Positions 1 through 64,000 of a stretch of 64,000 nucleotides of DNA are shown here, piece by piece. The stretch lies in the NCBI RefSeq assembly GCF_009914755.1, contig NC_060938.1; one strand, written 5' to 3'. How positions within the stretch are numbered: the stretch's first letter is position 1; the number at the start of each line of letters is the position of its first letter. A program made the translations under genes and the position numbers. This stretch comes from the human T2T-CHM13v2.0 reference genome, Homo sapiens. The notes beneath the pieces were generated by a model. That model saw nothing but the letters and a program-made list of their open reading frames with translations. It was not told the origin of the DNA and ran no database searches.

Positions 1-238
<238 letters not shown>

Positions 239-717
239 TCATTTGGCCTAATCCTTTTCTTTTTTTTTTTTTGATGCAAAGATGCTAGAATAGAATAATG
301 TGTTAAAGATTTGCTTGTCCTTAACAACAAAACATGAATGAGTTCACCAAATGATTTTTCTTTTAGAAGGGTTTGTTTAGAATGAAGCACCAAAAGCCAT
401 AATCTTTTTCAGGTGGAGAAGAGGGATCTTTTGGAAGACATGACCTGCAATAAACCCCTGGAACTCTGAGAGTAGAGGGCAGAGTGGGAGAAAAGGGGCT
501 CTCCACAGAAGCCCAGCAGCTCCTGGGTTGAATGGATTGGAGACAATAAATTGGGGCAAGCCTAGGCTAAAGGTCTAAAGCCAAGGCAGCAGGGCTAAAG
601 GTCTTTGACGGTCCGGGGCCTCCAGGTATTTACTCTCTTTGTGCAGGGGAGGGGCAAATGGGAATTAAAAGGAAACTAAAGCATCACCACTAACTGAAGT
701 GTTACCTCTTACACATC

Positions 718-800
718 TGTTTTCATTTATTGAGCAGGAACTAAGTGCCAGGCTTTGTGCTGGAGGTGGGGATATAAAAATAAGTGAATTATACAAAACA
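718..800 (-). mobile_element. L2 3' end fragment
   Basis: catttattgagc...gtgccagg...gtgct motif typical of the L2 terminus. Confidence 0.5.
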
Positions 801-1349
801 AACACACACTCACACAAATGGATAAGAAATAAATGGTAATCTGTTTTATGATGCTCGTACATATTTGGAAACAAATACATTATAAGACAGAATGATTTGT
901 GCTGAAGGGGGCACTCCTTAGTGTGAAGGAAGATGCTTACCCACTTGTGAGACGTGAAGGGGCTCAGAAGAGCCTGAAAGGAGTTTTCAGACAAAGAGAA
1001 GATAGAATTTGCTATTTTCAAGTGAATCCCCTCTGAATGAATTGCTTTATACCTGGTAGAAATGGCATGCCCTCTAGGGAAGCCTCCTAAATCTCCAACC
1101 AGGAGGCCACCTGCTCAAGAAGTCTGTGAATGGCAGGCACTTCATGGACTTTCCTTGAAGAAACTGTGGGCAGAAAGCATTAGCTAAGTAACATGAGTTT
1201 GGTGTAGGGTCGTCTCTTAGCAGATCTTTCAATTACTTGCTAAGATTGCAGGAGGTTTCTAATAAGGAGGTTAACAAAAGGACTGTTATCTTAAAACAAC
1301 AGGCTGTTGGTTCTGGACACTTTGCAACAATATTATCTATTTACATTGA

Positions 1350-1454
1350 TTCTGAAATGTTCAAAGCACTCTCATATGTTATCTCACTGAAATCTCAGAA
1401 TAAACTCCATTATATAGGTATGTCACAGGTGAGGAAACTAAACTTTTAAACTTG
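1350..1454 (-). mobile_element. MIR, left part (split by the ERV)
   Basis: MIR core acaggtgaggaaact; continues at 9573. Confidence 0.65.
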
Positions 1455-2133
1455 TAAAACCACCTTTGCAAAATTATGACTGAGACAGTGAATGAGATCT
1501 AATTAACTAACTCTTGCTTCTAACCTCCAAGCTGTCCTTGTTCATTCCTGGGCATAGGCTCAACTAACTTTAGGAGAAATTTAGTTTATAGTTTAAACAA
1601 AGATGGTAACTGCCCTTTCCCAAAGCACACCTCCTTCTTGCCTGGGGACTAGATTGCCTTTGTAGGACTAACATTAGCCACAAGATAAGAAATTATGGTT
1701 TAGGAGTCATGCAGCTGGAGGCTACAAGATTCTGACCCTCCCTAAACTGCTCCTAAGATCAGTGCTTGAGATACTTTGCAGACCCTGCACTTGATGAATA
1801 AGCTGGCCCCACTCAGATCAATAAACAGGCTCATCTGATCTTGTGGCCCCCACCCAGGAATTGACTGAGCACAAGAAGACTGCTTTGACTCCCTATGATT
1901 TCATCTCTGACCAATCAGCACTCCTGGTTCACTGGCTTCCCCCCACCCACAAAGTTATCCTTAAAAACTCCGCTCCCTGAATGCTCAGAGAGACTGATTT
2001 GAGTAATAACAAAACTTGGTTCTCCCACACAGCCGGCTCTGTGTGAAGTACTCTTTCTCCATTGCAATTCCCCTGTCTTGATGAATTAGCTCTGTCTAGG
2101 CAGTGGGCAATGTGAACCCCTTGGGCAGTTACA
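1455..2133 (+). mobile_element. LTR8, 5' LTR of an ERV1 provirus
   Basis: Direct repeat of 8926-9572; ends GTTACA; preceded by TSD CTTG (1451-1454); resembles LTR8 consensus. Confidence 0.9.
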
Positions 2134-2137
2134 AATT

Positions 2138-2155
2138 TGGGGGCTCATCCAGGAT
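2138..2155 (+). other. Retroviral primer-binding site, tRNA-Pro type
   Basis: TGGGGGCTCATCCAGGAT versus PBS-Pro TGGGGGCTCGTCCGGGAT; both mismatches are CpG decay; starts 5 nt after the LTR end. Confidence 0.88.
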
Positions 2156-4226
2156 TGCCCTTGTGGCTACCTGCCTGTGGTTCAATGGCCCCCCTCCAGT
2201 GATGGATCCAGAAGCCAGCCCAAGTGGCCTCCTAGTTCTCTTGGACTGGCGGCTGACTCTGGTATTCTTTCTACTGGCGTGGCACTGCTGACCCAATGTG
2301 CATGAATTTAATTGCAATGGAGAAATAGTCCTGGGGAGATGTCCTTTAACTGTTGCCTTATCACAGGGTGACTGTAGCCCCATGGTGGGGTGTCTGTCTG
2401 TAGCCCCATTGCAGGGTGTCCAGATTGGTGAGTATCCTAGGTGCTGCCAATGCCTCCTTTCTTCTCCTGACTGGTAATGTAGCCTATGGGGGGTGTCTGT
2501 AGCCCCATCGTGGAGTGTCTGTTTCTAGCTCCACCATGGGGTGTCTGTGTCTGTAGCCTCATTTGCAGGGTGTCTGTTTTGCAATTTGGGGGGTCTCAGT
2601 TGGTTCTTTCTAACTAGTATGAAGAGTCTTGGTTTGGGAGACTTCTCCTCAATCAGGAAGATTTCGAGGAGGTTTCTCAGACAGAGAATAGGAGGATAGT
2701 TTGGAAGGGATACTCTTGGAGTTCTTGGTTAGGGATCTAATTTGGAAGGCCTTCTGTCCATCTCCTCTTTGTCTGTGTTTGTATATGTGGAAGGGATCTC
2801 AGAGACGGTTGCTGATGGAAATCCAGCAGGCCTAACTCAGGGAACCATCCTTATCTGGTCACATTCCATGAGCCCCAAAGAAGGCTCAACAGGCCTCTTG
2901 GGGTGACTATCTGCTTTTTGCCTTGCCCAGAGACCCCATTGTGAATTACCATTTGGAGGTCATCTGTCCCCACCTGGAGTGGATTAAAGACAACAGGGAC
3001 CAAAGGGAAAAAGTTTCAGCTTTTCCAGGCTGATATTGGGTGCTGAATGAGGTGACTAATGTCTGTTTTGTTACGTGTATTTTGCTGGGATGGAAAATGT
3101 TAATTCGGTTCCCCTTGCAGCCCATTGGGCAGCATCTTGAAAATTAAGAATCTTGCCTGTGGTTCCATAAAACAGTAAAGGGTGATTTTCTCTTGTAAAG
3201 TGGCTGGAACCCCACTGCTATAGCACAAGTGAGCAGGGTCATCAGAAGCCACTCCATTCTTCTGGAAGCTGCAGAGAAAAGGAACCCAGAAACCTGGTAT
3301 GCCAGCAAAAAGGGTAAGAAATTCTTACCAGCCAAGTTTCTGGTCTCTCTCTCTCTCCCTTTCTCTGTCTGGGTAAAACAGTAAATTACTGGTCTCCTCC
3401 GCAAGGTTTGATTAATAGAAAAAAGGATTTGTGAAACTAGTCTTAGGCTGTAGCAAATGTTGTGTACTTTGTGCTAAAAATTTGTCTTTCTGTGTTCTGT
3501 AACGGAGAGGGGGTATTGCAGGATAGAATGTGGGTTTACAACCCCTATAAGCCTGCTTCTCAAGCCAGCTTGGCAGGCTCGTCAGTTACAAACTTTGCTA
3601 CAGGTCCCTGAAACCAGTACTGTATAAAATTTCTGTCTTGTTTTGTGTCCTTAAGAGCTTAACCTTGTGACCATGCGGGGATACTTTCTTTTGGTTTCCA
3701 CCATCCAGAGGACAGGAATTTTGGGGTTCATGTCATAATTAGTCCTAAAAATTTTTCTTGGGCAGTTAAAAGCTTTCCAAGCTTGAAATTTGCTTCTCTA
3801 GGCCCCTTCTGGGAAAAGCAATAGAAACTGCTTAATGCTGTATAGCTCAGTAGCTACGGCTTTATCTTTTGACAGTGGTGGCCGGGGTTCAATTGTTGGC
3901 TTCTGGAATAATTCCTTTCTGGTTTATTTGTGTAATTTTGCCATTTATTGAGGTTTCTTCCCCCCATACTTAGCTTCTAATTTCCTCTCTTGAATTTTCC
4001 TTTCTTTGAACTACCTTGCGGAAATTCTAAATCTTATAAAAAAAGAAACTGTTTACCATGCCTTTGAAGCACCTAGGAGGTTACCTTTGGTAAAGTTCAG
4101 AAAGTAAAAATATTGGCCACTTGGCATGGCTAACATCAGGTAATAAGAAATATGAAAGGATTTCTTTTTTAAAGAGCACTATGGTTAAAAGTCAGTTTAA
4201 TTAAAAGTGGATAAACAAGCTATAGA

Positions 4227-4528
4227 TTTATTTATTTATTATTTTTTGACATGGTGTCTCACTCTGTCGCCCAGTCTGGAGTGCAGTGGCGTGATCTCAG
4301 CTCATTGCAACCTCTGTCCCCTGGGTTCAAGTGATTCTCTTGCCTCAGCCTCCCAAGTAGCTAGGACTATAGGTGCGCGCAAACACGCCTGCATAATTTT
4401 TTGTATTTGTAGTAGAGATGGGTTTTCACCATGTTGGCCAGACTGATCTTGAACTCCTGATCCTGTGATCCACCTGCCTCGGCCTCCCAAAGTGCTGGGA
4501 TTATAGGTGTGAGCCACCGCGCCTGGCC
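4227..4528 (-). mobile_element. AluS inserted in the ERV
   Basis: Full-length antisense Alu flanked by TATAGAT target duplication. Confidence 0.92.
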
Positions 4529-6085
4529 TATAGATATATTTAAAAGGCCTTTATGTTTTTCTCTTCTTGGAACTTGTTTTTCTGGAAAAAGGATTTTTCT
4601 TCTCAGTCGACTGTATTATTTTTCTCCATTTTTTTGTCTTGTCCTTCTTAAAGCACTCATGAGAGGCCCTAAGATAACTTCTGGTAGCCTGAGATTCATT
4701 GGGAAAAACAGAGGAGGCACCACATACCCTGTTTTGGAAAAAAAAAACCCTCTGATTTCCTTATAAAACCCCAGGAATTTAAAAGCAGATAAATCCCTCT
4801 CAAAATTAAAGGATCTGTTCTGTTTTGCATACTGTTATCTGATGGTTTTGAGTTTTGGGGGTATCAGAAATTACTTCGTATTATGATAATTAGGTAGGAA
4901 ATATAAGGGATGGCTAATAGTAGTTATGGAGGGATACTTAATTCTTTGCACACTTGGATAGGAGAAGCATGCTCTTGGCTACTTGGAAGACAAGAAAACG
5001 CCCCCACTACCCCCACTGGGAGATGAGACTCCCAGGAGAGATGGGCTGATTACAAAATGGGCTGATTGGCTTTGGGTTACCTTGCAATAAAATGCAGGGT
5101 AGAAGCATTGCACTATCTTCTCCTGAGTATTTTCCTCCTTTTGGGGATCCGGGATCCGGTATAAAATGGTACCCTTAATTTTGCGGATCTGTCTTTGCCT
5201 TCAGCTGCTTATTTGGCCCTAGAAATTCATGTTTTCCTGGCCCTGCTCCTCCAAGGGCTCCACCCTGAAGCCAGTCATCCAATTAAGAAACTGGCAAATG
5301 AAAAATTTCACAAGTGCTAAATCTCCTGTCTGTGTATTTATATGTGTTGTATGTTTACATATAAAAAAACTCTAATTGGCTTAGAAACATAAGTGCTTAA
5401 ATCAAATATTTTGTCAGAAAAATAGAAACTTTAATGCCGTTTTGTTCACGTGACTTTAGGAATCTTTGGGAAATAAAGACAGTTTTAAAGATTATTGGTA
5501 AAATAAAATGTCTTGAAAATGTAGACATTTGGTCTAAATTAAGGTCAAATATCAAATTTGCTAAATGCTTTAAGGTCAAGCTGTTTCTTTGACTTTTGAA
5601 AATTGTTCGATTTACCTACTTTGGAGCAGATTATAGATAAGGCCTGGGGACATACGGAAAGCCAAGTCCACTAGCTATGCTAAAATGAGTCAGATCTTCA
5701 TTTCTGTCCGATGTCCTAGGCTCCACCCTTAGTAGATAATTAAAATCTCTTACTTATCAGGTTTTTCACTAAAAATAAAAGTTGCTAACAGTTAACATTG
5801 TAATATGTAGTTGAGACCACTGAAGAAGCAGTTTTACATACAAGGTATGTAGGGAATGTGTTTTTGGTAAAAGATTATAAGAAGGCATGGGAATATAGCT
5901 TTTGTTAAAGGGAATGTAATTTTGGCTAGTTCTGAGGGTTTTAAAAATTGTCTTAACCTAAAAGAGTAACAGAACAAAACTGAAGGCTTAAGCAAAGTGA
6001 AAGGGTTAATCTTGTAAAAATTCTGTGGGTATAAACCAGTTGGCTAATATTTAAAAGAAATTATTTAGCTTTTTTCCTTAGGTTA

Positions 6086-6411
<326 letters not shown>

Positions 6412-8925
6412 TCAAAATCATACTGATGTGGGGCCTGAATCTGGGCCCATGTGTCTGAATAACAGGGCTTTCTTAGAAAATTGATCTGCTGTTTAATGGA
6501 AAATTGTAAAGGGTTCTAAAGGGTTTGTGAAAATCTTACCCTATGGTCAAACTAATTAAAACTGAATAAAGATACAAAATTTTATTTAAAAACACTAGCT
6601 TTAACATTAACAATGCGCGAATGCAAACATGAAATATGTTTTTCTCTTTTAAAGATGATTTTTATGTAATGTTAAAAGATAATAAAAAGGTCTTATTTTC
6701 TTCTTTGGGTAAATGGCAGGGAAAAAAAGGAGGAAAGAAAGAAAAGAGATAGATTTATTTGGCCTCATGCTATCTTCATTGCATCTTGTTTGGAAAGCTA
6801 AGTCTCCTCTATTAGAGTAAAGGTTTTTCTTTTTTAAAATTTTTTTTGGAGTTATCATTTTGGCCAAATGAATTACGTATGGTAACCTAGGATTCTATTT
6901 TGTGATAACCAGTATTTTAAACCTTTGATATTTAACAAACTTTCCAACATCAAATTATAAATTATGTCTCTTTTTTACCTAATATTTTAGATATTAGGTC
7001 CTCTAAAGTCCAAAAATAACATTTGGCTTATTTGGTACAAAAATCATACAGAAAGCATTGTCAAATATGAAATGGTGTTTGGCTTTCTTTGGTCTATATT
7101 TGTGTAAATGCGTTATTGGTATATGCTCTGAAATTATGCAAAACTCCTGTAATTCTAATATAACTTAGTATATGTTATCAGTAATCATCATAATTATTAT
7201 GTTAACAGACTGTGTGCCACAGAGGTAACAAATTTTCTTGTCAATTGTGTCTTTAACTGTGGCTGCCTTAAAATATTTTTATCATCCACAGACAATTGTC
7301 TCATTTCGGTGAAAATTGTTTCATAATCAGCTATCAAATTTAACAGGTGCTCTTAAATGCAGGATTCTAATTAATAATGCTGAAAATTGTGACATTAAAA
7401 TAGAGGAAAATGTTTCAAATAGAAGACTAAGTGGCATTTGGTTTACTTTGGACTTTATTTACATAAATGTTATTAGTATGTGTTCCAAAATTATGGGAAA
7501 CTTCTATAATGTTGATACAATTTAGTGTACATTATTAATAATTATAATTGTTATGTAAAATTGTTGTATGCCACAAAAGTAAACAAAACTGCTACATAAT
7601 TGTAGCTTTAATAGTGGCTATAGCCTTTTGTCATCCACAGACATTTTGTCTTGCTTTGGTCCTTTTCAAAAGGCAGTTTATAATCAGATATACGACTCTT
7701 AAGTGCAGGTCTCAAATAACTTTAAAAATTGTGCTATTGAAAGAGAGGAAAAGAACAAACTTTTAGGGCTCTCATGGAAAGCTAATGTGTTAAACATTGC
7801 TAAACCTTTTCTTTCAGAGTCAGGAGGACTTATTTCTTTAGAGCTATTTGCAACTTTTAACAAGTGAGTAAAATATACTCCTATAAACAAAATTTGGAGC
7901 ACATTTGTTCCTCTCTACCTAATTTCTCCAGAATTTGAAAACTATTTGTTAATATTCTCAATTTATGGAAGTATAGTTAATTGCATAAGTGTAATAACAA
8001 TCTGTTTTCTTTTCTAACAGGACACATTTGGAGAAACTGGTTATTTTACCAAGGCTTTAAGTGAAATGGCACGCTTCCTTTAAAGAATCAAAGTTGACTT
8101 ATAAAGCCAATTAAAGCCCGTTGGGGAATCTGTTCTCATACCTTGTTCACAAAGTCCCTGTACAAGGTTCCTGACCTGTGGTAAGTAAAGAATGTCACTT
8201 TATAACAGGGCCAGGAACCCCAAGTTATTTTGGGACCTCAAGAGAAGAGGAATTTTCCCACCTCATAGGTATTAAAGGGTATAAACCCATTGCTGGGCTC
8301 AGCTTTTAAAAAGTATTATCTAAAGTTCTTAACAGAACAGAGTTCTATCAAAGCCAATTGAAAAAGCTTACATGAAAAATAATTACTCTTGCTGTACTTT
8401 ATGCAAATAATCAGGCCAAGTACAGTAAAAGTAAAATTCATTTTATAAACAAACCATTTCTTGATTTGTTTTTAATAAAAATGATGACTGGAGAGAGAAA
8501 AATTATGATTCAAAAGAAAAACTATACTACACTGTTGTTAGCTGTTCTTGAGGTTTTTTCTGCAGTTTAAACTAAATTCTAAATTCTTTGAGGGTTAGAA
8601 GCAAATCTTTGCTTTTAAAACTGGTAATTGTACTCCTAATCCTAGCCCTCATTATTTACCTTATAGTAGGCTGTTCACTTAAACACTGTAGTAAAACTAT
8701 AAATAAGAGTACTGTTTCTGCCATGCAAACCTTGAAAGCCCAGCCAGGCCTGCATGAGTACGCTCAGACAGTTGCAAAGCAGTTCCACTCTTCTCACCTT
8801 GGGGTTCACTCCCATTCCCACTACATCCCCTGTCAGCAGGAAGAAGCCAGAGCAATCAATGGCCTTGTCCCATCTTCACAGCCTACTCCTTAAGATTAAG
8901 GTGTTATAAAACCCAAGGGAAGGAT

Positions 8926-9572
8926 TGAAACGGCCTTTGCAAAATTATGACCGAGACAGCGAAAGAGATCTAACTTAACTAACTCCATCTTGCTTCTAAC
9001 CTCTAAGCTCTAAGCTGTCCTTGTTCATTCCTGGGTGTAGGCTGAACTAACTTTGGAAGAAACTTAGTTCATAATTTAAACAAAGACAGTAACAGCCCTT
9101 TCCCAAAGCAGACCTCCTTCTTGCCTGGGGACTAGATTGCCTTTGCAGGACTAACATTAGCCATAAGATGAGAAATTATGGTTTAGGAGTCATGCAGCTG
9201 GAGGCTACAAGATTCTGACCCTCCCTAAACTGCTCCTAAGATCAGTGCTTGAGATATTTTGCAGACCCTGCACTTGATGGATCAGCTGGCCCCACCTAGA
9301 TCAATAAACTGGCTCATCTGATTTTGTGGCCCCTACCCAGGAACTGACTGAGCACAAGAAGACAGCTTTGACTTCCTATGATTTCATCCCTGACCAATCG
9401 GCACTCCTGGCTCACTGGCTTCCGCCCACCCACAAAGTTATCCTTAAAAACTCTGCTCCCTGAATGCTCAGTGAGACTCATTTGAATTACTCTTTCTCTA
9501 TTGCAATTCCCCTGTCTTGATGAATCAGCTCTGTCTAGGCAGCAGGAAAGGTGAACCCCTTGGGCAGTTACA
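8926..9572 (+). mobile_element. LTR8, 3' LTR
   Basis: TG...CA termini; followed by TSD CTTG (9573-9576). Confidence 0.9.
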
Positions 9573-9630
9573 CTTGTATCTTGGCTAGTTAATAGGAGAA
9601 TCAGGATCAAACCCTAAATCTGATGCTTCT
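9573..9630 (-). mobile_element. MIR, right part
   Basis: cttg...gctagttaataggagaatcaggatcaaaccc continues the MIR interrupted at 1454. Confidence 0.55.
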
Positions 9631-9789
9631 TCCAAAACAAAATAGTTGCCTCTCTCACATTACATGTTAAGTGTCCCCAAAAGTTATGTAAAATTAGTTT
9701 AGGGAAATCTGATTATATTTAAAACTGCTTTTAGAACTAGATATTTAAAGAGAAATTTCTTTGAGTAAAAAGTCATTTCAATAGTAAAC

Positions 9790-11290
9790 AGTTATTGATC
9801 ACCTATTATCTAAGTAAGCACAGGAATGAAGAAATCATAAAATTTGGATCCTGCTTTTAAGGAATTTTAGGTCTAGCTGGGAATATTGAACAATCTTTTG
9901 ACAAATGTTGTCTCGATGCCAACACATCTTGTACTGTTGTAGGTGGCAAAAGTTGAGTTTAAGGAAGAGATAGTACTAGAATTGACAAAGAAAGAGGATG
10001 TGGGATGGTATGTGAGTGTGGCGGACAATTTGTTAAGGAGATGGGGTGGATAAAAGGAAATATTACAAAGGATTAGTTGACAAGAATGGTGACTAACTGT
10101 GGGAGAAACGAGGAAGAGCTAATTAAGGGTGAAAACAGCATTTCAAAGCTGGGTGACTGAGTAATTAGTATCACTGCCAAAAACAGGAAATCTGAGGGTG
10201 AACTGGTTTGGGGAAAAGCTGACACTTGTCTTTAAATCTCCAGATTCTGACATGATGACATCTAAGCAGGGCATTCTGACACAGCCTGGGGCAGAGATGA
10301 GATCAGAGATGAAATGAGGCTGACAATTGCACACATTACTAAGTGTTTTAAAAGCTTAGAAGTTAAATGACTTGCTCTTTAGGCTCTGTCACAGTAGCCC
10401 TCAGTTAACATGGTCCTTAATATCATATATCCAATGATATTCAGATGAATATGTACGGTAGGCCATTGGAAATGCAGGGCTAAAATTTAGTACAGGGGGC
10501 TGAACATTTACTTTTGGGTGTATTCTATGTGGAAACGATGACTGCAGCCATGAGAGTGGAGGAAATCTCCAATGGAGGGTAGGCTAAGGGATGCAGTCTA
10601 GGATGAAACCATCCTTTGGGATTGAAAGGAATAAGTGGGTCCAGAGAAAAGAGAGGTCCACCTGCTAGAAAGGGCACCACAATAGTGCAGGTTATGGCAG
10701 CCAAGGAGAAGGACATTTCTCAGAAGGAAGGGGTAAGCTACAGTGTGGAATGCTGTAGACATAACAAGGAAATGGAAATGTAGAAAGGACCACTGGATTT
10801 GGAGACTGAAAGGAAGGTCATTCATAACTTTGCAGGGGGCACTGCTATGAGTAGTGGGGACGGAAGCCTTATCGTAAGGGGCTGGGTGGGGGGAAGTTCA
10901 AAGTAATAAAGAAGATGGTAGTTTGGGGAGTAGTAGCAACAAGTAAACCTTTAGGTTGAGCAAAACCTAGGAATGTTAGAGGGAAGGGAGGGGTGAAGAT
11001 TTTGGAAAACAGACTTGATGAAGCAAAGTCTCCACTAAGGAAGGAAAAAATGGGATTAATCACAGTTGTTTTCAAAGAAGGAGGGAGAAAAGAGATAGGT
11101 AAAGATGGAAGGACATTTTGGGAAGTTACAGTTGTGGCCACAGATACGTGTTGAGGTGGAACGGAAATAACCTAAAGTGGTAAAATAACATAATGAGGGA
11201 AATTAACTTGAATTTTCCCTGGAAAATGAGTCAAGAGGTTCCTGAGACTAAGTAGATTAAGGGCGGGGCTTGAAGAGGGTAGGAAAAGTC
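9790..11290 (-). mobile_element. Degraded L2 fragments
   Basis: Purine-rich degenerate sequence with L2-like motifs; boundaries approximate. Confidence 0.5.
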
Positions 11291-11295
11291 AAGGC

Positions 11296-11597
11296 CTGCA
11301 TTGTCCAATACAGTAGCAATGAGTCACATAAGGCTACTGGGTGTGTGAAACGGGGCTAGTCCCAAATGAGATGTCCTGTAGTGTCAACTACATACTGGAT
11401 CTTAGACTTAGTACAAAGAAGGATGTAAAATATCTCATTAATTCTTTTTGTATTGATATTTTGAAAGGCTAATACTTTTGATCTATTAATACAATATATA
11501 ATCAAAACGAATTTTACCTGTTTCTTCTTACTTTTTAATGTGGCTATTAGAAAATTTATATTTGTGGCTTATATTATATTTCTATTAAACAGTGCTG
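11296..11597. mobile_element. MER33 (hAT-Charlie non-autonomous DNA transposon)
   Basis: CTGCATTGTCCAATA...TATTAAACAGTGCTG termini; right flank GTCTAGAA matches the Charlie target consensus. Confidence 0.8.
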
Positions 11598-12978
11598 GTC
11601 TAGAAACATACAATAAGGCTTCAAAAAGGAATGAATAAATGGACTGCCAAAAAGTGAAGAGGGCTTGGTTAAAGTCAAGGGTTTCTTGGGGATCCATTCA
11701 ATAGAATTAGATAATGAATGTTCTGATCAATGGGTGGTGGGGCTGGTCCAGGGCTGTGAAGAGGCACAAGGAGCATGATCAGAAGACTCTAAGGTCCAAG
11801 AGGACAGAATTGAAATGAACAACCCTGGGGTTCAGGCTGGGAATGACGGACAGTCTAGATGGCTGGTGACTGATAGGCTGGGAGAGTGGCAATGGCCATG
11901 TGTGGTCAGAGTGCCAGGAAATGGCCTGAAGTTCTGATGATTCAGTGGGAAGGGTAGGAGGTGATGGGATCAGAGAAGAGAATTTCTGCATTCCAAATCT
12001 GCTGTGTAAATGCCAATTTTTCACATTTTAATTTTGCTTAGAGTGGTATCAACTTGCGTAGGAAGCTTTATACTACCCAATCCAGAAAAGTAGGTATTTG
12101 AATAAAGTTTCCTTAGAACCCAAGTAAGAGAAATATAAGTAACCCTGTTACTGGAATTAATTACCCCCAGTGGTCTTCTGGTATAACAAAATATGATCAG
12201 CTTTTCTCTTTTAATATCCTCCTAATGCAGAAAAGCCAGGCGAGAGTTTCAACATCTGAGTATACATTAACTAAGAATACTTACTAGGATAGGCATATTA
12301 CTATATTGCTTTGCCAGTTGTAAAAATTAAAGCTACTTTGCTAAAAACTGAGGAGAAACACATTGGCTTTGAAATGAGAGATCAGTGTGTCCTATCAATT
12401 TGATAAAGGAACTGGGCTTGGTGATCACCATAGTCCTCAAACCACAGCTATGAGCACACACACTGCAGCCTGCCTAGGACTGTCTTAGAATAAATTTGGC
12501 CAAAAGTGAAGTGGCAGATTTGAAGAATTCTAACATCAAACCAGTGCTCCCCTTATTTCTAGAATCCAATCAATAACAAAAGAAGAATAAGAGAAGTGAT
12601 CCAAGGTTTGAATTAATAGCTAAGTGGAAATTAAATCCTATGTCAAATTTCTAGAAAGAAAGTCCTTTGCTGTAGTCCAAATTTTTGTTTTGGTAAAAAT
12701 ACTTTAAATGCATTCAAATGGCCCAACAGTGGCCACAGTATTCAGAAAGTTTATTAAAAATGTATGAACTGAAAAGACAAGTAGTGCAGCTATTTATATT
12801 TTATTTATAAGGTAAAATGTGATATAAGCGGATAATATAAAATAGCAATAAATTGTGCATAATTGTCTGCATTATGGTACCATATTCTTAACTGTGTAAT
12901 TTTATTCCATCTTGGCCCAGAAAATACTTCAGGCAGCACTACACCACTTGCTATGTGACAAATTAATGCTACTTTTTA

Positions 12979-13294
<316 letters not shown>

Positions 13295-15325
13295 TAAATG
13301 CCAAGTGAGAAAATGTGACAAGTTCCTGTTCATTGATAATATCAGCATTTCAACAAAAGGACTGTTGAAAAATGATATGCTGTTGAAATTTATTTACTTT
13401 TTAGCAAGCTTCCAATGATTTAACTACAATAATTGACTACTTTGTGGACAGAGTAAGAAGGCTAGACAAACCTCAGTTGTTTCCAACCCAGTGTCCAAAG
13501 AGGTGATTAAGAGCCAGTTTTTTTCTGACTGATTTTCATGAAGGAAACAAAATATCACCACAAAATGTTAACAAGAAAAAATAGAAGTAATTTTTCCTAC
13601 TTTAATCTTCCCTCGTTTGACATTAAACTGGAGAAAGAAAACAGAAGTAGATGTAAACATAGAGACCTTCAAAGATGACATCTTCTAGTCATGAGTTTCA
13701 TTTACCAAGATAGTATCCCACATCAGTTGAAGGTTCACATGGTAATCTAGGAGCCCTGAGCCCAGAGGGAAAACTGCTGGCACGGACTTCTGCTGATAAG
13801 ACACCTTTGATTTCATTTTCCAGCCCTTCCCTCACACCTCCTAACTACAACCTATATGACTGTCAAGAGAAAAATGCCAACACTATTTCTAGACTCTTAA
13901 ATAATTCTGTGGATGTTTTGAAAGGAAAGACACATTAAGCCTGGTGCTTTCTATAGATAGTAAAAGAGCATAGCATTTAATCCACCACTTTAAATGAGCT
14001 TTGGTGGAACAAAGGAAAATGAAGGATTTCAGTGTCAAAGCCACAGCCAACAGCAATTTCTGCTGCTTTTCTTCCACGAGAGACAAAAGGAATTATACTA
14101 TTCCCGAATGACTCCTCCTCGGGCTGGACTGAAGGCAAAAACTACTTTATCCTTATGGAGGGCTTAACATTTTCCTTGGTTAGAAATGAATGTGATTCCT
14201 GTTTGCTAGGTCTAACCACTAGGACTAGAACATTCCCATTCTTTCCAAGCTGTCAAGTTAACATAATGATGTGTAAGCCCTTGGTCACCATGGTGGGGTG
14301 GGCCTGCCCAGGAAGTGAAACAACAGGTCCTGTGAATTTCAGACAGTTGGGCAAGCTCCTCCTCCTCCTAGACCTCTTGTAAAGCCAAGGCTCACTTGGA
14401 GGGATCTTCACAGGATAACCGGGATCAAAGGAAGAGATGGTCACAGGGAGGAAAAGACGGGCTTTGGAAATGTGATAGTTGAGGCATGAAGAAATAATTT
14501 TGAGATACTCAAGAATGGTTGTCTTCATGTACTATTTCTTTAAGCTTTTTGACCTCATCAAAATACAAACTGTTCATTTGGTCTATTGGTCATCAACCAT
14601 AATTAGCCACAAAATCTTAAGATTGTGTCATCCCTTCTTAAAACCCATCATTGTAGTGGAATAGAAAAGAACCAGGAGGTAGACAGCTGTTGGTTCCTTT
14701 TTAAAAAAAATGAATACGTTTAAAATTTGGACCAAGATGATAACAGCAAAAATATTTCTTGAACTAAAAAGACAAAAGGATTGATTTCTCATTGTACCTC
14801 TGTTCCATTCAATAAAATATTATGTTCTTCTTGATGCCAATTATCACCAAATTTGAAATTTGCCAATCTGCAGTTTGGTGAAATATTTCTGAAGAAAGGG
14901 GATAAAATATGACCACATTTAAAGCATTTTCTTTGTAAAATGTGTAGAACTGCAATACTTTCTAAAAATTAAAACTTATAGTTGTGCTTTTCATTTGTTC
15001 AACATTAACACCAGCTTTGTCAAAGAGCTCAAGAGTAATGCTGAGATTATGTTTTTTCCTTTGGCAACATATAAAATAAGGAAGAATTTAGAATTTTATT
15101 TCATGAAACAATAAGATAACTTTGCTCAGCTTGAACTTAAAGATATAGCTCAAACATACTTTGGAAAAATAGAACACTATACTTTTAAGTTGTAAAACTC
15201 CTAACAGTTTTCTTATTTGAAATATATGCTGTAAGTTTGGAATATAATTTTAATTATCAAGATTTAAAGTAGTTAGCATTATTAACTGTCACCTAGGCAG
15301 AAGATGGCTTTTAAAGAATCATTAA

Positions 15326-15700
<375 letters not shown>

Positions 15701-17559
15701 TGTACTTTCATAAGAACTAGAAAGGTGACAGTATATCAACAATACATGGGTGCAAACATGCACACAACTTAGGAGGATGAGAAATTTGCCTGTGACAAAC
15801 ATTTAATTATTTTCAAAAAGAAAAGTGTTATTCTGAAAGCTAACCACTGAAGGCCCAACTCATAATAGATCTGGTTTTCTTGGATTCAATGGATTTTATA
15901 ATTTAATTCTATTATAAGGTAACTTAAAATATACCAATTACTTCACATTCTGTTCCAGAACATATTAACTGGTCTAAAGATGAGAAATAACTGTGTACAG
16001 ATTATCATTTCAAATATAAGGGAGGGAGAGAAGGAGGGAAAGAGAGACTTTTTAAAAATGATGAAGAAGGAAGGGCCTGGTAACTATAATGGACGATGTC
16101 ATCCACAATCCCTATTGATATATAGTAATCATAATATTTTTGTCATAGAATATTAGGATTATCGTTTTTTAATGAAACAAGTATTCACAGAAATCTGAGA
16201 ACAATAATAGATTTGAAGATGTAAATTTAGATCAGTATTTCGTCAACCTTTCTAACCCACAATGAATCTTTAAAAAAAATGTTGGACACTGCAGAGTGTC
16301 CCTCTGTAGGGTCTAAAACTGCAACATGTAACTAAAAATGATTCAAACCTTTTGATGTTTATCTAGTCTTTTTCTCAATTTCCAGGAAAGAAAAGCTCAT
16401 ATAGTAAAGAAACATGGATCTGACGTTCCACAATTCTTTCAGTTTCATGTCCACTTCTTCCGTTAAATTATTTTAAATACTTTTTGTAACATATTCAATC
16501 TTATTTTATCAACACTGTTTTTGTTGCCTACCTAGCCCTTTAGTTTCATTTTTATGCAATATCTAGATAATATTCAGCAAATCTTAACAACGATTAACTC
16601 TGGGTGGTAGGATTTTGGGTAATTAGTGGCTTTTATTTGAACTTCTCTTTGTACAAATGAAAATGTTCATAATGTGCCTTCCTCATTTTTAGAAAAAAAT
16701 AAAGCCATTATTCCCCTCCCAAAGTTCGAAATATTTCCTTAAAAAGTTTTTCTTGAAAATGTTAATACATTTTGAAAAAGAACTTTATTTTTCAATGGAG
16801 TGATTGATTACCTACATTTGGTATATTATCTGCATAATACGAGTTTTCTTTCACTAAGGGGGAAAAAAAATCCCCTTCTCCCCAGCTAAGGCAGTTTTCC
16901 CATTGGATCCCATTAGAATCTTTAGAGCCAGGGAGTCTGCAATTGTTAATATTTACATTGTAATATTTGTATAATACTTTAATAATAATGGGTCTAAATA
17001 AAATGCTGATTTTCATAAAAGGTGATATTAGTCTGCCTTTATGTATATGTGTAAAATGTCTTTCCCAAATACTATTCCCAAAGGCATGCTTTTTTTCAAT
17101 TACTGTGGCTAAAACAGATTATTTCCTCGGTGTATTCTGGAATGCTTAGCTCTTTAATGTTTCAGACTAGCTCCTTTCAGAACAGACTATCCTGAAGTGT
17201 TTCCACGAACACTGTAGACCAGCATAAAAGTTTCAAAATATTTTATAAAAAAAGATTGCCTTTAGGTTATGCTCTCTGGAAAGTGTTTCATCTTCCATCA
17301 ATAACTTACATTCTGGCAATCTGTAACTACAAAATGCTGCCACGCAGAGTAAAGTGGGAGGTGACCTCTAGCCCCAGGCACACATGTATCAATCAACCAT
17401 ACTACTAAGCATCCTGCCAGGTGAATTTGTTGAGTACAGTGAGATCTGGGGAGAAAAAATGATCTTTAGAGAACAAACAGAATCATGTGGATGCATGGTT
17501 CTAATCAAACTTTGTTCCCCTAGTACAACACCATTCGGATTTGGGTAGTACAGTCGAAG

Positions 17560-18440
17560 TGTTAAAAGAATAGGCTTCATGATCATAATGTTCTGTGTTC
17601 AGAACCCAGTTACGTCCTGGGGCAAACTGCTGCCCCTCTCATTCTTAAATCCCTTAGTTACCTCCTTTATAACATGAGAGTAATAAAAAAAGTCTCACGG
17701 AGGCTTAATTAAAGCAGGTATGTAACAAGAACTTAGGACAGCACCTGGCACGTAGCTAATATTTACGGAGAATTTAGAATGATGAATTGATGATGGTGGT
17801 GATGACAGTGACAACCATGGTATAAATTGGTCAAGATCATGGCCTTGCTGCTAAATTTTGTTGTATTTGTAAAGGTTAGAATGTCTGTGAAAATATCTCA
17901 GATGAGGTAGATGAGAGTTCACTTTCTCTAACTTAGTGTTAGTAAGATAGGCAGTGAGTGCTGAGATGGGAGGAGTTATGGATTTGAAGCCAAGAGAATC
18001 ACCTTTTACTACACAATCTGCTACCAAAAAACCTTGGGCAAGTCAGTTAACTTCTGAGCCTCATAATGTCCAAGAGTAAACTGAAAAGCTCAAATGAGAA
18101 GACGTCTGGCAAAATGAAGACTTGTAAATGTGAAGGGGTTATTAAGCCTACACAATCACCATTACATAGATAATTTAAACCTTTAGAAAAATCATTGAGG
18201 AAAAAGCCATCAACCTCAGCGGCAGAAGGTGGAGCAGTGGGAAGTGAGGGTCTCTGGAGACAGCCCAGGCTTGCAGCCAGCCTCTGGCATTACTATCTGT
18301 GTGCCCTTACCAAAGCCTCAGTCATCCCCTCCAAAATGAGGACAATAATAAAACTTACACCACACAGGTTTTGTGGGGACTAAATGTAGTAATTCAAACA
18401 AACCACTCAGTAAAGAGTCCTGTAAATTGTAGGACGGTAC
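17560..18440 (+). mobile_element. Cluster of about three MIR fragments
   Basis: Repeated MIR cores (tggggcaa..., ccttgggcaagtcagttaacttctgagcctca, gcctcagtcatcccctccaaaatgagg). Confidence 0.6.
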
Positions 18441-18983
18441 TGATCTGTAAGATTGTTATCTATACAGGTGTTTTGCTAGGTTGTCATTTAATTCTCATTT
18501 TGTTTTCACTGAGTAGAATGTGCTTTGATTTATTAACCAATATTTGGTGGTAGTATAACTTTTTAAAATTAGAAGCAGAATTGGTGTGATGTAGTATATA
18601 TAAGGAGGACTTTAGCCTCCCTTTCTTTAAACATTCTTGTCTGTAGCTGAAATTATATATGTTGATAAGGTTCCTTCTGCATGTGCACTACAGTGTTTAT
18701 GGCACACTATAATTAGTTTCAGTGGAGTCTTCATGAAATATTCAATCTGCTGCAATTTCTCCATGTAGTATTTAATAACATGAAGAAAACCTAAAGCTCA
18801 CATTATTTCCTTTCCAAGCAAAACTTGTCCCTCCTAATCCTTCTGGAGGACATCATCAACAGTGTTGCACTGACCTTTTTCCACTGCATTCACAGCTGCT
18901 TCTAGATCACACCCATTTTTTTTTTTTAAATTGGTATCCTGGACCTCTGCTGGTCTATGGGTTTGGCTCACTAAGAATTATTA

Positions 18984-19297
<314 letters not shown>

Positions 19298-21319
19298 TTT
19301 TTGATAATAAGGGAACTAAAGGGAAGAGGATACACTAAAAATGCTAAACAACAACAACAACAAAACCTCAATGTAGATTCTGTTAAGGTTAAAAGTTCTC
19401 ACAGTGAGGAGAAAAAAAAGGAATAATTCACTCCTTACAATTTCTCTTTTGTGCTCATAAGTCCTCCCACCCAGTTACTTATTAGTCAATTTTCAAGATA
19501 ATGGATTTGTTCCATCTAACAAAAGGAAATCAATGGTACTAAAGATGACCAAAGGTCGCTGAGTATAAAAGATTCTCAATGATCTTCAATTAATCTTCAC
19601 AAGTAGCTCTGCATCAGAAATGAAAAATTATTGTCTTCAATGGCGAAACTATGACATTTTGTGTTAATTTCTAATGATAAAAGTCCATGTGTTTTTTTAA
19701 AACCTCGGAGACATAAACTGAGGCAACCGAGTCAAACCGCATAAGATTGTGATGAAATAGATTAAGATATTTAATTCATAAGATTTTGTGAATATCTTAT
19801 ACAAATAGAAAAGAAAACCTGCCATCTTTGGATATCTACTTTTGTTAAAAATACTAGAAACTCATAATCATGGTCTAAAATCCAGTGTTTATGTCCAACT
19901 AAATTTGATCTTATACCAAGCCATAGTTGTTTGTCAGGTGTGTATATCAAATAAACTGGATGGATCTAAACACAGAACAAGAATAAAATGTTACAAAATA
20001 TTTTCACAGCTGCCTTCTATATTGAACATATGTTCTTCCACGTAATTGTCATCATTCTTCAAAACATTGTGCCTCAACTGGCATACATTTCTTATTTACT
20101 GGCTTTTAAATTTATCAGCTCCATCGATTTACTTTTGACAACGGTATTTCCAACACTCACATAATTTGAAGTAGACGACTGTATTTTATGTCATTGCCAC
20201 CCAATCCAACAAACAAGAGGCAAGGTAAGCAGGCTTTTAATTCTGAGATTTATGTTTACTTTTTCTTAAAATATATACCGAAGCAAAACCCTACAGAGGC
20301 ATTAAAGATAAAAGGACATCCTATCCTTCCTGTGATATAGAATTACAAGGGGAAGATGCCAGGTTTTTACAAAATCAGCTGCTGCTCCAGAGTATTCTTG
20401 GTCTCCTGAGGGATGCTGCAAAACCCTGCAGGTTAAATTAAACGCGCCTTCTTCAGAACCATCTTTGTTAAATATGAAAAGACACTACCTCCGACAAACA
20501 CCCAAGTTACTACACACAATTCATTCTTGCAAATTATCTTTCTCCTCATACTCTGTAACTGCAAGGTGAATTTTAATGTAACAAAGGAGAGATGGATGTG
20601 TGAAGTGTGAGGCTGAATAAAAATGGCTGAAAAGCAATCCAAGCGAGGCTGGAGGGTAGCCACACCCAGTGCTAATATGGACTATTCCAAAATAAATCTG
20701 TTATACCAAGGGCCACGGGCACTGTTTCGTTCTTTCCCTCCATTTATTTCACAGATACCTATTATTAATAAATAGTAGTCACAGGTTACTCCAATGACAG
20801 AAAAAAACCCCAAATATTTCAAAGTGAACCATCCTAATATGTGGCTACGCCATCATATTTTCAGGATTTCGAGAGCTAGTCTGCATCTCCACTCTCCTTT
20901 GTGTGACCACAAATAACAACCCTGAAATGGGTGTGTCCCTCTTAAAAGGATGCACTCCAGCCCTCTCAGTTAATGGTTCTGCCAGGAGATTTCAACCTTT
21001 GGGCAGAAATAAATGCACTGGGATGCATGGAACAATAAGAAAGCACTTTAACTCCGGGGATGAGAAAACATTAAACAAGTACTGAATGATGCACAGATCC
21101 CAAAAGAACTCCCGGAGGAGGCGATTGATGCATTATTTAAAATACCAGCATTACAACAAGAAAACAAAGGGGTGGGGGTGGGGTTAAAAAAAAAAGAAAA
21201 AAACAACAACCAAGCACCATCCATTTTGATTCTTGAAATAAGAGGTTTACTACCCCCCAACACAAAGCTCTGGGGTATAAAGCATGCACAGGTCCCACAG
21301 GTGAAATGATGCACAATGG

Positions 21320-21830
21320 ACGAGTCCAGGTCCCGGGTTTCCCGTGCGCCTCAGGCATGCACTACTGAAATAAAGAGAATACCCTGACTTTTCCAGTTGC
21401 TCCACACACAGTCCATCTTGGTGGAATCGGCAGTGGCCTGCATCGTGCGGGCTTTGGGGGCTCGCCGTGGCTCTCCTCGGGGGCGCCGAGCGTGCACTCA
21501 AGCGTTGGTGCCCGGCTGCTGCGGCTGGGCTCGCAGTGGCCGCGCGGCTGCGGAGAGACTGAGGCTGCACCAGGCGGCGCGCGGTGAGGGGCGGGAGCGT
21601 CGCTGGCGCCGCAGTCTGCGCGGCCGGCAGCGAATCAGCGCGGCGCGGCCCCGGAGCCGCCTGCGCGCATGGGGATGCGGGCGCCGCTCCACGCGACAGC
21701 GTTGGCTGGGCTGCCCAAGGGTGCTACCCTGGAGACGGGTAAAGCGGTTCTGGCCGCGAAGGCGCTGACGCGGACAGTGGGTGGGAGGTTTGGGAGGAGG
21801 GGAAAAAGGGCTGACGGTGGGGGTGAGAGG
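21320..21830 (-). promoter_or_regulatory. RTN1: CpG island: internal promoter and 5' UTR of RTN1-C
   Basis: Only dense non-repeat CpG/GC-rich stretch in the window; GC box (GGGGCGGGA near 21588); surrounds and precedes the RTN1-C ATG. The exact TSS cannot be read from sequence. Confidence 0.88.
21383..21443 (-). CDS. RTN1: Coding part of the alternative first exon of reticulon-1 isoform C (RTN1-C / NSP-C)
   Basis: Minus strand reads ATG CAG GCC ACT GCC GAT TCC ACC AAG ATG GAC TGT GTG TGG AGC AAC TGG AAA AGT CAG G|gtattc = MQATADSTKMDCVWSNWKSQ, the N-terminus I recognise as unique to RTN1-C. Phase-1 GT donor at 21382-21381 fits the next residue Ala (AIDLLYWRD...). Lies in a CpG island. Confidence 0.96.
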
Positions 21831-23749
21831 AGGAGGACTTGGGCTGTTCCTGGGAGTTCTTGACTCCCAGAATATGCGAGGTGCATATTCTAGAAATTTC
21901 TGAGAAACCCAAGAAACCTGCTGGACAAGACCAAGTCAACGGCATCATAAATGTCAGGCTTGCAGCATAATGTTCCCTAATTGTTGCCACCGTTTACCTT
22001 TCACTTCTCCCTCTAACTCTTAAAAATCTGAACTCGATGAATTTTAATTGCCCAGAATCTTCTGAAGAATTGCCAGATTCTCTCCTTTTGGAATATTCCA
22101 CAGATATCCAAAACCTTTGTTGGCAAGCAACAATCACTGGAGAGAAAGCCTACTGCTCTGTCCCAGAGGGCTTGTGTATTTCTTGGGTTACCCCTCTCTG
22201 TTTGTGGGTTGAAGGAATCCATGTCAGAATGCGGTGCCTGTAGACCCCAGACCAAAGCCCTTGGACTCTGGTACGTGGAGTCATTGGTCAATGCAGTGAC
22301 AATCCAAGGGTGTCATTTGTGGGGACGTTCAAACAGAACTCAGGGAAGCAAAGGGCATTCTGTCTCAACAGTGTCATCTTTGGGATTGACCACTGGGGGG
22401 CAATGGAGGTGGGTGGTGTGTATTTGGGAGATAAGACTTTTGGCTTCCAAGCCCAGGTAGTTAAGGATGTCAGGAGTCCACAGTTAAAATGCAAATGTCT
22501 AAGGAAGGAACAGAACAATGGGTGGTGACCTGCTTTTTAAATCTTACCATAAACTACTTTATCAGAACATACATCAAGACCCTGAAAGAATGGATGGGAT
22601 AAATGTATTTTGATGAAGAAAAGGTAGAAATAGGAAAGAGAAAGGACTGGAATGTGGGCATTGTCTGGAAAAGAAGGTACTGTTGGAAGGGGTCCCTAGA
22701 GGAGACAAGACACTGCATGAGGACAGAGAATGCCCTGGAGACCACGGGAGCATACAGAAGAGTTCAGAGGGAGCAGGAACAAACTTTCCACTTCATCTTG
22801 TGGCATGGCCTTATCCATTACAGGGTCTTTTTCATAGAGAAGTGGAGCCTTCCCGATTCTTCTACAGTTGCCAGAGGTGTTCTTTCCCAGATCAAAATCT
22901 ACATTTGCATACCCCACACCAGCATGGGCCTAAGGACAGTAATCTCAAGGTTATGCTTGTAGACATGATTTATCATCTTTCATTTTAATGAAGCATATAC
23001 ACTTTAAAATACGATCTTTGGGATCATGTGTATTCTTTTCAGAATACAAGCTTGTGGAGAAACCAGCTGGGCCTCTCTGCGTATCTTTGTAACATATCTG
23101 AAATTATTCTTGATAAAGCTTAATGGGGTGTCAGAGCTCCCACAGGGCTGATGGGAAGGAACAACAATGACCACATTATTACAAAGCACTTTTCACAATG
23201 ACCTACTCTAAGGTTATTCTTGATTATTTTTTCTATTTGTATTCCCTACCTTTCCTCCCTCCTCCCAATTTTTTTCATTGCCACGTCATTTTTGGGAATT
23301 CTGTCAGTTAAATACTGAAAAGACTGGTATATGATGATAGCCTGATCAGCACCGACTTCTCACTGCATGATATGAGGACAAGACTGAGAAGAAAGGAGAG
23401 GGTAAGGCAGGGGTTGCCTGGTGGGCTTTTGCTGCCCTGGCTGCTTTTCAGTTGGAGGGAGATCTTTAGAGCTGTGGCCACTAGGAGGCACTGCCAGTCC
23501 AATGATAGCCCCAGTTATCATCCCTAAGTCCAGAAGGTGCCAGCAGGTACCTTTACTGATGAGTATTGTGTCCACCACATTACGGGAAACAGTGTGTACT
23601 GCCAATCTGACAGTCTGTATAGTGTGTATGGTGAATACACAATGTTCCCAATAAGGAACAGGGAGAAGCAAGCTCTCTTTAAAGTGGAGGATACATTAGG
23701 TCAGACTTTCTGGGCCAGGCGTTTTCATTGACCATAAAGTTGACCTTGG

Positions 23750-24041
23750 GGCCAGGCGCGGTGGTTCACTCCTGTAATCCTAGCATTTTGGAAGGCCGAG
23801 GTGAGTGGATCACTTGAGCCAGGAGCTCAAGACCAGCCTGGGCAACATGGTGAAACCCCATCTCTAAAAAAAATACAAAAAAAAAATTTTTTCCGGGCAT
23901 GGTGGCATGCACCTGTACTCCTAGCTACTTGGGAGGCTGAAGTGGGAAGATCACTTGAACCCAGGGAGATCGAGGCTGCAGTGAGTTGTGATCGCACCAC
24001 TGCACTCCAGCCTGGGTGACATAGTGAGACCCCGTCTAAAA
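23750..24041 (+). mobile_element. AluJ with almost no tail
   Basis: AluJ diagnostics (GAGGCTGCAGTGAG, ATAGTGAGACC); TSD AAAG(T/C)TGACCTTGG. Confidence 0.88.
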
Positions 24042-24869
24042 GCTGACCTTGGAATGTCAGCTTGGCTGAAAGATCACATTATTTTCATTCATACTAAGTG
24101 TGGAGAGAGATGTTGGATGGCACACAAAAATCCACTCTAACAGTTTGATAGTTGAAGGTTGAGGAAGTAAGATGGCTATTTCACAGACAGATTCACACTA
24201 GTGAAGTAAAAATTGGCGGGCTTTAGCTTAATGTGTAGGTGGTAAGAGAAACATAAATGAACTTATTCACGGAAAACTAGGAATCACCTGTATTGTAAAA
24301 GTTAGCTACATGGCCTTCAGCAAGTCATTTATCATCTCTGGACCTCTCATAATTATAATACAAATAAATGGAAGCTTTAGGTGTTTGTCATTATGAAATA
24401 ATAAGAATTTATTTCCCATAAACATCGTAAATGGGTGCTTTCTTTGCACAACTGCTCACACAGTATTAATTGAAAGCTCTTGCCAAGATCAAAACGATAA
24501 AATGGGTAGAGAAGATATGTAAATTTTCCTTAAGTGGTGAAAGAAAACAGAAAGCAAAATAAAGCTTGCTAAAAGTAGGCAGGAACTGCCACTATCTTTA
24601 AACCAGTAGAGAACAGACGGGCTTTATCTGCAGCCAGCTTAGAACTTGGTTAAGGTGCTTGCCAGGAGAGGAAGTGATTTCTTTACTTTTCAGGATTAAA
24701 TCATGCATTAGGCAGTCTGTTCTCAGGAAAAGCAAAATAGTCAAGTTTTGTAATCTCATCCCAGGTCAAGATTAATATTGAAGGCTAGCATTCCCAGAGT
24801 GGCTTTATTGTGTCTGTCTCCTCTGGCACCAGAATTTTACTGATGGGAATCAGTGGCATCTGCATTGAT

Positions 24870-25930
24870 ACATTTATTCAACAAATATTTATTGAGTACC
24901 TGCTGTGTGCTGGACACTGTTCTAGGCATAAAGCAGAGTTCCTATTTTATACGCTGGTGTTTATGTGTGGGCAAATAATAACCAAAAAGGTAAATATATA
25001 ATATTCATTTGTAGACAAGTGTATGGGAAAAATAAAGCACATAAAAGAGGACAGAGTGGAGGTGAGGTGAAAATTTACTATTTTATAAGGAGGGTCAGCA
25101 AAGGCCCGGAGCAGACACCTAAAGGAGCAGGAGAATGCCATTAAGATATATGGGAGAAGAACATTCACAGATGCACTGCGTTTTTATGACAGAATGTAAT
25201 AATTGGTACACTATATAAGCATCTTCATTTTTTTCTTGTTCTGAGAAATATAGCAATTGGAATAAAAGGCACAGAACCAAAAATATACTTCATTATGATC
25301 AAAGAACACTGAGAACTCTATGCCATATGGAATAAGGAAATTTTAAAAGGCAACCAGTTTGGCACATAACCCACTGTAGCAGAATAATGCATGAATATGG
25401 AGTTTCAAACAATAGATTAGCACATGTTATTTGCCAGGTGCTTCTTCATGTGGTATACATTTAGTTGTTACAAGATCCCTATGAGTTAGTGTTTACCCTT
25501 ATTTCTTGATTCATTTATTCATTTGATCTACAAATATTTATAGAGCCCATACTAAGGACCTGTCTCCATAAATACAAAGGGAGCTGCCCACTGGGAACTC
25601 GAGTCCAGAGGGGGAAAATTTTACACATAAATAGATAAATGCAATAACTAACAGACCTATGAGCAGGAAAGAGTGGGTACACAAACAGAGAGTGGCTAGG
25701 GAGAAGAACAGGTTTCAGGAAAGGCTTTAGAGGGTAGGTAAAGTTGAGCTGAGTTATGAACAAGAAATAGCATCACCAGTTTGAGTCATGGGGATTTCCT
25801 GGCAGACAGAAATGGAATTAATGGGAAACTTAATTACAGAAATGTGCAGGGGCTAGATCATGCCAGTCCTGAGTAGTAATACTGGCAGTAAATGAGGGAG
25901 ACACTGAAGGGTTTTGAGAAGTGGACTAAC
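24870..25930 (-). mobile_element. L2 3' fragments with an intervening MIR
   Basis: cattcaacaaatatttattgagtacc at about 24876; second L2 terminus near 25511. Confidence 0.65.
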
Positions 25931-25959
25931 ACGGGAACTTGAATAATTTATCCAAATTT

Positions 25960-27088
25960 GCAGTTTTCCAGAAATGATAAATTCTAGGGTTATGACAGTC
26001 AATCAGCCCTTAGCAAGACAAGTAATAAATCAATACCCCGACCCACATTATAGTGAACATGTAAGGCATCGCAGACAAGGAGAAAATCTTAAAAGCAAGC
26101 ATAAATCAAAGGCAGATTACCTCAGAGAAACTGTTAGACCAACAGCAGTCTTTAATAGAACCAGAATCTAATAGTTTGAGAAAATAACATCTTCAAAGTA
26201 GCAAACGAATGTAATCATCATCTTGAATTCTATACCCAGCAAGACTAACAGACCTTTTCAAATATGTAATCAATGAGAAAATTTACTAATTGCAGACCCT
26301 GAAGAAAAATCTACCAAAGGTGACACTTTAGGAAGAAAAAAATTGAACCTTAGAAATGAATTGCATGAAAAAAATGCTGGACATAAAAATTATTAAAGGC
26401 CAGCTTGAGGATTTATAAAAGAAAGGTAAAATTAAAACAGGAGACAAAAACAGAACATAAGGTGGAAGGGAGTGGGAAGAGTAAAAGCATTCTACAGTCC
26501 TTTCATTGTTTAGGAGGAAAATAGAAGTACCAGCTGTAGACTTTGGCAACTCATATTTGTGTATTAAATATTTGTCAGCGGAAAAGAAAATAATTAGAAT
26601 ATATAACTTCTAAATAAATTAATTGCATAAACTAGAGAATTAATCAAACAATAGAAATTAGGAAAGGGGAAAATAAGAAAATACAAAGAACTGGTAAATG
26701 GAAAGCACAAAATGAAGTGTCATAAGTCCTCACTTAACATCGTTGATAGGTTCTTGGAAACTGCAACTTTAAAGAAAAAGACATATAAGAGAATGAATAT
26801 TTTTTTTCTCATCAGTGTTAATAATGAATCTACCTTGCATGAAATGACATTATTGAAGAACCTGCTGTACATCTTTTCACTTAAAGTTATAGTTTCCAAG
26901 AACCTATGACATTGAGGACTTACATTATTGGAAATACATCTAAATATATCTAACTTGTACCAGCTGGAAAGATGGAAACTATCAGATTGGATGAAAAAAA
27001 TCTAGCCAGAGGATGCCTACAAAAGAAAATCTAAATACATAGTTGAAATAGGAAAGTTTAAAGTAGAAATGGAAAATGCTATACCGAG
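25960..27088 (+). mobile_element. Old L1M fragment
   Basis: A-rich, degenerate L1 ORF1/inter-ORF-like sequence. Confidence 0.5.
26721..26923. mobile_element. MER6-family Tigger MITE (MER6B-like)
   Basis: taagtcctca...tgaggactta termini and long internal inverted repeat (ataggttcttggaaact / agtttccaagaacctat). Confidence 0.75.
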
Positions 27089-27508
27089 TGATGTGGTTTG
27101 GATATTTTTCCCCTCCAAATCTCATGTTGAAATATGATTCCCAATGTTGGAGGTGGGGCCTGGTGGGAGGTGATTGGATCATGGAGGTGGATCCCTCATG
27201 GTTTAGCACCATCCCCTTGGTGATAAGTGGGTTTTCACTCAGTTCATATGAGGTGTGGTTGTTTAAGAGTCTGGGACCACCCCTCTTGCCCTCTGCTCCC
27301 TTGCTCCACTCTCGCCATGTGATGTGCCTGCTCCCACTTCACCTTCTGCCATGATTGTAAGCTTCCCGAGGCCCTCGCCAGACACTGAGCAGATGTTCGT
27401 GGCATACTTGTACAGCCCGCAGATCCGTGAGCCAATTAAACCTTTTTTCTTTATAAATAACCCAGTCTCAGGTATTCCTTTATAGTAACAAAAGAACAGC
27501 CTAACACA
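27089..27508 (+). mobile_element. MST (MSTB-like) solo MaLR LTR
   Basis: TGATGTGGTTTGG...CTAACACA; typical MST body. Confidence 0.82.
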
Positions 27509-28368
27509 CTAGGTTAATAGAGTATTATATAGTGACCTTGCTAAATTTACTTATTAATTCCGTTTGAAGATTCTTTAAAAATTTTTATGCACATAGAGGC
27601 ATACCTTAGAGATATTGTGGGTTCTGTTTGAGACCACTACAATGAAGTGAATATTGCAATAAAGTGAGTCACATGATTTTTGGGGTTTCCAAGTGCACAT
27701 AAAAGTAATGTTTACACTATACTGTAGTCTATTAATTGTGCAATAGCATTATGATTACAAAAAATTCACATGCCTTGATTTAAAAATATTTTATTGATAA
27801 AATGCTAATAATCTTCTGAGCCTTCAGTAATTCATAATAATCTTTTTGCTGGTGGAGGGTCTTGCCTCGATGTTGATAGCTGCTGACCAGGGTCATGGTT
27901 ATTGAAGATTGGAGTGGTTGCAGCAATTTTTGAAAGTAAGACAGCAGTAAAGTTTGCCACATTGATTGATTCTTCCTTTTATTAAAGATTTTTCTGTAGC
28001 ACACAATGTTGTTCGAGAGCACCTTACCCACAGTAGAAGTTCTTTTAAAATTGGAGTCAATCCTCTCAAACTCTGCCACTCTCTATCAACTAAGTTTATG
28101 TAATATTCTAAATCTTTTGTTGTCATTTCAACAGTGTTCACAGCATCTTCACCAGGAGTAAATTCCATCTCAAGAAACCACTTTCTTTGGTCATCCATAA
28201 GAAGCAACTCCTCATCCATTCAAGTTTGATCCTGATATTGCACCAATTCAGTCATATCTTTGGGCTCTACTTCTAATTCTGGTTCTTTTGTTATTTTCAC
28301 CATATCTGCACTTACTTCCTCCACTGAAGTCTTGGACCCCTGAAAGTCATCCATAAAGATTGGAATCA

Positions 28369-28768
<400 letters not shown>

Positions 28769-28772
28769 TTAA

Positions 28773-29206
<434 letters not shown>

Positions 29207-31242
29207 TAGAGCTCTTAGGTGACCAGGTTCATGGTCAATGAGCAGTAATATTTTGAAAGGAATATGTATTTTTTCCTAAACAGTAGTTCTCAACAGTTAT
29301 CTTAAAATATTCAGTAAACTATGCTGTAAACAGATGTCCTGTTATCCAGGCTTTGTTGTTAAATTTATTGAGCATAGACAGAGTAGAGTAGATTTAACAT
29401 AATTCTTAAGGGCCCTAGAATGTTCTGAATAGTAAATTAACATTGTCTTCAACTTAAAGTCACCAGCTGCAATGTAGTCACCTTCATCAATGATCTTTGG
29501 AATAACTTGCTGTAGCTTCTCCATTAGCACTTGCTGCTTCCCCTGGCATTTTTTATGTCATGGAGAAGGCTTCTTTCCTTAACTCTCATGAACCAACCTC
29601 TGCTAGCTTCCAACTTTTCTCCTGCAGCTTCCTCACCTCTCTCAGCCTTCATAAAATTAAAGAGTGAGGGCCTTGGTCTGGATTAGGCTTTGGCTTAAGG
29701 GAATGTTAGGGTTGGTTTGGTCTTCTAACCAGACCACTGAAACTTTCTCCATATCAGCAATGAGGCTGTTTTGCTTTCTTATCAATCATGTGTTCACTGA
29801 AATAGTACTTTTCATTTCCTTCAAGAATTCTTCCTTTGCATTTACAACTTGGATAACTGTTTGGCCTTGCTTTTGGCCTATCTTAGCTTTCAACATGCTT
29901 TGTTTACTAAGATTAATCATTTCTAGCGTTTGATTTAAAGTGAGAGATGTATGACTCTTCCTTTCACTCGAACACTTAGAAGCCACTGTAGGGTTATTCA
30001 TTGGCCTAACCGAAATACTGCAGTGTCTGAGGGAATAAAGAGACGTGAGAAGAGGAAGAGAGACTAGAGAATGGCCAGTTGGTTGAGCAGTCAGAACACA
30101 CACAACATTTATTGATTAAGTTAGCCATCTTCTATAGGTGCAGTTTGTGGCACCCCAAAATAATTACAACAGTAATATCAAGATCACTGATCACAGATCA
30201 CCATAACAGTTGTCATAACTAGAAAAGAGTTTAAAATAGTATAAGAATCAGCAAAATGTTACAGAGACATGAAGTAAGCAGATGCTGTTGAAAAGATGGT
30301 GCTAATAAACTTACTCAATGCAGGTTTGCCACAAACCTTCAATTTGTGTTTTAAAAAAAGCAGTATCTGCAAAGTACAATAAAATGAGGTATGCTTGTAA
30401 TCATATCTTCTGTGAATAAAAATGGGTTTATTTTTTCCGTTCCAATCTTTGTACTTTTATCTCTTTTACCTTGTCCTACTGCACTGGCTATGACCTCCAG
30501 TATAATGATGAGTAGAAGTGGTAACAGATTATTCTTTGTCTTACTCCTGAAGTAAGGGAAAACTGTGCTCAAAATTTTTACTATGAAGTATGATGTTGGC
30601 TGTGAGTTTTTAGCTGTCCTTTATCAGATTAATAAAGTGTCCTTTGTTTCCCAGTTTTCTGAGAGTTTTTGTTATGAACAGATATTGAATTTTATCAAAT
30701 ACTTTTTCTAAAGCTATTGAGATGACCACATGGATTTTTTTATTTTTTTAATATAAAAATTACATGCATCAAATTTTGAATGTTAAACTTTGCATTTCTA
30801 GAATAACCTCACATGGCTTCTATGTGACATCATTTTAATATATCACTATTCAATTTGGATTCAATATGCTAATATTTTGTGTAGAATTTTTGTATCCATA
30901 TTGAAGAAATATTGTCCTTCAATTTTCTTTTCTTGCAATATGCTTGTACATCTTGTGATAGCTTAGATTTTTGTATTAGGTTTATACTGGCCTCACAAAG
31001 CAAGTTAGAAAATGTTACTCCCTCCTGTATTTGCTGAAAGAGTTTATGTAAGATGGTATTATTTCATATTGGAATATTTGGAAGAATTCACCACCAAGCC
31101 CATCTGGGCTGGGACTTTTCTTTGTAAAACAGTTTGTAATTATAGATTTCTTTAATAGATGTTAGGATTATTCTAATTCCATTTTTAAATTTCTGCTTAT
31201 GTCAATGTTGGTTTTTATTTCCAAATGAATTTGTCCATTTTA

Positions 31243-31552
31243 TTTAATTAATTAATTAATTTATTTATTTTTTGAGATGGAGTCTTGCTCTGTCACCAGG
31301 CTGGAGTGCAGTGGCGTGATCTCAGCTCACTGAAGCCTCCACCTCCCAGGTTCAAGCGATTCTCCTGCCTCAGCCTCTTGAGTAGCTGGGACTACAGGTG
31401 TGCACTACCACGCACAGCTGATTTTTGTATTTTTAGTAGAGATGGGGTTTCACCATCTTGGCCAGGATGGTCTCGATCTCTTGACCTCATGATCTGCCTG
31501 CCTCGGCCTCCCAAAGTGCTGGGATTACAGGCGTGAGCCACCGTGCCTGGCC
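31243..31552 (-). mobile_element. AluSc-like
   Basis: Antisense; TSD TTTGTCCATTTTA. Confidence 0.9.
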
Positions 31553-31894
31553 TGACTTTGTCCATTTTAAATATGTTGTCAGTTTCTTGGCATAAATTTT
31601 TTATAACATCATCTTATGTTTTTTAACAAAATGGAGGTGCCATAGCCATGTCCCTTCTTTCATTTCTGATATTGTTAAATTTTATTTTCTCTTTATTTCT
31701 TGATCATCTTGAAGATTTTTCAATATTATGAATTCATTTTAAAGAATAAAATTTTTACTTTTTTCTTTTTATCTATTGTATATCTGCTTTCTATTTCATT
31801 CCATTTTGTTTCTTTGTTTTTATTTTCAATTATTTCTTTTCTTTTGCTTTAATTCACTATTGTTTTACTAACTTCTTCAAATGAAAGCTTATTT

Positions 31895-32204
31895 TCACTT
31901 TCCTTCCTTTCCTTCTGAGACAGGGTCTTGCCCTGTTGCCCACACTGAAGTGCAGTGGTGCAATCATGGCTCACTGCAGCCTTGACCTGGGCTCAGGTGA
32001 TCCTCCCACCTCAGCCTCTAAAGCAGCTAGGGACTACAGGCATGTGCCACCGCACGTGGCTAATTTTTTTGGGGGGGGTATTTTTTGTAGAGATGGAGTT
32101 TTGCCATGTTACCCAGGCTGGTCTTGAACTCCTGGGTTTGGGACATCCACCCACCTTGGCCTCCCAAGTGTTAGGATTACAGGTATGAGCTACCATACCT
32201 GGCC
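31895..32204 (-). mobile_element. AluJ
   Basis: CATGGCTCACTGCAGCCTTGACC and GATCCTCCCACC diagnostics. Confidence 0.85.
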
Positions 32205-32271
32205 TGTTCTTCTTTTCTTGCCTTCTTTGAAATTAATCAAGTATATTTTTATAAATCATTTCTTCTAATAG

Positions 32272-32657
<386 letters not shown>

Positions 32658-34064
32658 TAATATGTTGAAGCCAATCTTAAATTAGCAAGTTTACAAATTC
32701 TTGTACAATACAAGTTTCTTACAACATCAAACTCCCTTAGTCTCTGTCTCCTTTTGTGCTAGGGCTTTTATATATCATTGGTGCTATAAACACCAAATTA
32801 TATAACAGTTTTTTGTTGTAAAAAAATTAATAATCTTTCACATTTACTCACATATTTATCCTTTCCAGTGTTTTTCATCTCTTCCTGTCATACCATTCAT
32901 ACCATTCCTTCCATCTGAGATCCTTTTGTTTCAGTCCAAAGAATTTTCTTTACCATTCCTTTTATCTCAGGTCATGGCAAGTATTTATATTAACTTTTCT
33001 TTGAGAATAACTTTATCTTATTTTCATTTTTGAATGATAGTTTCATTGGGCAGAGGTTTAATTTGGCAGTTTTTTTCTTTCAGCAATTTAAATATTTCAT
33101 TCCACCAACATCTAGACTTAATAATTTCAGTTGAAAGGTCAGTAATTAGTCTTTTTGTTGCTTCTTAGAAAGTAACTGTTATGACTGTTTTTAAGATTTT
33201 CTCTTTAGCTTTGGTTTGATGCAGCTTGATTATGACAGTTTTATTATTCCTTTTGGGTTTACTGAGCTTCTTAAATCTGTGGATTGATGCCTTTTATCAA
33301 TTTTGAATAATGTCTCATATATATTTCTTCAAATATTCCTTCCGACCCATTTTCTTTTCTCCTCTTCTATGAAAGCAATTTTTCATATGCTAGACCTTCT
33401 GAAAATGTTTCACAAGTTTTTTATACTCTACTCTTTTCTTTTTATATTTTTATTCTCTTTATCTGCCACTTCGGATATTTGATATTGAGCTATCTTTGAG
33501 TTTACTAATTCTGTCTTCTGTGTTCAAAGTCTTATTAAACATAGTCAATTAAGTCATAATTTCAGAAATTTTACCTTTCAGTTCTAGTAATTTTACTTTT
33601 TTAAATAGTTTCCATGTCTCTGTTGAAATTCTTCATCTTTTTTATCAATTTTCTTTCACATATTTATAATAGTTATTTTGAAGTCTTTATCAGCCATATC
33701 CAATATCTGGATCATCTATGGGTCTGCTTCTATCATCTCCTTTTTTGCTTGATTGTTGGTCTCATGTTTTTGCCTGTTATATGTCTAATAATATCTTATA
33801 GCATGATGGGCTTTGTGTATTAAAGAATCACAAAGACTGACAGTTGATGCTATTTTCCTTCAGAAAAGTTGCTCCTGCCTCTAGTAAGTAGCAACTGAGG
33901 AATTGATAAATTCCCATCAGAAATTAAGCTGAGTTATGGTGGGTTGCAGTTTTAGTTAGGCTAGGCCTACCTCTGGTTTCAGTGATCTCATAGATGGCAT
34001 TTGAAATGTGATTGTTTTAGGCCAATAAGCCTCTGGCTAGTCTAAGAAAAAAGAAAGAACACAA

Positions 34065-34251
34065 GGCCAAGGATGGTGGATCATTCCTGTAATCCCAGCA
34101 CTTTGGGAGGCCAAAGTGGGAAGACTGCTTGAGACAAGAAGTTTGAGATCAGCCTGGGTAACTTAGGGAGACCCTGTCTCTACAAAAAATAAAAAAAAAA
34201 TTCAGGCATGGTGCTGTGCACCTGTAGTCCTAGCTATTTGGGAGGCTGAGG
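34065..34251 (+). mobile_element. AluJ, 3'-truncated
   Basis: Left monomer, linker and start of right monomer; abuts an inverted Alu. Confidence 0.85.
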
Positions 34252-34252
34252 T

Positions 34253-34455
34253 GTTCAAGCAACTCTCCTGCCTCAGCCTCCTGAGTAGCTGGGATTACAG
34301 GTGCCTGCCACCATGCCTGGCTAATTTTTGTATTTTTAGTAGAGATGGGGTTTCACCATCTTGGTCAGGCTGGTCTCGGACTCCTGACCTCATGACCCAT
34401 CCGCGTTGGCCTCCCAAAGTGCTAGGATTACAGGCGTGGGCCACCACACCTGGCC
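34253..34455 (-). mobile_element. AluS, 3'-truncated, inverted relative to its neighbour
   Basis: gttcaagc...ggcc antisense Alu lacking its tail end. Confidence 0.88.
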
Positions 34456-34479
34456 TCCTGAACTTTTAATGCATGCCTC

Positions 34480-35060
34480 AGACAGATCTACTAGTTGAAG
34501 GCTGAAACTTTGTGAACTTGAGACATTTGAGCACTACTATCATTAGCCGTCTGCTGAACTATGCAGACAAAAGGGGGATGCTTAGTAAGACAGGATACAC
34601 AATAAAAACAAAACTGAGCAGAGATATCAGCAGCTATATACCATGGAAAAGATAGATCAGTCAGATTAAGTCAGAAAAGTTACTAAAAACAAACAAAAAA
34701 TCAAAACAATAACAATAACTCTCAGTTAAAATGTCAGAATCTAAAGTTGTCACATTATATTAACCAAATGTTCAATTTTCAACAAAAAATTACTAGACAT
34801 ACAGAAACAAAAGAATGATCCATACTCAAGAAAAAAAAAATAAAAACTTACTATGACTAGGTCTAGATATTGATTTAGCAGACAAAAACTTCAAAGCAGC
34901 TACTATGAATATGTTCAAAGAATAAAAAGAAACTACATTTAAAGACTTTGTGAAAAATAGGATGATAATGATTCAACAAATAGGAAGTACTGATAAAGAC
35001 ACAGAAACTCTAAAAGGGAGCTAACAGGAAATTCTGGAGATAAAAGTACAATAACTCTCT
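34480..35060 (+). mobile_element. Old L1M 5'/ORF1 part (continues at 43763)
   Basis: L1M ORF1-like A-rich sequence broken by a younger L1. Confidence 0.6.
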
Positions 35061-36310
35061 AAGTTTTAAAGATGGGCAACTAGAAGCAACTGGTGTGTGT
35101 TGCTCTTATGGAGAGCAATAGAAGGGGCGAATAAATACAGCACCTTCAACTGAAACATCCAGGTACATGTATTAGGATTCATCAAGAAAACAACTCAATC
35201 CACAAAGAATGGAGAAAGGCAAGGCAGGATGATCACTTACCCAGGAGCAACATGGAGCCAGGGGAGCCTCCCCTACCTGGGAATCGGTGAGTGAGTGAGT
35301 GACCCTAAGACCCATGCTTCTCCCAGGTCTCTTTACAACCCTCAGGTCAAGAGATCACCTCATTGAACCCACTCCATCAGGGCCTGTGGTATGACATGTA
35401 GAGCTATGTGGAGTCTTGGCAGAGCAGCTGCTCAGGCACACATGGAGCCCCGGGAGCTTTAGATACCCGGGCTTCCTGGCAAAAGCAGCTGTAACTGACA
35501 AAGTGGGAGGTTAGACCCCCATACATACCCCGAGGAAAGGGGCTGAATCCAGGGGACTGAGCAGTGACAGTCTGCAGACCCTGTTTCCATGGTACCTCAC
35601 AGGACGAGACCCACTGGTTTGGAAGTCTAGCTAGCCACCGATGGTGGCATTATACCTCCCTGAGATGGAGCTCCCAGAGGGAGGGGCAGGCTGTCATCTT
35701 TGGTGTTTCACAGCCTTGGCTGTCGTTGCCTTCAGTACAGCCACCCTACAGAAAAGTGGCCAGACTGCTTCTCTTTCCATGGGTCCCTGGCCTTGCTTCT
35801 CATGGGGCAGGATCTCCTGACTGGGGTCACCAGCCGCCCTTGCCAGTGTTTTCCAGCTGGCAGTGGTTCCAAGCCTCCCTGGAATGGAGCTCCCAGGGGG
35901 AGGACAGGCCACCATCTTTGCTGTTTCACAGCCTTAGCTCTTCTTGCCATAGGGCTCTAGAGAGTCCAAGGCAACTAGGGACTGGGGCAGTTCCCCAGCA
36001 CAGCAAAGCAGCTCTGTGAAGCTGCAGCTAGACTGCCTTTCCTTATGGGTCCTGGACCCTATTTCTCCTCACTGGGCAGAATCTCCTGACCAAGATTTAC
36101 AACTACCCTCGCCAGTATGTTCAAGCTGGCAACAGATCCATACCTCCCTGGGATGGAGCTCCCAGAGGGAGTGACACACTGCCATCTTTGCTGTTTTGCA
36201 GCCTTGATTGTTGATACCTTCAGGTGCTGGAAAATCTGAGGTGATTAGAAACTGGAGCAGACCTCCTGCATATTCCAGCAGCCCAATGGAAAAGTGGCCA
36301 GACTTTTATA

Positions 36311-36401
36311 TATGTTTGTTACATGTTTTCTACATGTTACATGTTTTCTACATGTTACATGTTTTCTACATGTTACATGTTTTCTATATGTTTGTTACAT
36401 G
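36311..36401. repeat. 18-bp tandem repeat (TGTTACATGTTTTCTACA)n
   Basis: About three perfect units plus degenerate flanking units; appears as (MLHVFY)n in the ORF track. Confidence 0.92.
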
Positions 36402-37900
36402 AGTCCCTGTTCCCGTATCTCCTCACTGGGCAGGTTCTCCCAGCCTGGGTCTCCAGCCTTTCCCCACTGGAGCTATTGAGCCAGTAGCAGTTCTTCAGCT
36501 CTCTGGGACAGAGCTCCCAGTGGGAGGGGTGGGTTGCCATCTTTGCTGTCTCACAGCCCTCACCCTTCTTGTCTCCAGGCTCTAGAGAGTCCATGGGGAC
36601 CCGGCACTGGTCTGAACCCCCAGCACAGAGCATCCACCTAATGGAAAAGTGTCCATACAGTTCTCCACGCAGGTCCTGGTCCTCACTTCTCTTCACTGGG
36701 CAGAGTTACCAGGCCCAGGACTCCAGTGCAACCACTCTGCCCCTGCCTGACCGCTTCAATCAGAGGCAGCCCAGCAGTTAAGAGAACATCTAAATGCAGA
36801 GATGAGAAAGAACCAACACAAGAACTCTGACAAGTCAGATGACCAGAGTGTCTTATATCCTCCAAATGACTACACTAGTTCTTCAACAAGGATTCTTAAC
36901 CAGGGTTGGCTGGAATAACAGAAAGAAAATTCAGAATACTGATAGGAACAAAGATCATTGAGGTTCCAGAGAATGGCAAAATCCAATCCGAGAAAACTAA
37001 CAATCAAAATAAAATGATACCGAAGCTGACAGATAAAATAGCCAGTATAAAAGAACTCATCTGATAGAGCTGAAAAACAAACTGCAAGATTTTCACAATG
37101 CAGTCACAAGAATTAACAGCAAAATAGACCAAACTGAGGAAGAAATCTCAGAACTTGGAAGACTGGCTCTTTTAAACACGACAGTCATATACAGATAAAG
37201 AAAAAATAATGAAAAGGAACAAATAAAACCTCTGAGAAATATGGGATTATATAAAGAGGCCCAAACTATAAATCACTGGCATCCCTGAAAGGGATTGGGG
37301 GAAAGCAAACAACTTGGAAAACATATTTCAGGATATCTTCTGTGAAAACTTTCCCAACCTCACTACAGAGGCCAACAGTCAAATTCAGGAAATACAGAGA
37401 ACCTCTGCAAGATTCTCCATAAGAATATCATCACCAAGATACACAATCAGACTTTCCAGGGTCAAAATGAAAGAAGGAATGTTAAAAGCAGCTAGAGAGA
37501 AAGGGAACCCCATCAGGCTAGCAGCAGACCTCTCAGCAGAAACCCTACAAGCCTGAAGAGATTGGGGGCCTATATTCAACATTCTCAATGAAGAAAATCT
37601 TCAACCAAGAATTTCATATCCAGCCAAACTAACCTTCCTCAGTGAAGAAGAAATAAGATCCTTTTCAGATAAGCAAATGCTGAGGGAGATCATTACCACC
37701 AGATCTGCTTTACAAGAGATCTTGAACGAAGCACTAAATATGGAAAGACCATTACCAGCCAATTAAAAAAAAACACAAGTACAGAGGCCAGTGACACTAT
37801 AAAGCAACCACACAAACAAGCTGGCATAAAAAACAGATAACAATACAATGACAGAATCAAATCCACACATATCAATAATAATCTTGAAGGGGTCTTGCTT

Positions 37901-37959
37901 CTTTAACCAGCTTGTCACTCTGTGCCCCATTTAAAAAGCATATAGTAACAAGCTGGATA
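37901..37959 (-). ncRNA. MIR5586: microRNA precursor hsa-mir-5586 (5p 37938-37959; 3p 37901-37922)
   Basis: Reverse complements give UAUCCAGCUUGUUACUAUAUGC and CAGAGUGACAAGCUGGUUAAAG, matching my recollection of miR-5586-5p/-3p. They lie in a directly visible inverted repeat with 36-bp arms (37890-37925 / 37938-37973), on the same strand as RTN1. Confidence 0.88.
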
Positions 37960-39911
37960 AAGAAGCAAGGCCCAATGGTATGCTGTCTTCAAGAGACCCA
38001 TCTCACATGCAGTGACATCCATATGCTCAAAATAAAGGGATGGAGGAAAATCTACCAAGCAAATGGAAAACAGAAAAAAGCAGGGGTTGCAATCCCAATC
38101 TCAGACAAACAGACTTTAAACAAACAAAAATCAAAAAAGACAAGAGCGTTACATAATGGTAAAGGGTTCAATTCAACAAGAAAACCTAACTCTCCTAATA
38201 CGTATGCACCCAACACAGGGACACCCAGATTCACAAAGCAAGTTCTCAAGAGACCTGCAAAGAGACTTAGACTCCAACACAATAATAGTGGGAGACTTCA
38301 ACACTTACTGACAGAACTAGACAGATGATCAAGGCAGAAAATTAACAAGGATATTTCAGACCCAAATTCAACACTGGACCAAATGGATCTGATAGATCTC
38401 CACAGAACTCTCCACCCCAAAACAACAGACTATACATTCTTCTCATCACCACATGGCACATATTGTAAAGTCAACCACACAGTTGGTTATATAACAATTT
38501 TCAGCAAATGTAAAAGAACTGAAATCATACCAAATTCACTCTTGGATAGCAGTGAAAATCAAGACTACAAAAAACTCAAAACATGCAGTTACATGGAAAT
38601 TAAACAACCTGCTCCTGAATGGCTTTTGGGTAAATAATGAAATTAAGGAAGAAATCAAGAAATTCTTTGAAACTAATGAGAACAAAGATACAACATACCA
38701 GAATCTCTGGGACACAGCTAAGGCAGTGTTAAGAGGGAAATTTATAGCACTAAATTCCAACTTAATATCAAAAGTTAGAATCATCTCAAATGTATAACCT
38801 AACCCTGCAACTAAAAGAACTAGAGAAGCAAGAGCAAACCAACTCCAGAGCTAGCAGAAGACAAGAAATAACCAAAATCAGGGCTGAATTGAAGGAGATC
38901 AAGACATTAAAAGCCATGAAAAAATAAGCAAATCCAAGAGTTGGTGTTTTGAAAAACATTAATAAGGTAGTCCACTACCTAGACTAATAAAGAAGAAAAG
39001 ATAGATCCAAATAAACACAATCAGAAATGACAAATGGGATGTTACCATTGACCCCACAGAAATACAAATAACTATTACAGACTATTATGAACACCTCTAT
39101 GCACACATGCACACAAATTAGAAAACCTAGAAGAGATAAATAAATTCCTGGACACATATACCTTCTCAAGACTGAACCAGGAAGAAATTGCTTCCCTGAC
39201 CAGACCAATAATGAGCTTTGAAATTGAATCAGTAATAAATAGTCTATCAACCAAAAAGTCCAGGACCAGATGGATTCACAGCTGCATTCTGCCATTAAAA
39301 TAAAGAAAGAAGAGCTGGTACCATTCCTACTGAAACTATTCCAACAAAATGAGAAGGGACTCCTCCCCAACTAATTCTGTGAGGCCAGCATCATCCTGAA
39401 ACCAAAACCTGGCAGAGACACAACAAAGAAAACTTCAGCCCCATATCCTTGATGAACACTGAGGCAAAAATCCTCAACAAAATACTTGGAAACTGAATCC
39501 AGCAGCACATCAAGAAGTTAATCCACCATGATCAAGAAGGCTTTATCCCTGGGATGCAAGGTTGGTTCAATATATGCAAATCAACAAATGTGATTCATCA
39601 CATAAACAGAACTAAAGACAAAAATCACATTATTAGTTCAATAGATGCAGAAAAACTTTTGATAAAATTCAACATTCATTTATGTTAAAAACTCTCAATA
39701 AACTTTGTATTGAAGGAACATACCTCAAAATAATAAGAGCCATCTATGACTAAACCACAGCCAACATCATACAGAATGGACAAAACCAGGAAGCATTCCC
39801 CCTGAAAACTGGCATAAGACGAGGATGCCCTCTCTCACCACCCCTATTCAACATAGTATTGGATGTCCTGGCCTTAGCACTCAGGCAAGAGAAAGAAATA
39901 AATGGCATTCA

Positions 39912-41372
39912 GGTAGTGTGATGCCACTAGCTTTGTTCTTTTTACTTATGACAAGGCTGCAGTAACCAAAACAGTATGGTACTGGTACCAAAACAGATAT
40001 ATAGACCAACGAAACAGAACAGAGGCCTCAGAAATAATGCCACACATTTACAACCATCTGATCTTTGACAAACCTGACAAAAACAAGCAATGGGGAAAGG
40101 ATGCCCTATTTAATAAATGGTGTTGGGAAAACTGGCTAGCCATAAGCAGAAAACTGAAACTGGACACCTTCCTTACACCTTATACAAAAGTTAACTCAAG
40201 ATGGATTGAAGACTTAAAAGTAAGACCTAAAACCATAAAAACCCTAGAAGAAAACCTAGGCAATATCATTCTGGACACTGGCATGGGCAAAGACTTCATG
40301 ACTGAAACACCAAAAGCAATGGCAACAAAAGCCAAAATTGACAATTGGGATCTAATTAAACTGAAGGGCTTCTTCACAGCAAAATAAACTATCATCAGCA
40401 TGAACAGGCAACCTACAGAATGGGAGAACATTTTTGCAATGTATCCATCTAACAAAGGTCTAATATCCAGAAGCTACAAGGAACTTAAAACAAATTTATA
40501 AAAAAAAACCATCAAAAAGTGGGCAAAGGATATGAACAGACACTTCTCAAAAGAAGACATTTATGTGGCTAACAAACATTTGAAAAAAAGCTCATCATCA
40601 CTGGTCATTATAGAAATGCAAATCAAAACCACAGTGAGATACCATCTCATGCCAGTGAGAATGGTGAGTATTAAAAAGTCTGGAAACAACAGATGCTGGT
40701 GAGGATGTGGAGAAATAGGAATGCTTTTACACTGTTGGTGGGAGTGTAAATTAGTTCAACCATTGTGGAACACAGTGTGGCAATTCCTCAAGGATTTAGA
40801 ACCAGAAATACCATTAGATCCAGCAATCCCATTACTGGGTATATACCCAAAGGATTATAAATCATTCTACCATAAAGACACATGCACATGTATGTTTATT
40901 GCAGCATTATTTATAATAGCAAAGACTTGGAACCAACCCAAATGCCTGGCAATGATAGGCTGGATAAAGAAAATATGGCACATATACACCATGGAATACT
41001 ATGCAGCCATAAAAAAGAATGAGGTCATGCCCTTTGCAGGGACTTGGATGAAGCTGGAAACCATCATCTGCAGCAAACTAACACAGAAACAGAAAACCAA
41101 ACACTGCATGTTCTCACTCATAAGTAGGAGTTGAACAATGAGAACACATGGACACAGGGAGGGGAATATCACACACCAGGGCCTGTCAGATGTGCAGGGA
41201 AAGAGGAGGAAGAGCATTAGGACAAATATCTAATACATGCAGGGCTTAAAACCTAGATGATGGGTTGATAGGTGGAGCAAACCACCATGGCACATGTATA
41301 CCTATGTAACAAACCTGCACATTCAGCACATGTATCCCAGAACTTAAAGTAAAACTAAAAAATAAAATAAAA
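39912..41372 (+). mobile_element. 5'-truncated, 5'-inverted L1PA8-like element nested in the older L1
   Basis: ORF2 3' part plus L1PA8-type 3' UTR (GGGCTTAAAACCTAGATG); host L1 resumes at about 41373. Confidence 0.82.
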
Positions 41373-42418
41373 TGCATTGAAATAGGAAGACAGGAAGTCA
41401 AACTATTTTTTGTTTGCAAATGACATGATTCTTTATCTAGAAAATCCCATCATCTCAGCCCAAAAGCTCTTTAAGCTGATAAACAACTTCAGCAAAATCT
41501 CAGGATACAAAATCAATGTATAAAAATCACTAGAATTCCTGTACACCAATAACAGCCAAGCTGAGAGCCAAATCAGGAAAGCAATCCCATTCACAGTTGC
41601 CACAAAAAGAATAAAACACCCAGGAATACAGCTAACCAGGGATTGTAAGATCTCTACAATGAAAATTACAAAACACTGCTCAAAGAAGTCAGAGATAACA
41701 CAAACAAATGGAAAAACATTCCATGCTCATGAATAGGAAGACTCAATATCATTAAAATGGCCATACTGGCCAAAGAAATTTATAGGTTCAAACCTATCTA
41801 CCAATGACATTTTTCACCTAGGCAATACCACTCAAGACATAGGCATGGGGTCTGTAATCCCAGTACTTTGGGACTGAGTTGGATGGATCACCCGAGGTCA
41901 TGAGTTTGAGACCAGCCTGGCTAACATGGCGAAACCCTGTCTCTACTAAAAAACTAGAAAAAAACTATTTTACATTAATAATTCATATGGAACCAAAAAA
42001 GAACCTGAAAAGCTAAGGCAATCACAAGCAAAAAGGACAAAGCTGGAGGTGTCACGTTACTCAACTTCAAACTATACTATGGGGCTATAATAATGAAAAA
42101 AGCATGGTCCTGGTACAAAAACAGACACATAGAGCCAATGGAACAGAACAGAGAGCTCAGAAATAAGGCCACACACCTACAACCATCTGATCTCTGACAA
42201 ACTTGACAAAAACAAGCAATGGGGAAAGGATGCCCTATTCAATAAATAGTGCTGGAATAACTGGCTAGCCATATGCAGAAAACTGAAACTGGACCCCTTG
42301 CTTACACCATATACAAAAATCAACTCAAGGTGGATTAAAGACTTAAATGTAAAACCCAAAACTATAAAAACCCTGGAAGACAACCTAGGCAATACCACTC
42401 AAGACATAGGCATGGGGT

Positions 42419-42713
42419 CTGTAATTGCAGCACTTTGGGACCGAGTTGGATGGATCACCTGAGGTCAGGAGTTCAAGATCAGCCTGGCTAACATGGCAAA
42501 ACCCTGTCTCTACTAAAAATACAAAAATTAGCTGAGCATGGTAGCAGGCACCTGTAATCCCAGCTGCTTGGGAGGTCGAGGCAGGAGAATTGCTTGAACC
42601 TGGGAGGTGGGCATTTCAGTGAGCCGAGATTGCACCACTGTACTCCAGCCTGGGTGACAGAGACTCCATCTCAAAACAAACAAACAAACAAACAACCCCC
42701 CCAAAAAAACCCA
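42419..42713 (+). mobile_element. AluS, slightly 5'-truncated, in L1 ORF2
   Basis: TSD ACATAGG(C/T)ATGGG. Confidence 0.88.
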
Positions 42714-44834
42714 ACATAGGTATGGGCAAAGATTTCATGATGAAATCACCAAAAGCAACCACGATAAATTGACAAATGGGATCTAATTTAATTTAAATTA
42801 AATTTGTTTCTGCACAGCAAAACAAACTATCAATAAACAGACAACCTACAGAATTGGAGAAAAATTTTGCAAACTATGCATCAAAGGTCTCATATCCACC
42901 ATTTATAAGGAACTTAAACAAATTTACAAAACAACCCCATTGAAAAGTGGGCAAAGGACATGAACAGATACTTCTCAAAAGAAGACATAGATACAGTCAA
43001 CAAGCATATGAAAAAAAACCTCAACATCACTGATCACTAGAGAAATACAAATCAAAACCACAGGGAGATACCATCCCACACCAGTCAGAATGACTATTAT
43101 TAAAAAGTTCAAAAAAATAGCAGATGCTGGTGAGGTTGCAGAGAAAAGGGAACATTTATACACTGTTGGTGGAAGTGTAAATTAGTTCAACCATTGTGGA
43201 AGGCAGTGTAGTTATTCCTCAAAGAGCTAAAAACAACTACCACTTGACCCAGCAATCTCATTACTAGGTATATACCCAAAGGAATATAAATCATTCTACC
43301 ATAATGAGACATGCACACTGTGTTCACGGCAGCACTATTCACAATTACAAAGACATGGAACCAACCTAAATGCCCATTAATGGCAGATTGGATAAAGAAA
43401 ATATGGTACATATACATCATCAAATACTATGTAGCCATAAAAATGAACAAGCTCATGTCTTTTGCAGGATCACGAATGGAGCTGGAGGCCATTATTCTTA
43501 GCAAACTGATGCAGGAACAGAAAACCAAATACCATATGTTCTTACTTTTAAATTGGAGCTAAATGATGAGAACACATGGACACAAAGAGGGCAAAAAAGA
43601 CACTGGGGCCTACTTGAGGGTGGGAGGAGGGAGAGGATCAGAAAAAATAACTATTGGGTACTAGGCTTAGTACCTGGCTCATGAAATAATCTGTAAGATA
43701 AGCTTAGCTATATAGCAAACCTGCACATGTACCCCCTGAATCTAAAATAAAAGTTAAAAAAACACAGAATTATTAAACAAAGATAGATAAATAAAAACAA
43801 TCTAATCTGAAGAACTGAAAGAGAAAAAAGCCTAAAGAAAAACGAAAAAAGTACAGAGACTTGTGGTACAATATCAAGGGTATTAATGTAGGTATAATAG
43901 GAGTTCCAGAAAGAGAGAGGAGAAAGAAAGAAACAGAAAAAAAATTTAAGACATAATCCTGGAAAATGTCCCAAATTCTATTTAAAAATGGATTAGTCAA
44001 CAGATATAAGAACACAACAAACCTCACGTAGTTTAAAGAGAGCCTCACCTAGACACACCTTTATCGAACACTTGAAATAAAAGACAGAAATTTGGAAAGG
44101 AGGAAGTAAAAATGACTCATTGCATGCAGGAGATTATTAATACTAATACCGACTGATTTCTCATTAGAAACAATGGAGACCAGAAAGAAGTTCCATGACA
44201 TTCTGCATGCTGAGACAAATGCTGTCAACCAAGAATTTTATATCCAGAAAATTATCTAAAACTGAAGGTGAAATAAAGACATCCCCAGATAAACAAAGAT
44301 AATTCATTGCTAGCAGACTCACTTTCGAAAAAATTCTAAAGAAAATCTTTCAAGTAGAAAGGAAATTTCCCCCAGATAGCTGCTAAAATTCATAGAAACA
44401 AAGAATTCCAGAAATAGTAAATATTTTGGTGTATGTAATAGACTGCATAATATGTAGTTTCTGTTTTTTATTTATTTAAGAATGAGACTATTCTATATGT
44501 AAAAATATATATAAAGCAATAAATATAAGCAATAAAAATATAAGCAATAAAATAAAACTATATATATAAAGCAATAGTCATATGACTATATTATTGAATT
44601 TATAACATATATAGATAGCAATCTATTAAGAAAACAAAAATTATATATATACTCCCCTAATATACATACTCCCAGAATAATAGGTTCCCAAAATAAAAAC
44701 AAAAATGGACAGAATTAAAGGGAGAAATAGATAATTCAACAATAATAGTTGAAAACTTCAATATCCCTCATTCAACAATGGATAGAACTAAACAGAATAT
44801 TGTTATAACAAGGAAAGAGGAATTGAACAACATT

Positions 44835-44977
44835 TTATTTATTTATTTATTTATTTAGAGATGAATCTCGCTCTGTCACCCAGGCTGGAGTGCAGTGGCA
44901 CAATATCGGCTCACTGCAGTGGTACAATCTCGGCTCACTGCAACCTCCACCTCCCAGTTTCAAGTGATTCTTCCCAC
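44835..44977 (-). mobile_element. Alu right-monomer fragment with a 24-bp tandem duplication
   Basis: tgcagtgg(c/t)acaat(a/c)tcggctcac repeated twice; truncated. Confidence 0.85.
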
Positions 44978-45083
44978 TAAGAAAAACTCAGTTCCAGATG
45001 GTTTCACTAGTGAATTCTGCCAAATGTTTAAAAAGAATTAACAGCAGTACTTCACAAATTCTTCCACAAAGAAGAGGAGGAGG

Positions 45084-45389
45084 GGCTGGACGCAGTGGCT
45101 CATGCCTGTAATCCTAGTGCTTTGGGAGGCCAAGGCGGGTGGATCACCTGAGGTCGGGAGTTCGAGAACAGCCTGGCCAACGTGGCGAAACCCCGTCTCT
45201 ACTAAAAATACAAAAAAACAAGCCAGACATGGTGGCTCGTGCCTGTAGCCCCAGCTACTCAGGAGGCTGAGGCAGGAGAATTGTTTGAACCCGGGCAGGG
45301 GAGGTTGGCAGTGAGCCAAGATTGTGCCACGGCACTCCAGCCTGGGTGACAGAGCGAGACTCTGTCTCTGTGGAAAAAAAAAAAAAAAA
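45084..45389 (+). mobile_element. AluS
   Basis: Full-length; TSD AGGAGGAGGG. Confidence 0.9.
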
Positions 45390-48068
45390 GGAGGAGGGAA
45401 AATATCCCATCTCACTCTGTAAGGTCACTATTTCCCTGATGCTAAAATCAGAAAAAGTCATTATGAAAAAAAAAAAAACTACAGAGCAATATCTCTTATG
45501 AATATAGATGCCAAAATATTCAACAAAACTAACAAACTGAAGCCAGCAACATATAAAAAGGATACATCATGATTAGGTGGGATTTGTTCCAGGGTAAAAC
45601 AATGAATGTAATATATCATATTAATAAAATTAAGGACAAAAACCATACAATTATCTCAATGCAGAAAAAAAATTGAGAAATCCAATGCCCTTTCATGTTA
45701 AAAATGACAACAAGAACAACAGTATTAAACACTAAGAACAGTAGAAAACTTCTGTAACTTGATAAAGGGAATCTCCAAAAACACTCATGGCAATTATGAT
45801 ATTTAATGGTGAAAGATTGGAAGATTTTCTCCTAATATCTGGAACAAGACAAAGATTGTCTATTCTCACAACTTCTGTTCAGTACTGTGGAGGGTCTAGC
45901 TAGGGCAATGAAACAAGAAAAAGAAACGAAAGCCATTGACATTGAAAATGAAGAAGTAAAACTATCTCTATCTGCACACAAAATGATATTGTATGTAGAA
46001 ACTTCTAAGGAATCCACACAAAACGATTTAGAGGTAATACATCCAGCAGTTTACAGAATACAAAGTTAATATACAATACTCAACTGTATATCTATACACT
46101 AGCAGTGAACAATAAAAAATGAAATTAAGAAAACGATTCCACTTTCAATAGCATAAGAAGGAATAAAATACTTAGGAATAAATTTAACAAAAGATGAGCA
46201 AAAGTCATACCCTGACAACTACAAGATACTGTTGAAAGAAATTAGAGAATACCTAATTAAATGAAATGACTTTTTTTGTTCATAGATTGAAAGATTTGAC
46301 ATTGTTAACATGGCAGTATTCCTGAAATAAATCTGTAGATTCAAACAATCCCTGTCAAAATGTCATTTAGTTTATTGTTTGTTTTGTGTTGTTTTCAGAA
46401 ATTGACAACGGGATCCTAAAATTCATGTAGAGATGCAAGGGACTCAGAATAAACAAAATAATATTGAAAAAGGACAAAGTTGTAGGCCTCATACTCCTTG
46501 GTTTCAAAATTTACTACCATGCTACAATGATCAAGACAGGGTGGTGGTAGTGGCATAAGGCCAGACATATAGATCAATGGAACAGAATCAAGAGTCTAGA
46601 ATTAAACCATCACATATATGGTCAACTGATTTTTAACAAGGGTGCCAAGACCATTCAGTGGGGGAGAGAATTTTCTGTATTTTCAACAGCAGTGTATTTT
46701 CAACAACAGTCCTGGGACGACTGGATATGAACAAGAACAAATTTGAACCTCTGCCTTACACCATACACAAAAATTAACTCAAAATAGATGAAAGACCAAA
46801 TATAAGACATAAAACTAGAAAATTCTTCAAAGAAAACAAAGGCATAATCTTCAAGACCCACACAAAAACTTGGATACGAACATTCACAGAAGCATTGTTC
46901 ATGACAGTCACAAATTGAAAACAACTAAAATATCCATCAGTTAATGAATGGACAAAAAAATGGAGTATATCCATACAATGGAATATTTTTCAGCCATAAA
47001 AAGGAAGGAAGTACTTTGAATGAATGAACCTTGAAAACATTATGCTAGGAGAAAGAAGCTGGATATACAGGTTGCATGTTGTATGATTCCACTTATATGA
47101 AATGTCAAGACAAGGCAAGTTTATAAAGATGGAAAGCAGACTAGGAGCTGGGAGGTGGGGGGAATGAGAAATGACTGCTAATGGTTACAGGGTTTCTTTG
47201 GGGGGTAATGAAAATGTTTTGAAATCACATAACTGCATAACTTTGTGAATATGCTAAAAACTACTGAACTTTTAAAAGGGTATGTTTTATGGTATATAAA
47301 TTGTATGTTAATTAAAAAGAAATATGGAAGAAAAAAATTGGAATAAGATTCCTCCTCCAGGTGGCTGCAGTGCTGCATCTCAACACAAGGCTTGGTGAAC
47401 AGAGTGAGCCGGAGTCAAGCTTCACTTGCCATCTTGGCCAGGGACTCTTGTCAGGGGCACATATACATACAGGTTAATGGAACAGAATCGACAATCTAGA
47501 ATTGGCAGCTTTACATGGTCACTTGGATTGCTTCTTAGCCCTCCCTCTAGGCCAGCCTGTCCTCTGTCTCAGCCTCTGATCACAGTACAACTCCTTAGCT
47601 CGGGCCATGATTCCTCTCTGGAACTCCCTGGCAACCTGAATTTATTGCTGTCCCTTTCCTGGTCCTCCTGTCCTATACATCTCTCAGAATGTTCCCTGCT
47701 GGTCTGCCCAAGTACATAACTTGAAGTGGTTTCTGCAGTCTTCACATTTCCACCAAACACAGGCATGACTGCATTTGCAGACTTTTTAAACTTACTAGGA
47801 ATTCAGTTCCTCAGACTTCTGCTCCTTGCACATCTCTGCATTCTACAGCAGTTCTAGATTTTCTCTTTCTTGTCTTACCACCTATCAAGTGGATGACTCA
47901 CAGGAAATTAGCATGATCCCCACTTTTATTTTTTTCAAGCACATATGAAACATTTCATGCTTATAGCAAAATAAAAAACAAAACCAAAAGATATAATACC
48001 TAATCCACAAATAGCTGGAAAAAGGAAAGGTTGTGAATATCAAACAGTGCACAAAAAGTCACAAAACA

Positions 48069-48379
48069 GGCCAGGCACGGTGGCTCACACCTGTAATCCC
48101 AGCACTTTGGGAGGCCAAGGCAGGTGAATCACCTGAGGTCAGGAGTTAGAGACCAGCCTGGCCTACATGGTGAAACCCTGTCTCTACTAAAAATACAAAA
48201 ATTAGCTGGGCATGGTGGCACATGCCTGTAATCACAGCTACTGGGGAAGCCGAGGCAGGAGAATCACTTGAACCCAGGAAGCTGAGGTTGCAGTGAGCCG
48301 AGACTGCGCTACTGCACTGCAGCCTGGGTGAAAGAGTGAGACTCTGTCTCAACAAAACAAAACAAAACAAAACAAAAAA
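48069..48379 (+). mobile_element. AluS (Sx-like) with (CAAAA)n tail
   Basis: Full-length; directly followed by an L1 5' end. Confidence 0.92.
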
Positions 48380-55432
<7,053 letters not shown>

Positions 55433-55579
55433 GTCACAAAATAACCACAATATGATAAAATTAAATGCATCTGAGGCAACTAACATTATTTTTTATTTAA
55501 TAGAGTCTTGAGAAATATAACTCAATTAAGAAATCAGTAACATAGAATATTTAAACCTATGCCCATGTGTATTAACTAT

Positions 55580-56095
55580 ATTTTGTATTTTCTGTATCAT
55601 AGGATGTTTTGACATCTTCAGAGGCCTGCATGTATCAACAGTTTGTTCCTTTTTATTTATTTTTTTCTGAGTAACATTCCATGTTATGGATGTACCATGT
55701 ATTGTTTCATCATTCACCTGCTGAAGAAAGCTTCTGACTATTATAACTGCTGTGAACATCTGTGTATAATTTTTTTTTGTGCAAGCGTAAGTTTTTATTT
55801 CCCTGGGATAAATGCCAGAGTGCAATTACTGAGTCACAGGATAATTATATGTTTCATTATAGAAACTATCCAACTTTTTTGCAAAGTGGCTGTACAACTT
55901 TATATTCCCACCAGCAATGAATGAGTGATCCAGTATCTCCACATTCTTGCCGCATTTAGTGTTGCCACTGCTTATGACTTTAGCCATTCTGTTAATGTTG
56001 TTAGTCTCCTTGTGGTTTTAGTTTACATTGTCTCTGATGTTATTTCTCATGCTTACTTAACATCTATATATCCTCTTTGGTGAAATGTCTGCTTA
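55580..56095 (-). mobile_element. Old L1M (L1MC-like) ORF2 3' fragment
   Basis: ORF 55526-55825 GIYPREIKTY...QMFTA resembles the L1 ORF2 C-terminus. Confidence 0.7.
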
Positions 56096-60585
<4,490 letters not shown>

Positions 60586-60800
60586 GAACTGTTGCAGCCA
60601 TCTTATGATCATGAGGAGATGATGATGAGGAATACTCTGTAAGTCTAGTGCCCTGGCACTAGAGCTCTGTCAAGTCACCTATGTCTCTGAGATCTCCTTG
60701 CTCTAAAGTTCTTATTAAGTGAGTAGTGAATAACCTTAAGGTTCACACTGCCGATGAGTGGATTTTCTGCCACTTGCAGCCAAAAGCATTTCTACTGTTA
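60586..60800 (+). mobile_element. MLT1-type MaLR LTR fragment
   Basis: gcagccatctt...catgagg and acttgcagccaaaagcatt motifs. Confidence 0.5.
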
Positions 60801-62419
60801 AACTCACTAAGGTTCAGTAGCACTGTTGTACCTCTTCCCTGGCCCCTTCATCATGCAGACTCCTTGTTCCAGAGCAACAAAATCTTCTGTCTCCATTTTT
60901 TTGCTCATTTCTCTCACCATGAATGAGTTAGACATTTTCCAATATTTTATTTGAAGGTCATCATTGATCACTTTGAAAGTGTGCAACGACAAATAGAATA
61001 ACTAAATGAATGGGTTGCTATTGCAAAAATTGCCCAGTACATCAACATAACAGAAACATTCTCAATAAATCATCATAGAAGGGAAATACTAAGAATTTTG
61101 CAATAGTGCCTAGTGCAATAGTGTAGTGAGATAGTGTAAAGTTCCCCACTCAAAGTTTCCTTTGCAGAATGTGCATTAATAAGCAAGGACCAGAATTAGA
61201 TTTAAAATAATGATCTCATTAAACATTTATAGCCCAGCAGTAAATTTTTGCAAACAAATGCAATTTTGCAAACCACTCTTAACTTATATAGAAGGAAATT
61301 AAAAAAATAATAATCTGAAAGCCCAGGAAGCTGCTGAAGCAGCACTGAAATTTCTTCTCAGCAAGACGCAACCTGAATCCACAAAATCAGAACTCTTGTG
61401 GTATAAAATAAAGTTAGAGCTCTGCTCCAAATATATTCTTATTTTTCTTTTAATGTAATCTAACTTTAGGTGAAGATGGTTTTAAAAAGTCTTGAAGATG
61501 GCAACGTGGACCTAAATATATTCAGAAAAACTCACATCTGATGTTAAACTTGAAGTGAAAAGAAGTTTGACCAATTCGGCACATGTTTTAACCAATCTCC
61601 TTTGTGTCAGTACCTCCATAGCATATACTGGTCTCAGTCTCTTCACTTGCTCGAAGATGAAAAATATGCTGGAACAGGCTAAATAAGTGTTAATATAGTA
61701 ACTCATTATGCCCAAAGAAGGTAAATGACATCCAGGTGTCATGATGGCTAGTATATTTTTGCATGTGTATTTTGAGCCATTTCAGAAGGTATCCTTGGAC
61801 TCCTTCTATAACAGCAACATGGTTATTAACACGTCTTTAAAAGCAATTCCCATTAAAATATGAGTAAATTGGGAAAGGTGTACATGTACAACATTCCTTT
61901 CAGGACTTTCTAATCTGAGCTACCACATGTAGTTAATAGCAGTGCCCTCACTGATACCACTATGACCATCCATCACTCCATCCTGTTGGTTTTAAGTAGT
62001 GGACTCTACAGATGCATAAACTGGCCCAGTCTTTGTGTGGGTACATATGGAAGTGTACATAGGGAGGAGGGAGGGTTGTTATGTAAGGTTTTTAAAGACA
62101 GTTTGTCTTGTAAAGACACATCAAAAAGTCATACTTGTGGAAAAAAAAGAGAAAATGTTGAGTCAACCTATTCTCTCTTTGAGCATTTAAAAAAATTATA
62201 GTTTTACCATATTTGTGGAAAAGGATTCTTTCTTCTTATTTTAAACCCCTATTAGCTATAGGCCCACGATCCAGAGTTCTTGAAGAAATTCTCCTCATTA
62301 CTTCTTTTGCAACTGTCAGATAACATGGAAGGAAGATTACTTGTAACTCATATACAAACCAAAGAGCAGAGAAAAACATTCCACACTAAAAAGAATGAGT
62401 GATACCAACAATCGCACAT

Positions 62420-62625
62420 ATTAACATATACCAAATGATAGACACTGGACTAAGTGTTTCACATGGATTATTTTATTTAATCCTCACAACAGACTTACAA
62501 GGAAGGGCTGCTAATACTCAACCTTAGGTAACTTGACTACCCTCACAAAGCCCCTCAGTGGTAGAATCAAGTTTCAGACCCAGGTTTGCCTGGCTTCAGA
62601 GCACCAGGACACTTTACCACCTACT
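62420..62625 (-). mobile_element. MIR
   Basis: atttaatcctcacaac...ggtaacttg...gacccaggtttgcctggcttcagag. Confidence 0.7.
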
Positions 62626-63571
62626 GACACTTTCTAACAACCACCCACTGTCTGTACCAGAGAAGCTGGGGCCAGGGCACACAAAGGATCTAAAGCTTTT
62701 GAACCTGAAAAGGCCAATGCTTAGGCGGGGAACAGCTCTAAGCTTCCCCCATATGTCCACTCTACAGAGCTGGACCTGGGCTCAGAAATCAATGCAGAGA
62801 GACGATATTGTACGTTTAATCTTTTGTCTTGTTTGGTCTTTGGCTACTTCCCACAAAACAAAAACAAGAAAGCCTGATATTATATTTCTGACATCTAGTT
62901 CCTGCTTTTCTCTTTCCTGAAATGGACACTATACAACCTAATGCCACAGTGATTAGGACACAATTAGTAGGAAGCACAAATGTTGAAAGTCTCTAAAATC
63001 AGCCTTGCCTTCTCTCTTGGCTTTAGGATGTGAATCTAGTCTGGTTAAGCTACAGGCAGGGAAGAGTGCCCTGGCTTTGCTACTTATCAGCCTTACTACT
63101 TTAGATGCCATTTGACCTCTTTGAGCTCAGGTTTGTCACCAGGAAAAAGGAGACACTTGCTCACAACACATATGTAAATAGCCAGCAATTATGGTGGTCA
63201 GTAAATAGCAGCTGGTGTCCATTCAGCAGAAAGTGAAATTAGACAGTGCACCTCAACATAAAAAGCCATTCCACAATAGCAAGTAAAGCGCTATGATGTT
63301 ACTCCAGCTTGAACAAAGCCAGTGCAGGATCTCAAAAAATGTTACTTTAAAACACTCAAATTCCAAGGATAATTATTATGCTTTTACTATGGTGCTTCGA
63401 GTTTCATAATAATCCACATAAAGGACACATCATATGGCAAATTTCAAAATTAATATCAAGGAAGGTGCTGTCTTTCTCAAGCAGATTGTATGTTTTATTA
63501 GATGATGGTTATTTATTGCATTCATTATTTGTTGAATGAGTGATTTGTTGAATGAATGAATACAAGATATT

Positions 63572-63890
<319 letters not shown>

Positions 63891-64000
63891 AAGATATTTC
63901 TTTTTTGCCTTGACTTCTTTGGTTAACTAGGAAGCTCAAAGTGAAATAATTTACCCCTTTTCTTTATGACATTGGTTTCCTGTTTCTCTCTTTTTCAACT

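What the first reader, a model, noticed from the sequence alone, without database searches (positions are those of the whole stretch)
37880..37975. MIR5586 hairpin appears born in one step by an inverted duplication inside L1 ORF2
Seen: arms 37890-37925 and 37938-37973 are reverse complements (5 mismatches in 36) around a 12-nt loop. The other L1s in this window read ...CCTTAAATGTAAATGGGCTAAATGCCCCAATTAAAAGACACAGACTGGCAA... at this position (e.g. about 50853-50905). Here the TGTAAATGGGCTAAA part is replaced by a reverse-complement copy of the sequence just downstream, rejoining at TGCCCC. The inverted copy keeps the more consensus-like CACAGAG while the forward copy has drifted to CATATAG. Inference: a short-range replication template switch created a Drosha-sized stem at once in an L1 antisense to RTN1, so the host pre-mRNA expresses it. 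Consequence: the 5p arm is antisense to L1 endonuclease-coding RNA of related subfamilies and could target L1-containing transcripts.
Basis: partly seen in the sequence, partly recalled or inferred. Interest (0 to 1): 0.8.

Follow-up and report, generated by a model that had tools for sequence, protein, structure and literature searches.

The report
MIR5586 hairpin from L1 inverted duplication
The human microRNA gene MIR5586 is a hairpin that was made in one stroke when a short piece of an old L1 retrotransposon was copied backwards next to itself, a known way for new microRNA genes to arise that had not been listed for this gene.

Summary
Arms 37890-37925 and 37938-37973 are 31/36 complementary around a 12-nt spacer. 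Either strand folds far better than shuffles (-52.9 and -51.3 kcal/mol, z about -7.5).

An alignment with 27 paralogous L1 copies shows the origin. All 27 keep the normal ORF2 5' sequence. The window copy has 15 nt replaced by a 34-nt reverse-complement copy of the sequence 16-50 nt downstream, with TG(CC) microhomology at the rejoining point.

The rearrangement is private to this copy in the T2T genome. The same stretch of the paralogues has no comparable hairpin.

The five arm mismatches are later substitutions, four on the original arm and one on the copy. The event is old, 0.29-1.0 of the L1 copy's age.

One-step template-switch birth of miRNA hairpins is a published class (PMC10710096). 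MIR5586 is not in the three of that paper's four supplementary files I could read, and its L1 origin is already catalogued (PMC10136691). It is therefore a new member of a known kind.

Targeting of active L1 is not supported. The 3p arm, not 5p, has the most near-complementary genomic sites (765 against 83). Primate orthologues could not be examined.

The parts
36423..43630 (+). Host L1 copy. It is old, 11.5% from the plurality of its closest paralogues, and its ORF2 is broken. It carries a nested younger L1 3' fragment at about 39951-41372.
   Evidence: It is colinear with up to 29 paralogue loci from about 36423/36774 to at least 39547. It is colinear at about 76% identity with the two other L1s of the window, resuming after the nested fragment out to about 43611-43631. 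Divergence is 292 of 2549 sites. The ends are approximate.
37848..37888 (+). Start of L1 ORF2 (ATG at 37848) up to the left breakpoint. The normal L1 sequence ends at 37888.
   Evidence: The translation reads MTESNPHISIIILK and then leaves the ORF2 frame, with a stop 14 codons later. The younger L1 at 50819 reads ORF2p residues 1-56 and matches PDB LINE-1 ORF2p 8sxt at E = 2.7e-30. In the left-junction search the paralogue matches mostly stop at query base 35-42, that is window 37884-37891, around the breakpoint.
37889..37922 (+). The 34-nt inserted segment. It is the reverse complement of 37941-37973 and replaces 15 nt of L1 (ORF2 codons about 14-19). Base 37889 (G) has no templated explanation.
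   Evidence: The alignment shows a 19-column insertion in the window copy only, and 27 of 27 paralogues have the normal 15 nt. The same is seen.
37923..37926 (+). Microhomology at the rejoining point. TG is certain. It extends to TGCC if the ancestor carried the paralogue-plurality G at 37937.
   Evidence: These bases are shared by the end of the inverted copy and by the resuming L1 sequence (reading of the alignment).
37890..37925 (+). Upstream arm of the hairpin (the inverted copy). On the minus-strand RNA it gives miR-5586-3p (37901-37922).
   Evidence: with the hub annotation for the mature products.
37926..37937 (+). The 12-nt spacer, which forms the apical loop. It is original L1 sequence between the rejoining point and the template.
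37938..37973 (+). Downstream arm. It is the original L1 ORF2 sequence and served as the template of the copy. On the minus-strand RNA it gives miR-5586-5p (37938-37959).
   Evidence: It is colinear with all 27 paralogues. Mature products are from the hub annotation.
37901..37959 (-). Annotated MIR5586 precursor (RefSeq NR_049851.1), in an intron of RTN1 and on the RTN1 strand.
   Evidence: Hub annotation.

Best explanation
Shown: an old L1 copy lies on the + strand inside an RTN1 intron, and RTN1 is on the minus strand. In this one copy, 15 nt near the start of ORF2 were lost. They were replaced by a 34-nt reverse-complement copy of the sequence lying 16-50 nt downstream.

Inferred mechanism: a 3' DNA end at the site paired through 2-4 nt of microhomology (TG or TGCC) with the nearby complementary stretch, either on the other template or on itself (snap-back). 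It was extended for about 35 nt and then rejoined the original path. That single event created a stem of about 36-38 bp with a loop of about 10-12 nt, in DNA that previously had no such fold. I favour an event in genomic DNA after insertion, during replication or break repair.

Inferred timing: the event is ancient, between about 0.3 and 1.0 of the L1 copy's age. The five mismatches seen now are later substitutions.

Expression and processing: because the locus is transcribed as part of the RTN1 pre-mRNA, the minus-strand hairpin is available to Drosha and Dicer. It yields miR-5586-5p from the original arm (antisense to L1) and miR-5586-3p from the copied arm (L1-sense sequence). Expression comes from the annotation and from published small-RNA data; I did not test it.

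Function: any regulatory role is most likely weak, through seed or extended pairing to old L1 fragments embedded in other transcripts. It is not control of active L1.
For: - Geometry of the repeat and fold strength on both strands.
- 27 of 27 aligned paralogues carry the normal 15 nt and lack the 34-nt segment. The inserted segment matches the reverse complement of the adjacent downstream L1 sequence, and TG is shared at the junction (2 further copies and the window's younger L1).
- The same 121-nt-equivalent stretch of the 27 paralogues folds at a mean of -20.9 kcal/mol (best -29.8), against -52.9 for the window copy.
- Right-junction 22-mer searched in the whole genome with up to 3 mismatches: 227 places. 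Among the 100 listed, which start with all the hits at 0-2 mismatches, the only ones below 3 mismatches are the locus itself (0), a non-L1 chance match (1) and an ordinary antisense L1 (2). 127 places, all at 3 mismatches given the listing order, were not listed, and only a few of the 3-mismatch hits were read.
- DNA queries across the structure: only the own locus spans it, among 40 scored of 1733 candidates and 40 scored of 121. Two partial crossers proved to be ordinary L1.
- Both arms share the minority A/T variant at 37948/37915, which 10 of 27 paralogues also carry. This fits a local template.
- Timing: 5 differences over 72 arm sites (6.9% per lineage) against 292/2549 = 11.5% for the copy as a whole, ratio 0.61 (95% CI 0.20-1.43). 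The joint likelihood support for event age over copy age is 0.42-1.00, or 0.29-0.97 if 37948 is counted as a private earlier change.
- The mechanism class, and the enrichment of such hairpins in sense-strand introns, are published (PMC10710096; abstract and sections 5, 8, 13, 14 read).
- miR-5586-5p is reported from miRNA-seq of lymphoma (PMC4308918, passages). DICER1 RIP of pre-mir-5586 and DICER1-dependent levels are reported in PMC8857805 (passages).
Against: - No orthologue from another primate could be examined, so the pre-event state is inferred from paralogues and not from the orthologous ancestor.
- The published screen of all 1,821 miRBase loci for template-switch origins does not list mir-5586. 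The string is absent from the main text and from 3 of 4 supplementary files; Dataset S2 could not be read. This could be a quality-control drop-out, or it could mean that no species keeps the L1 without the inversion.
- One base at the left junction (37889) is not explained by the template.
- Only 40 candidates per DNA search were scored, so the uniqueness claim rests mainly on the junction pattern search.
- In the predicted fold, the annotated 5p/3p pair has 3-nt rather than 2-nt 3' overhangs (my reading against the annotation).
- The arm divergence gives no evidence of selection to keep pairing. None of the five changes is compensated, and only 1 of 5 is a G:U wobble on the minus strand.
Confidence: 0.8

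Rival explanations
1. The inverted duplication arose during the retrotransposition that placed this L1 copy, not later in the genome. The cause would be a template jump or snap-back by the L1 reverse transcriptase, or by the polymerase making the second strand.
For: - If no private earlier change is counted, the likelihood peaks at event age equal to copy age (MLE r = 1.00, support 0.42-1.00).
- No unambiguous copy-private substitution is shared by both arms.
- It would explain why an orthologue-based parent/child screen of all miRBase loci did not report this locus.
Against: - The point estimate of arm divergence is lower than that of the copy: 6.9% against 11.5%, ratio 0.61.
- If 37948/37915 is a private earlier change, the MLE is 0.69 and the support interval (0.29-0.97) stops just short of 1.
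- Known L1 insertion-time rearrangements, twin-priming inversions (recalled, not tested), invert the whole 5' part. Here both flanks stay colinear and in one orientation.
Confidence: 0.15
2. The hairpin is real, but MIR5586 is not a functional canonical miRNA gene. It would be a neutrally decaying accidental stem whose small RNAs are low-level by-products without selected targets.
For: - The arms have diverged at a rate not distinguishable from the surrounding dead L1 (ratio 0.61, CI 0.20-1.43), with no compensatory change.
- Rfam has no family that reaches its gathering score here. Only generic hairpin hits appear, and they appear on both strands.
- The annotated duplex shows 3-nt overhangs in the predicted fold (with the annotation).
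- No primate mir-5586 names occur in the searched library (0 papers).
- The published class paper states that only 18 of its 111 template-switch loci pass the stricter MirGeneDB annotation.
Against: - miR-5586-5p was measured by miRNA-seq in two lymphoma cohorts (PMC4308918, passages).
- DICER1 RIP and DICER1-dependent levels are reported, with reporter-type target claims (PMC8857805, passages).
- Stem length (36 bp) and loop length (12 nt) fit the Microprocessor preference quoted in PMC10710096 (35-bp stem, loop of 10 nt or more).
Confidence: 0.4
3. The upstream arm is an unrelated antisense L1 fragment from another copy, captured at a break as filler DNA. It would not be a copy of the adjacent sequence.
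For: The inverted arm is closer to the family plurality than the adjacent forward arm is: 1 change against 4.
Against: - The fragment corresponds exactly to the segment starting 12 nt downstream of the junction, out of an L1 several kb long.
- It ends in microhomology with the rejoining point.
- It shares the minority variant at 37948/37915 with the adjacent arm.
- The 4:1 asymmetry is compatible with chance (p = 0.375).
Confidence: 0.03
4. The inverted segment is a feature of an L1 subfamily, or the pairing built up gradually by point mutation.
For: None found.
Against: - 27 of 27 aligned paralogues, and 2 further checked copies, lack the segment.
- No other genomic place carries the right junction at 2 or fewer mismatches in an L1 rearranged this way.
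- The paralogues fold no better than -29.8 kcal/mol.
- The event removes ORF2 codons about 14-19 and shifts the frame, so a source element carrying it should not have propagated. That last step rests on what is known of the L1 endonuclease.
Confidence: 0.01

Closest known systems
Template-switch-mutation (TSM) generated miRNA hairpins (Monttinen, Frilander and Loytynoja, PNAS 2023, PMC10710096)
   Same: - A single event writes a reverse-complement copy of nearby sequence, creating a near-perfect stem of miRNA size in previously unstructured DNA.
[quoted passage not shown]
- Mismatches accumulate afterwards.
- Several listed loci also have LINE/L1 within 1 kb, for example hsa-mir-552, -5583-2, -5588 and -5682 in Dataset S1.
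   Different: - hsa-mir-5586 is not in that paper's main text, nor in the 3 of 4 supplementary files that could be read.
- Here the pre-event state is inferred from L1 paralogues within one genome, not from orthologous ancestors.
- The event may be as old as the L1 insertion itself. In that case an orthologue-based parent/child test cannot see it.
Transposon-derived miRNAs (catalogued in MDTE DB-type lists; review table in PMC10136691)
   Same: miR-5586 is already listed there as LINE/L1-derived. As with other TE-derived miRNAs, its arms are near-complementary to many dispersed copies of the parent element.
   Different: In the usual accounts (recalled, not checked here), TE-derived hairpins come from terminal inverted repeats (MITE-like elements), or from two neighbouring TE copies in opposite orientation. 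Here one L1 copy supplied both arms through an internal inverted duplication. The list gives no mechanism.
Templated insertions from snap-back synthesis in polymerase-theta-mediated end joining, and microhomology-mediated replication template switching (FoSTeS/MMBIR) (recalled literature, not read here)
   Same: A small deletion plus a templated inverted insertion copied from within tens of bases of the break, primed on 2-4 nt of microhomology.
   Different: No enzyme can be assigned from the sequence scar alone. By recollection a 34-nt insert is at the long end for end-joining scars. This was not tested.
L1 twin-priming inversions (recalled literature)
   Same: An inverted L1 segment inside an L1 copy.
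   Different: Twin priming inverts the whole 5' portion of a truncated insertion. Here only 34 nt are inverted, it is a duplication rather than an inversion, and both flanks stay colinear in one orientation.

Membership tests
TSM-generated miRNA hairpin (criteria in PMC10710096, sections 13-14) | Inverted fragment of at least 15 nt with at least 80% identity to its source | tested here: met
   36-nt arms, 31/36 = 86% complementary. The criteria were read.
TSM-generated miRNA hairpin (criteria in PMC10710096, sections 13-14) | The inverted solution explains at least 5 differences from the parent better than a forward alignment does | tested here: met
   With L1 paralogues as stand-in for the parent, a 15-nt replacement plus a 19-nt net insertion is explained by one inverted copy. 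The authors' FPA tool was not run.
TSM-generated miRNA hairpin (criteria in PMC10710096, sections 13-14) | No equally long hairpin at the position in the parent; new stem of 30-55 bases; loop in the central third | tested here: met
   The 27 paralogues fold at a mean of -20.9 kcal/mol (best -29.8) against -52.9. The stem is 36 bp with a central 12-nt spacer.
TSM-generated miRNA hairpin (criteria in PMC10710096, sections 13-14) | The TSM locus covers at least 95% of the annotated miRNA locus | tested here: met
   37889-37973 contains the whole of 37901-37959 (with the hub annotation).
TSM-generated miRNA hairpin (criteria in PMC10710096, sections 13-14) | The event is placed on a branch between reconstructed orthologous parent and child nodes, with source and target sites conserved in sister and grandparent nodes | not testable with these tools
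The locus is absent from the paper's Dataset S1.
Canonical Drosha/Dicer miRNA | Stem of about 35 bp with an unstructured apical loop of 10 nt or more, flanked by single-stranded RNA | tested here: met
   The predicted minus-strand fold has a 36-bp stem with single mismatches and unpaired flanks. The preference is quoted in PMC10710096.
Canonical Drosha/Dicer miRNA | 5p/3p duplex with 2-nt 3' overhangs and homogeneous 5' ends in small-RNA reads | tested here: inconclusive
   The annotated ends placed on the fold give 3-nt overhangs at both ends. No read data are available here.
Canonical Drosha/Dicer miRNA | Dependence on DROSHA/DGCR8 and DICER1; loading into Argonaute | not testable with these tools
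   Only published claims are available: DICER1 RIP and qPCR in PMC8857805 (passages). No DROSHA or AGO data were seen.
Canonical Drosha/Dicer miRNA | Conservation of the hairpin and seed in related species | not testable with these tools
   No orthologues are available. 0 papers in the library name a primate mir-5586.
Any Rfam miRNA family | Score at or above the family's gathering threshold | tested here: not met
   The best hit is mir-3524 at 48.2 bits against a gathering score of 99. It appears on both strands, and the alignments show structure-only matches.
L1 (LINE-1) ORF2, endonuclease-coding 5' end | Colinear homology to other L1 copies, and a reading frame matching ORF2p residues 1 onward | tested here: met
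   Colinear with paralogues over about 2.7 kb or more. The window copy reads MTESNPHISIIILK before the break. The neighbouring L1 copy's first 56 codons match PDB LINE-1 ORF2p at E = 2.7e-30.
   No Dfam or RepeatMasker library is available here. The only measurements are 11.5% divergence from the plurality of the closest paralogues and about 76% identity to the two other L1s in the window.
L1 twin-priming inversion | The whole 5' segment of the insertion is inverted relative to the 3' segment | tested here: not met
   Sequence on both sides of the 34-nt segment is colinear with the paralogues and in the same orientation.

The most novel reading that the evidence does not exclude
The MIR5586 hairpin was written at, or very close to, the moment this L1 copy was inserted, as a by-product of retrotransposition or its repair. 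If so, there never was an orthologous locus with the L1 but without the stem. TE-borne template-switch hairpins of this kind would then be systematically invisible to orthologue-based screens. They could be recovered only by comparing a TE copy with its paralogues, as done here, which would mean the published count of template-switch miRNAs is an underestimate.
Probability: 0.15. Interest if true: 0.5.

Novelty: new member of a known kind. Interest (0 to 1): 0.3.

Why it matters
This is a clean, fully reconstructable example of a gene-sized RNA structure created by one mutation. Donor, target, deletion, microhomology and later decay can all be read from a single genome by using transposon paralogues as the 'before' state.

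It adds one annotated human miRNA to the template-switch class. It also points to a practical gap: events on the same branch as the TE insertion, or in poorly aligned repeats, can be missed by orthologue-based screens.

It does not change how miRNA birth is understood, and nothing here shows that the miRNA has a selected function.

Tried and rejected
- Rfam gave only sub-threshold, structure-driven hits to unrelated miRNA families on both strands. I rejected these as evidence of family membership.
- The 1-mismatch junction hit on contig C10 (L032) is non-L1 sequence, so a chance match. The 2-mismatch hit (L033) is an ordinary antisense L1.
- Two loci whose BLAST matches ran a few bases across a junction (C11, C13) were fetched and aligned. 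Both have the normal L1 arrangement.
I used the intact first 56 codons against PDB sequences instead.
- Searches for an age or quality classification of mir-5586 led nowhere. Fromm 2015 is not held. The supplement of Alles 2019 is unreadable. No paper names primate orthologues.
- 'mir-5586' combined with 'transposable element' gave 2 papers, and only one gives a TE class.
- 'template switch' + 'LINE-1' + 'microRNA' + 'inverted repeat' gave 12 papers (10 listed), judged from titles and abstract openings only; none appeared to concern this locus or this mechanism in L1.
- I did not convert divergence to years by any search. Any figure in millions of years would rest on a recalled substitution rate.
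Full report
**1. The observation**

The window sequence contains an inverted repeat with arms 37890-37925 and 37938-37973. The arms are 36 nt long, 86% complementary (5 mismatches), and 12 nt apart.

As RNA, the minus strand of 37870-37990 folds into one long stem at -52.9 kcal/mol. Dinucleotide shuffles average -24.8 (sd 3.75), giving z = -7.49, and 0 of 200 shuffles fold as well. The plus strand folds almost as well (-51.3, z = -7.73).

**2. What the surrounding sequence is**

The hairpin lies in an L1 copy on the + strand.
- The copy is colinear with up to 29 paralogous loci from about 36423/36774 to at least 39547, which is the limit of the fetched loci.
- It is colinear at about 76% identity with the two other L1s of the window. 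It resumes after a nested, younger L1 3' fragment (about 39951-41372) and runs to about 43.6 kb.
- An ATG at 37848 opens a frame reading MTESNPHISIIILK, which then leaves the ORF2 reading and hits a stop.
- The younger L1 at 50819 reads 56 uninterrupted codons. These match residues 1-56 of solved LINE-1 ORF2p structures (8sxt E = 2.7e-30; endonuclease domain entries such as 1vyb at 8e-30).

The hairpin therefore sits at the very start of the endonuclease-coding part of ORF2.

According to the hub annotation, RTN1 and MIR5586 are on the minus strand. The miRNA is thus read antisense to the L1 and sense to the RTN1 pre-mRNA, inside an intron of the long isoforms.

**3. How the hairpin arose**

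I searched the window's own assembly with 37860-38000. Of 1733 first-look candidates, 40 were scored.
- The own locus matched end to end.
- 38 others matched only from query base 59-67 onward, that is the forward arm and what follows.
- One locus (L007) aligned end to end with a gap.

In many of the same loci, the inverted arm matched the same place on the opposite strand.

I then aligned the window copy with 27 of the 29 paralogues. Two were dropped because their matches did not span the site. All 27 read the normal L1 sequence through the site. The window copy alone has a 19-column insertion: 15 nt of L1 are missing and 34 nt (37889-37922) stand in their place.

Those 34 nt are the reverse complement of the L1 sequence at 37941-37973 in its family-typical form. 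The next bases, TG, belong equally to the end of the inverted copy and to the resuming L1 sequence. If the ancestor had the paralogue-plurality G at 37937, the shared stretch is TGCC.

The geometry is that of a short-range template switch or snap-back. A 3' end at the site pairs by 2-4 nt with the complementary stretch 12 nt away, is extended for about 35 nt, and then rejoins. One base at the left junction (G at 37889) is unexplained. It may be untemplated or a later substitution.

**4. Privacy of the event**

- The 22-nt right junction was searched genome-wide with up to 3 mismatches and occurs at 227 places (control: 2). Of these, 100 were listed, starting with all the hits at 0-2 mismatches.
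- Below 3 mismatches there are only three hits: the locus itself (0), a non-L1 chance match on C10 (1 mismatch) and an ordinary antisense L1 on C4 (2 mismatches).
- The listed 3-mismatch hits look Alu-like or like ordinary antisense L1 from their printed strings. Only a few were inspected, and the 127 unlisted places were not seen.
- A second DNA query across the left junction (37850-37937) scored 40 of 121 candidates. Again only the own locus spans it.
- Two loci whose matches ran a few bases over a junction were fetched and aligned, and both have the normal arrangement.

So the inverted segment is neither a subfamily feature nor shared with any paralogue found.

The event also removes ORF2 codons about 14-19 and shifts the frame. 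This makes propagation from a source element carrying it implausible. That inference rests on what is known of the L1 endonuclease and on recall.

**5. Before and after**

The stretch equivalent to 37870-37990 in the 27 paralogues folds on the minus strand at a mean of -20.9 kcal/mol (range -29.8 to -16.3), against -52.9 for the window copy. There was no proto-hairpin to improve. Gradual build-up of pairing is rejected.

**6. The five mismatches and the date**

Relative to the paralogue plurality, four mismatches are changes on the forward (original) arm, at 37941, 37943, 37947 and 37970. One is a change on the inverted arm, at 37906. The 4:1 split is compatible with chance (p = 0.375).

A fifth forward-arm departure from the plurality, at 37948, is shared by the inverted arm. 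Ten of the 27 paralogues also carry it, so it is probably an inherited variant.

The rate comparison runs as follows.
- Outside the hairpin, the copy differs from the plurality at 32 of 406 sites in the 500-bp alignment.
- In a 2.7-kb alignment with 21 paralogues it differs at 292 of 2549 sites, or 11.5%.
- The arms differ at 5 of 36 positions, which is 6.9% per lineage.
- The rate ratio is 0.61 (95% CI 0.20-1.43).
- Adding the absence, or single presence, of private earlier changes shared by both arms, the likelihood support for event age over copy age is 0.42-1.00, or 0.29-0.97.

The event is therefore old. It could date from the insertion itself or from roughly the first two-thirds of the copy's residence. 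It is not recent. I give no figure in years, because that would rest on a recalled rate.

The same numbers show no sign of selection for pairing. No change is compensated, and only one of the five gives a G:U wobble on the minus strand (my reading of the sequence).

**7. The miRNA**

By the annotation, 5p is 37938-37959 and 3p is 37901-37922, both on the minus strand. 5p comes from the original L1 arm and is antisense to L1 sense RNA. 3p comes from the copied arm and carries L1-sense sequence.

On the predicted fold, the stem is 36 bp and the 5p 5' end lies 14 positions above the base of the stem. The annotated duplex has 3-nt 3' overhangs at both ends rather than the canonical 2. This may only reflect the annotated ends.

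Rfam has no family for it. All hits are well below gathering scores, occur on both strands, and align by structure only.

Published data I saw as passages: miR-5586-5p was quantified by miRNA-seq in two lymphoma cohorts (PMC4308918). DICER1 RIP of pre-mir-5586 and DICER1-dependent levels were reported in pancreatic cancer cells (PMC8857805). I saw no DROSHA or Argonaute evidence.

**8. Possible targets**

Sites in the genome with 3 or fewer mismatches to the full 22-nt complement:
- 83 for 5p (controls 4), including the locus itself.
- 765 for 3p (controls 3), including 16 places at 1 mismatch.

The copied arm stayed closer to the family sequence, so it has about nine times more near-perfect partners. 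These are L1 copies lying antisense in a transcript.

The 5p seed complement is present in the family sequence. It is broken in the younger L1PA-type copy of the window (my reading). Control of young, active L1 by 5p is therefore not supported.

What remains is the usual picture for TE-derived miRNAs: many potential weak sites in old TE fragments, with function unproven.

**9. Comparison with what is known**

Template-switch mutations that create miRNA hairpins in one event are described in PMC10710096.
- The authors screened all 1,821 miRBase loci with an orthologue-based parent/child test. They report 111 loci, enriched in sense-strand introns (abstract and sections 5, 8, 13, 14 read).
- '5586' and 'RTN1' occur neither in the main text nor in the three supplementary files that could be read. 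These include Dataset S1 with its 116 rows. Dataset S2 was too large to read.
- Measured against their stated criteria, the locus qualifies when L1 paralogues stand in for the parent. The criteria are: inverted fragment of at least 15 nt, at least 80% identity, at least 5 differences explained, no equal hairpin in the parent, stem of 30-55 bases, central loop, and at least 95% of the miRNA locus covered.
- The orthologous placement on a branch could not be tested.

That miR-5586 is L1-derived is already tabulated (PMC10136691, table entry), but without a mechanism. Two further searches found nothing on this locus's origin, and none found primate orthologue names.

**10. Verdict**

The mechanism cannot be narrowed to replication rather than repair or retrotransposition. 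The functional consequence is speculative and partly mis-aimed.

This is a new member of a known kind. Its modest added value is methodological: TE paralogues can reveal template-switch births that orthologue-based screens may miss.

Noticed in passing
window 39951-41372: A younger L1 3' fragment is nested in the old host L1. It is 85-90% identical to the 3' parts of the two other L1s in the window, whereas the host is about 76% identical to them. The host L1 resumes after it.
   Followed up: partly
window 37901-37922 versus 37938-37959: The copied arm (3p) has 765 genomic sites with 3 or fewer mismatches to its complement. The original arm (5p) has 83. The original arm took four of the five later substitutions, so the 'copy' is now the better-preserved record of the ancestral L1 sequence.
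   Followed up: yes
window 37889: A single G at the left junction fits neither the L1 sequence nor the template. It may be an untemplated base added at the switch, or a later T-to-G change that shortened the original stem by one pair.
   Followed up: no
window 37884-37979, both strands: Rfam covariance models of unrelated single-hairpin miRNA families give E-values down to 1.6e-10 on this stem, on both strands, while staying far below their gathering scores. Examples are mir-3524, mir-2300, mir-1 and the plant families MIR6288 and MIR837. This is a reminder that E-value hits of such models to any long near-perfect hairpin are not evidence of homology.
   Followed up: yes
window 37926-37937: The 12-nt spacer that became the loop is itself close to self-complementary with the adjoining bases. 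In the minus-strand MFE fold the apical part shifts register (6 extra pairs, 6-nt loop) relative to the simple arm-to-arm pairing.
   Followed up: no
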